A stretch of DNA of 64,000 nt from Laetmonice hystrix (lineage: Eukaryota). Positions within the stretch are counted from its first letter, which is position 1. Each line of letters opens with the position of its first letter. A model generated the notes under the pieces. The model ran no database searches. It worked only from the letters and a program-made list of their open reading frames with translations, and was not told the DNA's origin. Below, piece by piece: positions 1 to 64,000 of this stretch. The DNA is taken from contig OZ249437.1 in NCBI GenBank assembly GCA_965235115.1, positions 42,532,001 through 42,596,000 of the forward strand, given 5' to 3'. A program made the translations under genes and the position numbers.

Positions 1-3000
1 ACACTGACGCTCAGACTACAGGAAGACTACTGTATGTGGACGGCCCATGGCATCCCCACAATAATCGCCCCAGGTTAGTGAAACAATTCTCTACCACTAG
101 TTTGTTTCAATGTTGTAGGATTTCAACTGCAAGACAATTTATCGGCATATGTTCAGTGTTCAGGGCACGAAAGAATATAGCGATATTTTTTTTCTTTTTT
201 TTCAGGGGAGGGGGGAGGTTTCATCTGGGATTGGACATCACAAGAGCAAAATCTTGGGTGTTCCGAAGTATGTGTTATGTCTCAGACAATGACCACCTTT
301 TGGTAGTCGCTGTCAACTAAAGGTAACTGGAGGCCTAAAGTAGGGAGAAATCCTGCGTGTTTGGTTACCTGTCTTTGTCCTTGAACAGGTACCAAAGTCA
401 AAGCACAACACCATTAACTAATACAACTAGAACTCAAGATAAACCAACTGAGTCAACAACTACCCAGGTACATTATAGAATCATATTATTCGGAAAAATA
501 CTTTCATTTTTCTCCAACTTCTGCGCATTAAAAAAAATATGGTGTAATCTTTTAGTTTAAAAATCCTGTGGCTTGATTCTCTTGAAATGGCGTGTTTTTA
601 CCTAAAATTTCAATCTTTTTTGGTGTGTTTTTGTTTGAAGTGTTAGTCCTTGACCTATAAATATGGTGTTTTTTTGAAAAGTCTTATTTTATAAGAGTTT
701 TGTAAGCGTAGCAATTACCCGTCTCTGTCATCTATACCATCGGGACTGGGAAGACAGGTGTAAACAAAAGGACAAAATAACTTTCTCAATCCTCTCAAAT
801 ATCTTTACTGGAGTTAATTAAATGGGGGCTGATCCTAGGCCAGGATAAAGTAGAAAGTTATGGGTCTATAACAGGACCTTTCCAAATGGTACATTGTCAG
901 TTCGGGAGCGTTAAACAAGGGGTCTGACTCGATCCAATATTTTCATTACTTGTCTAATGTGTCAAGGAAAGAGGGGAAGATACTAAGAAGAATGTATGAT
1001 AGAGGGAGATTAATGATGCACTGTTGTCTAGGAGGGGCAGACACATGCAGACTGTGTGTGGATTGATGTGACATCCACCCTCAATATGCTCAAACATGCA
1101 CAAATGCAGTTCGCTCGATGTTGACGTTTCCAGTCGCACACATTGCCGAGGTGGACATGTTGACTGTGTTATGTGAGTGAGTGCACTTCTAGACCTGGAA
1201 CAGTTCGGTGTCTATCACCGTCCGAGTCAGAGTTCTCAGGTAGTAGAAGACCATCGACCTTAGAAATGACATCACGTGGATGTGAGAGTGTTTTATTTAA
1301 TGATAATATCTTCATGCTCAGGCTGATCAAGGCACACACCATGCAGGCATGATGCTCAAGGTAAGATGCGTCTGTCATGTCTGTCTCTCTACTCTCAGTC
1401 CGTCCTGTTATTGGTCAGTTTGAGTACAACATGTAGTTCTCAAAAAGTTTTCGTCAAAACATGATGGTATCAGATCCTTACTTCCTGACAGTCTATCTAT
1501 GACACCTGACAGAATTCCAGACTACAGGTCTACAATAGTATTATCAGAAAGGTTATATGTAATATAAGCTGATCCTAGTTACAGAAAGCTGATCCTAGTT
1601 ACAGAAAGCATTGAACAGGCTAGTTAGTGTAAGTGAGCGATTGCAATGATATTTCTGCAATGTTCATCTGTTGTTCATCCAGGCCCTTTCTTCCTTCACT
1701 AAATAATACACGTTGAGAACTAGATTCTCCTCTACACCTGAAATATCCCCAAACTCTGAAGATAACGAGTAAATAAAGACAAAAAGTAAAGCAAGGCTAG
1801 TCTGTCCAGATCCCAACCCTGAAAGCCATAGGTTTGATGCTCACACGTGAAGCCACCGACTCCTGAGCCTTGGCACTCAATCCTGGCGGGTCGTGGGGGG
1901 GGGGGAGAAAGCCGCCCCCTCCCCCCTCCCCCCCCCCAACACCTCCTCAGACAGTGCGAGAAGGTAGGCCACTGACCGAGCTCTGGGGTCGTCACCCATA
2001 GAGTCGGACTGAACATTGATCATGATGTCCGCGACTATAACTACAGTAGGGTCTCATGTGTGTGGTGTCTATTGTCAACACTAACCTTCTACAGAAACTG
2101 ACGAGATCGTCCATCTACTACTTGAACACACCATTTCAAGAGAATAGTCACACAGACACAGATGTTGAGCTTCTACATCACGGAGAGAGGAGACACAGTG
2201 AGTGCTTGCCGCGAACGCACTCTTCACATTTTACATCGTCCTCATCAAAAAGTACATCTTCAAGTAAGACGCACGCACGCTCAACTGTATCCTATAAAGG
2301 CAGGAGTCTTGTCAGAAAGAAAATGAAGTTTGCTACCGTACCTTTCCCAGTATGACAATATACAAAGGAATCAATTGCAAATCATAGAAGTTTGAAAGTA
2401 AACTGGACATCAGTATACGAGAGTATGTTTTGTTGAGTCGGTGCTTGAAAGCTAATGACTGTATTTCTGCCTAATCGACAGGCTACATGCTTTATACGCA
2501 AACGGTATCGTTTGTTTTGTGTAGAAAGCCTTTCGGCCTTGAGGCTCAAACATGAGATTCATTCACAAGTGTAAAATCGTTGTGAGCATTAACAGTAAAC
2601 ACCAGACCAGCTATACCATTAACACCTTACTGGGCCCGCTTAATATAAACCCATCCTCACGGACATAATCCTTCCACCCTATCTAACATTGTCTAACATT
2701 GTCAAATGTACAAGGCCCCATTGAAAAATCATTTGGATGCCACACTTAACTGTATGGGGTCGGAATGAAGAACCAGCAACAGTCAATCTGGTATCAAGGG
2801 TTGGAGTTTTCAAATATTTAATTAGGAAATAATCACTACTGCTTCGATCAAATTTAGCATGTAAAATTTTACTTTTTCTAAACTTGTATCTTTAGCGGAC
2901 ATTATAACTCACTACTCATGAAAGTACATCTGTACTCGGGCTTAAATTACTTTGACAATATAACTGAGCGGTTTAGCCGTTTAACTGGTCTGGCAGAGAT

Positions 3001-4779
3001 GTGGTGCATTAGAACCTTGCTGTACAATTGAGTGTAAAAATGGTAAAGAAACTAATGGTAATAATAATAATAGCAAGACGACAAGCACGGTTCAGAGTCT
3101 CACAATCCCACGAAACACGCACAGTGCAACTGGTCAGAGTAAAGTAGTGAGCGGAGAAAGAGGCGAACGTCAACAATGTTTATGAACACATGGCTGAGCG
3201 GCACCAACTGGTCCCAGTCACAGCCCCGCTGATGGCCGAGCGGCAAACCTTTTAGTGGTCACAATGAGTTAATTATTTAGTAGAGGTCTCCAGTGGCATA
3301 CAGAATGTCCGATCCGTAAAGTAGGTAATGTTTTATGTTTGTGGCAAAGGGTCATTTTGATCTGCAATTTTGGGTGTGTGCGTTATTTCTGGTTCGTTTC
3401 TTTGACTTCTTGGAGTTGGCACCAGTAATTATAAACATCCATGCACCTGACATCTATAGTCAGTGAGTGTGGTCAGTTATGGCAACCAATCAACCAACCA
3501 ATCAACCAACCAATTAACCAACCAATAACCAGTCAGTTACTACGGTAAAGGGGGCCAGCAAGAGTGACAACAACTCGGCCAAAAAGCTTTCCTTAATGGT
3601 AACAACTTATTAGCCATTCCCAGGAACTGGCACTCGAGCCCACTCATTGTATGAAACAATGCCAAGAAGAAGTAAACATTGTTACCAATACCTAGATGGA
3701 TGGCAGATATATCTGCAGCCTCGCACAAACATTATACATGGAAGTCAACAGTCACCAACTTGGCTTAATTCCGTCAAATTTAAGAATTCATTCTTAAAAG
3801 GTCACCATCTAATTTTAATATAATTAATCCTTACTTATATATGTATAACGATGCCATTCGTATGTATTTTACAGTAATCTTTATAACTTATAGCTTAGAA
3901 TCTTTACAAGGTTTATTATAGTTGATGCCTTAAATTCCACTTGATCGTTTGCTTGTCACCACTGCATGGTTTATCATTTAATCTATCTTTTAAAACAGTC
4001 ACCATTAGAAATTCATTCAACTGTTGCTCGGTTTACACCAAATCTATATTTTCATGCCATACGCTTAGACCTCATCACTGATCACGACGTTAAAAAAGTA
4101 CGTGATAATCATACATTACTCGTCATTTTAACCACCTTTCAAAGCATACAAGTTAAAGAAGTCTTAGTTTAATGCACATTCGCACCGTTAGGGGGATAAC
4201 ATCTCTACACTCGATCAGCGTTAGGTTTGTCTTCATAAAAATTGTTGGCTGCCACTTTCTGCCATGTGGTGGCGCCAGCAGGCTGTCACGTGACCAAGAA
4301 GTGGCAAGTGCAAAGGTCATGGAGATAAAACAGGGACGTGTTCTTTAATCGCAACGCCACAGAACTGGGGGAAACTGATTGAATCAGGGAAGAAAAATCA
4401 CTTCTTTTTTTGGTTATTTTTGTGGGGCATTGACAGGATGAGGATAAGTTAGGATGGATGATAACGGGGAGGTAGGGACTTGAGTAGTAACTCCCATCCC
4501 GACAGTTCGTTTACATAGCCACATGGACTGTCAAATCATATAAATTGATACCAAGCACAACTAAAATATATAGAAGTAGACATCGTGTTATTATTATCAA
4601 TACATTGTCAATTCTAGATCGCCTACAATCTTTAATTAAACATTCCTAAGAGGCCAGCAAAAATTGGGTGTGCATCAGATGACCTTGTACAACATTTGAA
4701 TTTCATTTCCACGACTTTAAATCCAAATTGTGAATGTGTACATTTTCCCCATTACTATATGACGGGTGTTTTGCCTTGT

Positions 4780-5130
4780 TTTATCCAACTGAAACAACAA
4801 GAATTGACAACCTATTGATGATACACCAGTCACTTGTTGTTGGCCACACAGCCATAGAGGTGAAGCCGCGATATTTGTCTCGTTGCGGGAGTACAGAGTA
4901 GGAGGAGTGGGACCTTTTCCATGTCCGAGAGGGCACCAATGGTTGGTGGCGATAGACCTTACGGTAACTCCCAACACGCCACGCCAGCTGAACTACCCAC
5001 ACCTCGGGCATGTCCCATAATGCCTCAGTACTGAGCATGCCTATTATGAGTGCAGCACGGAAATTGTCCTCATTCCAAAGGAAAGGGGCGGGGTAGGAAG
5101 AAATGCTTACGAGACACCCACATGAACCCA
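4780..5130 (-). mobile_element. Decayed 3' fragment of a non-LTR retrotransposon ORF2 (RTE-like C-terminus)
   Basis: Frame 4717-4977 reads ...GHGKG..LYS...AASPLWLCGQQQVTGVSSIGC, resembling the GHG...SPxCxCG..QT..HI...C tail of RTE-type LINEs. Frameshifted; similarity judged by eye only. Confidence 0.35.
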
Positions 5131-5970
5131 CCCTGGCAGTAGGAGCACCTACTGCCAGGGAGGGTTGACCGCTGGAAATCTCTCAGTCCCAGAGGTGAGG
5201 AGGAATGCGCATGCGTCGGCTTGCCCTGCCATCATGATCGAACATGCTCAGACCCAGATGCAACATGGGAGGTCAAAGGTGGTGTCAGCATCCGTCACGC
5301 ATGGCTGAACTCGACCTGTCGCCCTTGCAGGACTTGCCCCTCATCATATTAACTCCACATTATACAAAACGCCAATTCCATAACACTCCCCCAAAATATA
5401 CAACGACCAGATAACAAGAACCAAATCCAAACAAAATCTACGGTGTTGTATTTAGTCTATCTAAGAATCCTCTGGGTAAAAAGGGCCGATTTTCTGCTTG
5501 GGCACTCTACTAGAAACAGTCAAAACCTTTCTTTCATTGGAGCAAATGAAAATAACGGAAAGAAATCCAGGGGGAAAAAGTCCGGACATTCCTTCTAATG
5601 TCCATTTCAGCAGAAAAATATGAAAAGGCCAGATACGTTAGACGTCATTAGTGAGTAAAGCTCTTTAACTAAGACGGGTCTGCCAAATCAAAATCTTCCT
5701 TTTTATCTTGACACCCAAGTTCTCCTAATGACCTATGGACCACTTTCAAATGTGACCAAGACCAAGATGGGAGACACGACTGGAAACTATTTGGGGGCAA
5801 ATCGTGCAGATTTTCAAGTGATTATTATTATTTGTCCCCGATGCCAAAGATAAGTTGCGTTAATAATTTCAAGCCAGACATGGCTTTAGTCTAGTATACA
5901 GCTGTTGTGGAGTGGAGACGAAGACAGGAGACAGTAGTGGGAGAACAAACAAAACTCGGAAGCCTCTCAC

Positions 5971-5979
5971 CTGGACCAG
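5971..5979 (-). CDS. Candidate 9-nt microexon after FN3-2
   Basis: ctgtttttttaactcgcacttacatccatcctacag|CTGGTCCAG|gtgaga. Strong acceptor and donor, phase 1-1, encoding (A)GP. Confidence 0.45.
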
Positions 5980-8099
5980 CTGTAGGATGGATGTAAGTGC
6001 GAGTTAAAAAAACAGTAGAACCTGGGTTATTATCGGTTTTCTTCTTTGTTTTCTCTCTCTCATCAACGACAGGGTGAACACAAACTAATGAAAACTGACA
6101 CCACCAATGAAAACAATCGGCATGACAGTATGTATAATATACATCGATATGTACACATCCATCCAGCACACACGAGAAACCCAATGTAATGTTCACGAAA
6201 AGCTAGGAAAGAAGCTGGTAACTGAAGGAACTTCCACAATGCAATTGAGGATAAAGGTAGGCATTCGACACTGTATTTTGTTTTAATAAAGAAAGGGTTG
6301 TCATAGACTAGCGCCTCCACAGCTCCTCGTCCACCCCTTGTTTTTACCTAGGAACCAACTCAAAAACGCCTTCATGAAATTTTTGGTACCTTTTTTCGTT
6401 CATCTCTTAGTAACATCTTACTCTGTCTGTGGAAATTATGACAACAGTGAACGTATATAAATGTTTACGTATTGTTAATGGAACAAAAAGGCTTCAAAAA
6501 GGAGACCATGCAGTTGTGAGCAGAACTGAGGCAAACGATACTGATACATCTGATAGTAGACCGAGTAAGGATGACCAAGGTCACGAAGGTGGTGAGGAGT
6601 TGGCGGGTTACTTACGGTCAAAAATGCCTATTTCCAACACTGGAAGAGGTTCAATACAGCAAAGGTGCATTAGTATCATCGCTAGCGCAACACTACACCA
6701 GGAAAATCAAACAGGTTAAATGGTTGAAAAAACACAAGTGGGGTGTGCCGTGCCTGTTCTCCTCTCGAGGGCTTCACATGCCCGAACGTTGCCAGCAAAC
6801 AAGATGGACCTCGCAGGTCTCACCATCAGAGAGACCACGGGTGGCAGAGAGAGAATCAGCCAGACCCAAGCCGGTCTACACCTGACGATCCACCTTCCTT
6901 GTTGGCAGACGGCTTCCCATCTCCCGCACTGCCGGGAGACGAGGGTCTTCCTCCTGGTCAACTGCTAGCGTGTTAGTGACCTCATCCTGACCGTAGGAAA
7001 GCTTCCACCTCCAGCGAATTCAACCCAGCGTCTCACCAAGGCTACTCAATGCCAACACGTGTTGGACTTGGACGACTAAACGGTTTGTCCATGTTTATTG
7101 GTTCACTGTCCCCTATACTGTCGTCTGACTGAGCTTGTCGATATGTCGGGCCGACTCGAGGACCCCGCTTTATACCGTTACACACAGTGTTCTCCTATAC
7201 CAACCACCCAGTCAGTGAGTCAGTCAGTGAGGGAGAGAGTCGGTGAGCCGGCCTAGGTTAGGCTTGTTTTGAATTGTTGGACTGGACAGCTTTCACGGGG
7301 ATGAAGAAATACAAGCAGGTCAGCAGAAGGCCAGAGGAAGCGGAGAGACAGGGCAGCGGACACCTCGTTAGGCCCCCCACCTCCACCCCCCGACAGACGT
7401 CCAGGGGGGAGGGGGCGGCAGAAAATTGTACATAAAGTAATGAAAATCAATCCTCAATGAGAGATAGAGAGACTCATAATAAAAACGGGTCCGGAGTCAT
7501 CTCGGAGTCCACAGACTTGGAGGAGGGAGAGAGTACTAAGGATGATCCTAGCAGTTCACTCAGATTTCAGGTGAAACAGACGTTGATGTCTTTGGCTAGT
7601 GAACGGTACCCGCATAGTTTAAACGGTCAACAGGAGAGAGACAAAAACTCGAGAGGGACCGCACACATTGAAGGTACGCCACAGGACAACCTCACGTGTT
7701 GAGGCTGAATGTCACCTGAAACCCTCACAGGACAGGCGCACAATGTCAATCTGACCTGGTCTTTCCTACGTCCTTCAAAAATAACGCAACATTTGCCTAA
7801 GAATTCTGATTAGAAGGGGAATCTAATTCCCACGTACATATATATAAGTTAATCAGAAGATTTAGGCATATGTCACTTATGAACTGTGAGTTCGTATATA
7901 AATCTTGTAAAGGGGAGTTTATCAAAGTGTAACCAATCCATACATAGAGATTGTCACCAGCACAAAGATAGGGGCATGTGTCTAAGGGAGAATATATCAA
8001 ATTTGTTTGCTCGGAATCAAGTTAGCAGAAGTTCAGTGCATCACCTTACAGGAAAGATGTGATTTTGTGCGAGTTCAGAAGGTAGTTAGTTACCTTTAC

Positions 8100-8114
8100 C
8101 TGGGCAAGTTTCGG
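8100..8114 (-). CDS. Candidate 15-nt microexon (21 nt with a second donor, ending at 8094) after FN3-2
   Basis: ggtttctgtcctaactcgatacag|CCGAAACTTGCCCAG|gtaaag|gtaact. Both donors keep phase 1, encoding (A)ETCP or (A)ETCPGK. Confidence 0.4.
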
Positions 8115-9293
8115 CTGTATCGAGTTAGGACAGAAACCATTTATAGTACAGACTATAAATGATATGACTTTAATCAACCTGGTCTGGTATGATGACCGAC
8201 TGGACAGGGAGGACAGGATTACTGAGTGTTGCCTTGTACCCGTGACCCCATTACCACATCATTCCTGTCATTACAATGATACCAAACTTATTCAAACCTG
8301 TACTGTCTAACCGTGTGACCCCTAGTACCACGGTGTGCGTCAGTAAACACACTGTCGTGTATTATTGAGAACTGATATTATTCTGTCTCACCGCACAATA
8401 TATGAACATCTCTAGCATCAACTGTTCACTTGTATCTTACTCGAGAAACTACTCTCAGACAGGTGCTACTAATATACACCGTCATAACGAACCATCAACT
8501 TCCAAGGATATTGATGACTGGTCGGGAAAACTCGAGTATACTTCACAACATTTGGCTCAGAGAGATGTATTTCAAAAGTCGAAACAGGTTCAACAGAAAT
8601 ATATATTTTGATCATTGATAATGATCCCCTTGGAAATCAATGGTTTGTCCTTCATCCTCAAATCTTTCATCACCATCTACATTTCAAGGTCAAGGTCAAA
8701 GGTCAAGGTAAACACTCCACTGCTGTTTCACCATGAATCTGATAATGCGGTGGACTGAGATGTCTCCGGACAAAAATATAGATTCGGACTGAAACGAATG
8801 CTACTGATCATTTCCATACATGGAGTGAGTTATAGAGATCTGTACGTGTGCATGGTACAGCCTACATGTTGGTGCATGGTAAGCTTCACAACCACAATCT
8901 TAACGTCAGCAAACCGTGTCACGTCACAGTAGTATATGCCACAGTTGACATGCCAAAAAACAACGATGATTTTCATGCTTTATTTATACTGGAAAACAAA
9001 TGAAAACTCACTATCCAATAATCCAATAAACACATTTCACGACCGTGAAAACAGCACGCTCCTACTCAACAACAACAGCAACGACCTTCACAACTACACA
9101 GCATGTCAAGGTCACAAAAAGGTCATAAAATGGATTTTGGACGTACATGCAAGAATAAACCTACCATCTATGCTATCTCTACTGCTACTTTTGAAAGTTG
9201 TCATTGATTTGGAACTTTCAGCAAATTTCAGACTTTTTTTGAACAAATTGGGAAAATTGCATGAGAAGAGAATGGCGAAGGTTATGTACGTAC

Positions 9294-9489
9294 CTCCTTG
9301 CTGAGTGCGGACATGAATGGGTTCAGACAATGGGCCATCGCCCACCGAACTGTAGGCCAGAGCACTGATGGTGTATGTCCTGTTGGTGAGCAGGTTGGAG
9401 ATGGTGGTCAGCTGGCTACTGTCTACCTGATGTAACGTCCACAAGGAGATGGGTAGGTCGGGGGTCATGGTGAAGTATACCTTGTAACC
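9294..9489 (-). CDS. Lar: LAR-type receptor PTP coding exon, second part of FN3 domain 2 (196 nt, phase 0-1)
   Basis: Acceptor atttgcag|GGT TAC and donor GGA G|gtacgt. Encodes GYKVYFTMTPDLPISLWTLHQVDSSQLTTISNLLTNRTYTISALAYSSVGDGPLSEPIHVRTQQG. Confidence 0.96.
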
Positions 9490-9971
9490 CTGCAAATAAA
9501 TCGTGGCAAAACATGCAACCCTTTCAGCCAGCCGGACACTAAAACCATCAGCAAATCTTTACGCCCCTATCAACACTACCAGTGGCATTTATTATACTGT
9601 AGAAAGTAATATTCCCTTCAAACAAAGTCTATTCTCTTTCTCTACATGCATGTACTTTGAATAGATGTACATATCAAATATAACTTCCCACAAAGGTTTC
9701 ATCTTGGGAGTCGTCTCTTAAAAAGTAAGGCTGCCATGTCCTGCTCTTGTCTTAGTAAATTTTTCCGTGAACATTTAAATTTTCCTTAAGCGTCTTTATT
9801 TTTTAAATGACAGTATTTATTTCTCAAATATTACTTATACTAATTGCTTCTGTGATTTTCTATGACTGAAACAGGAGATTTCAGTTCCCAGTATGTCACG
9901 TTAACGCCAGTGTTTACGTGACAATAGGTTTCTGAGTGATAAGTAAACTAGAAGTTGACTGTATGACGTAC

Positions 9972-10072
9972 CCGAATAACGCCATTAGGGATTTCGGGCT
10001 CGTTCCATTGGACGACGACCGTACTTGAACTGACCGGCCGTGCTCTCACATCACGTGGAGGACTACCGGGTG
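9972..10072 (-). CDS. Lar: LAR-type receptor PTP coding exon, first part of FN3 domain 2 (101 nt, phase 1-0); absent from the supplied ORF track
   Basis: Translated by hand. Acceptor ccttacag|CA CCC and donor ATT CGG|gtacgt. Encodes (A)[33 protein letters not shown] and joins both neighbouring exons in phase. Confidence 0.95.
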
Positions 10073-11356
10073 CTGTAAGGGACCACGCATTCATCTCCAA
10101 GCTCAAACAACACGGCTAGGAAAACACTACCACCACTTACACAGCCCAACATGGCCCCTCGCAGTACTCGTACTGTCACCATACTCGCACTGGGAGTGGG
10201 CCAAAATGCCATTCGGCCATTCTAGCCAATCACAGCCCCTTTGTTTCTCCATGAACACTCAGAGTGAGAGGGTCACGTGATCGGGAAGGTGAGAGAGAGA
10301 CAAATGGCATTACGTTGGACGACAGCACTTCGCTCACACTTGTTACAACTCTAAGAGTACACTATGACATATAGAGAGGTATATGAAACTTCGAGAACAC
10401 AACATTTATATGGATCATTTTACAGATCTGTAGAGACTAGGAAAGCAGGACTTTGGATGAAAGACATGACAGTTGAGCTTCATTCAAGACGCATCAACTG
10501 AAATCTACGGAGTCGAATCGAGACAAATTACGGTGTCACTTTTCACATAGATGAACTAAACTGTTTCTATGGTCCGAGTGTAACTATATGAGGAGCGTTA
10601 GTACAGGCAAGTAAAGAGACAGGACTAGGAGAGAGATACACAGACTGAGAAGATGACTCGGCAAGCTTGGCTAGAACAGTTTACAGCTCTCACAATCCGT
10701 ACGTAAGGCATTCAGAAAAAGGTTCACAAGAAGCATGGTACACAAAGAATGTATTCTCTGACTAAGCTACACAGAAAGAGCTAGAGCAAGCCGAATGAGC
10801 AGGTTAGTTCGGCATCCACCGCTCAAGGAGTTAGGTCTCCAAACCTCCAACAAATGGAGCTAAGGAGTGCCACATACCCATTTGCATATTAGTGTCAAGG
10901 TCAAGTCAAGGTCAGTTGGGCAAGGGCGTCATTGAAAACCACGAGATGAGATGGTAAGCAATGAAGCTATGCAAGTAGCACGAACACCGTATGTTATGAG
11001 ATAGCACGTTAGTCCACGACGGCTATGAAGTTACTTCTGATTATATGAACGTGTTAGTGAGAATGGTAGTGACACACATAATTTGCATGATACAAACCAA
11101 AAAGAACCCAAAAACTTTATGGTCAACTAACGTACTAAATGCTCACAAAGTGACAGCATACATTTCCCCATGCTTTTGGTTGCATGTTACCACATCATAT
11201 GAACTCCAAATCAAAAGTGATGAAATATATATAATATATATAAGGGCACACACATGACTGGTTTGGACATGATGGACTTGGATAATCTTATGATGTAACA
11301 TGGTGACTTCATTGATTTTTTTTTATAAAGGAGAAGGTGTGAATGGTGATACTAAC

Positions 11357-11644
11357 CCAACTCTCCAGTAGTGACATCTACCGGATTACTTGGGATGCCA
11401 CGGCCAATGTTATTCACTGCAACAACTCGGAACTCGTACACAGTGTATGCATCTAACCCCATTACTGTGTACTCAGTGTTTGTAACATCGGCGATCTCCT
11501 CGTGAGTCGCACCGGGGGTGTATTTACGTTTGTACTGGATGATGTAAGACTCTATGGGATCTAGGTTCCCCGCATTCCAAGTCAGTTTGACAGAAGTAGC
11601 AGTTACATCAGAAATTACTAGACTTGTAGGCGGTTTCGGCAAGG
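11357..11644 (-). CDS. Lar: LAR-type receptor PTP coding exon, fibronectin type III domain 1 (288 nt, phase 1-1)
   Basis: Acceptor tcttttctcactccag|CC TTG and donor TTG G|gttagt. Encodes (A)LPKPPTSLVISDVTATSVKLTW...GLDAYTVYEFRVVAVNNIGRGIPSNPVDVTTGEL. The junction VKVK-A-LPKPP matches the LAR family. Confidence 0.97.
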
Positions 11645-12631
11645 CTGGAGTGAGAAAGAGAGAAAGAAGCCTGATTAGGAACCATTAATTCAATCAAATA
11701 AATTATCATAAAGCAAACTCATTACGTGGAAAAATTAAAACCACAACCGAAATATTCCATTAATGGGAAATCATAGCTTGGCATGCAACTTAATAATTGA
11801 AAAACAATGACCACATCCGTGGCGTCATTGACCCAAACGCCACCTAGTTGTGCCTTCACGTCACAAGCGGTTGCTCTCAGAACTCAATAAATAGAAGAAA
11901 CGTGTCATAATAAATCTGTTGGCATCATAAGCAATATTCAGTGGATGTGGTCATGTCATTTAAATGATAACTGGCATTGTAAAACAATAGCTGCTTTGCT
12001 CCCACTCTGCTGAGTATATAAGTACAAAAGACAATATGACAATTATTACAACAGTATATTACAGTGCATGTACACATTATTATGTGAAGCTTATTGTCTT
12101 GAAATTACCAAGCTTCGCATCAATCAATCAAAGCATTTGCATACGAATTTATATGATTCCAAAACAGTTATCGTTCATACTTAAAGCCTGATTATCCCAT
12201 TAATCTTTTATGAGTACCATGAAAATATTAATAAGAGCAGGCCATTTTTATATGCATTACGAGAACATCAAAGAGAGATAGCTTGCAACTTGACAAACCT
12301 TTCCTGTCTTGTCTATGTGATTACGTTTCTGTTTCTGTATATATCTCGACATTATTCTAATATCTTCAGATAAAATGTGCTGTTGTGAACTGCTATATTA
12401 TATAGGTAGTTGACTGTTACTGTCTTACTGATCTCGGTATCATTCTAGGCCTTGTTATTATATTTGGTTTGTGGCCGCTAGATGTGAAAGCATGCAGGTC
12501 CCTACAGTGCTCGTGAGGGGCGACAAGAAGAAGTGCACTGACGATGTGCAATGAAATCGAAGTGGCTGGAAAGGTAAACATAGTTTAGTACTAACTTTGT
12601 ACTCCTGTTTGGGATGAATGTATTGTTGTAC

Positions 12632-12901
12632 CTTTTACTTTTACTTGCGCTACCGACTCGATGTTGCCGAGGTCGGAGGCGGCAACGCATGTGTAGTTGG
12701 CGGACTCACGCACATCGGTGAGCATTAAAACGTTTTTCCCAATGGGAATGTTGTCTTCTGGTGTCAGTTCTAGGGCATTGAGCCTCCATTTCACGTAGGG
12801 CATGGGTGAGCCCACGGCCACACACGTGATGTTCACGGCTCCCCCCGGCATGACTTCCACGCTTTCTGGGGGGATTGAGAAGTGGGGCGGGACTCGTCGT
12901 A
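12632..12901 (-). CDS. Lar: LAR-type receptor PTP coding exon, Ig domain 3 (270 nt, phase 1-1)
   Basis: Branch-like ctaac plus ttattgtttcag|TA CGA acceptor and AAA G|gtacaa donor. Encodes (V)[38 protein letters not shown]...[24 protein letters not shown]. Confidence 0.97.
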
Positions 12902-13837
12902 CTGAAACAATAACAGAAATCATCAGTTAGCTACTCACTAAACAAACGTACAGCATTATATACCACTGACGTACGTCACTCTATCTAATGTACGTCAGCT
13001 GACAGCTCCAAAATAAATGTAAAAAAACATCTTGCAGTGAGAACAGTAAGGATGAAGAAGATGAAAAGAGGGTATCAGTAACACCACTGACAGTCTCGTG
13101 TGAAACTAGAACGGGGAGAAAACTATTCTACAACACTAGACTGACTCATTCTGTGAGGGACGGAAAGGACATAGCGGAGGATCCAACTGAAGGAACGTAA
13201 ACAACGACAACTAAACACGGATGGGAGGAGGAGTGCACTTGAACAACTCAGATCACGTCTTCACGTGTCTCATGCAGGAAATGCCATCTACAACTTCCTT
13301 GATTCCACTTCATGCCATCCTAGTTTAATCAAATCATAAATATAGACTCTATAATAAAATAAGATAGGTCTTTAAGATATTCTTCATTAAACGTCTCAGT
13401 GAAACAAAGATACACAAAATTTTACTTGGTAGAGAAAAATGATGATGTATTGAACTGAGTGAAAGTATTACGGATTATATTTGGAAAGAGAACAAAGATG
13501 AGATATGAACGTCTATACGATGGTCTGTCATCTACTGTAATGTCTGATTACACCAGCCAATGCCAGTCAGTCTACTCTCAAAGTCAAGTCAGTGTCAGTG
13601 GTGTTAGATTGTCTTAACTGACCAGTAGAGGAAGCACAATCAAGCAGTAGTATAATAATGATGACATAATAAATCAAGTGGTAGTGTGGTACAGTGGTTG
13701 GTTGGTGGGTAGCGAGCGGGCATGGCAGGCATGAGTTGGGATTGGTTCCCAGTTTTGAGGGTTTGTTTTTCGGTTAGTACAGTTTTAGTACAGCTCCTTA
13801 GTAGTTGGCTGGACATTCGCGAGACCGAAGAAAATAC

Positions 13838-13900
13838 CTGGGCCAAGTTGCAATGGCTGGTGGGTTGGTGGTAGCGTTGAAGATGGCGGTACAGTCCACC
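13838..13900 (-). CDS. Candidate 63-nt alternative cassette exon in the Ig2-Ig3 (mini-exon B position) intron
   Basis: Acceptor ttattctctctctctaactgtggtttgtgcatag| has a polypyrimidine tract, a CTAAC branch and a TGC. Donor CCA G|gtattt. Phase 1-1 and stop-free, encoding (G)WTVPPSSTLPPTHQPLQLGP(V). No transcript evidence. Confidence 0.5.
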
Positions 13901-14110
13901 CTATGCACAAACCACAGTTAGAGAGAGAGAATAATGTTTCAAAAAACAATGCTTTTAAAGAGAGAATTGGCGCAAGGAAACATTGTTTTGGAAGATAGGC
14001 TGAGCTGCCATTGGCCGAGTGAGAGCGGAGAAGACCATGGTCACAGACTCCGTGGATGTGGAGGGGTGAAGGTGGGGCAGCGGTGATCTGGGACTGAGTG
14101 TCAATGACAA

Positions 14111-16768
14111 TTACTAGGTGGCAGCACAGTCTACACGACCCCCGGCTGCTGCAGGCCCAGCGAGCGCCCAGCCCCAGTACCGCACCAACATCACCAGCAC
14201 CAGGACCATGCTTTGGTTTGCTGCAGCTTTTCACCCATGCTTAATCAATAATCTTATCAAGATCATGATTACTGCACAGCCAATCAGGTATACTTCATTC
14301 GTAAAGGGGGAAGGCTAAAATACTCAGAAACTTCATCTTTTCAGATCCTCTTTTGTAGCTTAAATAAGTTCAGAAAAACTTATTTAAACCCAAACATAAA
14401 GTGCTGGACTTAATAAATAAAACGAGTTCCTGATTAGCAGGTAAAATCAAACAATTTCAGCGTGAGGTTGATGAGTACAGTGACCTCAGTAACTGATTCA
14501 GTTGTAGACAGATCTTGTATATTGACATGTCGGCTATTTTCTAATTTGACTGGAGCATACAGGTTTGGTCATTCACGTGACAAATTGTCCTAATTACTCA
14601 GTTCCCATGCTATGTGTATACTAATTCTCGGGTCCACGAGTAACAAACAAATGCACACGTAGAGAAATGACAGGAAAGAGACCAAAACAGGAATACAATA
14701 TCGACAACTGAATGCTCTGGAAACTTTTCACGAAAAACACGGGAAACAGGTCTTTCTACTGAAACTTTCTGGCTGAAACGGGGAGAACTGACATCTAAAC
14801 GCCAGTATCTCATCACGCTAATAACTGCATCGAATCGGAATTCTGAGCGGATGAATTAGAAAGCGAGAGAGCGTGGATGTTTTCTAGCTTCCCCCCTGCG
14901 CCCCCCTCCCCTCCCTCCCAGACACCTGTCTGATTGTAACAGTCGAGATTTGAGACCGAACATTGGATAACAACACTGGTATGAAGGTTCGAGGGGCTTG
15001 GCGGGCCACTTGTAGCTTTAACCCAGGACAGGCGAGGGCCAAGGTCACCCTGCAGCTTGCTGTGTACATGCAGGTCACAGTGCCCTCAGTGACCGACAGT
15101 CACAGCCACACTATAGCCTAGAAGCTCAATTCAAATGCAAACTGCTCTAGAGCAACTACCGGAAACAAAGCAGAGATCTCTAGCTGGAAAATGATCCCCC
15201 GTCATTGAAAGATTGCTATTTCTCGGCTAGGATCATATCAACTACATGAGCTGTTTTCAATTATTAGTCCATGTCTTCTATGTCGCTTGATTATGCAGGA
15301 CATTGAGAACAACCGTGTGATATAACTAATGATAATCATTAAGACAACATGAGTGTATCCAACACTTGGATTGTGACATCAAAAACTACCGCCTGTCCTG
15401 GAGAGATGCCTACCTGTTTCCCGGGTAACACGTAATAAATCTCCCTCTCTAGTATTGATTAGATCTACAGGCAATAATAATGACGTTGTAGTTTCTCAAA
15501 ATAAACTCTATCCTCTTTCTTAAACACACATACCATTGGTTTTTATCAAGTGTCTCCCGCTAACGTCTGCTTGAATACGTAATACTGAGACCTTCAAAGG
15601 TTTGCGTACACGACCTGGATGACGACAGACCAACCACTGACAGAGTAACGATCTGTACAGACCATAACTACCATGGAATCATGAAAGCTACCCATGCAAT
15701 CAGTGAGACCTTCAAAGGTTTGCGTACACGACCTGGATGACGACAGACCAACCACTGACAGAGTAACGATCTGTACAGACCATAACTACCATGGAATCAT
15801 GAAACATGCAATCAGTACCCAAGTCAGTACTGAACTTCATGCTTTTGTTCTGTTCATCCAAGGCCCTTGGTTCACAAGGAATACTGGACTCAAGGAAGTT
15901 GGACGAGTAACTACTCTACGAGCCTCCCACGTCGTCCACTAGGGGGCGGTTGGACAGCTGAGTTGAGTTATGCAGTGCAGGTTACCATGGTAATATACTG
16001 CCATCCAATGACTGAGGCGACTTACTGAACGTATGTGTCACCCAGCAAACCAATCCCAACCATGCCATCAACTAGAGCTTCACTTTTAGGTCGTTAGGTG
16101 GCAGTGCAGTATTGAACGTCACTAAACAAGGTCAGAAGGAAAACATCACCATAAAACGTGAACGTTCAAGGCAGAGGGAACAGGTCTGAGATAGAGAGAG
16201 AGAGAACTGCATGCTTTCAACTACCCATAAACACTGAACACACACCATAACTTCTCAACAACTACCCACTCTACCTACTACCGACATTAGTTGGATGGCA
16301 AACTGAACCGGTAATGTGTGGCCTTCCAAGGCCAGTCTTGTATATCAGGAAGATAAGTTTACCTTAACTTATAGTCTCTTACAATCAAACCCTCCGTACC
16401 CCCTTACCCCATTCAAAATATATTCATGAAAATATTTCCAACGAAATGGTGGGAAAACTGCTACCTCAATACACATGTTTGAATAGACATCCCGTTTCTC
16501 TCATTAAAAGACCGTGAACACACTTAGATATAACATGTTACTCAAGCTAGCTTGCTGAGGTGATATTACACCCAGCACTTGAAGCTGGGCATGTTGGGCG
16601 TGATACGCCACCTGGTGGTGGAGTAGGAGGAAGGAATATTCCCACCACCCCGTCTGGTGTCTGTGTTTACTATCCACCCTGAGGTCTGCTAGAGTTCCAT
16701 GTCACAACCCAAACTGAAGCCAGAATCACGCTGAGAATGCCGTGCTATCAAAGCGCCCCCTGGTGTCG
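14111..16768. promoter_or_regulatory. Cluster of five CTCF-consensus-like motifs in the Ig2-Ig3 intron
   Basis: + 14111 TTACTAGGTGGCAGCA; + 15936 CCACTAGGGGGCGG; + 16092 CGTTAGGTGGCAGTG (weak); - 16605-16619 ACCACCAGGTGGCGT; - 16752-16768 CGACACCAGGGGGCGCT. Motif match only. Confidence 0.55.
15586..15816. repeat. Tandem duplication, 118-bp period, about 2 copies
   Basis: tgagaccttcaaaggtttgcgtacacg... starts at 15586 and again at 15704. Confidence 0.92.
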
Positions 16769-16922
16769 ATGGCCTTCATCACCCAGCCAGCTGTGTGTGT
16801 GTTTGGGTGTGGGTAAGCGCGGCAGTGCGCGTGAACAATGTACAGACAATGTATGTGCTCCTTAATTCACGTGCAGGTATTAGAGACAGCCCACCCCCAC
16901 AAGTGACGGTAGCGGGACTTAC

Positions 16923-17033
16923 CTCGGACGTAAAGGTTCGCTCCATACGAGTAGGCAACTCCAGCATTGTTTTCAGCCACGCATTCATATTTCCCCTCAT
17001 CAGATTCCTGGCTTCTGCGAATCTGTAGTGAGC
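16923..17033 (-). CDS. Lar: LAR-type receptor PTP coding exon, second part of Ig2 (111 nt, phase 1-1)
   Basis: Acceptor gttgcag|GC TCA and donor CGA G|gtaagt. Encodes (G)SLQIRRSQESDEGKYECVAENNAGVAYSYGANLYVR, with the hallmark DxGKYECVAxN...ANLYVR. Confidence 0.97.
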
Positions 17034-17376
17034 CTGCAACACCAACATGACATCTAATTAAAGTCAGTTTGAACCCGGACTGTAATAAAAACAAAAATCA
17101 CGTTATCCCTACACGACCTTTCAAAACGTGTTGGGATTATAATATCACCGAAATTTGTATGAAATGTGCTCACAGGAAAAAGCGAGTTTTGACTAGTTAA
17201 TACCAGTTTCGAAAAAAAAAGGTTTTACGAGTTCTCTATTCATGAACCCTTGCTGTGCGCGACGGTTTTGTGAGTGATAACTACTGCCAACTCAGAATTA
17301 CAATGTGACATTTGAAAACTAAACATTACAACGTGTAGAATACAATGGTCTGCATGAAACAAGTTGTTTTATAGAA

Positions 17377-17643
17377 CCTTTCTGTTCAACACATTGCCTT
17401 TCTGTTCAACACACTGCCTTTCTGTTCAACACATTGCCTTTCTGTTCAACACACTGCCTTTCTGTTCAACACATTGCCTTTCTGTTCAACACACTGCCTT
17501 TCTGTTCAACACATTGCCTTTCTGTTCAACACACTGCCTTTCTGTTCAACACATTGCCTTTCTGTTCAACACACTGCCTTTCTGTTCAACACATTGCCTT
17601 TCTGTTCAACACACTGCCTTTCTGTTCAACACATTGCCTTTCT
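17377..17643. repeat. Minisatellite, 20-bp unit x13, with strict T/C alternation (40-bp higher-order unit)
   Basis: cctttctgttcaacaca(t/c)tg repeated, alternating acattg/acactg throughout. Confidence 0.97.
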
Positions 17644-17866
17644 CGGTAATGTAAACAGATATTCACATACTACGGTAAGCCAAATTATCATCGTGTTGAT
17701 ATTATTAAAGATCGAAAAACAGTTGTAAGTCTGTGATATTATTAAAGTTATAAGTTAAATTTGACAGAAATCTCCTATAATGACATCGCTTTACCCTCAA
17801 TATTAGATTACATTTTCTTCACTTTTTTCTACTCAGCATTTTCACTCTTTTAAAGAAAACGGAAAC

Positions 17867-18083
17867 TAAAGGGCTGAACCCACCAAGGCGATTCCCCTTG
17901 CGACGCCAATGCGATTTTGACATCACCCTTTTATTTTACTGTAAGTTTGAGATTAAAGGATGGAACCCATTTCCTGAAACGGAGAAGGCCAGCCAGGAAA
18001 AATTTCAGAGTGAAATTCCACCATTACATAAAAAATCGCATGGCCGTCGCAAGGGGAATCGCCTTGGTGGGTTCAGCACTTTA
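17867..18083. mobile_element. About 215-bp MITE with about 50-bp imperfect TIRs, in the Ig2a-Ig2b intron
   Basis: aagggctgaacccaccaaggcgattccccttgcgacg..gcgatttt (from 17869) pairs with aaaatcgc..cgtcgcaaggggaatcgccttggtgggttcagcactt (to 18081). TA on both flanks. Confidence 0.85.
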
Positions 18084-18165
18084 GCCTTTATAAGGCAGTA
18101 AGCTAGCTGTCGAGCCTGGTTCTTTCGATTTGTCTTTGATAAAAAAATCAAACTTCCAGAATTAC

Positions 18166-18342
18166 CTGTCTGCAAGAGCTTCAGCCTTGGGTCGGTCAGG
18201 TCGACAGGAATGAAGTCTTTGAGCCACATGATTGTCGGGTCCGGGTTGCCCACTGCCGAACACAGCATCACCGTGTTTCGATCCTTCTCCACTGCCTTCA
18301 AAGTGGGACTCTCGGTGATACGGGGGTATCCACTCGGCATGG
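18166..18342 (-). CDS. Lar: LAR-type receptor PTP coding exon, first part of Ig domain 2 (177 nt, phase 1-1)
   Basis: Acceptor tgttacag|CC ATG and donor ACA G|gtaatt. Encodes (A)MPSGYPRITESPTLKAVEKDRNTVMLCSAVGNPDPTIMWLKDFIPVDLTDPRLKLLQT(G), which matches the LAR/PTPRD/PTPRS Ig2 pattern (PxGxP...LKxVE...MLC...GNPDP...WxKDFxPVD). Confidence 0.96.
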
Positions 18343-18348
18343 CTGTAA

Positions 18349-18662
18349 CACATCAATATGATAACACCATCATCATCACATCCTAGTCACCATCATCACT
18401 ACACTGCCTTCAGACACATCAACATGATAACACCATCATCATCACATCCTAGTCACCATCATCACTACTACTGCCTTCATAGTGGGACACACCAACATGA
18501 TAACATCATCATCATCACATCCTAGTCACCATCATCACTACACTGCCTTCAGACACATCAACATGATAACACCATCATCATCACATCCTAGTCACCATCA
18601 TCACTACTACTGCCTTCATAGTGGGACACACCAACATGATAACATCATCATCACATCCTAGT
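18349..18662. repeat. CAT-rich tandem repeat with two alternating units of about 65-75 bp, abutting the Ig2a acceptor
   Basis: aacatgataacaccatcatcatcacatcctagtcaccatcatcactac(t)actgccttc followed alternately by agacacatc or atagtgggacacacc. Confidence 0.92.
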
Positions 18663-18837
18663 CACCATATACCAATGAGGCCCGGGTGGGGATTTCACCA
18701 TATACCAATGAGGCCCGGGTGGGGATTTCACCATATACCAGTGAGGCCCGGGTGGGGATTTCACGATATATCAGTGAGGCCCGGGTGGGGATTTCACGAT
18801 ATACCAGTGAGGCCCGAGTAGGGATTTCACCATATAC
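18663..18837. repeat. Minisatellite, 33-bp unit x about 5
   Basis: caccatataccaatgaggcccgggtggggattt repeated; explains ORFs 18621-18913. Confidence 0.94.
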
Positions 18838-19811
18838 ATGTCTATTTTATAACAGTCACACCTCCGTTATCACAGAACACCTCCATATAAAGAATACTTT
18901 TTTCTATTCCTAAATGAACACGGAATGAACGAGACATCCGTATATAGGGAATTAAAAGACTTATAACATACCGTATCCATGGGAAAGATTCCCAGGAACT
19001 TGTTGTGTTTGTATGATGATGGAAAGATCCCTTTAATTATACCGTGCCACCCCGAAATGTGTCGCGGATAATGTTCTCCCGAATTCTATAATTACGTTAA
19101 CAACATCCTTTTATAGGAAATGTCTCAAGGACTAGCTACCATTAATATTACCACGGGACATGCATTAACGAAAACAGTAGTCCAAGTAGTCTAAGTCTTT
19201 GAGGAATTTTTTGGTTATGAAGACTGATATGATTTCCGAATTAAGGGAATGATTTAAGAGGGACTCAGGCTTAATTCATGAATCTATAATCTCCTACACA
19301 GGGACAGGAGATTCACTGGCAGGCTTTATTTAATTACACTGCATTTCCTAAATTAATGGCAACACTTCCAACAAATATTGTACAACCGACCTTCAACCAA
19401 ACGAGATGAAAGGGCCTAGTACCGTTGTGTATTGAATTTTACAAATTTAGGCCAACTAGGACTTGAAGTGAACGGCCACATTTGAATAGGGGCCTGATAT
19501 GACTGACTTACTGATATTGTTACTCTTGACAGCTCTATGGGCACGATCTTACAGTAACTGGTCTATATACAGCCCAACCCTTTTATCCGTTTCTCTATGG
19601 TAAACAGTACATATATTTGTCATTTTTGCCGTACATCTCACATGTTTTTTTGGGGGGGGGGACAAAAAGTGCACCGTTTGGCTCAGTATCTGCAACGCTG
19701 CGGCAGTCGATGCTGTCGCCACCACGTGGCTGGAGGCCACAAACCAATCGGTACCGGTGACTCGGCGGGGAAGGCTGGTTAGCTCCGAGTAGGGAGGGCA
19801 TCACAGGATTC

Positions 19812-20205
19812 GGAGGCCGCCTTCCATTGCCCACCCAATGGGGAGGCCACCTTCCATTGCCTACCCAATGGGGAGGCCGCCTTCCATTGCCCACCCAATG
19901 GGGAGGCCACCTTCCATTGCCTACCCAATGGGGAGGGCGCCTCCCATTGCCCACCCAATGGGGAGGCCGCCTTCCATTGCCCACCCAATGGGGAGGCCGC
20001 CTTCCATTGCCCACCCAATGGGGAGGCCGCCTTCCATTGCCCACCCAATCGGGAGGCCGCCTTCCATTGCCCACCCAATCGGGAGGCCGCCTTCCATTGC
20101 CCACCCAATGGGGAGGCCGCCTTCCATTGCCCACCCAATCGGGAGGCCGCCTTCCATTGCCCACCCAATCGGGAGGCCGCCTTCCATTGCCCACCCAATG
20201 GGGCG
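19812..20205. repeat. Minisatellite, 30-bp unit x about 13
   Basis: gggaggccgccttccattgcccacccaat(g/c) repeated; explains the repetitive ORFs in 19595-20284. Confidence 0.96.
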
Positions 20206-21054
20206 GTCTTCCTCCCCTTGCCCACTCAATTTTTTAACAATTCCAACGGACTATAAGAGACACTATCCCAACTATGACAGATGACATATTTTCCTACCTC
20301 GACATCCCCTTCCCAACCCCACCTTGAACCCCCCCCCCCCCACTTCCCACCCCACCACGACCACTACAAGACCGTTTCCTTCTGACACGAATCATCACTC
20401 AACCCCACCTTTCTATGTTCAAGAAGCAAGTGCTTATTTAGTTTGTCCACCAACATGCTATCTTCCATTTACTCACATCATGACGGGTCTCAAAGACAGC
20501 CCGTTTCACCATTAACCAATATATGTGTGTCGGTATGCAGATTAGTAGAGCGGCATGTTTGTCTGAATGGGTTTGTGCCACATCCATTTCCCTGCGTACA
20601 TTACGCGTGACAGGCAGTGTTTTAGTGGCAATAACTTGTGTATGCGTGCCTGAAAATGGCTACAAGGCGGGGAGACTACGCCCGGGGTGTGCTTATGTCA
20701 GTCAGACCGTCGGACCACGCCCACGTCTGGACCTTCTCCACCTATTGTGGTATTCACCGACACCGACATGTCAATCCCCACTCAACCTTCGCCTATCAAT
20801 CTTACAACTGAATACTACCTGTTGTCAAACAATACCCTCCGCTAGCAAAGAAATACTTCAATTCTATAATCGGATTTTCAGTCAATACAAAGGTTACACT
20901 TTGCCAGCTTGAATGTAACCATGGAAAGCATTTACACAATAAATTGCTATTAGAAGTCGAATAAATAGGTCAGAGTTGTACGATATGGCCAACTTTTCTT
21001 CCTCCGATTTATGTTACGGCCATATTAGGTAATATGGTGTACGTATTGCTGTAT

Positions 21055-21300
21055 ACATCAAACATGATATACATGTCAGTCATAGTGATTGTTGTGTCGT
21101 GTTCCGACATTTGTAGAACATCAAACATGATATACATGTCAGTCATAGTGATTGTTGTGTCGTGTTCCGACATTTGTAGAACATCAAACATGATATACAT
21201 GTCAGTCATAGTGATTGTTGTGTCGTGTTCCGACATTTGTAGAACATCAAACATGATATACATGTCAGTCATAGTGATTGTTGTGTCGTGTTCCGACATT
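21055..21300. repeat. Minisatellite, 63-bp unit x about 4
   Basis: acatcaaacatgatatacatgtcagtcatagtgattgttgtgtcgtgttccgacatttgtaga repeated. Confidence 0.96.
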
Positions 21301-22769
21301 CTTGGCCCCTTTTGTAGAACTGTATCATGACAAACTCAACAATGTACCTGTCTTGTGGGTTCTGTCAGGTCGGTGTATTATACCAACTCTGAAATGTATG
21401 ACTTTATAAATGTAGCTTTACCTTGGGTCAGTAACCTAATTCTTGCCTGGTTAGTTAATGTTACATCTCCTGGCTGTGGATTAGTTTGGACTGGGTCATG
21501 TAATGGATGAGTTTAGGCTGTCCCTGTCTGGGATCAGTTACTGTTGTAATGTTTGTGGCTGTCCAGGTCCTCAAGTTTCACGGAACAATGTACCCATGCA
21601 CCTGGTTCCGCCATGGATCAGTATTACTGTCGTTTAATGTATCAGGTTGCTTGGGGTGTGTAATGTATCAGCACTTCCCTCTGTAACGGTATTACTAGCT
21701 CTACATTGTGACCATATAAGTGGTGCCAAGTGCTACAGTAAAACGGTTCAATTTGAGCTGGTGGTGGTTGTGCCCCCGGACAGGCTGACCCTTGCCAATC
21801 AATTAGTGCTCTCTCCCTTCCTTTTCCTTCTCCTCAGGCACCAACTTCTTTTTGCCAGTCCCCACGGGAGAATGATTCCATACAGGCTAATCATGGCAAA
21901 ACGCTACAATCAATCACTCAGCCAGCCGTCGGCATATGGATTAGCGAGCTATAAAGAAAGCAATATCGATGTGCCTTTTTCCCCAACCTTTTTTGAGAAA
22001 ATCCTTTTCTGTAGGTCTTTCCTTAAAAATATTACCAACAACAACTTAAATGTCGTCCACCGCGATGTTTCGTGGGAAGACGAGCCAGAAGCCAGCAGTG
22101 CGGTGCAGTGGTGTGGCTGGGGGTTCCTTACCCCCCACCCCCGGGCCCCTGTGACCTCGCCATTGACACTGATGACCTGGGTTCCCCCCGCTAAATCTCC
22201 ATTCACACTACACCGCTCCATTGCCGATGGCTCTGTGGAAAGTAGACACTTCAAGCCCGGTGGATTACCCCACCCCACCCCTACACCTCCTAGCTTTTCT
22301 ATAAATGTTTGGTTAATACATGTCCTCCTCTTCAAGTATGCTCACAATGCTTTAATCTGGCACCTCAAGCGTAAATTTGATTGATGCCAGTGCTTTAATC
22401 TATTGTTTCTCGAGGGATGAGCAACATCTCTCTGGCACGCCAGGCGGACCACTAAACGACATGCCTACAGGACGTGTTCAAGAATCGCACGCTGATTATG
22501 CCCAGCATGTTAAAGTTACTCCACGCTCATTGACAGCTATAGGTATTCAAGTCAGTGCTCGGAGACATGTGTAATAAATCGTAAATACGTCGGTCCATTC
22601 ATCATCTACGGGTTGTCTCCTGACACAGTGCCCTCACTTCCTTCAACCCGTTCGTCAACCGCCACACGGTCACCTCAATATTCATTGTTGGGTGCAGTCA
22701 TTGTTTTACCCTACAGTTACAGATTCGCTATTCGGAGGATATTCTGACGAAATACACCTGCATTGCATG

Positions 22770-22957
22770 CAGGCCCGTAGCCAGGGGGGGGGCCAGTTGC
22801 CAATCCCCCCCCCCCCATGGATTTATTTCCCAGATGCCAGGAAAACGCGTATTTGGCCCTGTAATTTCCATTTTTTCCCCAACCATACCCTGTTCCGCCC
22901 ATCGAAGTCCAGACCCCCCCCCCCCCCCCCCCACCTGGAAGGCTGGCTACGGGCCTG
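22770..22957. mobile_element. About 190-bp MITE with CAGGCCCGTAGCCAG termini and internal G/C homopolymer runs
   Basis: Perfect TIR caggcccgtagccag / ctggctacgggcctg. No clear TSD, so the superfamily is not assigned. Confidence 0.75.
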
Positions 22958-25900
22958 CGTGAGTCTGTTCATGTATTCTATCTTTTTTTAAAGGTCACAC
23001 TTATTTAGGGACCAAGGATTAATGTGGAAAACACACCGGAAAACAAAAACCACAGGTTTCTGGACACCATTATACGTGCGTAAATAACCGGGCGTCTTAG
23101 TTTTGTAATCTGTTGTCCAGCAGAGTTTATGGGCCCTTGGCCATGATAACAATTGGCAAGCTTTCAGTCTGTACCGAATAGATGGGCTGGATGGTGGCCT
23201 GCATATAAATTGCAGGTCCAGGTGACTGGATGGGTCAGACGGGGGTTGGTATGCAGGCAGTCCAAGGTTGGGGCGACCTTCCCCTCGCCAATACTGAGGG
23301 AGCGGCACGACGTTAGAAAGCACAGTTTTAATGATTCACGCATTGCGAGCCACACACAACCACCAATACGTGACCACTTTCTCAATGTGATGGGTGCAGG
23401 GTGCATGGTAATATATTGGACAGGAATGTTGGTTCTTTGAACAGGCAACTGAATGGTACCGGTGACTATGTTACATCATTTTCTTGACTCACACAACAAT
23501 GGATGTGAAGGGCCCTCACACAGCAAACCGTACTGCCAGCTTTTCCAGACAGAAGTTTGGATTGCTCTGGCAAAAACCAAGGCCCCATTCTTCACATGTT
23601 TGTTTATTTAGGTCGAGGTCACATGATCAACCATACAATCGTTCTTTGCATCTTACATCCCCTGGCTACCCACTACCCACGCTCCATACTGGGTCTACAT
23701 TTTAAGGTCACAATTGTGGGTCCACAAGGAAAATTCACATATCCCTGGCCACCCCTGGGTGGGTTTAGACGGGGATTCTTCATTCCACCGAACCGTTCGT
23801 CTTGATGATGTATAGACTAATTAGCATATCTAAACTGTCTTTGTTTTTAAAACAAATCATCACACGTAATTAGCTACCATCTACTTGGAACTGTCAGAAC
23901 GTAATTGATTTACATATTGTAACTATCTCCAGGTGTTCGTACCAAAACAATAATTAAAATAAAAATCACATCTTCCCACTATATTACTCCCTGCCCCATC
24001 GAGTCTGTATTTTGACAGTTAAATTACAGTCCTTGTGCCCACTGAGCGTTTCTTCCACACCGAAATGATGATCACTTTCTGTTCGGATAATCAGCGTTGG
24101 GAAACTCGCCAAGGAACAAATAACACCAGGAGAAGGCAATCTTTTAGTGCTAATCCCTTTTTGGTGGACGTTAAAGTCTCGCCAAGCTACGGTAATGACC
24201 GCCACTCGAATCGCATTCATCGTCACCGATAACAGTGGTCGCCAACCAGGATTCTGTCAGATCACAGCCGAGGTGGTGGGAGTTGTTTTCAAGATTTCTC
24301 TCATCGAACCTATATCTCTTGGGTAACTGTCGTTATGTTGGAGGCTACGGCCGCATCATCTGATGTCTGGGCCTTTCTCTGGTACGGATGCTAAGACCGT
24401 CTGAATTCCATATTAAATACCAAAAGGGATCAGGCTGGCCAAAGTCTGCACTCTGCACTAATGAAATGAAGTCGGAGGTGTGAAGTGGATACACTTTGCT
24501 TTCCTACTGGTATTCCACCCCGTACTGCCGTGTGTTTGGTGGAGAATCTAGAGGGGCGGGGCTGGGGTGCCCAGCTTCACCCCAAACGGGGCGTCCAATT
24601 AGGACAGTTGGCAAGGCCGGGGCGAGCAGAAATGGCCAAACCCTGTTCGATCACCTGCGAGGCCAATGACCAGCACCCACTCGGCCATCGCCAAATTTGA
24701 TCAGTTCTCAAAGCCTTCATCAATCTTACTGATGAGCGCTGAAGCCGATGGCTGCCAGAATGGCTGGCCTCCGGAATGCAGCTCAACATGCGGTGAATAC
24801 TACAGGTCTGATACCCCCGGCCCATCGCAACAACACCCTACCGTACCCCTTGCAGACCAATGGTAGCCTGCTGGTGCAGGTAAAGTGTTCGGTGCGGGCT
24901 GGGATGGTTTTATCTGAGATGTTGTGTGACGGGCGGCGCCGGTAAGGACATCTGACATGTATCGGCGACCAGTAACGTGGTTAGAGGTCCCAGGGATGTC
25001 ACTGTGGCTCCAGTGGCTGGGCCGACCTTTGGTCACCCTCATGGTATTTGTATGGACACACTCTGCACTGATGGTGACAGCTCAGGCAACGGATCCCCTT
25101 ACTAGTGGCCCCGGGTTTACGGCCGGCCGCTGTCTGTGGTGATGGCCCTCTGACACGATTCTCTATCAGTGATCAAACACACAGTCACTACTCAATGACA
25201 ACTCCAGTCAACCGTACACTCACCTCTCCCAACAAACCAACCTCACTACCCGCCAACTTCTCTCTAGATAACAATCAAATCTCTGCAACTTCTAACTCAT
25301 CGATCAACATTCTCAAACAGATCGGGTCGTGCTACAGCTCCGCTGGACGGGCTAAGGAGCCTACAGAAATCCCGTATTGTGCTCAGTTGGAAGTTCCGGA
25401 GAGGGCAGAGTGGACAGTGGGGGATGGATGGGGAGTGATGTGTTCAGTCAGGCGTTCACAATGGGGTGGGGACGGTACAGCTGGACGAGCCCCCCCCCCC
25501 CCCCCCCCCCCCGGCCCGGGAGTCTGGGAGGACGGGGGGGAGGCCTGCAGCTGGCCTGATCACAGCTCCCACACAGCGACCCTATACGTATACCGTCTAC
25601 TCCATCACTGTCGTCCCCCTTCAACACAATCTGCTGCCTGCTACACTGGGCCAACCTCTCCATCATCACCAGGCCCCTACCTACATACCATCAGATACAC
25701 AGATACAATCATTGGGCCTGAACCCCAGAGCTGGCAGGTTGAGCAATACCAACCATTGTTAATGAAAACCGATGATGGTCTTCTTGACCTTCTACAGCTC
25801 CTTCAGACAGGCCGAGCAATTATTAAACAGGACATACGTCAGGAGCTAGCCTTGGATGTTCCCCTTATTGTCTCTCTGTCAGTAATATAAGCCATCAACA

Positions 25901-27181
25901 AAAACCTGCAAATGTCGGTACATGCTCTGTTTCTTAATCCAACCCTCCTTTTTTCGGGTTTCTTTTCGACAACCACAAGTTGTTTCTAAAGGTCAAAGGT
26001 ATGAAGTGTTGCTCAGAGATCCGCTTCATTTTGTATGGGCTATGGGTCATTTGGTGCTCAGCGAGCATGGCCGTGTTGAGAGCCCGTCGATTTCACCAAA
26101 AAGGTTACCATGCATGTAAAACCTGGAGCGTAGATCCGTCACAATATTTGCCGTTCTCGGAGTCTCTGGGTTCGCTCAGTGCTCATGTGTGTGTGGTTTT
26201 TTAATATTTTAGAAGGCAGTCTCGATCCAGGCAGGTTCTGATGCCTTTTTAGCACTAGATTCGTGCCATACGAGTACTGGTAGAACCATATCCTTCGGTT
26301 GTGCCACCATGAGGGTCAACCAACGGTAATGGGTGCTCTCAGGCTCGGGCTAAAGTTCTTCTTCAGCAAACCTGCACACACCAAAATAATAGCATACTCA
26401 ACCAAACTGAAGAGGTTGTATGGTACGTGGTTCTGGCACGTTTATTGCTCCCTCCCCCTCTCTCTGCTGAATTTATATGATGTCGTTATTGACAATTTGA
26501 TCATCTCTGTATAAATAAATCAAAAGCTGTTATTTCAAACAGCTTTCTGTCGGCAATGAAACAGTGGTGTGACACTGTCAGGTTTGACGTGTCTCAAACA
26601 TGCAGGTGAGTGAACTCTACACTCTACTGCGTCCGATCTTTGCTTTATATGGCTTTGAGTGACCCATACACCACACGCACACCCCAACATAAACATACAC
26701 TCACACCCCACCTCACACTCACACACCACTTGGAACTGCTGTGTGAGAGCGGCCTGGACAGGCAAGTATTGATTCTCTCCACACACATGGAGAGACACGA
26801 GTTCTGTAGGTCTCTCTACCTCTCTCCGTTCTCGCTATGACCCTGGCGAGCGTGCGGGTCTCAGCCTTGCTGCCATGCATCACTTCTGTCTTGCTCTAGT
26901 TCCTTTGTTCTGAACGGGAATTTGCTGATGTCGGAACCCCGCATCTGCCGTGGAACCCATGGGAAGTTTTTGAGGGTTTCTCTGCATGCAATATTGACAT
27001 GATCCCACTTTCTTCTCGGGAGACTTACGACAGACGATCCTTCATCCTTTACTAGTTATCACTAGTCTTTTTATTCTGCTGACAGGCTGCCTCACTTCTC
27101 TTCACAAACAAAGGTTACCTAGATCATCGCTCAAAGTAAAAACAACAATTATCTGCAGCATCCTGTATATATATACATTAT

Positions 27182-27568
27182 GTACATGACTGGGGAGGAC
27201 TGGGTCCCTCTGCCCCGATGGCACTCCACGGTAGGTGGGGTGACGACCCTTACAGAACGTAAATGACTGGGGAGGACTGGGTCCCTCTGCCCCGATGGGA
27301 CTCCACGGTAGGTGGGGTGACGACCCTTACAGAACGTACATGACTGGGAAGGACTGGGTCCCTCTGCCCCGATGGGACCCCACGGTAGGTGGGGTGACGA
27401 CCCTTACAGAACGTACATGACTGGGGAGGACTGGGTCCCTCTGCCCCGATGGCACTCCACGGTAGGTGGGGTGACGACCCTTACAGAACGTACATGACTG
27501 GGGAGGACTGGGTCCCTCTGCCCCGATGGCACTCCACGGTAGGTGGGGTGACGACCCTTACAGAACGT
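27182..27568. repeat. Minisatellite, 77-bp unit x5
   Basis: gtacatgactggggaggactgggtccctctgccccgatgg...cttacagaac starts at 27182, 27259 and onward. Confidence 0.96.
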
Positions 27569-28651
27569 GACAACCTGAATAATTTGTCGGTGCCGACTTA
27601 AAACAGAGTCCTCCTTGGGAAGCCTTTACCAGGCCAACTGAGGGCACCTGACCCTACGGCCGCCACCAGTTACAGAACCGTATCAGTAAGTCTGGGGCCG
27701 CCGCTAGCGCCGGGAACGCCCCCTGGTGATGGATTGAGGGCGAGGACAGTCTCAGCTTCCACCTAGACACAAGCTGACATCGTCTGTTGAGAATAATTAC
27801 TATATATTAACGACGAGAAATCGTTACCAAACAACCCACCTGTTTTCCTTTTTTTCACCACTCCAGGTAAACACATACGCACACTAACCAAGATACTGGC
27901 CCGTTTCCCCCGTCACCAGTTCACAAACCATCACTTCAACGAACCAAATCATCCAAGACTTGACATTAATCTACACATTACAACACGGTCGATTTGGAAG
28001 GAAAATGGGACAGGGGGCTTATTGTGGCACGGTGTCGATTCCTGAGCTATGTTTGTCCTACCGGCCTCCTTGACAGCTGGTATTTTCCCATGCAAGACGT
28101 AATGCATCGATTCTCCGCTGGCTTCTGACGACGGTCGTAGGACCTATACACCCAACTAAAACTCTAATGCCCATATTTCACACCTTTTTACGGCATTGAT
28201 ACGTAATGCCTATTAATATTAAAGCAAAAATCACAATTTACTAATAAGACCTCGAATACTCGGTAATATAACTTCCAAAAGAAAAAGTGAGTATACATCC
28301 CATAAGTTCGTAAGTCTCTCAGTGAATATCTCCGGCTTAAAGACATGTCGTTCTATCGTATTGCAATTGCCCGCCAAGTGTTAGAGTGAAATACAAGACT
28401 TGCCAATCTGATTTGCACCGGTATATGGACACAAAAGATACACTGGTGATTCAGTAAGTCATGTTCATTTCAAGACAATGGGAGGGCTTGAGGCAGTACC
28501 TGCTATTGAAGGCCTAATCTAGTGCACGCCTACATTTCGTACAATGGTATAGCCAGCAGTGATTTTGAACAATTCTAAAGGTTAGCACATGAATTTCTTG
28601 GATTTCATCAGAGCAGCTATACGCTGCAGAAGAGACGCCTCGGAAATGTTT

Positions 28652-28823
28652 CACCTTCTATTGTGTAAAGTATTCACAACGTTTTGATGTCAACACCTTC
28701 TATTGTGTAGAGTATTCACAACGTTTTGATCTCAACACCTTCTATTGTGTCCAGTATTCACAACGTTTTGATCTCAACACCTTCTATTGTGTAAAGTATT
28801 GGCAACGTTTTGATCTCAACACT
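28652..28823. repeat. Minisatellite, 42-bp unit x4
   Basis: caccttctattgtgtaaagtattcacaacgttttgat(g/c)tcaa repeated. Confidence 0.94.
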
Positions 28824-29489
28824 TCAGCTTTATGAAATTACCATTGAGTCAATGCCTTCCGGTAATAAACTATACGTAGACTCATGGTCACGTGGTAAGG
28901 ACATTATCAGAGGGCATCACGTCTGCAGACTGAGTTCGAGGGCACCATGGCCTGCCCAGTGACAGACCCACCGGTCAACTATCACCCAGTGTCACCAAGG
29001 ACACTTGTAACTGGAGGATGGCTGGAGATAAGGTGGATGATGGTGGGGCTGGCCTTCCCTGCACGAGGATAGTCAGAGCAGTCTCAAACTTCCTCCGTAC
29101 TTATCTCACTGCCGTCCCAAAGGTCTAACGCAATTAAAGAAACTGTACCTTTAATCAATAGTGCCACTATGTCAGGACGGCGGAACCGGGCACAAGGCCA
29201 GAAGAACTGGGCGAGGGTTCCCCGTCTGAGTCCTAACGACATAACTGTGGTTTGGCTCACGGCCAGGACACAAGAAAGGGCCCTTTCGGAATTCATCAAG
29301 AGTCAATGAAAGAGAAATGACGTAAAAGAATGACTGTCATGACAAAGGACGAGATACGTGCATCCTGCCTCCTCCCTCCCCGCTCCCGTGCCATATCCTC
29401 CCGAGTATGAATCCACCTGATACACAACTGGCTACATGTGTGTGCGTACGTGTGTGCATACACAGTGGGTCTTCTTCACAGGGCTTCGA

Positions 29490-29600
29490 TTGCTGGCACG
29501 GTGGCGCCATCGTGCGGGCTGTGCCAACATGAAAGTCTCTCTCACTCTCTGGCCCACCCTACGCTGTCAGTCCAGTCCTGCTACTCGCCAACTCTTCACT
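29490..29600 (+). mobile_element. Possible decayed C-terminal zinc knuckle of an L1/Tx1-type ORF2
   Basis: APSCGLCQHESLSHSLAHP resembles the CxxC..ESxxH motif of L1/Tx1 ORF2. Short and isolated. Confidence 0.25.
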
Positions 29601-32600
29601 TGACTTCCCGGCATTTATTTGACAATTACACCTGGGCCTGGCTGTAATGTCCACCTTGAAAAAGGAGGTTAGCGTACCGGTTGGATTGAATCCCCGCGGT
29701 GAGATGGCGACCAGTACAAGATTCCCGGAGGATCTGAAGGCTGTCAGTCTGGGGAACACTTTCAGACAGCTGTGGGGCCTGGGGGAGGTGGGTGGGAGTA
29801 ATCATGCTGATCTGAGCCTGGTGTCTCCTCTCACCGCCTCACTGATATCCCTGATAACCCGACCACTACCTGACTGCCATCCTCCCTGTATCAGGCGCGG
29901 CCATCTTACCTCCTAATCTACCAGCCACCACAGACCAGCCGCCGTGCCTACCAATCCCTGGTGGCAGACGCACGAACTACAGACCCACGTGATCATCAAG
30001 GTTCTGTCCGCCATGACATCACGACGGCGCCCACCTTCTAGTTCACGGCATAGTCATTCTATAAACGGACTATAAGATCCCTCTGAAACAGTTTCACTTC
30101 CAGTCGGAGAACAATTTTAACCTGTTTAGCGGGTCCGTGCAGGGCCTCCCCTTGCCTTACTCGTACACTGTCATTCTAACAAATACACACAAAATAAACA
30201 TCATCAACTATGAATTCTGAGAGCATTTTAACGTCATTAGGCCATAACGTTCCGTGATGATCTACTCTAGGTTTCTATTTCCCCGCAGCAAAACACATTT
30301 TTATCATCATCATTATTATATCTGAGGCTAGAAAAACAAGATCACTTAATAACAATATGTTGTTTGATGGGTTTTTTTCTCCGGCCATCTTTTCCCCCTC
30401 ACCACGACTAAATAAGAGTAGCCTAAATGCGACTGTTGTCCTAATAACCCATAGACCTCCTGTGTAAAGACAGATCTGTCAGCTCCAACATAAGTAGATC
30501 ATTAAGACCGTATGCCTTTCACCCAAGTCGACGGATGTAGTGTGACATTCACTGTTCCCTGCCTTGTCATCTGCCACTGGAATCCACTTTCCTATGACAT
30601 AATTTGCAGAATGTGGACGGTGAGAGAGGTAGACTGTATTGGTGGTTTGTTTGTTACACTGTAGCAGTCATGATGCTGGTTGAAGCTGGCCTCATCATGA
30701 GTTCAGCGGTCAGCGTCTGCAGCTGACAGCTCACTCGTACCATCCGACCCCGGTAATAACGGCTCATTCCATTGGTCAGAGTTACAGATGCTGGTTGGCT
30801 GGCCTTGAGCGATGGACAGGTCAGAGGGCTGTACGGTCAAACGGTCTAAAGATAAGATGACGACAAACTAACCACAGTATTGACCCGACCAGACCTATCG
30901 TCTGGCTGGAGGGAAGCCACATTCTCTTTCAAGGAAGCCACTTTCATTAGACAGATTCTCTATAGAGCTCCCAGAAAGCTGGACGGCTCTAGCATACATG
31001 TACCTTTGCATTTTTAAAATAACATGACTTTAAAAACAAACTCTGTTGAAAATAGATTCGAGGTCTATGCATAATGTGACATCCAAATTCTGAACCTCTG
31101 GTTGATCATATATCATTTCACAATGGATAATCCGAGTACTGTTTCTTCAATTACAGCAGAGGCAATACACAGGATTACAGCAGAGACGTCACACAGAATT
31201 ACACCAGAGATAACACACAGAAATCCTAGTACCCTCTTGGGTGTTTTCAGTAAGTCCATACGGATTGCGTGATCAAAGACGTTCCATTCTTAGGTCTCGG
31301 CAAACAATGCGAGCTGCATTTCTTACAAAATCGTAACCCGATCAGGAACTGAAACGGGTTTGTGATCTTGTGTAAAGAACTTTCATGACAGTGGTTGACT
31401 AGCGTTTATTTAGGATGTTCGTTTCCCGGTTAATACTAGTAGCAAATAGTCCTATGTATTTCTTGACTTTGTCCTTTAACGAGTCAATGATGTCCTTACA
31501 AACAGTCGTAACACCTTTCTTGATTGACTTTTATTTGTCGTAAAGTCGTTAGGTGTACAGAATGAAGACTTGTATCTGATTCAGGACTACAACAATGGTC
31601 GGTATTCACTTCTCATAGAAATTCTATCCCTTATCACACTGGCACTGTCAATCAGACAAATAATGAAAAAAATAATATAATAGAAATCTGAACAATCAAA
31701 GTGAATGAACTAAGGCCCCCTGCCCACTTACATGGAAATGTTTTTTGGTTCATTGATTCAAGGGTAACGTGGAAACGAAACCAGATGAATAACCCATCAA
31801 GAGGCAACTCGTTGGTGTTATTGGGCACAGTGGAGTCGATTCGAGTGGTAGTTTCAGCTCGCTCCGAGGGGTTGTAACTTGGGAGAATATCAATTTAACG
31901 TTTCTGTGCGGTCTCCGATTCTCAACCAAGCTTCTCTTAGACACACAGCCACTGCCAACCGTTACTCGATTATCTCCTATCACCGCCCACAGATCCTAAT
32001 CTATTCGGAGGGAATCCAGAGGATTTATCTTCACATGAATATCACCATTGAACAGCGCTAATCACATTTGCTACACTACCTGAATGTTGTTTATGTATGG
32101 GAACAAAAACTTTAGTGGACCCAAGGTTGGAATTAACAGTTGAATACTCTACGTCCTCCAAGCGCCGTTCGACCAAATTGGGTTTACATTTTCATAACGT
32201 TGTTAGCAGCAGAGGAATGGTACCAGAGGACCAAGTTTGGCTCCACTATGGTTCCATTTGTGGCACTGGGGGCCTACAACTTTCAACCGTACCTCTAGGT
32301 GTACGTTTATGGTGTCGGATTTCTTCCTGTTGTGAGTTTTGAGCTGCAAGCCGGCCATGTTGACTTCCAACCTTGAACCCATTTCCAACCAATATACCCA
32401 GGAGACCGTGAATGGTAATGGGTTTTAATCTTAATTAAATGAGGGACCACATGAGTGTAAGGACTAACCAACTGGTCAAACACAACGTAACTTGAGAACA
32501 AACCCACCAGTAAAATAAAGGGAGCTATATATAGAGCAGGTTGGTTAATCCAACGAGTATAGATATACTCGTTGGTTAATCTCACCCCCATCACCCCCCA

Positions 32601-33741
32601 GAAAACCTGACTTCATTGGAGATTTAATTTTGAACCAATCTATACAAGGACAATGTTCATCGGTAGACTTTTTCTCAGAATTCTTTCCTTGAAGTTGCCT
32701 TTGAAATATGAATTCTCGACGAATAGACATAAGTTATTTCAACAAAGATCATTGCACTGATGTAGATATAAGCGGCGATCGTTTCCCTGCGGCCAGTCTG
32801 ACATTAAAAATGGATGGCAGAAAGTATGTGATAACTTGATCAGTGAACTGGCATCACCTAGCAATCCACAATCAAGTCGAGTAGTTCGTGACATATATGT
32901 CAGTCACAAATTGCTGATTCAAACACTCCCATTACCAACCCAGCCCATTTGGTCATGTCCAAAAATGGGATGGCTCACTGTGGCAGGCCGAGGATCAGTC
33001 ATCTCATCAACGGTTCATGCTTGGCTGTCAGACTGCGGCCAATCAGAACGTATTGTCCGCAATAAATGCCAATCAGCGAATATTTCCTGATGCGGTCCCT
33101 TTTGAGTTGGGTGTAGCAGTCCTGACCGCAGTACCCATAATGTGGTCATTTCCTATGGCTGCCTTTCCGTGCTCCGTTCTGTCGGAAGTAAACCAGGCAT
33201 GGTGGCTGCCCAGCCCTTGCTTATACCGCCAAATCCCTCGACCGACACATAAATCATCCACTCCATTTCCTACGCAACTTTGTTGACCTGGTAAATGGGT
33301 CTGTGCGCCGGGTGCAGCTCCCCTTGGTAGCTGGCGGGCGCTGCAATCGTTCACAACACCTCTGAAGCAGGGAAGACAAATGCTGGGCGCCCTACGTGAA
33401 ACATGCCAGCCACCAGGAAACGGGTTGGTGGACCGTGGAGGTGGACCGCTGGACCTGCATCAGTGGCCACTTGTGTGGTCACTTGGGTGCATGCCAATGG
33501 TCAGCATGAGAAGAACGACGGACGGTGGGTCGTCATAAAGTAGAGGTTTACACACCACCCTTGTCTCTCTAGGTCCATAACACCCGGCGAAACCGTGGCA
33601 AAACGCTTGCTGTGTCCCACTCGCGGGTCAATTCCTATTTCTTGTTATCACTTGGGCTCAAGTCAATTCAAGCACACCTTTCGTATTGCAAGAGTCAGAG
33701 TAAACGAGGTGGCGGGGAAAAAACATTCGCATTTTGCGCTC

Positions 33742-33953
33742 GAGTTACCCAACATGTTTGAAGTGTTACCCAACATGTTTGAAGTGTTACCCAACATGTT
33801 TGAAGTGTTACCCAACATGTTTGAAGTGTTACCCAACATGTTTGAAGTGTTACCCAACATGTTTGAAGTGTTACCCAACATGTTTGAAGTGTTACCCAAC
33901 ATGTTTGAAGTGTTACCCAACATGTTTGAAGTGTTATCCAACATGTTTGAAGT
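33742..33953. repeat. Minisatellite, 21-bp unit x about 10
   Basis: gttacccaacatgtttgaagt repeated; explains ORFs 33595-34144. Confidence 0.96.
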
Positions 33954-36900
33954 GTCGCCTTGAATATTGCTGCAGATTGCAATTCCAACTCGTGGCTACA
34001 CCTCGGTGTAATTGTTTCCTAGTAACTGCCCCATACCCGGGCCCCCTTGGCGTCGTGACCCTGGCGGCTGACACCATAACCAAGGGTAACTCGTCCTCTG
34101 TCTCCATCCCAGGTCGAGAGTTAATCCTACAGCCAGCCACCTAACGACCCACCAGGGAGGACCCCTGCCCGAGACCCTGGCCTCCGCCCCTTTTGTCCAC
34201 CGTCCCTCCCCCCGGCAAACCTTTCCCTTTCAATGGCCAGCTCAGACCATAACCCAGCGTCTCAAACACCCGACAACAATCGACGTCTTTCATAGAGCCC
34301 GGATGGGCAATGATTGCTTCTTCCCAATGCTTAATGCCCAGCACGGCACCGTCGTCAATGATCACTTATCATTACAGTCTCACTCCATATACAGGCCTCA
34401 AGCCGTCTTGGGTCGGCCCAAAGATTGATACTCCCACATTAGCAGGTGATTCCCATGCAGCGGGAAAGCTGGTATTAAACCTCAGTATAGCTAGTTACAC
34501 GTGGTATTGGTCCATGCTGAATGCTGGAGCTCTTGGCGACACTAATGGAACCTTCTTCTTCAGGAGGTCCGCGGCACAGGAGGTCAAAAGCCCCTTCATC
34601 CAAGCAATGCGGCCAGTGAAGAGCATGGCGCCTGGCCTTAACCCCTTCCGTCAATAGGTTACCCGGCTTTCATCCTTGGCCGAGGTGCCTCCTTCAAGTT
34701 GCCTCAATTGCAGCATTTCAACTTGGACAATTGAGTCATTATTCATGAAGCTTGCTTGACTGACAACCTTCACTGTAGTCATTCCTCAAGAGATTTTTTC
34801 TGTGAAATACAAACTGGACAAGTAGACCCGACTCTGTGGTCTACATGACACCAAAGACCTTATTCAAATGGAATTATGACCCCCAGAGGCCGTCTTTGCC
34901 TGGAAATAAGCATCTAAATTTCAATCACTGTGGCTGGGGCCCTCTGATTGGTGTCTATTCAGCTCCACATGAGATCATCCTTGGACTTTTTCAACGGTTA
35001 ATTCACGTTCTTAGCATTCCATGCGATCCCGGAACGCTGAAATACCACATGGGATCGACCCATCTGGTGGACTTTATACCCAGAACCAATACTCATTTAA
35101 AGGCACTTGTGTAGATAATGAACTTTACTTCGACAATCGTTACACAAGTTATTCTGTCCAGAAATTATCCTTTTACCCAAAAGGCGCTATTGATAAATAT
35201 GTATTCCTGTGGTACCTGCTCTCTGTACTCAGTGACCTACAAGCGGTTTGATCGAGTGTGATTACCAAAGGCTGACGCAATGAAAGACTGCCTTGGATGG
35301 GCCAGCTTTGTTCACCCGTCCAGCCACTAACCGCTGCAGTACCTGCTACACCAAACTCACTCCATCCCTTTCTGTCTTCTACTGTCCTCCAACGAATGGT
35401 CGCCTCCAAATCAATCCCGATACAATCGTATTGACAGAGACGGCTGTCAATACGGGCTCGTGCCGTCCGAGCCATTCAGTCCCAAGCCGCTGCCAGTCAG
35501 GCTGGCTGGCCTGGCAGGCCGGGCAGGGCCTCGGCACAGGGAGTCATGCAAGAGGATCACAACCATCTTCTCAGCACCACAGAAGGTCATCGGCAATCCA
35601 GGGGACGCTAATATGTGCCTGACCTCCTGCAATCGGGGCTAGGCCAGGGCCTTCTTCACCTGTGGTCGAGAGAGACAGGGCGCTGTACCTCAACCACACG
35701 AATATATCAGGCTTGGTCACATCCATCCTCTTGCTGCTTCATTATGCAGGCCACAGCGACGTACTGGAGGCCTCCAGGGGCCACCTCCAGCACATTGTCC
35801 TTCATGGGCCCGAGACAGAGACGTTCTGATGGAGCAAGTATAATCATTCACATAGCCGGGAGGCACAGGGCCCTACAGTCTCCACCCAAATCCAATCGGC
35901 ACCCTGTAAATGCAGCAGGGGGACGAACCCCGCTCTGATTAAATAAACTCCCCACTCCCTGCTGTATTATTGCCCGGATAACCCATCAGCCAAACCAGCA
36001 GCTGACCCCCTGACCTTCCGACCGGCACTTAACCCCGGCACCCTCTGTCCTGGTGGCTAACCTCGGACAGACTGCTGTTTAATAGACACTCCCTGCGCAC
36101 TCCAACATAACACCAGCCCAGAAAAACATGTGAACGTCTGACGATGAAAAACTGCCTGTCGTTCTCCCTATACAGGTAATATTGCCTTGTCAGTGCTGAT
36201 TGAAACCAAACCACCTGGAATCACACAATCTCTGACAAGGATTAACAATGGGCACCTTCAACAATATGCCTTCCAACTGGTCAGCTGCGAACTTTAAGTG
36301 TTACAAACTGATCTAGCCTACCATTGTATAACCACTAGAGGTGTGGAACCATGAAAAGCTGGCCCGATGACCGCTGTCCATTTAACCACAGCTGACCCCT
36401 CTATAGGTATGTAGTATACTCGCATTATACGACATACCGACAAACCTGACGGGCTGGCTGGCCTGCGCTCTCCTAAAGTTGGGCGGAATCTTGGCTTGCT
36501 TCCAATCAATACCTCCCAGGATCAGCAGCCCTGACCTCTCCATCATTTGGCAACAACAAGCTCGTAATGTCGACATTATTGGCTTCATTACAATGTCAAC
36601 CATGACATGTCAGTGACCAGCTTTATCATGTAATACTTTTTCTCTCAAGAGTATCCGTAAAATAAAAGATTGGAGGTTTTTTTCTACAGCACACGAGAGC
36701 CAGGTATATTGGAATCAGCAAGGTTACATCCCTTGCTGTGTGGTAACTTTGGTCTTTATTCGATCACCTCTCAATTCGTCAGCTGAATGATAAATCAAAG
36801 GCTGGCTCTGTGCTACCTCTGGGCTGCACTACTCCGCTGTCATTATTCACCTCCTTGCCTCATCTGCCAAGAGTCCATTATAACGAGAGCCTGTCACTCA

Positions 36901-37039
36901 TCGCAGCTGCTAGTTCCTTCAACACATCCACTATTTATGTCAGTAACAACCTGGTACCAAACACAGTCTGAGCATCTCGGAGAATGAAAGCTCCTGTAAA
37001 CTGTCTGGTACATACGAACGTACACCAAATAGATGTACT

Positions 37040-37665
37040 CTAGGGGGCAACTACCCCCCAGCCAACTTCCCTCCAACAATTGCCACCCGAGAAAACTTCC
37101 CCTGGAACAATTGCCCCCTGTACAGGTAGGTAGGAGGTGCTGAGTGCCAGCACAGAAGTCAGGTAGGTAGGAGGTGCTGAGTGCCAGTACAGAAGTCAGG
37201 TAGGTAGGAGGTGCTGAGTGCCAGCACAGAAGTCAGGTAGGTAGGAGGTGCTGAGTGCCAGTACAGAAGTCAGGTAGGTAGGAGGTGCTGAGTGCCAGCA
37301 CAGAAGTCAGGTAGGTAGGAGGTGCTGAGTGCCAGCACAGAAGTCAGGTAGGTAGGAGGTGCTGAGTGCCAGCACAGAAGTCAGGTAGCGCCGAAGCGTT
37401 CTCCCAATAGAGCCCTGGAAGAGGACGTACAATGTCTTTTAAAAAAATTTCTTTACTTTCTCCTTGCAAGGACGTGCGAGTGTGAGTCGGCAGTGGTCTG
37501 CGAGCCAGTTTTCCTGGGGGGCCGAACCCCCAAGGGGGCAGTTGTCCGGGGAGAAGTTGCCTGGGTGGCAGTTATCCTAGTTGGCATTAGTTCTGGGTGG
37601 GAGTTTTCCGGGGGGCAGTGTTGTCTGGGGGAAACTGTCTGGGTAGCAGTTGGCCTGATACCGAT
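37040..37665. mobile_element. Degenerate non-autonomous DNA-element-like unit with inverted about 15-bp sub-repeats, containing a 37-bp minisatellite
   Basis: The left part has repeated caattgcccc/aacttcccc motifs (37040-37120). The right part has their reverse-complement forms gggggcagttgtcc/gggagttttcc (37530-37660). Ends are not resolved. Confidence 0.4.
37123..37387. repeat. Minisatellite, 37-bp unit x7
   Basis: caggtaggtaggaggtgctgagtgccag(c/t)acagaagt repeated. Confidence 0.96.
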
Positions 37666-39780
37666 AGGGTTAATGATAGCTTCAACACTTTCCAACCAAA
37701 TTTATCCACTCATAACGGATGCGTTAATGCACGTTGGCTACAAGGATCACCGTATCCGAAATGATATAAAAACTACACAATCTTTTCTTCTCATTTGTAT
37801 GAAACGCCTGTTTACAGAGGGTTAAAAACACCTTGTCAACACCTGATATTTCATCTACAAAACAGCCTCTAAACATTTGATTTTCTTTGTCAGATACACA
37901 ACACCATGTATCTCAGTTCTCGACTTACACTGACAAAGATCGAGGAACAGTCGCAAACAGCCATTGTGCTTGCCAGGAAACCTTAACTTTTCATGACAGC
38001 GCCATGGATAGAGAATTTTATACGACTTTCATAAGATAACTCCCCCCCCCGGCCCTCATACAAGGATCAGGGTCTCTCCAACAACACATAGAGGAACCCT
38101 TTCCTTTCTACCCACCATCCACTAACAATCCTTAGGCCAGTGTCCATTTCTCTGTAGGAGCCTTTGAATTTGTCGCTTTCAAATATAATTCTACTGGTCC
38201 CTTTTCTCTTTGAATATCTTTATTTAAAATGTGTAATCCGAAGGAACTTCCCCCTCCCCCAGACCAAACATAATCTACTGACACCTAGGAATATCCCACG
38301 GTAATATCTTGTGTTCTGTGTCATTGCTCGCAGTCAGTCAGTCTATTTGGCAACAACATGGGAAACATTTTAATCAGGCAATCTTATACAATACGAGAAA
38401 CGTCTGGAGGAAGAGGACAATAACTGCATGGGCCTCTCTAACTCTCTGCCTCTCTCTCAATTTTGCTCTCTCTCTGCTGCTGCTCAGATGCTCTCAGATA
38501 CTAACTGACTTGCCGACTGACCGCACAGTGTCCTTCTGTCGGCCTGTTGATCAGTCTAAAAAACATGACTGTCAACTTCCCCCTTCCTACCGCAGGCCAG
38601 TATCCAGTTTACGCTAAAATCCATCTTTTTCTCTTTGTTAAAAAATATATACCGCCATCTTGGTCCAGGCATTGGGACATACAGTTCATGTACGGTAGTA
38701 TTCCTCTTAAGATAATAAATATACAAATGCTATCGTCGACCGGTGAGAATGTTAGCTGAAAGGTAATGTGAATATCAGTAATAATATACAGCCAGTCAAA
38801 TCCAGTATATCCGCACATAACGTCCGGCTGACCAAGCAGCACGTTTTGTCCATACTGAAGACAACGCTTACAATGAGAAGAATTTTTTAAAATTTCCATC
38901 TGGTGCCAAGTTATTGGCCTGCCTCCTTCCATCATTTCACACGACAAATCCTAACGGGCGGTCTGAGGCCGCCCGAGATGGATGTTTACATTTTGACTGC
39001 CATGGGGTTGGGCTCCATTTGCAGCGAACACAAACCATCTGCCTCTGCAAAGCAGCTCCCATAAGGCACTGATTGGTTCGAGGCGTCTTTGGCGGCTTCA
39101 TAAACTATTCAAGCATCTAGACTGGCCGACATCTCCCGCCGAGCCGACAATTCTGCCGGAGAGCATGCCGACGTTTCTATCCCATCTGGTCTCGGCGACA
39201 GTTACGGGATCAGAGCTGTTTATGCAATAAACCATAGAGTCTCCAAGGCCTTGCCCAGCTCGCGGGCCCCAACCGTTGGTGGGCGTTATAGTTACTACCC
39301 GCACATTCTGCAAAGGTCGGGCGCTGTCTAACTGCAGAGAAGAAGCTCAGTCGGCATTAGCCACTGGGCGTTGCCTTATCACTAAACCTCAGCAGTATCC
39401 TCACTGGAACGGACTTCAAGTCAAGTCTGAACTAAACCCTTTCTCGCATTCTTGTCCTTTACCCGATGGGAGTCGGATCAAACAAGCTCGTACCACTGCA
39501 CCGTATGCCGAGCATTTAATATTTATACGGTCAAACTCCCTTCGCAATGCTAATACTGTCTACTCCCTCCCGAACTGAAGGTAGAAAGAACCTGAATTGT
39601 GCTTCAGACCCTTCCTTACAACCTAGCAGCTTGGCGGATGCCTTATTTGTATAATATTGGGGCAATTTAAAGACCATCCGAAGAAAAGAAACTGATTAAA
39701 GATCCTCACTTACAGTTTGCCAGCATCAGTTCCTACTGAGGGTTAACTTCCCAAACCCCACTGGTATACTCTCCAATAAT

Positions 39781-39825
39781 GCTTACCTACAACAGACAAA
39801 AGATTCAGCAAATATCAATATTCAT
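39781..39825 (-). other. Candidate recursive splice site (zero-length exon) in the intron of more than 45 kb
   Basis: atatttgctgaatcttttgtctgttgtag|gtaagc, with the junction between 39787 and 39786. Confidence 0.4.
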
Positions 39826-40660
39826 GACTAGGCAAGGCACAGCACATACTGACAGCAACGACTTGGCATTATTTTCCCCCAAGTGATGTCAGGAAACAAT
39901 ACAATACCTCAAAGAATCCTTTTGAGAAACCCCCAGTGGCACATTCAACTAGAAACCGCTGTACATAATAGAAACAGCCATTTCCCAACTGCCTGCCTAA
40001 TACCTCAGTTTAGAGAGATCAATGAAAAATAAGCCCGCTTCCCTGTGGACCCTATTGTTGGCCCTGACCTCCTATCATTTTTTTGCCAGAATTCCACGAC
40101 CACACCATGTCTGGTATAAGCATTGTACAGGTCGTTGTAGGAACATTTTCTGGTTTCACTGCCGAGTCCCGCACCATCTGATGAGACTGTCGCCATATAA
40201 CGGTAAAATCTACCTTTATACTTCAGTGGGCGCCGTCCTTGAGCAGCCCTTTGTGGCACGGGTCCCACGTGGGTCGGGTCCTAATCATGCTGCCAGACAC
40301 CACTACAACAAGGCGTCATTACCATACGGCACGGCAGATATTACACCAATGGAACCACCTAGCAACTCATTGGTTATCAATGCTGGTCTGATGGCAGCGG
40401 CCATACCCCCGACTACCGGCTCACCTCGCCCCCTGGCAATCTTCACATGGTTGATGATGATGGTGACTGTCCTACAACACTCGCCTGGGCTGAGCTTGAT
40501 ACCAGGCACGACCGGCAAACTTGTCTGATACCTTTTCACCTTGACTGCCCCTACCCCTTGGTGCCAACAGTGGGAGCTTAATCAAGGCGTCCGCTCTGAG
40601 GGCAACCGTTCCCGCGGACATGTTAAACCATGCTTTCACACTACAGCCAGCCAGCAGTCT

Positions 40661-41009
40661 GTCACCACGGAGTCTTGAACCAAGTAGTTTTACCAAGTTC
40701 TGCTCCAGCACTGGGCAGTCCGTCACCACGGAGTCTTGAACCAAGTAGTTTTACCAAGTTCTGCTCCAGCACTGGGCAGTCCGTCACCACGGAGTCTTGA
40801 ACCAAGTGATGTTACCAAGTTCTGCTCCAGCACTGGGCAGTCCGTCACCGCGGAGTCTTGAACCAAGTGATTTGACCAAGTTCTGCTCCAGCACTGGGCA
40901 GTCCGTCACCACGGAGTCTTGAACCAAGTGATTTGACCAAGTTCTGCTCCAGCACTGGGCAGTCCGTCACCGCGGTGTCTTGAACCAAGTGATTTTACCA
41001 AGTTCTGCT
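40661..41009. repeat. Minisatellite, 61-bp unit x about 5.7
   Basis: gtcaccacggagtcttgaaccaagt...ctgggcagtcc starts at 40661, 40722, 40783 and onward. Confidence 0.96.
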
Positions 41010-41098
41010 GTCACTCATTCATTGGTCACTCAACTCACATGATCTCGAGTCGTCCAACGGGCAGTCCTGTTCATACTCACTATAATTATGTGGTGTCT

Positions 41099-41280
41099 CC
41101 TTGTCGTACTGCTTACTCTCTGCCGATAGTAAAGAGTGCAACATTTCAAAGTCTCTGTCTTGTCGTACTGCTTACTCTCTGCCGACAGTAAAGAGTGCAA
41201 CATTTCAAAGTCTCTGTCTTGTCGTACTGCTTACTCTCTGCCGACAGTAAAGAGTGCAACATTTCAAAGTCTCTGTCTTG
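41099..41280. repeat. Tandem repeat, 59-bp unit x3
   Basis: cttgtcgtactgcttactctctgccgacagtaaagagtgcaacatttcaaagtctctgt repeated. Confidence 0.95.
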
Positions 41281-42649
41281 CATTTCTGTCCTAGACTGTA
41301 ACATCACTATAATCGAACTCTAATGAGGAAAAAATACCAAAAGAATGTACCAGCACATTTCTACGCTAGCTACATAAGTGATTCAAATAAAGGATAAACA
41401 ACACATGTTCTCTAAACTTCACAAAAATCTAGTATAATGAAAACAACTGCAGGGTTCCGGATCTGATAGTATTTATCATGTTTCGTCTGCACTACGTATC
41501 AGTGACGACGTAGGTCAAATTTGTCAAAAATATTCATTAAAGTAAAGAAGGTTACATTTCAGGTTTAGGTAACCATCCGGATCCCTGTACACTGATTATC
41601 TGCGATCAAAGGGAAAGCTTGATAAGGCAAGCTACACTGGGTATGTAATCTGATAATTCCGGATAGAGACAGCACAGCCAATGCAGTGAAACGTAACTAA
41701 ATCACCTGGGTAAAACATACGTGGAGGATGCGAACGTTTAAGTTTCTCCAGCACAACCGTACTAGCCCACATCTTATCAAAGCTAGGGCTGTCCCTAAGA
41801 ATAATCAATAAATAAAGTTTGCAATCATACTGGACTTTTTTCTTTCGCCTTATATAAATTTCATCAACTCATATATGCTGAAGACAACCAGAGTAAAATC
41901 GGAGTTCCTTTTTACACAACAGACTCTTTATACAATTTCTGTTTACTGCACTAGACCATCTTGGAACCTTTTTTGTAACAGTCTGCAAGTTCTCCGTGTG
42001 TTCAAAGTAAACCATTACCAGATACAGATGCCAGACGCTGGAAGAGATTAGCTTTGGATCCCTACTCAGATCCCTATCAGTCCCTTTGAATCTCCTGCCC
42101 TGATCACCAGGAGTCATTAGATATTTATTGCTTGTTGTCGGAAGGCCATTCTCGTTCAGTATTTACGAACCGGAGTGTTGGGGCAATTCTCAGACTGCCA
42201 ACACCAAACATCGTCAAGCGACCCTAGTCTAGCTCCACTTTCTCTCTCTACCTCTCTCTCACTCTCTTACTCACTGCTGACTGGGTCTCTCTGGCGTCGT
42301 CTGCTCTGCCACTCCGTCACTGATACAACGTCACAGACGTTGAGGTGAACTGAGCGTGAATTCTTGTTCTGCATTCACTTGTTACGAGGTGTTACTTATT
42401 ACGACCTTTGCTACACTCAGGGTCTAGTCATACCAATAACAGGACGGTGTCAATTCGATTATTTGTATAGTTTACTCTGGTTGTCTTTCCATTTGGTCGG
42501 GATATTTTTTTTATCAAAAAGCAAGCTGCACTGTCTCTGCTCTACAGCATACATGCTCGTCTTGAGTGTGGGTGTGTGAGCAACACACGGCAAACATGGG
42601 GTGCGGGGTCAACTGCAGTGTCCGAAATAGCACGTGTCTGTTTCCTGTC

Positions 42650-42725
42650 AGACAGACACCAAATTAACGGTCTCAGACAGACACCAAGTTAACGGTCTTA
42701 GACAGACACCAATTTAACGGTCAGT
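42650..42725. repeat. Short tandem repeat, about 25-bp unit x3
   Basis: cagacagacaccaa(a/g)ttaacggtct repeated. Confidence 0.85.
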
Positions 42726-43957
42726 CCCTGCTAATATTCTCAAACAAAGACTTGTCCAATTCCCTTCATGTTGCTTAGCATTAGCAGACCCGGTGACCAA
42801 GCTGTTTGAACATGGCCTGTCCTTATCCTTTTAACAATAGGGTTATTTCGGACACTGGTCACATGTATACAAAGATATCAAAGGAGTCTGTTGGGACACT
42901 CACTGTCACTCGTGTTCTCAATGTGCAGACATTGTAAACTGGAATCCCAGTTCAAGGAGGCTTTTGAAATAGATAAAATAGAGACACATCAGATGGGTTA
43001 TAAATTAGAGGTGTACATTATACAATATCTGGCTCCCCTCCTCGCCATCTGAGTCACCTTAGCCTTTGGCCATAATCAATCAAAATTCAGCTTTTTCCTT
43101 TCATCATAAATATTCGATTTTTTTTATATTATACTGGTAACACGGGTTGGTTATCAACACAAACAGAAGAATTGTGGGTCAAAGTTCACCGAGCCGGTCC
43201 TTCCTATACACCCGACTTTTTTTCCCAGTACAAAAGCTTCAAGTACTGATTTCCCCATTTCTGTTGACCTTTTTAGCCTTGTTTCATTTTTGTTCTTCGT
43301 TTCGTACGGGATAATCTTCATGTCGGACCCACGCGTAGAATATTGTGAAGTATCTTTCAGTGAGAGAAATGAAATGATTCTGTCACTTGGCGGATCATGT
43401 GTTCACCCTCGAAACATGCTTTCCGGATAATGTGAATAAAGGAGAAAAACAAAAAAGACTTTTTTTTAAAACCTATACTAAAAAACACCTATTTGTATTC
43501 TCCGGGGTAAAACAAAATAATCCCCAACGGTGGTTTGATGGTATACTTAGATATGTCCCTATCACCGCCTCCTGACATCCTGTCCTTGTCAACAGTAATG
43601 ACTGGTTTTGTGGGAAATTCGAAGTGACCTTTTTTACGGGGATTTCTTACAGCCACACTTCACAAACATCATATTTCCTGGGGCCCCGGGATAGAGAGTA
43701 CTCCATCTACAAATCACCCTAGTCGTTGTTTGCCATGTTTCATGCCAGCGTGGTCACGTTATATTTCACCATTAATGGAACCGTCTTGCCATGCGTCTAA
43801 TTGTGAATATTTTCTTCAGCTGACTTGGGAGATGAGAAGCATGAAGAGATCATGCTTGCCGCCATCCAAGCGCTCATTAGTCCTGATTTGTAGCCTTCAC
43901 ACGGTGTTTGTCGAGTGACCTCAGCGCCGCCCACACCGACCGCCGCGCCACCGTGTG

Positions 43958-43974
43958 GACAGCAGGGGGCGCTG
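43958..43974 (+). promoter_or_regulatory. CTCF-consensus-like motif in a CpG-rich patch
   Basis: GACAGCAGGGGGCGCTG within GC/CpG-rich 43900-44020. Confidence 0.45.
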
Positions 43975-45075
43975 TGATCGATACTCCCTCGCCGGCCCAC
44001 AACCAAGTCGGACGACACCGTGAACGTTGTACAGTATCAGTGTCTATTGGTGGTCAGATCTGGTGTATTGTTTTCAGCCGAGAGACGCTAAGATTTCAAA
44101 CAATGAGAGGGTCCTTCACACTGAATGAAACTCTCCATACTTTGGTTTTCAGGTTGCTAAAAAATTGTTCTAGTAAAAACTTCGAGGTAATATCAGGAAC
44201 TTACTTTTTCCTGTTTTACTTTTTTTTAATGGTTTATCCAATTAAACAGGCTCCTGGTAATGCATCTCAGTAATTAGGTTGAACGTGGTTAGAGACACTT
44301 GAGTACCATAATATCATTTATCTACTCCGAGTGACATCCTCTCTGTCTGAGTGACTGACAGAGTATGTAATGCCTTTAATGAACTGTGCGGCATTCATGT
44401 AAATAGGTACAATCAAATGCTTTACGATGAGCCCGCCATGACGATAGAATAACATAGTTATGTACTTTAAATTGCTGCTGGTAAGAGGATGCTGCGCTTT
44501 ATGTGTACATTTCATAAATCAGTCTATCTCTAGGGATGACGCTCGACGCCAGTTCCACCCAGTGGTTTCACCGGACACCACCATCCAATCTTGGAGTGCC
44601 AGCGGGACCAGTTTATACGTGGGTGGTTTTACGGGTAGAACATTTCTTTTTGTTCTCAGAGTTTATCAGGCTTAGAACAGTACAATCAAGTGGGGTCACT
44701 GCTTTCTTACGTCCAAACCACTGTCAGCCAATTTTACCGCGGTCAATTATTGGGGTTACACTTTGTAATGGAAGGATTTAGGAGGTCGGGCATGCGCAGT
44801 CAGACGATCTACAATTAGAAGTGGGATAGAGTGTTAAAACCTCCTTGAGATACTCATCTTAGCCCAGCCATCATATAGACCCATTTAATCAGGCTTTGAT
44901 ATCGATCTAAAATAGCCTGCGCTATGAATAATTGAAACTTCACCTTTGACTACTATAGCCAATGCTGCTACTTTAAAGGCATATCAAAGTGGCGCCTGAC
45001 AGCAGCACAAAATAGGATCGGCCGACTGGGCTGCTGATGGGGGCTCGCTTGTCTTCATGGCTGAGTGAACACTAA

Positions 45076-46384
45076 AGCCCCAGTCCCACCAAAGCCGAAT
45101 TAGCTACGACGTGTCACGATCTGATAAATCGTGTAGAATCGGGAAAGGTCCTAACTCGGTCGTAGAGTAGTCTTGATAGATCTTCATAGGTCGCGACAAT
45201 TTTGAACTGTTCAAAACAATCGGCATTGGTCGGGAAAAAGCTCAGATCGGGGCTATATCGTAGGTCAAACGTTGCTCAGTCGGGAATATAGTCGGGGAAC
45301 AATCGGGATAGTTCGTTGTTCAGCCCTGGTTTATCGTAGGACAATTGCCAGAAAATTAATCCCCAGTCCCACCAAAGCCGATTGTACTATACGTTCCATG
45401 CCGTTCTATCAAGATCTAAAATTTATTTTAAGTCGTGATGAATCGTGATGAAATAATGACAACTCGAAGACCTAGCTACGAATTGTCACGTTCAACGGCG
45501 ACTGGGCAACGGTTTTCCAAAGATCTCTCAACGATCACGCTGCGTGCTATCATGTTCTATCTCGACATCCCCCCGACCTTCCCGACCGAGAAACAATTCT
45601 CTGCCGACCTATGCAGATTGAGCTACGTCCTATCAAGAACCCGACCCGATGTTTGACCAACGATGTAGCAACGTTCTATGCCGTCTGAGCCCCAGCCGAG
45701 CTACGACCTGTCCCGATGACGTCAGGGCTAGATCTAGGAAATGTCTGGCGATTGTCCTGCGATCAACCAGGACTAAACAACGAACTATCCCGATTGTCGC
45801 CCGACTATTCCCGACTGAGCAACGTTTGACCTACAGTATATCCCCGATTTGAGCTTTTTCCCGACCAATGCCGATTGTTTTGAACAGTTTAAAATTGTCG
45901 GGGTGCAATCGTGGCCTATCCCGACCTATGAGGATCTATCAAGACTACTGTACGACCGAGTTAGGACCTTTCCCGATTCTACACGATTTATCAGATCGTG
46001 ACACGTCGTAGCTAATTCGGCTTTGGTGGGACTGGGGCTTTAGCCCTGATCTAGACCTGATGTCATCGGGACAGGTCGTAGCTCGGCTGGGGCACGGCAT
46101 AGAACGTTGCTACATCGTTTGTCAATCATGGTATAGGTCGCCATACATCGGGCCGGGATCTTGATAGGTCGAAGCTCAATCTGCATAGGTCGGCAGTGAA
46201 CGTTGCTTTAGTCGTTGCGTTGTCGGGAAGGTCGGGCCGATGTCGGGATAGAACATGATAGATTCGTAGGTAGGTCTTCGGGTTTTCATGATTTCATCAC
46301 GATTCATCACGACTTAAACTAAATTTCAGATCTTGATAGAACGGCATAGAACGTCGTACAATCGGCTTTGGTGGGACTGGGGCT
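45076..46384. mobile_element. PIF/Harbinger-type MITE (outer copy, about 625 bp) interrupted by an inverted copy of the same family
   Basis: TIR AGCCCCAGTCCCACCAAAGCCGA at 45076 and its reverse complement ending at 46384. TAA duplicated on both sides (45073-45075, 46385-46387). Confidence 0.88.
45359..46039. mobile_element. PIF/Harbinger-type MITE (inner copy, 681 bp), opposite orientation to its host copy
   Basis: Starts ATCCCCAGTCCCACCAAAGCCGA and ends TCGGCTTTGGTGGGACTGGGGCT. TTA duplicated (45356-45358, 46040-46042). Its halves are reverse complements of the two halves of the outer copy. Confidence 0.88.
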
Positions 46385-47451
46385 TAACTTAGAACGTAGA
46401 TGTTCTAATTAACTCCTACATTATTGTCTTCAGTCATCAGCGCCTCCTGTATCTGTCCATGGACCTTGAGGGCCCATCTCATCCTACCTGCCGGCTGCCA
46501 TATGCCAACACTGGCTTCATCGGATGGCAAGCACATTCAACCCCAAGGTTATTATTGAGGGATAGACTGGCAATCACCGAATTAGTGCTGCGACTGGAAT
46601 ATGTTTCCTACTCTTCCATCTATCTGGCATACCTCTTAAGTATCTGGCTACTGATCAAAGATACAACGAACTATTTCTAAGTGCAATCAAAATGTTAAAT
46701 GTCATAATGGGTGTTTGGCTGACTTTGCTTTCACTGGGCTCACCACAGGTTCGTTTTGCCCCCGGGTGAGGAACCACAGCAGCAATTGCAGGTGGCCCAC
46801 ATCAATGCGACAACGTAGTAGCACTTAGTTTTTTCTATCTACCTTTGAACAGCTACCAGTTCGAGTGCCTTGGAATTGTCTGCCTTCAGGGGGGAGGCAA
46901 GAGCCCGACTGTGAGGAAAATTACAGGCCTCTCAAGCATTTCATGGATTAATGTGCCAGCATGGTATTCAGCGAGGCTGCCCATTCCCCACCGGTGGGTA
47001 CTGCCTCCCAGGCCAATTCCATATGGGCCTCGCCCCTGGGGTTGAAACTCCAGTTTGCATCGGGCTCTTTCAAATTCATTGTGCAAGTCGATGTCAGAGG
47101 ATAGCATCACTCTAGATAATTTTCCAAACTGAAATATTATGTATAGATTTCTCACTGTCGACTTTAATCCTGCCTGATCCGTGCTTACTCAATTTCATTA
47201 AAATATTCACACCAACACTCTTGCGCCGACACAAAAAATTTCATTTTGGAATGACGTACGGTAACAATTTTTAAACAACATTCGCATTCTGTTCCCTGAA
47301 GATTACGACGACTGACTTTATCACAAATAGCTCTAGACTGCTATTAAAGTTTACTAACTTCAGGTTCGAGCATTTCCATGCTGCCAAGACATCACATGAC
47401 CATAATATGTTCACTTGCAGTAAATAACAACCCACTGAGGACTGCTGCCAG

Positions 47452-47801
47452 GGGTTTGTGACTGCTCGAGACTGCTGCTTGGGGGTTGTGACTGCTCGAG
47501 GCTGCTGCTTGGGGGTTGTGACTGCTCGAGACTGCTGCTTGGGGGTTGTGACTGCTCGAGACTGCTGCTTGGGGGTTGTGACTGCTCGAGACTGCTGCTT
47601 GGGGTTTGTGACTGCTCGAGACTGCTGTGACTGCTCGAGACTTGGGTTTGGGGTTTGTGACTGCTCGAGACTGCTGCTTGGGGCTTGTGACTGCCCGAGA
47701 CTGCTGCTTGGGGTTTGTGACTGCTCGAGACTGCTGCTTGGGGTTTGTGACTGCTCGAGACTGCTGTGACTGCTCGAGACTGAGGTTTGGGGTTTGTGAC
47801 T
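47452..47801. repeat. Compound minisatellite, about 30-bp unit with internal deletion variants
   Basis: ggggttgtgactgctcgagactgctgctt repeated, with shortened ctgctgtgactgctcgaga variants; explains ORFs 47411-47944 and 47458-47769. Confidence 0.94.
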
Positions 47802-49454
47802 GAAGGCGAATTGAAGCCGGTGGGTAGACGGGCAGGTTTCAGAAGTATATTCTTACCAAGGATACAGATAGAGTTTCTACCGGACACAACGTGACAGCAT
47901 GAGACGACAGATTGCGAATGATGTGTATCGGGCATACAGTACACATTCCAATCTCTCTGTATAATACACAGCTCAACAACTTCGTGAACAAAATCAAGCC
48001 TGAAACCTATCAGGAAAACGGAATATCAACAGACAGATATCTCTGATGGACATCCCTGGACTGCTGCGCCCAACCTAAGTCTGCATACAAATTGGATTTC
48101 GCCGGTTTATGCCGAGTTTGATGCTATATATCGGTTTGGAATGAGCCTTGCAGCTATATCTGTGGTATTACATTGGGCAGCTGTGGACTGGATCGGTGTG
48201 CATACGTCAGCAACAACTGATCAGCTTGAACAATCTGGGATGGTCTTAATATAAATGGAGATTTCGTAACCTACATAAAATATGAGTCATGCTTTCAGTC
48301 CCGCCAAATCTCTTGTACATGTCTGTGTTATGGCATTGGGTAGTAATTATATTAAATGTAAACGTGGGTGAGAGGATTATTACAAATTGGTCAAATGCAA
48401 ATACCCAAATAATAAATTTCAGACATTTTCGGAACTGGAACGCCCCAATTCTTTACGCAGACTCCAAACTTTTGTCACAACATTCCAAGAATAACGTCGA
48501 AGCCGTACAAGTTAAATCTCGCCAAGAATATTAAAAAGGACAAAAATCATTTGATGTAAAAGAAGCATGAATTGTACGAGCTGTGTGGTGACTAGAAATC
48601 GCCGACTGTGAAAGTGTCAGCAGTGTATGACACACACTGGTTGTGTTTGCTCTCCGTGATCCCTGCGGCCAGAACTTACCGCACAGTTCATCGTCCGTCT
48701 GCTTTCTAACAAATTCTGCCCTCTCCTAATTAAAATTATGCTGGTCACAGCTTGCCTAATTAGACACTTCGGATCTAATTAGTGCTGTTGAATTAACACG
48801 CGAGCAAAAAGACACATGCTGCCTTCGTCGGCCCCGTTTCAAAGAGCTTTCATATTTCATACTGCCACTTTGAACTTCGAGACGCCTCTGTTTTGGGGTC
48901 TCCTTTCCGTAAATTCTGTTTAATTTGCAAGTTTTCAAGTGGGCAGTGCAATCAGCGGAATTGTTTATAGTCAAACGACTGATTAACGGTGGTGTCCTGA
49001 ATAGGAAACGACGCCTTCACGTTTAAAGTGAACCCCACTTGTAACAAAAAATATTTGATGGAATTTTTCCTTCCTGCTTGTCCAAATTAAAAACGTTTGG
49101 CACGTTATTCAGTAAGGCTAACATCATGCTGATTCTCCCACAGGAACAGAGGAATCCGTTCGTATCTCTGACTGAAGGAGGTGGTCGTAATTTTGTGGTC
49201 AGTAAACTTGCTCAGGTAATCAGAGATCGATCTACTAAACAGACCCAGATCTTGCTGTTCACATCTCTGGTGTCGGCACGGGGAGGGGTCAGGGCATCAT
49301 GGCCACCCCCTGGGGGGCGGGGTAGGGGGTGACTGGGGGTTCAGAGCAGGGGTGGACATTCTGACCCCCTACAACCTGACACTGGATAATCCTCGCTCGT
49401 CCTGTGTGGTCGCACACCTGATAAGGTCTGGTCGGTGGGAATATTGAAGGTGGG

Positions 49455-49520
49455 TGATGGGAGGGGTGGGGGGAGGGGGGAGGGGTGGAGGGAGGGAGGG
49501 GGAGGGGTGGAGGGAGGGAG
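49455..49520 (+). repeat. Purine/G-run tract (ggaggggtggagggaggg repeats), potential G-quadruplex or H-DNA
   Basis: More than 10 runs of at least 3 G in about 65 bp. Confidence 0.8.
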
Positions 49521-52500
49521 GGGGAGGGGTGGAGGGGGTGTGGATCAGATGTTACCTCGCCAAGCAGACTGATAACACGGCCCAAGGCCAGACCTCTCTC
49601 TGTGAGCATCCTCTTGAAGATTCACCATCAAAGACTCAATATGCCATTTTGCTCAGTGAACAGGAAAGGAATGGGTGCAGTCTCCACCTCAACATTTCGC
49701 TTACCTCAACGCTTATTATACACAGGGGAAAATCTCATACGAATAAAAATATAAATCCATCTCTTTCGTATGCATTACTTCTACAGCGTTGTTAGGAATT
49801 AACAATCGCCATCAAGAATCTAACGAAATGATATGAACGAGAAACTCTTCCTCTCATGGTGAGTTATCAGAATGATGCTGTGAAACGTAAGCCTCGTTGT
49901 CTCGTGATAGCGGGCATCAAAAAACCAACACTGTAATCAAAAAACCAACACTGTAAATTAAACCGGACATTGACCGCCACAAAAATAGCTCCAACTGATA
50001 CAGTACCACTTCCGGCTTGTGACCGAGCTCAGCTAAACCATATATAACTCGTGTAGTAGTCGTACCAGGCTGTGCCACACGGCTGTTACCACAGGGACCC
50101 GGCTCGGACAGCAATGCACGCGCCTACCCAACACTCAACACGTCGCCAAAATCCAGTCCCCTCCACTGCTTGGTTGAAGAAACCGATTTCTACGTAATCC
50201 CCGTCGTCCGTCTAAAGTCTGTTATTACGCTAACCTGTTTGAGGGGGTCATAAATGTGCTCAAGACGTAGGTGTCGGCGCCAATAATTGAGTGGTGGTTG
50301 TTGTGAAGTATGGTAGGAGCTGTGGCCATGAATATCAATGTGATTGATCGATGTGGGTGTATGGATCGGCTGAGGGTCTGACTGAGGGACAGCACCTCGT
50401 CGTCTGGCCGTCTTCATTAAATGACACGAGTGGGAGGTGGGAGGTGGGAGGGGCTCTCGTCTTGCTGCGTGCTGGCTAACATAGCCGATCCGTTGATAGT
50501 ACAATGTACTAGTTTAATCACACAAGGTTTGTTTTTGGACTAACAGTGTTACTGAAGTGGATGTCTACTTTGTTACTGAGACAATGACCACGGAAACGTT
50601 GGGCTACATGTCGACAAGTCAGAGCGGGGGTGATCCCCTCGTACAAACGTGTTTACGTCTAGGCAGACAAGCTATTCCACCATATGAGGTTACACGCCAT
50701 TCATACAACCAGGTCTCATCAGGTTCTGGCACCTAAATTTGTCGGGAGAAGGGACATCCATTTCCTGCCTCTGTCACCCTTGACATGACCGGAACCCCGG
50801 GGGAGACAGCCGTGGGGACAGGGGGCTGGGAGCCCCCGCCACCCCCCGACCGCCCTCATCATGTCTGACCGTACCGTACCCCGCCTACCACGGCCGCCTA
50901 CCACACTAAACCAATCTCTCCGACCGTCTCTCACTCTGAATGAGATCGCCCCCCTTATAGAGATATATGGGGCATTCATAATGAAGCTTGTTAAAGGATA
51001 GCTTGGAGATTTGACGGTGGCTTATCGTCGGCTCGGGCCATGGGTCTGAGGTGGTCTGGGTTAGAGCTAGGCGACTTAGAACATTTTGAGGAGCGGCTTG
51101 CTGATCGGAGAGAACGAGAGAGAGAGAGAGAGACGTGGAGAGTGAGCGAGTGATACGGACCGTGGGAGACATCCATTCGGTCGAGGCCGATTTGGCCAGT
51201 GCTGGCCACGTGGACAAGCCAAAATGTCAACCAATTGTTAGCCTGCCTCCTCTGGCCCCCGACTTCATTACTCAGTGCAGCCTGTCGTGTCTGTCTGTCC
51301 GTCCTCCACCACTCGGCCTGGCTCTCAGTCTGACGTCTTCAGTACCTGCCATTGTACGAGCTCAGGTTGTAGCAATCGTAATACATAACATTGTGAAGAA
51401 TCAAACACACGCCCGTAGTCTTACGATCAGAGGTTTGGACGGTATTCCTACCACAAACTTATATTTCCATCAGAAGGTTTCTCCAACAGTTGCGCTGTCT
51501 CTTCTTGTGCTTTAACAGCGACTCAGTTGGTGAGGTCCATCGCTTCATCCACGCCAGTTAATTAGACTAACAGAACCTTGCGCTCTGAATGATACCACAA
51601 CTGTATCACCAACAATTCTACATGCCACCTAATATTACGTATGTAATCTTTTCGTTCACGTCCTTCTATTTATAGTCTCTATATATTCACAATATTCCTA
51701 TAGTTTCCTGAAAGCGCACTGAGTAGAGCCATCAATCCCGCCCAGCCCTTGGAGCGCGACCCGTGACGTGAGGGCATTATTCACGAGAGACCCATCCTTC
51801 TGGTGAATGAAGAGGGAAACTTACATGATATGCTGGCTACAATGTACGGAAATAAGGTAATAATAGTAGCTTGTTCACCATCCTCTCCCCCACACAAACT
51901 TACCCACGTCACACTTTCTACAAGGATGTCATGGAGACAGTTTTATTCCTGCTAGAGCCCCATCCCACTATCTCCACCACCACCACCCCCTCACACACCG
52001 ACAAGAAGGCCACTGGCTTGTTACCACATCAACGCCTCCTTTGGCCCAACGCACACCTTGAAGCACTTAGGCTAATTCCATTATTACACTGAACATACAG
52101 AATTTCCTTCCTGAAGACCCAACGCTCCGTACTGGCTGACAATACTGGTATTATGTGAAGATTTCAATACATGGGCTCAGATTTCAATTTCGCATTCTCT
52201 GCTTCCTAACTTTGTAAAAGTGTCATCAATAAATATTTACGTTACGTGTGGTTAAAAGTGATAATACCTAGAAAAACCTAACTTTCAACGTAACAAAGAC
52301 TTCATAACTATAGAAACAAGTCCTTTTATCGTAATGCACTATTTCGGCGTTGTCATTGAGACCGTAATATATGTAAAAATGAGCTCCTTATATCTGCCCT
52401 CCAGAATTAAATCGATGACATTAAATAAGAAATCTTGTCGGAAGACGGTAACATAAGATGTGAAAGACTCGGGGACACGAAGCTGGCTACCTTCTGATTG

Positions 52501-53694
52501 ATTTCCTGTTCCATGAGAAATCCACTCAGGAAGTAGCCTCAGGGTTGGTCGTATCATGTCGGCTTGTTTTTCCCGGGTATGTAGATATAATATGTAAGTC
52601 TATATAGCCTCAGGATGCTCTCTTACAACTATCTTTTTTATTGCTGCCTGATGAATATGGCCACTAGGAAGGTAGCGTGATGCCGCATGCAATCACAATC
52701 AAATACATACAAAGGCAATGGTTTGCTATCCTTTCTGTCGCAGCTTGGCGTGCGAGATTTAAAACTACTGCCATTCTCTATATACTCTACCCACGCACTT
52801 CAACAACTGCCATCCAAAAACATGTCCCAAGTGTGCATAGTTTGGTAGCCCTGAGGCATTTTACTGAAAGAGCAGGGTTCGCTCCTTCTGATGTTCTCCG
52901 GCTGGTCTCCGAACGTTTCACGTTTGGTTTGAGCGATGAACTTCGCCTGTAAATCGTAATCACTAAGGCCATGTGCATCTTCTCAAGTCTAGAAATGATC
53001 GTAAAGTCCTTGAGCATCACTCAAGTAATTCACTCCTATAATAATTCAGTGGTGACTCTTGATGTATTCAGCTAGACTGAGTGATTCTGGCCGAATTATT
53101 CTGTCTTCTACATCCATGGACATGAAACAGGATTTTACGGTTAGGCCACAAATCTATCACGTGATTCACACCCTGGAGACCAGAGACCTGCGCATGGACT
53201 AGACGACCTGCGCATGGACTAGACGACCTGTAAAATATTCACGATTAATATCTGTATCGACAGACAGACATTTTCTATCCTTCTCTTCCCTCGTTATTTG
53301 TGACAAGAAGAACGGGCCGGCTGTCTCCCAAAGACAAAGTCTGGGGTGGACCCAGGAGAACAAATACCACTTGGCCATCTCTCACCGACTCTGGTAACTA
53401 CATCTCAATCTCAATCAATACGCCAGCTGTAGAACTCCTAGACGACAGTGGGTTGGGAGTTGGGGAAGCCGGCCCACTGGAGGTGTAGGGTGGAGGTGGG
53501 GGATGGGGGTGGGGGTGGGTGGTCTGTACCCCGAGGTCCGGCCTAAGGTTACCGTTCACATTCACCCAGACTGCCCGCCAAGGACCAGTGTCTAAGACCG
53601 GGCCGCACTGGTCTCTGTTGAAATACAAGTCCCCTTTATTTCCCCGGCCTAATACGCTGTGAAGCCAGGGATCACTTCAGATAACATCGATTCT

Positions 53695-54948
53695 GGACCA
53701 TGCTTCTGTTCCTCTGTGACCAGTGCATCCCTTAGACCCCTGCCTCCTGTCGACCGTCTGACCGGGACCATGCTTCTGTTCCTCTGTGACCAGTGCATCC
53801 TTAGACCCCTGCCTCCTGTCGACCGTCTGTCCGGGACCATGCTTCTGTTCCTCTGTGACCAGTGCATCCCTTAGACCCCTGCCCCCTGTCGACCGTCTGT
53901 CTGGGACCATGCTTCTGTTCCTCTGTGACCAGTGCATCCCTTAGACCCCTGCCCCCTGTCGACCGTCTGTCTGGGACCATGCTTCTGTTCCTCTGTGACC
54001 AGTGCATCCCTTAGATCCCTGCCCCCTGTCGACCGTCTGTCTGGGACCATGCTTCTGTTCCTCTGTGACCAGTGCATCCCTTAGACCCCTGCCCCCTGTC
54101 GACCGTCTGTCTGGGACCATGCTTCTGTTCCTCTGTGACCAGTGCATCCCTTAGACCCCTGCCCCCTGTCGACCGTCTGTCCGGGACCATGCTTCTGTTC
54201 CTCTGTGACCAGTGCATCCCTTAGACCCCTGCCTCCTGTCGACCGTCTGTCCGGGACCATGCTTCTGTTCCTCTGTGACCAGTGCATCCCTTAGACCCCT
54301 GCCTCCTGTCGACCGTCTGTCCGGGACCATGCTTCTGTTCCTCTGTGACCAGTGCATCCCTTATACCCCTGCCCCCTGTCGACCGTCTGTCCGGGACCAT
54401 GCTTCTGTTCCTCTGTGACCAGTGCATCCCTTTGACCCCTGCCCCCTGTCGACCGTCTGTCTGGGACCATGCTTCTGTTCCTCTGTGACCAGTGCATCCC
54501 TTAGACCCCTGCCTCCTGTCGACCGTCTGTCTGGGACCATGCTTCTGTTCCTCTGTGACCAGTGCATCCCTTTGACCCCTGCCCCCTGTCGACCGTCTGT
54601 CTGGGACCATGCTTCTGTTCCTCTGTGACCAGTGCATCCCTTATACCCCTGCCCCCTGTCGACCGTCTGTCTGGGACCATGCTTCTGTTCCTCTGTGACC
54701 AGTGCATCCCTTAGACCCCTGCCTCCTGTCGACCGTCTGTCTGGGACCATGCTTCTGTTCCTCTGTGACCAGTGCATCCCTTAGACCCCTGCCTCCTGTC
54801 GACCGTCTGTCTGGGACCATGCTTCTGTTCCTCTGTGACCAGTGCATCCCTTAGACCCCTGCCTCCTGTCGACCGTCTGTCTGGGACCATGCTTCTGTTC
54901 CTCTGTGACCAGTGCATCCCTTAGACCCCTGCCTCCTGTCGACCGTCT
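53695..54948. repeat. Minisatellite, 70-bp unit x about 18
   Basis: ggaccatgcttctgttcctctgtgaccagtgcatcccttagacccctgcc(c/t)cctgtcgaccgtctgtc(c/t)g repeated; explains all ORFs in 53649-55045. Confidence 0.98.
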
Positions 54949-55095
54949 GGGACAGGCCAGCCGCAACCATCAGTCGTCTAGATTAAGACCTTTCAGCGGA
55001 AATCATACCATTCGTCAAGACAAACAAACCTTGCACAGACAATAATAATATATTGACCTGAGGGTTAACAAAGGCTCTCCCGGAAAATACACTGC

Positions 55096-55208
55096 GGGAA
55101 CTGCGTGTACTATGTCCAGGTAGGATGTGACCGGGAACCGCGTGTACTATGTCCAGGTAGGATGTGACCGGGAACCGCGTGTACTATGTCCAGGTAGGAT
55201 GTGACCGG
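55096..55208. repeat. Tandem repeat, 37-bp unit x3
   Basis: gggaac(c/t)gcgtgtactatgtccaggtaggatgtgacc repeated. Confidence 0.93.
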
Positions 55209-55872
55209 ATCTTCCTTTAGACGATAACTTCCATTTTAACCATTTAATGACTGGGTGAAAAAGGTAGCACCTGTTCAAAATCCCTACTTAGATCCGCTGT
55301 GCGCCTTCCGCAATCAATATTTCAGCTGCAAGAAGTTCGGAGTCATTCAGCCCATCAGCAAGGGGCCTTGTTCATCGTTAGATATATTTTTCGAAAAGCC
55401 AGCTCCATTCCGGCCTTGAATGCTTTGTGGAGACTATAGTTCAATGTTGACAGCCTTTTGATCTACTGCTGCCTCTGGGATGCTAAAGTGATGCTCACAT
55501 TCGGCCATGCACAACTCCCACTATTGACTTTGAAGTTGTTGTTCGGCCACAAGGAGCATAAAATCTATCGACTTTCGCCACTACTAAACGTTTACATTTT
55601 CTTCTAAGGGTTAGCACCACTTGACAAACTGAAGGACAGCACTCAAGGGTCTCCTTTGTACCCTTTTCGATCTTCTACAACGTGCCAAGGGTCGGGATTT
55701 TAACCCGCCAATATAATAGTGGTGTTTTTACTACTAACTGTATGCATCTTTATATCTTCCCTCTTGGATACTAAACCTTGCGAGGACCTCAGTTAATCTT
55801 CAATAACACCGTGGACGTGTATTATCCTTGGGCACTCGGTCAGGAACCATGATGACAACATCAATATCGCAC

Positions 55873-56762
55873 AAACCGTGGTTTACTGACCAAGCTCTGG
55901 GTCTCACAAACCGTGGTTTGGTGGCCAAGCTCTGGGTCTCACAAACAGTGGTTTACTGATCAAGTTCTGGGTCTCACAAACAGTGGTTTACTGACCAAGC
56001 TCTGGGTCTCACAAACCGTGGTTTACTGACCAACCTCTGGGTCTCACAAACAGTGGTTTACTGACCAAGCTCTGGGTCTCACAAACCGTGGTTTACTGAC
56101 CAAGCTCTGGGTCTCACAAACCGTGGTTTACTGACCAAGCTCTGGGTCTCACAAACCGTGGTTTACTGACCAAGCTCTGGGTCTCACAAACCGTGGTTTA
56201 CTTACCAAACTCTGGGTCTCACAAACCGTGGTTTACTGACCAAACTCTGGGTCTCACAAACCGTGGTTTACTTACCAAACTCTGGGTCTCACAAACCGTG
56301 GTTTACTGACCAAGCCCTGGGTCTCACAAACCGTGGTTTACTGACCAATCTCTGGGTCTCACAAACCGTGGTTTACTGACCAAGCTCTGGGTTCCACAAA
56401 CCGTGGTTTGGTGGCCAAGTTCTGGGTCTCACAAACCGTGGTTTACTGACCAAGCTCTGGGTCTCACAAACCGTGGTTTACTGACCAAACTCTGGGTCTC
56501 ACAAACCGTGGTTTACTGACCAAGCCCTGGGTCTCACAAACAGTGGTTTACTGACCAAGCTCTGGGTCTCACAAACCGTGGTTTACTGACCAACCTCTGG
56601 GTCTCACAAACCGTGGTTTACTGACCAAGCTCTGGGTCTCACAAACCGTGGTTTACTGATCAAGCTCTGGGTCTCACAAACCGTGGTTTACTGACCAAGC
56701 TCTGGGTCTCACAAACCGTGGTTTACTGACCAAGCTCTGGGTCTCACAAACCGTGGTTTACC
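55873..56762. repeat. Minisatellite, 35-bp unit x about 25
   Basis: cacaaaccgtggtttactgaccaagctctgggtct repeated; each unit carries an AAACC-GT-GGTTT inverted repeat. Confidence 0.98.
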
Positions 56763-57309
56763 GTTGGTGGCCAAACTCGGATTCTCACAAACGGTGATAA
56801 ACTGACCAGCGATTTCTCAACTGGTATTATGTGGCAAAATCTTGATATGATCTCAGAAATTGGATACCTGCAACGAACGCGAGTGTCTTCCAAATGGAAT
56901 GCTGGTGGCGAGGTCAACAGAGAGTGAACTCCAAGCCAATGTAATGGCAAGGTGGTCCTAAGGTCACGGCACGCCAAACACTAGCAACTGGTAAAGTCGG
57001 GGCAATTTGGAGGCTGGAATGGACGGTAGGCCTATGTGTATGTTGGTATGACTGGCCATCTGGACATCGAAGTGCTCTCTGCCCATTTCATGAAATCTTT
57101 ATTTGTTGGAGTCAGCTGCCTGTCCACTGGCACTTCTGCGTTACCATAGTAACAAATTTGGTGGGGCTCAAATGGCTGACAGTTACCCTGTACAGAGATG
57201 GGGGCTCATCGATTACGAAGACGTTTCAGCCCAGCAATACTTCTATGATTCAATTAGGAATACAGAAAATGTGACCGACTTTGGATTCTTTAATATATGA
57301 ATGAGTGCT

Positions 57310-57757
57310 GGTCTTCATGTGGCTGAGTGGTAACCTTCATGTGGCTGAGTGGTAACTTTCATGTGGGCTTTATATGGCTGAGTGGTAACCTTCATGTGGC
57401 TGAGTGGTAACCTTCATGTGGCTGAGTGGTAACCTTCATGTGGCTGAGTGGTAACCTTCATGTGGCTGAGTGGTACCCTTCATGTGGCAGATTGGTAACC
57501 TTCATGTGGCTGAGTGGTAACCTTCATGTGGCCTTTATGTGGCTGAGTGGTAACCTTAATGTGGCTGAGTGGTACCCTTCATGTGGCAGATTGGTAACCT
57601 TCATGTGGCCTTTATGTGGCTGAGTGGTAACCTTCATGTGGCCTCGATGTGGCTGAGTGGTAACCTTCATGTGGCCTTCATGTGGCTGAGTGGTACCCTT
57701 CATGTGGCTGATTGATGGCCTTCATGTGGCTGAGTGGTATCCTTCATGTGGCCTTTA
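57310..57757. repeat. Minisatellite built from 22-bp units and 11-bp half-units
   Basis: ccttcatgtggctgagtggtaa interspersed with cctt(c/t)atgtgg half-units. Confidence 0.94.
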
Positions 57758-59183
57758 TGTGATTGGGCAATGGCCTGTGTGACTACTGACCGGGACCATT
57801 CAAGAGTTCTTCCGCCAGATGTCGTCACAATGTGTAGTCATGTCCGCCAAATGACCAATGACATCCCATTGGTGACTGGCTATCAGTTAATATCGGTACA
57901 TTCCTAGCAATCCCTCTAAATAAAGGCATCATCCATTCTGCTTGCAAAACCCTCCTCCTACTATAAAAAGACAGATAAAAAATGTTGAAACAATCAAATC
58001 CATGACACGGCGGAAACTAAATCAATTTACAAATGTTTTTGTGGTATTAAATTGTTTTAGATGGACTTCTGTTTTACCGAGAAAGGGGAAAATGGTTTCA
58101 GGTCACAACATTTGTCACCTGCCCAGTTATTATGAACTGAAATATTTCATCCATGAAACTTAACTCATGCTATGTGTGTTTTAGTTGACGGGCTAATAAA
58201 GCAAATTCAATTTTCTCAATATTGATTCCAAAAAGACGTTTTTTTTCCGCATTTAACGCTAAAATCCAAAAATGACATGGACGCGACCTTTCCAGCATTT
58301 TCACGTCAAAATGGCAGAATAAAATACGCAGCGATCCCCAGAGAAATCTGGAGAGCAGGAACCAGACTCTCATTTCTTTGTTAAGATAATTATTGATTGG
58401 TATAAATACCAGAACCATGCCCGTCTCTCTGAGAGCCGGTACCAGAGGTAGACGAATTCTTGGTTTTTTTTCCGTTTCCAGCCAAGAGGCAACACGTCAA
58501 ACTAAAGAAGCCTCATTCGTGAAAATAAACGTATCAGACGGTCCCTGCTATGACTCGTCATTAAACACATATCTTAATTTAGCCTCAGGCTCGCCTGTCG
58601 TCGAAGCGTATCACTGCTACTGGCTGAGCCGCACTCAAACGCAATATGTGTCGGTTCTGTGCCACACGCAAGGGGAGAGTCGGCAGCAGTCGGTATTGAC
58701 TATTGACAGTCGGTACCAGCGCTTACCTCGGCACTGCCAACTTTACCCTCACATCTTGCTCTCAAGTAATCCACTCCTCTTTATAGTATTTATGGTAAGG
58801 CTCGGAGAAACAAGTCACATCTCGTCTTGCAAATCTGTACCATGACTTTCTTGACTCGATATCATTCAACTGAGGACAGGTATTAAACTTCGGTGCGATA
58901 GGCAAAGAAATGTCATAGTTTCACCATCGGCACCGATTTATTAAGTGAAATCCCACAATGTCTGATTCCCACGATTTTATCATCACTGAATACAACTAAA
59001 AACACCAAACTTGACCCCCAGGGCCCCGCCATGAATTACCAACATCACTCACATTTCGTTATTCAATCCTTTTATAACGTTTGTTAGCTGAATCAGCACA
59101 TAGTACAATTTGAGCGTTACAAACCTATAGGTGCGAGTGGATGTTATTCTCAGCGTTCCCACAACCTCTGCCCGCATTTCATT

Positions 59184-59433
59184 AACAGTCGACCGGCACT
59201 ATACACTCAACTAGGCCCTACCTCTGTAAATAACAGTCGACCGGCACTATACAGTCAACTACCTCTGTAAATAACAGTCGACCGGCACTATACAGTCAAC
59301 TACCTCTGTAAATAACAGTCGACCGGCACTATACAGTCAACTACCTCTGTAAATAACAGTCGACCGGCACTATACAGTCAACTACCTCTGTAAATAACAG
59401 TCGACCGGCACTATACAGTCAACTACCTCTGTA
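59184..59433. repeat. Minisatellite, 41-bp unit x about 6
   Basis: aacagtcgaccggcactatacagtcaactacctctgtaaat repeated. Confidence 0.96.
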
Positions 59434-60294
59434 ATATAAACGCATCCAGAAGCGACTTACTGAATGATTTAATGCACGATTATTCGTATATAACATAATA
59501 TAAATACATATTTCATGCCGTGGTCTTTCACTCAACAAGTTCCAAATTTCTAGGAGCGTCCGTTAAGCCGTGGTCACTTTTTAATGACCAAGAAGTGGAA
59601 TGATGCCAGTCATTAACCCGAAGCCCCAACCGAAGCACTTAGCTGTTAGCCGTGTGTAAGTACTAATGACGGCACCTGGGACACCATTAACATGTACCTG
59701 CCAGCAGTCGTAACAAATTGACTTGGAGCGTTCCTTGTCAGCACTGCTTGTAGACAACAGTTTACTGTCTTGTCTTCCATCCTGTTTACAGTTGATTCCC
59801 GCCTTTTTTACCCTTTCTCGCTCACTCAGGATACACTCCCCTAAACATAACCCGGTTTCTGGTTTAGTTTACACTGGGCCTGCACAGATCGACACCCCCA
59901 ACCTACTCTGAGCACGGGGGCGGGGGTGGGGGTGGGGCCGGGGTGGGGGGTGGGGGTCCTCCTCTGAAAACACACCTGTATTTTGGAAGCTGGTGTTGTT
60001 GATCTGGGAGTGAGTGTGTACTATGGTCTCACCTGTCGATGGTCTCACCTGTCGAGATACCTATCGCTATGTGACGGTCTCGGCAGTGCCTCCCATAAGG
60101 TGACATAAGTATACAACCTAACAAATTTACCAAACGTTTGACCTTTGTTTTCCTTCGCATTTTACTATTGCAGACACTGGGGACTCCAGGGGCAGGGGTG
60201 CGTTCCTCATCTATCGTTATCCTGTCGTGCGTTAAAATCCCCATTGAAAATACATTGGAGTCAACGATACGACAAGCTAACGACATGATGAGGA

Positions 60295-60555
60295 GGGTGG
60301 GTATTTGGGGTTTTACGCCTTGCAACAGCCAGGGTCATATCACGGCGGTGAAGATGATGATGAAAGTCAGTTTTTCTTGATGGAGGAAACCGGAGTGCCC
60401 GGAGGAAACCACCGACCTTCGGGAAGGAACTGACTGACAAACCTTTCACACATGCAGCCCTATCCGGGGATCGAACCCGGACCGCAGCGGTGTGAGGCGA
60501 TGGTCCTAGGTGTCATGAGCCAGCACCTTTGACCACTCGCCCACCCGAGGCCCCC
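60295..60555 (-). mobile_element. Full-length tRNA-derived SINE with a V/Meta-type central domain
   Basis: Minus strand: GGGGGCCTCGGGTGGGCGAGTGGTCAAAGG (A-box-like), GGTTCGATCCCC (B box), core GGTGGTTTCCTCCGGGCACTCCGGTTTCCTCC, and 3' end CCGCCGTGATATGACCCTGGCTGTTGCAAGGCGTAAAACCCCAAA. Flanked by a 12-bp TSD with one mismatch (acatgatgagga 60283-60294 / acacgatgagga 60556-60567). Confidence 0.9.
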
Positions 60556-60578
60556 ACACGATGAGGAACCCTCCCAGA

Positions 60579-62825
60579 GTGTGAACCATTCCCAATCCGT
60601 CCAGGATCGTGGTCTAATGCTCTAGAACTGTCCCCACAGTGTGTGAACCATTCCCAATCCGTCCTGGATCGTGGTCTAATGCTCTAGAACTGTCCCCACA
60701 GTGTGTGAACCATTCCCGATCCGTCCAGGATCGTGGTCTAGTGCTCTAGAACTGTCCCCACAGTGTGTGAACCATTCCCAATCCGTCCAGGATCGTGGTC
60801 TAATGCTCTAGAACTGTCCCCACAGTGTGTGAACCATTCCCGATCCGTCCAGAATCGTGGTCTAATGCTCTAGAACTGTCCCCACAGTGTGTGAACCATT
60901 CCCAATCCGTCCTGGATCGTGGTCTAATGCTCTAGAACTGTCCCCACAGTGTGTGAACCATTCCCGCCCGATCCGTCCAGGATCGTGGTCTAGTGCTCTA
61001 GAACTGTCCCCACAGTGTGTGAACCATTCCTGATCCGTCCAGGATCGTGGTCTAATGCTCTAGAACTGTCCCCACAGTGTGTGAACCATTCCCAATCCGT
61101 CCAGGATCGTGGTCTAGTGCTCTAGAACTGTCCCCACAGTGTGTGAACCATTCCCGATCCGTCCAGGATCGTGGTCTAATGCTCTAGAACTGTCCCCACA
61201 GTGTGTGAACCATTCCCAATCCGTCCAGGATCGTGGTCTAATGCTCTAGAACTGTCCCCACAGTGTGTGAACCATTCCCGATCCGTCCAGGATCGTGGTC
61301 TAATGCTCTAGAACTGTCCCCACAGTGTGTGAACCATTCCTGATCCGTCCAGGATCGTGGTCTAATGCTCTAGAACTGTCCCCACAGTGTGTGAACCATT
61401 CCCGATCCGTCCAGGATCGTGGTCTAGTGCTCTAGAACTGTCCCCACAGTGTGTGAACCATTCCCAATCCGTCCAGGATCGTGGTCTAATGCTCTAGAAC
61501 TGTCCCCACAGTGTGTGAACCATTCCCAATCCGTCCAGGATCGTGGTCTAATGCTCTAGAACTGTCCCCACAGTGTGTGAACCATTCCCGATCCGTCCAG
61601 GATCGTGGTCTAATGCTCTAGAACTGTCCCCACAGTGTGTGAACCATTCCCAATCCGTCCAGGATCGTGGTCTAATGCTCTAGAACTGTCCCCACAGTGT
61701 GTGAACCATTCCCAATCCGTCCAGGATCGTGGTCTAGTGCTCTAGAACTGAACTGTCCCCACAGTGTGTGAACCATTCCCAATCCGTCCAGGATCGTGGT
61801 CTAATGCTCTAGAACTGTCCCCACAGTGTGTGAACCATTCCTGATCCGTCCAGGATCGTGGTCTAATGCTCTAGAACTGTCCCCACAGTGTGTGAACCAT
61901 TCCCAATCCGTCCAGGATCGTGGTCTAGTGCTCTAGAACTGAACTGTCCCCACAGTGTGTGAACCATTCCCAATCCGTCCAGGATCGTGGTCTAATGCTC
62001 TAGAACTGTCCCCACAGTGTGTGAACCATTCCTGATCCGTCCAGGATCGTGGTCTAATGCTGTAGAACTGTCCCCACAGTGTGTGAACCATTCCCGATCC
62101 GTCCAGGATCGTGGTCTAGTGCTCTAGAACTGTCCCCACAGTGTGTGAACCATTCCCAATCCGTCCAGGATCGTGGTCTAATGCTCTAGAACTGTCCCCA
62201 CAGTGTGTGAACCATTCCCGATCCGTCCAGGATCGTGGTCTAATGCTCTAGAACTGTCCCCACAGTGTGTGAACCATTCCCAATCCGTCCAGGATCGTGG
62301 TCTAGTGCTCTAGAACTGAACTGTCCCCACAGTGTGTGAACCATTCCCAATCCGTCCAGGATCGTGGTCTAATGCTCTAGAACTGTCCCCACAGTGTGTG
62401 AACCATTCCCAATCCGTCCAGGATCGTGGTCTAGTGCTCTAGAACTGAACTGTCCCCACAGTGTGTGAACCATTCCCAATCCGTCCAGGATCGTGGTCTA
62501 ATGCTCTAGAACTGTCCCCACAGTGTGTGAACCATTCCTGATCCGTCCAGGATCGTGGTCTAATGCTCTAGAACTGTCCCCACAGTGTGTGAACCATTCC
62601 CGATCCGTCCAGGATCGTGGTCTAGTGCTCTAGAACTGTCCCCACAGTGTGTGAACCATTCCCAATCCGTCCAGGATCGTGGTCTAATGCTCTAGAACTG
62701 TCCCCACAGTGTGTGAACCATTCCCGATCCGTCCAGGATCGTGGTCTAATGCTCTAGAACTGTCCCCACAGTGTGTGAACCATTCCCGATCCGTCCAGGA
62801 TCGTGGTCTAATGCTCTAGAACTGT
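60579..62825. repeat. Large minisatellite, 62-bp unit x about 36, with sequence variants
   Basis: gtgtgaaccattccc(a/g)atccgtccaggatcgtggtcta(a/g)tgctctagaactgtccccacagt repeated; some units carry an extra gaact. Confidence 0.98.
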
Positions 62826-64000
62826 GTCGACACTATGTTATTTGCGGCCGTACCGTCCAGGGTCACTTTAGAAACAATTCCACCCGTTCGTTACTCGAGT
62901 CACTGGGATTAGGCCTCATAGCTTACAACGATTCATAATTGAATGGTCGACAAAGTTTGCATGCCTACAACGAGAACAATCATAAGCCAATCAACTGAAG
63001 CTGATGTTCTGCCATGTCTACCCGTTAACATAAGCTATCCAGCGCACCCTTAATAGCAATTTATCATGAGAAGTATTACTGGCGTAGATGAACTCGACGC
63101 CTGCTACTCAAAGGCCGCCCACTGTAGGCTTTAGACATCAGCATCGACCAGGACTGCCTTAATGTTTGGCCAAATCATACAGGACTCGGATTCGAGGACA
63201 CAGGACAATCACCGCCGTTTTCGTTTGGTTGTAAAATAACAAAGAAATGTCCTGGATGCCGTTGCAGGGGGCCTGAGTGACTGACCAATGCCGGGGTCCT
63301 ATTTCATCTTATTAGAAGGCAGGGATGTTTGGATGCGGAAACTGTAGCAACTGGTCACGGAATCTGCTCATTAAACTCGGCATGATGGAGTCTGGGCGAC
63401 GGCTGGCTGCAAGACTGCAACAGTCTGCACTACAGTTGGCTTTTTGCGATCCGCTGAAGCTGCTGATAGGAGGTACAAATTTAAAAAAAATTATAAAAAG
63501 AAAAAAAGCTGGTGAAAGCAGGTCTTACTGTATGAAACTCGCCGATCATTTCTTGGATCCACTGGAGAAAATATAGGTTGAAGAAATGTTAGCGTTTGTT
63601 CGACGTTTACAGCATTATGGTCAAATACCACATCTGTCACATAGGCTGCTCTTAGACCTTGAAGATGATCTTTGTGCGAGGCGATACGGGGGGGGGGGGG
63701 GCATGACCTGGAAGCATTGAGTTTTTTTCTCTCTAATGGATTCTGTACTCACTGGAATACACCTCCTTAGATCCACGTGGTGCCAAATGTTCTTCAATCA
63801 GAGGTTCCTCTATTCCGAACGGTGCAAGGCTTTATAAAGAGGTGTAACATTTGTATCACAAGATCACTTTGTGGAGTGGTAGTCATCTTTAAGTTTTTCC
63901 CCTTTTAGCATTAAAAGATCAGTCTGTCTAAAAGATCAGTGATTTCCTTTTAGTAGTGGGACCAAAGTCTATCTAGAAGATCACTGCTTTTTCGTTTAGT

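What the first reader, a model, noticed from the sequence alone, without database searches (positions are those of the whole stretch)
5971..5979. 9-nt microexon candidate (Ala-Gly-Pro) at the FN3-2/FN3-3 junction
Seen: the acceptor tttttttaactcgcacttacatccatcctacag and the near-consensus donor CAG|GTGAGA lie 9 nt apart, phase 1-1, matching the phase-1 end of FN3-2b (TQQG G|). Established: 3-27-nt frame-preserving neural microexons are a bilaterian programme (Srrm2/3/4 eMIC-dependent) enriched in adhesion and synaptic proteins. To my knowledge the characterised LAR-family mini-exons meA and meB lie in Ig2 and the Ig2-Ig3 linker, not here. Inference: a possibly undescribed LAR microexon that adjusts FN2-FN3 geometry.
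Basis: partly seen in the sequence, partly recalled or inferred. Interest (0 to 1): 0.7.

Follow-up and report, generated by a model that had tools for sequence, protein, structure and literature searches.

The report
Conserved 9-base LAR phosphatase microexon
The 9-base segment is very probably a real, optionally used mini-exon of a worm LAR receptor phosphatase gene, one of a pair kept in eight worm genomes and matched by annotated mollusc isoforms, but no RNA of this species yet shows it in use.

Summary
On the minus strand, CTGGTCCAG (5979-5971) lies between a ...cctacag acceptor and a gtgaga donor. It sits in the 9,371-nt intron between LAR exons FN3-2b (ends in phase 1) and FN3-3. FN3-3 starts in phase 1, 78 nt outside the window.

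One genome proves little, but comparison does. Seven other annelid genomes, including Lamellibrachia satsuma and Ridgeia piscesae, keep an AG-9 nt-GT unit ending CCAG|GT in the same intron. About 0.001-0.002 per intron is expected by chance, and synonymous sites there are near saturation.

It measures 21, 24 or 27 nt in the eight genomes and shows synonymous changes.

RefSeq mollusc Lar isoforms carry similar inserts at the same junction. Haliotis has none, APIFD, AGLP and both; Gigantopelta has AGPP.

Assembled transcripts of related worms show only the skipped form. The one RNA-like run of this species does not reach the junction, so inclusion, tissue specificity and eMIC dependence remain untested.

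This is a new splice-insert site for the LAR family and is not described in the papers searched. The scan has noted this same stretch before (s1-334713), not on other DNA.

The parts
5971..5979 (-). Microexon B, 9 nt, CTGGTCCAG, phase 1 to 1. It reads Ala-Gly-Pro after FN3-2b and Pro-Gly-Pro after microexon A.
   Evidence: alignment A3. The length is always 9 nt and the end is always CCAG|GT in 8 annelid genomes. It was seen once in each of 7 foreign introns against 0.001-0.002 expected by chance.
5980..6034 (-). 3' splice region of B. It holds the acceptor AG (5981-5980), a pyrimidine-rich stretch, a TTAAC branch-point-like site and the conserved box CTCGCACTTAC. There is a 40-nt zone without AG.
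   Evidence: The box is invariant in own, L006 and L007 and reads TTGCACATTCA in the siboglinid-type genomes.
5965..5970 (-). 5' splice site of B, gtgaga.
   Evidence: It is GTGAGA in 7 of 8 genomes and GTATGC in L019.
6616..6639 (-). Microexon A, 24 nt, phase 1 to 1, encoding VLEIGIFD.
   Evidence: alignment A4. It is 21, 24 or 27 nt in 8 genomes and the peptide ends GIFD or GIFK. Synonymous changes occur (GGC/GGA, ATT/ATA, TTT/TTC, GAC/GAT). Its donor is gtaagt in all.
6640..6694 (-). 3' splice region of A, with branch point tactaat, UGC motifs at -30 and -22, and a 40-nt zone without AG.
   Evidence: A CTAAY site is present in 7 of 8 genomes and a UGC within 30 nt of the acceptor in 7 of 8.
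5980..6615 (-). The 636-nt intron between A and B. It is part of the only long alignable block of the big intron.
   Evidence: Own 6720-5903 matches L006 at 73% over 855 nt, while most of the rest of the intron does not align.
9294..9489 (-). Constitutive exon FN3-2b, which ends ...TQQG in phase 1 with donor gtacgt.
   Evidence: An RNA contig joins 9972 to 9489.
9972..10072 (-). Constitutive exon FN3-2a.
1..5970 (-). The remainder of the intron downstream of B. The FN3-3 exon follows 78 nt beyond window base 1 (G000:C2:42531922-42531635).

Best explanation
The 9-nt segment is a genuine, alternatively spliced coding microexon (B) of an annelid LAR-type receptor tyrosine phosphatase gene. It is the downstream member of a tandem pair with a 24-nt microexon (A, window 6639-6616). 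Both lie in the intron that separates the second and third fibronectin-III domains. Both are in phase 1, so four in-frame forms are possible at the FN2-FN3 linker: no insert (TQQG|VPEQP), +B (AGP), +A (VLEIGIFD, with the next Val read as Leu), and +A+B (VLEIGIFDPGP). The first residue of B depends on the upstream exon because that codon is split. The default form skips both exons. Inclusion is presumably restricted to certain cells, possibly neurons. It would lengthen an inter-domain linker and so change the reach, flexibility or binding surface of the ectodomain. Shown here: the sequence, the phases, the conservation, the coding-type substitution pattern of A, similar inserts in mollusc models, and the skipped form in related worms. 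Inferred: inclusion in this species, its tissue pattern, its regulator, and its effect on the protein.
For: The gene is LAR-type. Ig and FN3 exons lie in the window, further FN3 exons and two phosphatase domains lie downstream, and the nearest named proteins are Lar. B keeps AG, exactly 9 nt and CCAG|GT in own, L006, L007/L008, L009, L011, L019, Lamellibrachia satsuma (L021) and Ridgeia piscesae (L022). It always lies after A and before FN3-3. Each foreign intron holds one such pattern against 0.001-0.002 expected. Third-codon identity of the flanking exons is only 0.37-0.60. Between own and L007 the two microexon islands are the only alignable parts of the intron. A varies in length only by whole codons and mostly by synonymous changes. 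Mollusc RefSeq isoforms carry inserts at the same junction. Haliotis has none, APIFD, AGLP (or VGPT) and APIFD+AGLP. Gigantopelta has none and AGPP. Octopus has none, ES and VPVNKPVIFDQS, where the E/Q switch fits a split phase-1 codon. An AlphaFold model of the Haliotis FN2-insert-FN3 region gives two confident FN3 domains and an unstructured, low-confidence insert between them.
Against: No read or contig shows B, or A, spliced into mRNA in this species. The one RNA-like run has low coverage, its contig ends at 9306, 12 nt before the FN3-2b donor at 9293, and nothing covers 5900-7257. The full-length transcript-derived proteins of related worms (P0209, P0210, P0332) and the gene models of Ridgeia, Lamellibrachia, Capitella, Owenia and Hirudo all read QQG|VP with no insert. 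The first two residues of B vary freely, and the invariant CCA also serves the 5' splice site, so B itself shows no coding-type substitution pattern. A and B were not found in L018 or L010, and L012 could not be assessed. Homology to the mollusc inserts rests on very short motifs (IFD, AGP), and mollusc genomic DNA could not be fetched.
Confidence: 0.8

Rival explanations
1. It is a conserved intronic splicing-control element: a decoy or pseudo-exon that binds U2AF and U1 and tunes the use of microexon A or removal of the long intron, but is not itself translated.
For: The first two codons of B are not conserved (AGP, VSP, VGP, VNP, VEP, DKP). The constant part, CCAG|GTGAGA, is itself a splice signal. 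No RNA shows inclusion.
Against: The length is exactly 9 nt in eight genomes, while the surrounding intron varies from 0.6 to 2.9 kb on the A side and 2.4 to 6.0 kb on the FN3-3 side. Mollusc protein models carry AGPP, AGLP or VGPT at the same junction, with and without the A-like insert.
Confidence: 0.1
2. It is a chance pairing of an AG and a GT in a long intron and has no function.
For: The intron holds 33 AG-N9-GT pairs, and a second one has a GTRAG donor (7704-7696).
Against: The same pattern recurs at the corresponding place in seven other genomes whose introns are otherwise unalignable. Chance expectation is 0.001-0.002 per intron.
Confidence: 0.02
3. It is a recursive-splicing exon used only as a stepping stone for removing the 9.4-kb intron.
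For: The intron is long, the acceptor has a long zone without AG, and a strong donor follows immediately.
Against: Joining FN3-2b (...GGAG) to B (CTGG, CCGG, TCAG, TCGG, TGAA, TTGA or ATAA) does not regenerate a GT 5' splice site in any genome. In L009 the corresponding introns are only 0.5-2.4 kb long.
Confidence: 0.03
4. The conserved box belongs to a feature on the opposite strand, where GTAAGTGCGAG reads as a donor-like site, or to a small RNA gene.
For: The plus strand reads GGATG|GTAAGTGCGAG.
Against: The box is kept only in the closest genomes and is absent in L009 and L019, whereas the minus-strand AG-9-GT is kept in all. Rfam finds nothing in 5500-7000 even at E up to 1.
Confidence: 0.01

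Closest known systems
Vertebrate LAR-RPTP mini-exons meA-meD, especially meA, which is built from two tandem micro-exons giving meA3, meA6 and meA9
   Same: The gene family is the same. These are also very short, frame-preserving optional exons in the ectodomain. Like meA, two neighbouring micro-exons can give several insert variants (PMC8711739).
   Different: The site differs. meA is in Ig2, meB lies between Ig2 and Ig3, meC is in FN5 and meD is near D1. None lies at FN2/FN3. More than 100 fish PTPRF isoforms and the frog PTPRS isoforms read QQG|VP with no insert. No ligand is known for the worm insert.
Inserts at the FN2|FN3 junction in RefSeq Lar isoforms of molluscs (Haliotis, Gigantopelta, Octopus, Liolophura)
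   Same: The junction and the phase logic are the same. There is an IFD-containing first insert and a short Gly/Pro-rich second insert (AGLP, VGPT, AGPP against the worm AGP). All four combinations are annotated in Haliotis.
   Different: The second insert is 12 nt (6 nt in Octopus) where the worms have 9 nt, and the first is 15-30 nt. The resemblance rests on 3-residue motifs. These are automatic models, not a described feature, and their genomic exons were not inspected here.
eMIC (Srrm2/3/4)-dependent neuronal microexons
   Same: The size is 3-27 nt, the frame is preserved and the host is a synaptic adhesion receptor. Microexon A has the cis-pattern reported for fly eMIC exons: a long zone without AG, UGC near the acceptor and a strong CUAAY branch point (PMC8797185).
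   Different: In this lineage microexon B has no UGC near its acceptor (CGCAC where siboglinids have UGCAC). Neural restriction and dependence on the factor are untested.
Recursive-splicing exons in long introns
   Same: It is a small exon-like unit deep in a long intron with a strong donor.
   Different: No 5' splice site is rebuilt at the junction.

Membership tests
Frame-preserving alternative cassette microexon (3-27 nt) | Length of 3-27 nt, a multiple of three, and open in the frame set by the flanking exons | tested here: met
   B is 9 nt and both neighbouring exons are in phase 1, so it reads AGP.
Frame-preserving alternative cassette microexon (3-27 nt) | Usable acceptor and donor, conserved with the exon length across species | tested here: met
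   AG, 9 nt and CCAG|GT are kept in 8 annelid genomes against a chance expectation of 0.001-0.002 per intron.
Frame-preserving alternative cassette microexon (3-27 nt) | Both the included and the skipped form are seen in mRNA | tested here: inconclusive
   The skipped form is seen in transcript-derived proteins of related worms (P0209, P0210, P0332). Inclusion is not seen. The RNA-like run of this species does not reach the junction.
LAR-type receptor tyrosine phosphatase (host gene) | Three Ig domains, a run of FN3 domains, a transmembrane segment and two phosphatase domains | tested here: met
   Ig and FN3 exons lie in the window, and more FN3 exons plus two PTP domains lie downstream. The best named matches are Lar/PTPRF.
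Vertebrate mini-exons meA-meD | Insertion at one of the four described sites (Ig2, Ig2-Ig3 linker, FN5, juxtamembrane) | tested here: not met
   The site here is the FN2-FN3 linker; the vertebrate sites are taken from PMC8711739.
eMIC (Srrm2/3/4)-dependent neuronal microexon | UGC motif close to the 3' splice site | tested here: not met
   For B there is none within 55 nt in own, L006, L007, L009 and L019, and it is present only in the siboglinid-type genomes. For the partner exon A it is met in 7 of 8 genomes.
eMIC (Srrm2/3/4)-dependent neuronal microexon | Long AG-exclusion zone and a strong branch point | tested here: inconclusive
   The AG-free zone is at least 36 nt in all genomes, but the branch-point-like site of B is only TTAAY. 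Exon A has CTAAY in 7 of 8 genomes.
eMIC (Srrm2/3/4)-dependent neuronal microexon | Inclusion restricted to neurons and dependent on the factor | not testable with these tools
   No tissue-resolved RNA is available. The genome has one SRRM_C (PF15230) match of 29.9 bits against a cut-off of 27, which shows only that such a protein may be encoded.
Recursive-splicing exon | A 5' splice site is regenerated when the upstream exon is joined to it | tested here: not met
   GGAG joined to CTGG (or the other starts) gives no GT in any of the 8 genomes.

The most novel reading that the evidence does not exclude
The FN2-FN3 intron of lophotrochozoan LAR genes carries an ancient two-microexon splice-insert code, an IFD-type exon plus a Gly/Pro exon giving four variants. 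It is shared by annelids and molluscs, is absent from arthropods and vertebrates, and arose independently of the vertebrate meA/meB code. It selects ligands or sets ectodomain geometry in particular neurons.
Probability: 0.45. Interest if true: 0.6.

Novelty: new member of a known kind. Interest (0 to 1): 0.5.

Why it matters
In vertebrates, LAR-family phosphatases are central organisers of synapses, and their tiny optional exons decide which partners they bind. A second combinatorial insert site, in a different part of the ectodomain, appears to be kept across annelids and probably molluscs. If so, splice-insert coding of this receptor is older and more varied than the vertebrate meA/meB picture suggests. 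It also gives a concrete pair of exons to test in tractable worms or molluscs. In practical terms, gene models of annelid LAR genes currently omit both exons.

Tried and rejected
1. RNA evidence. Only four runs from one study hold the stretch, and one of them (X4) looks like RNA. Laying X4 and X1 on 5900-11700 confirmed the FN3-2a to FN3-2b joint. However, the RNA contig stops at 9306 and nothing covers either microexon, so the result says nothing either way. The 6,000-letter limit also prevented spanning FN3-2b to FN3-3 in one stretch.

2. A metagenome scan with the pattern TCGCACTTAC-gap-CCAGGTGAGA gave five hits with no similarity in the flanks. These are chance matches.

3. The search of protein representatives with the FN3-3 exon was swamped by giant multi-FN3 proteins and gave only a few usable LAR sequences.

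4. A full-text search for the assembly accessions behind L007 and L008 found nothing, so the closest relatives remain unnamed.

5. Rfam found nothing in 5500-7000.

6. No A or B equivalent was found in L018 (3.0-kb intron) or in L010 (0.67-kb intron, next to retroelement genes, a divergent copy). In L012 the upstream exon was not within reach.

A Haliotis isoform was modelled in its place.

8. The plus-strand donor reading and the recursive-splicing reading were considered and rejected.

Full report
**The observation**

The candidate lies on the minus strand. One search shows tttttttaactcgcacttacatccatcctacag, then CTGGTCCAG at 5979-5971, then gtgagagg. The host is a LAR-type receptor tyrosine phosphatase gene. 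Ig and FN3 exons are visible in the window. Further FN3 exons and two phosphatase domains follow in the DNA downstream, fetched from the same chromosome. The nearest named proteins are Lar/PTPRF.

The upstream exon FN3-2b is 9489-9294 and ends ...CAG CAA GGA G|gtacgt, in phase 1. The next constitutive exon, FN3-3, is not in the window. It starts 78 nt beyond base 1 (L002:9922) with ...ccttgcag|TG CCG GAA, also in phase 1. The direct junction reads TQQG|VPEQP, exactly as in transcript-derived proteins of related worms. Inclusion of the 9-mer would insert Ala-Gly-Pro.

**Is it more than chance?**

Within one genome the evidence is thin. The 9,371-nt intron has 33 AG-N9-GT pairs, two of them with a GTRAG donor. 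I ran a blind scan for segments of 3-27 nt that are a multiple of three, open in phase 1, and have a pyrimidine-rich YAG acceptor and a GTRAG donor. It returned only two sites: this one and a 24-nt segment at 6639-6616.

**Comparison with other genomes**

Using the FN3-3 exon as a probe, I fetched the orthologous region from other assemblies.

- Between this genome and L007/L008 (91% identical in the exon), the only alignable parts of the whole intron are two islands of about 90-100 nt. One is centred on the 9-mer and the other on the 24-mer.
- With the closest genome, L006, the whole block 6720-5903 aligns at 73%, while most of the intron does not.

The 9-nt unit is present in eight genomes. 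In each it lies between the 24-mer equivalent and FN3-3, is exactly 9 nt long, follows an AG and ends CCAG|GT:

| Genome | Sequence | Peptide after FN3-2b |
|---|---|---|
| own | CTGGTCCAG | AGP |
| L006 | CCGGTCCAG | AGP (synonymous change) |
| L007/L008 | TCAGCCCAG | VSP |
| L009 | TCGGTCCAG | VGP |
| L019 | TCAGTCCAG | VSP |
| L011 | TGAATCCAG | VNP |
| Lamellibrachia satsuma | TTGAACCAG | VEP |
| Ridgeia piscesae | ATAAACCAG | DKP |

A ninth, truncated contig (L020) starts right at aag|GTCTTCCAG|gtgagg. The pattern is expected 0.001-0.002 times per foreign intron and is found once in each of seven. Third-codon identity of the flanking exons is 0.60 for L006 and 0.37-0.46 for the others. 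Neutral sequence is therefore close to saturation, and this unit has been held by selection.

**A partner microexon**

The second island is a better-behaved exon than the first. In this genome it reads tactaatgcacctttgctgtattgaacctcttccag | 24 nt | gtaagtaac at 6639-6616. In phase 1 it encodes VLEIGIFD.

In the other genomes it is 21, 24 or 27 nt, always whole codons. The peptides are VLDIGIFD, VLGIGIFD, VLETEGIFD, VIKIGIFK, ATKGIFD, VLKGIFD and VLRGIFD. The last four codons differ mostly at synonymous positions (GGC/GGA, ATT/ATA, TTT/TTC, GAC/GAT). This is the signature of a translated exon.

I call it A and the 9-mer B. Because all phases are 1, four in-frame products are possible. The first residue of B changes with its upstream neighbour: G+CT gives Ala after FN3-2b, and C+CT gives Pro after A.

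**Evidence from annotated proteins**

Of 115 LAR proteins retrieved around this junction, 111 read QQG|VP with no insert. These include arthropods, vertebrates, Capitella and Hirudo. The four exceptions are lophotrochozoans, and their cluster members show alternative forms:

- Haliotis species: no insert, APIFD, AGLP (or VGPT), and APIFD+AGLP.
- Gigantopelta: no insert, and AGPP.
- Octopus: no insert, ES, and VPVNKPVIFDQS. The Glu/Gln switch is what a split phase-1 codon predicts.
- Liolophura: no insert, GMSRLYP, and DDSAKA.
- Lineus: a 13-residue insert in all listed isoforms.

An IFD-type insert followed by a short Gly/Pro insert, each used independently, matches the worm A and B. I take this as probable homology. 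The caveats are that the motifs are very short and that I could not inspect the mollusc genomic exons.

**RNA in this species**

Only one study holds this stretch, and one of its runs (X4) behaves like RNA. Its contigs confirm the FN3-2a to FN3-2b splice. However, the contig ends at 9306, 12 nt before the donor at 9293, and nothing covers either microexon. Full-length transcript-derived proteins of related worms (P0209, P0210, P0332) skip both exons, as do the gene models of Ridgeia and Lamellibrachia. Skipping is therefore the common form, and inclusion in annelids remains unproven.

**Regulation**

Fly eMIC-dependent exons have long zones without AG, UGC near the acceptor and strong CUAAY branch points (PMC8797185).

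- Exon A fits. It has CTAAY in 7 of 8 genomes, UGC within 30 nt of the acceptor in 7 of 8, and an AG-free zone of at least 37 nt.
- Exon B has the long AG-free zone but only TTAAY. In this lineage its conserved box reads CGCAC, where siboglinids have UGCAC.
- The genome has one SRRM_C match just over the cut-off.

Neural, eMIC-type control is therefore plausible for A, weaker for B, and untested for both.

**Effect on the protein**

A model of the Haliotis FN2-APIFDAGLP-FN3 region has a mean pLDDT of 88. It gives two confident FN3 domains with the insert as an unstructured, low-confidence stretch between them. That fits a linker extension, but few aligned sequences carry the insert, so the low confidence is weak evidence.

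**Comparison with what is known**

Vertebrate LAR-family mini-exons lie in Ig2 (meA, itself two tandem micro-exons), between Ig2 and Ig3 (meB), in FN5 (meC) and near D1 (meD) (PMC8711739). A targeted RNA-seq study of mouse LAR-RPTPs mentions no site at FN2/FN3 in the passages I read (PMC10883964). I found no paper describing the lophotrochozoan site.

The finding is thus a new member of a known kind. It is a real, conserved splice-insert site of the LAR family at a new position, already present in automatic mollusc models but not characterised.

**Rivals**

- A conserved untranslated decoy exon is the main alternative, at about 0.1. B's first two codons drift, and its constant part doubles as a splice signal.
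- Chance is excluded by the conservation.
- Recursive splicing is excluded because no 5' splice site is rebuilt at the junction.
- The opposite-strand reading is excluded because the plus-strand donor-like box is not kept in the more distant genomes and Rfam finds nothing.

Noticed in passing
window 6616-6639 (minus strand): There is a second conserved microexon of 24 nt (VLEIGIFD), 636 nt upstream of the 9-nt one. It has a textbook branch point, two UGC motifs and a gtaagt donor, measures 21, 24 or 27 nt in eight annelid genomes, and shows synonymous changes.
   Followed up: yes
window 10074 and 11646 (minus-strand acceptors of FN3-2a and FN3-1): In the RNA-like run X4 the same 27 letters from the end of the Ig3 exon (..VAQVKVK) are joined both to the start of FN3-1 and directly to the start of FN3-2a. 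This suggests an in-frame isoform that skips the whole first FN3 domain.
   Followed up: partly
window 11306-11351: The X4 contig that covers FN3-1 runs on into the downstream intron, with a 1-nt and a 2-nt deletion relative to the assembly. This points to unspliced RNA or intron retention, with allelic indels.
   Followed up: no
window 7451-7596 and 8179-8321: Two short unspliced RNA-run contigs lie inside the big intron. They could be pre-mRNA, repeats or separate transcripts.
   Followed up: no
window 8094-8114: The other first-stage microexon candidate in this intron (s1-334761) was not returned by my blind splice-signal scan and lies outside every block conserved with L006 or L007.
   Followed up: partly
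L010:1726-2874: This is a divergent copy of the FN3-2b and FN3-3 exons with only a 0.67-kb intron and no microexons. It lies next to reverse-transcriptase and integrase genes, so it may be a paralogue or a decaying copy in another worm.
   Followed up: no
G000:C18:20459758-20459838 (L023): A single SRRM_C (PF15230) match of 29.9 bits lies just over the cut-off. It is a candidate exon for the C-terminal eMIC-type region of an Srrm2/3/4 homologue.
   Followed up: no
window 17364-20284: Long tandem-repeat tracts give repetitive open frames on both strands between the Ig exons.
   Followed up: no

What the first reader, a model, noticed from the sequence alone, without database searches (positions are those of the whole stretch)
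13838..13900. Candidate non-vertebrate 'mini-exon B': a 63-nt Pro/Ser/Thr linker cassette between Ig2 and Ig3
Seen in sequence: a complete acceptor (pyrimidine tract, CTAAC branch, TGC, TAG) and a CAG|GTATTT donor enclose a stop-free 63-nt phase 1-1 segment. Inclusion would give ...[35 protein letters not shown].... Established: in vertebrate PTPRF/PTPRD/PTPRS the phase-1 intron at YVR|VRRVPP hosts the 12-nt mini-exon B (ELRE), which lengthens the Ig2-Ig3 linker and controls binding to Slitrk, IL1RAPL1 and SALM ligands. Inference: this lineage may use the same intron for an unrelated 21-residue, possibly O-glycosylated hinge, i.e. an independently evolved splice code for synaptic partner choice.
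Basis: partly seen in the sequence, partly recalled or inferred. Interest (0 to 1): 0.8.

Follow-up and report, generated by a model that had tools for sequence, protein, structure and literature searches.

The report
Conserved optional hinge exon in worm LAR phosphatase
A 63-base exon-like segment, kept in frame in at least eight related worms and paired with a matching RNA box nearby, sits in a worm LAR receptor phosphatase gene exactly where vertebrates insert mini-exon B, but the only RNA available skips it.

Summary
On the minus strand, tag|GG…CAG|gtattt bounds a 63-nt, phase 1-1, stop-free segment (13900-13838). It lies in the 4021-nt intron between Ig2b (ends 16923, …YVR) and Ig3 (starts 12901, VRRVPPHF).

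The single sequence proves nothing. The intron holds 320 comparable open AG..GT segments, and this one ranks third.

Comparison with relatives changes the picture. Eight worm lineages, otherwise unalignable in this intron, keep the same element:
- a branch-point-like CTAAC, a GU-rich spacer and YAG at the acceptor;
- CAG|GTA at the donor;
- a T(C/T)GNGAATG motif about 15-25 nt downstream.

Exon lengths are 63, 63, 27, 84, 105, 87, 60 and 57 nt. All are multiples of three, open in phase 1 and rich in Pro/Ser/Thr.

Five lineages also carry an exon core (CACCAGCCA) complementary to a single downstream intron box (GCATTGGCTGGTG; window 13563-13551).

Against the exon reading:
- the one spliced RNA contig set from this animal joins Ig2b directly to Ig3;
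- no database protein carries the insert;
- all 10 codon differences from the closest relative change the amino acid.

Best reading (about 0.6): a real, usually skipped, RNA-structure-controlled cassette that lengthens the Ig2-Ig3 hinge. It appears independent of vertebrate meB. Inclusion and function are untested.

The parts
16923..17033 (-). Ig2b exon of the LAR-type RPTP gene (…[36 protein letters not shown] + G). The constitutive donor GAG|gtaagt follows at 16922.
   Evidence: Sequence. The spliced RNA contig of run X4 covers 16923-17032 and joins it to Ig2a at 18165 and to Ig3 at 12901.
12902..16922 (-). Phase-1 intron between Ig2 and Ig3 (4021 nt) that hosts the cassette.
   Evidence: Joint 12901->16923, 'skips 4021', in run X4. 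Sequence.
13901..13934 (-). Cassette acceptor region: pyrimidine tract, CTAAC (13921-13917), GU-rich spacer TGTGGTTTGTGC, then TAG.
   Evidence: 26 of 30 nt identical to L010. CTAAC + GU-rich + YAG recurs in L014, L011 and L008, with no AG between CTAAC and the acceptor.
13838..13900 (-). Candidate cassette exon: 63 nt, phase 1-1, encoding GWTVPPSSTLPPTHQPLQLGP.
   Evidence: Orthologous 3n, open cassettes: L010:8486-8548, L011:2790-2873, L014:943-1047, L028:3142-3228, L009:9098-9157, L008:2677-2703, L100:5125-5181.
13850..13862 (-). Exon core CACCAGCCATTGC, complementary to the downstream intron box.
   Evidence: It is invariant in window, L010, L014 and L028, and reads CACCAGCCAAAGC in L011. 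It pairs with the box in both the MFE and centroid folds.
13814..13837 (-). Cassette donor GTATTT (13837-13832) and the conserved downstream intron motif TCTCGCGAATG (13824-13814).
   Evidence: CAG|GTA and TCGNGAATG are invariant in five aligned species. A variant TTGNGAATG occurs in L028 and L008, and TCTCGAGAATG in L100.
13543..13582 (-). Conserved intron block that holds the box GCATTGGCTGGTG (13563-13551), the reverse complement of the exon core. It lies 279 nt after the cassette donor.
   Evidence: blastn block against L010, alignment, complementarity and uniqueness.
12632..12901 (-). Ig3 exon ([17 protein letters not shown]…KVK), 270 nt, phase 1-1.
   Evidence: Sequence. RNA contig X4 covers 12632-12756 and the joint at 12901. 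Pfam I-set/Ig_3 is recorded on the orthologous ORFs.

Best explanation
The segment is a genuine, lineage-restricted alternative cassette exon of the worm's only LAR-type receptor tyrosine phosphatase gene. When included, it inserts a flexible Pro/Ser/Thr-rich spacer between Ig2 and Ig3. The spacer is 21 residues here and 9-35 in relatives. This is the same spot where vertebrate PTPRF/D/S insert the 4-residue mini-exon B.

Inclusion appears to be held low by default and set at the RNA level by three features:
- an unusual conserved 3' splice region (CTAAC, a GU-rich spacer, YAG);
- a conserved T(C/T)GNGAATG motif about 15-25 nt past the donor;
- a 12-of-13-bp duplex between the exon core CACCAGCCAUUGC and a single downstream intron box GCAUUGGCUGGUG, which loops out the cassette's 5' splice site.

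Shown: conservation, frame preservation, the complementary boxes, and skipping as the assembled isoform. Inferred: that the exon is ever included, that the duplex represses it, and that the longer hinge changes ligand binding as meB does in vertebrates.
For: (1) Conservation. The intron is otherwise unalignable between the window and its closest relative L010 (exons about 85% nt identity). Only two blocks align: cassette plus flanks (13926-13800, 84%) and the box (13582-13543). More distant worms match a profile of the element. These have branch lengths of 0.3-0.7 substitutions per site in coding exons. nhmmer E-values are 1e-9 to 1e-16 and 2e-6 for L100.

(2) Splice signals. The AG and the GT are kept in all eight lineages. 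In five, CTAAC is followed by an AG-free stretch up to the acceptor.

(3) Frame. Exon lengths are 63, 63, 27, 84, 105, 87, 60 and 57 nt, all multiples of 3. All are open in phase 1, whereas the other two frames carry stops in some species.

(4) Composition. Pro/Ser/Thr-rich in every lineage, including those that lost the core.

(5) RNA pairing. The core and the box co-occur in 5 of 5 lineages and are both absent in 3 of 3. Each 9-mer occurs once per 7-20 kb locus, always 231-866 nt downstream of the cassette donor, with duplex dG of -24 to -30 kcal/mol. The helix appears in both the MFE and centroid folds.

(6) Position. It is identical to vertebrate meB (…YVR-ELRE-VRRVPP in P0295, EQRE in P0277). 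The hinge-lengthening role of meB is documented (PMC6078854).

(7) Copy number. The element is single-copy in the genome, so it is not a repeat.
Against: - No inclusion was seen. Run X4 (spliced contigs, same sample) joins 16923 directly to 12901 at depth 22 and has no contig over 13682-16833.
- Transcript-derived fragments of relatives (P0082, P0242, P0243) also lack an insert. So do 74 of the 78 spliced LAR proteins retrieved: two carry vertebrate meB and two read through the intron.
- Between the window and L010, the 10 differing codons are all non-synonymous and none is synonymous. In Ig3 the counts are 44 synonymous and 2 non-synonymous. Constraint is therefore on nucleotides (splicing signals, duplex), not on the residues.
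- The apparent peptide motif THQPL coincides with the duplex core.
- 3n indels could partly reflect slippage in CCA/ACC-like triplet-periodic sequence.
- Acceptor assignment in L009, L028 and L100 is less certain. L100 has a competing AG that would give 47 nt.
- The donor lacks G at +5.
Confidence: 0.6

Rival explanations
1. A conserved exon-like splicing-regulatory module (a decoy or pseudo-exon with an RNA duplex) that helps process or regulate the Ig2b-Ig3 intron but is not meant to reach mature mRNA or be translated.
For: Only skipping is seen in RNA. The substitution pattern shows nucleotide-level, not amino-acid-level, constraint: 0 synonymous and 10 non-synonymous codon changes. The most conserved parts are splice signals, an intron motif and the two halves of an RNA duplex.
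Against: A non-translated element has no reason to stay a multiple of three and stop-free in phase 1 through at least five independent length changes. The chance is roughly (1/3)^5 for length. Shuffles gave an open phase-1 frame in 45-73% of trials per lineage (five lineages). The Pro/Ser/Thr-rich reading is also kept in lineages that lost the duplex core (L008, L009, L100).
Confidence: 0.25
2. Some other conserved non-coding function, such as a transcriptional enhancer, a small RNA gene or a feature of the opposite strand.
For: The element is a conserved island in an otherwise unalignable intron. Low-depth RNA contigs of X4 lie nearby at 13282-13432 and 13486-13636.
Against: Rfam finds nothing at the cassette. 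It gives only a sub-threshold snoZ30 match at 13490-13586 on the + strand (22.8 bits against a gathering score of 50) with no proper C/D boxes. RNAalifold finds no conserved local hairpin at the donor. The conserved edges coincide exactly with YAG| and |GTA on the gene's own strand. The opposite strand offers no splice sites at the block's edges. X4 has zero depth over the cassette.
Confidence: 0.1
3. A chance pseudo-exon: an AG..GT open stretch with no function.
For: There are 320 comparable segments in this one intron. Two of them outscore the cassette on a crude splice matrix.
Against: None of the other candidates is conserved. This one is found with its flanks in eight lineages that are saturated at synonymous sites.
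Confidence: 0.03

Closest known systems
Vertebrate LAR-RPTP mini-exon B (meB; ELRE in PTPRD/PTPRS, DQRE in PTPRF)
   Same: Same gene family. Same protein position: between …YVR and VRRVPP in the Ig2-Ig3 linker. Both are frame-preserving optional cassettes. The expected effect of lengthening the hinge matches what is documented for meB with Slitrk, IL1RAPL1/IL-1RAcP and SALM5 (PMC6078854).
   Different: 27-105 nt here against 12 nt. The sequence is unrelated: Pro/Ser/Thr-rich and uncharged against the charged ELRE. It is restricted to one worm clade and absent from the other worms, molluscs, arthropods and amphioxus sequences retrieved. Inclusion has not been demonstrated. The ligands Slitrk, SALM and IL1RAPL1 were not looked for in this genome.
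Alternative exons controlled by long-range intramolecular RNA pairing (e.g. Dscam1 docking/selector sites, FGFR2 IAS2-ISAR; recalled from memory, not checked here)
   Same: A conserved complementary pair of boxes, one in or at the regulated exon and one hundreds of nucleotides away in the intron. The pair is kept across species while the sequence between them is not.
   Different: This is a single cassette rather than a mutually exclusive cluster. One arm lies inside coding sequence. There is no compensatory double change yet, only co-presence and co-loss plus a shifted mismatch in L011. The direction of the effect is unknown.
Conserved alternative cassette exons in general
   Same: The flanking intron sequence is highly conserved (26/30 nt upstream; 11 of the first 12 nt after the donor, then near-identical past a 1-nt indel). 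Synonymous change is suppressed, length is 3n, and the exon is A/C-rich.
   Different: Amino-acid identity is barely constrained, and there is no transcript evidence.

Membership tests
LAR-type (type IIa) receptor protein tyrosine phosphatase gene | Ig1-3 followed by FN3 repeats, with the characteristic Ig2/Ig3 junction …NLYVR|VRRVPP | tested here: met
   The Ig2a, Ig2b, Ig3 and FN3 exons lie on the minus strand. The nearest named proteins are LAR/PTPRF/D/S of molluscs, annelids and vertebrates. There is a single copy in the genome. The phosphatase domains lie outside the stretch I examined.
Vertebrate mini-exon B (meB) | Insert located between YVR and VRRVPP in the Ig2-Ig3 linker | tested here: met
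   P0295 reads …NLYVR-ELRE-V-RRVPP and P0277 carries EQRE. The cassette would insert at the same split codon.
Vertebrate mini-exon B (meB) | 12-nt exon encoding ELRE/DQRE-type charged residues, homologous across vertebrates | tested here: not met
   63 nt (27-105 in relatives), Pro/Ser/Thr-rich, with no similarity to ELRE.
Vertebrate mini-exon B (meB) | Alternative inclusion demonstrated in mRNA | tested here: not met
   Only the skipping junction 16923->12901 is present in run X4. None of the 78 spliced proteins carries such an insert. Contigs can miss minor isoforms.
Vertebrate mini-exon B (meB) | Inclusion changes binding to trans-synaptic ligands | not testable with these tools
   Needs binding assays. 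The tools would not accept a spliced protein by reference, so nothing was modelled.
Conserved alternative cassette exon | Canonical splice sites and flanking intron conserved across species | tested here: met
Conserved alternative cassette exon | Length a multiple of 3 and open in the host frame in all orthologues | tested here: met
   63, 63, 27, 84, 105, 87, 60 and 57 nt. The acceptor choice in L100, L009 and L028 is less certain.
Conserved alternative cassette exon | Purifying selection on the encoded residues | tested here: not met
   0 synonymous and 10 non-synonymous codon differences against L010, compared with 44 and 2 in Ig3.
Exon regulated by long-range RNA pairing | Complementary boxes conserved in position and sequence | tested here: met
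   The core and a single box are present in five lineages and both are absent in three.
Exon regulated by long-range RNA pairing | Compensatory (both-sides) changes, or mutational proof | tested here: inconclusive
   Both arms are nearly invariant. L011 only shifts the single mismatch. L009 (0/300 shuffles; 6/200) and L100 (3/200) instead pair the exon end and donor with an upstream intron box.

The most novel reading that the evidence does not exclude
One worm clade independently evolved a switchable hinge at exactly the Ig2-Ig3 position that vertebrates regulate with mini-exon B. It uses a long Pro/Ser/Thr spacer whose inclusion is gated by an exon-intron RNA duplex (replaced by a different donor-masking duplex in some lineages). 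This would be convergent evolution of a splice-controlled ligand-selectivity switch in a presynaptic organiser.
Probability: 0.35. Interest if true: 0.75.

Novelty: new variant of a known kind. Interest (0 to 1): 0.55.

Why it matters
LAR-RPTP mini-exons are the textbook case of a splice code that selects synaptic partners. In the papers I could search they are treated as a vertebrate feature. A conserved optional exon at the same hinge in worms would suggest that tuning the Ig2-Ig3 linker is a recurrent evolutionary solution.

It would also give a tractable invertebrate system. The gene is single-copy, the cassette is large and easy to detect by PCR, and there is an explicit pair of RNA boxes to mutate. 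This would let one ask how hinge length alters receptor function. The exon-core/intron-box pairing is also a clean candidate example of coding sequence constrained by RNA structure.

Tried and rejected
- Chance pseudo-exon. Plausible from one sequence but rejected by conservation.
- Repeat or transposon origin. The region is single-copy in the 627-Mb assembly.
- Paralogue comparison. There is only one LAR-type gene.
- RNA runs. Two searches found only one sample. X1-X3 are DNA and X4 is spliced RNA contigs without the cassette.
- Annotated or transcript-derived proteins with the insert. One search of 1.8 billion representatives and three word-index searches found none.
- Recursive splice site. 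The acceptor is not followed by GT, and the first exon bases are not conserved (TAG|GG, TAG|AA, CAG|TG).
- snoRNA or other Rfam family. Only a sub-threshold snoZ30 hit elsewhere in the intron.
- Conserved local hairpin at the donor. None found. The 401-nt region is not unusually stable overall (z = 0.30), although the specific long-range helix is predicted.
- A general second pairing between the start of the intron and the cassette donor. It stands out against shuffles only in L009 and L100, not in the window, L010 or L028.
- A resolved species tree to date the exon. Only 837 coding columns were available, giving a star-like tree apart from window + L010.
- About 10 metagenome-derived worms with complete short Ig2b-Ig3 introns (289-1870 nt), plus L018 and L019, have no homologue.
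- Structure or complex modelling with and without the insert was not run.

Full report
**Observation.** The host gene is a LAR-type receptor tyrosine phosphatase on the minus strand.
- Ig2b ends …CTT TAC GTC CGA G|gtaagt at 16923.
- Ig3 begins …ttgtttcag|TA CGA CGA GTC CCG at 12901.
- The intron between them is 4021 nt and phase 1.
- At 13900-13838 the sequence reads ttattctctctctCTAACtgtggtttgtgcatag|GGTGG…GGCCCAG|gtattttc.

The enclosed 63 nt are stop-free in phase 1 and encode GWTVPPSSTLPPTHQPLQLGP.

**Chance.** Taken alone, the segment is not remarkable. The intron contains 320 AG..GT segments of 9-300 nt that are multiples of three and open in the required phase, and 123 of them are at least 60 nt. 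With a rough splice-site matrix the cassette ranks 3rd. Its acceptor ranks only 30th of 244 and its donor 7th of 309 (no G at +5). The DNA is single-copy in the 627-Mb assembly, and the genome has one LAR-type gene.

**RNA.**
- Two run searches found one sample only.
- Laying the four runs on 12500-18400 showed that X1-X3 are genomic.
- X4 holds spliced contigs. One 321-nt contig (depth 22, no mismatches) joins Ig2a 18165 to Ig2b 17032 and Ig2b 16923 to Ig3 12901.
- The assembled isoform therefore skips the cassette, and X4 has no contig anywhere in 13682-16833.
- Contigs can miss minor isoforms, so this shows the default form, not absence.
- Three transcript-derived fragments from related worms (P0082, P0242, P0243) also read …[11 protein letters not shown].
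- Of 78 spliced LAR proteins recovered from four database searches, 74 have no insert. Two have vertebrate ELRE/EQRE at exactly this position, and two are intron read-through.

**Comparative evidence.** Single-exon ORF fragments matching Ig3 led to genomic loci of relatives. Earlier scan notes call the animal a polychaete or annelid. I did not verify this.

Against the closest relative, L010 (coding exons about 85% nt identity), the whole intron aligns in only two places:
- window 13926-13800, which is the cassette with both flanks (84%);
- window 13582-13543.

In L010 the exon is again 63 nt. The upstream 30 nt are 26/30 identical. The first 12 nt after the donor are 11/12 identical, and the flank stays nearly identical past a 1-nt indel, through the GAATG motif.

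A profile of the element then found it in much more distant worms, whose coding exons are saturated at silent sites (branch lengths 0.3-0.7):

| Locus | Length | Peptide |
|---|---|---|
| L014/L015 | 105 nt | GPSIDRTTPTSTRRPPRRGRPRLPTPTHQPLHTGS |
| L011-13 | 84 nt | ETTVTPPLRSTLPPTSTHQPKHYTSSGP |
| L028 | 87 nt | GDARSTTIASPTRSPPTVSTHQPLHNTGS |
| L009 | 60 nt | VPPPTSPPSTTPTTGSTTGS |
| L008 | 27 nt | DDEVTTPSS |
| L100 | 57 nt | VSLRPSPTSSVTSPSFSTA (acceptor less certain) |

nhmmer E-values run from 1e-9 to 1e-16, 2e-6 for L100. L008 gave only a marginal profile hit (E = 0.24) and was identified through its donor, the downstream GAATG motif and the CTAAC/GU-rich acceptor.

All eight lengths are multiples of three and all are open in phase 1. 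The other two frames contain stops in some species.

Shared architecture:
- a pyrimidine tract;
- CTAAC in five lineages, followed by an AG-free, GU-rich spacer and YAG;
- CAG|GTA at the donor;
- T(C/T)GNGAATG about 15-25 nt into the intron.

The element is absent from L018 and L019. It is also absent from about ten metagenome-derived worms whose complete Ig2b-Ig3 introns are only 289-1870 nt. The holders are exactly the loci whose Ig3 is at least 91% identical in protein to the window. The exon therefore looks clade-restricted and unrelated to vertebrate meB.

The second conserved block contains GCATTGGCTGGTG (window 13563-13551). This is the reverse complement of the exon core CACCAGCCATTGC (13862-13850), with 12 of 13 positions pairing around one U·U.
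- The same pair occurs in L010, L014, L028 and L011.
- Each 9-mer is present exactly once in its 7-20 kb locus.
- The box always lies 231-866 nt downstream of the cassette donor.
- Predicted duplex energies are -24 to -30 kcal/mol.
- The helix appears in both the MFE and centroid folds of 13930-13530, although that region as a whole is not unusually stable.
- L008, L009 and L100 lack both the core and the box.
- L009 instead has a 13-nt perfect complement to its exon end plus donor, 127 nt into the upstream half of the intron (0 of 300 shuffles). L100 has a weaker analogue (3/200). The window and L010 do not.

**What this does to the coding argument.** Between the window and L010, ten cassette codons differ and all ten change the residue. 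The eleven identical codons show no silent change at all. The Ig3 exon, by contrast, shows 44 silent and 2 replacement differences. Constraint therefore acts on nucleotides (splice signals, duplex arm, probably an A/C-rich enhancer), not on residue identity. The 'THQPL' motif is the duplex core read as protein.

The case for translation rests on three things: the unbroken 3n and open-frame record through at least five independent length changes, the Pro/Ser/Thr composition kept even where the core is gone, and the exact host-frame compatibility. Slippage in triplet-periodic CCA/ACC sequence could inflate the 3n record somewhat.

**Interpretation.**
- About 0.6: a real, normally skipped cassette that lengthens the Ig2-Ig3 hinge by a loosely constrained flexible spacer, with inclusion set by the RNA duplex and flanking motifs.
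- About 0.25: an exon-like regulatory module that is never productively included.
- About 0.1: some other non-coding role.
- About 0.03: chance.

The functional analogy to meB rests on the literature (PMC6078854) and on position only. meB lengthens the hinge, relieves steric clash with Slitrk and positions Ig3 for IL1RAPL1/IL-1RAcP and SALM5. Two literature searches found no description of an alternative exon at this site outside vertebrates.

**Verdict.** Inclusion, glycosylation and a partner-choice role are untested. It is a new variant of a known kind.

Noticed in passing
window 17819-18212 (intron between Ig2a and Ig2b): A short stretch has summed contig depth of about 200,000-500,000 in the DNA runs, with many rearranged joints. 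It is a very high-copy repeat family sitting in the intron equivalent to the vertebrate meA site.
   Followed up: no
window 18165 -> 17032 (Ig2a-Ig2b junction): The X4 RNA contig joins Ig2a directly to Ig2b (…LLQTG-SLQIR…) with no insert at the position of vertebrate mini-exon A. blastn found no conserved block in that intron between the window and L010.
   Followed up: partly
window 11943-12037 (intron between Ig3 and the first FN3 exon): An AT-rich block is 92% identical to L010:10815-10907, better conserved than the neighbouring exons. I could see no clear splice sites or open frame, and its function is unknown.
   Followed up: partly
window 15586-15804: A perfect 118-nt tandem duplication (1.9 copies, 100% identical) lies inside the Ig2-Ig3 intron, with raised depth in the DNA runs.
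   Followed up: no
window 17377-17643: A 20-nt tandem repeat of 13.4 copies (CCTTTCTGTTCAACACATTG) at 95% identity.
   Followed up: no
window 13282-13432 and 13486-13636: Two 151-nt low-depth (4-5) RNA contigs of X4 lie in the intron between the cassette and Ig3. The second covers the duplex box. No RNA contig lies upstream of the cassette. This could be pre-mRNA or a stable intron fragment.
   Followed up: no
L023, L025, L032, L038, L040, L041, L042 (Ig2b-Ig3 intron 5' splice site): Many metagenome-derived relatives that lack the cassette use a GC donor (GAG|gcaagt, gcaggt or gcgagt) at the Ig2b-Ig3 intron. The window and the cassette-bearing loci I checked use GT.
   Followed up: no
L034 (Ga0099809_10083789): In this contig the Ig2 end and the Ig3 start are contiguous. 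It is either a transcript-derived contig in a metagenome collection or a case of intron loss. It has no insert.
   Followed up: no
window about 53650-54970, minus-strand frames: A long tandem array of about 210-nt units gives repeated about 69-residue open frames (GMHWSQRNRSMVPDRR…). Similar short-period arrays lie at about 19600-20250, 27100-27600 and 33700-34000.
   Followed up: no
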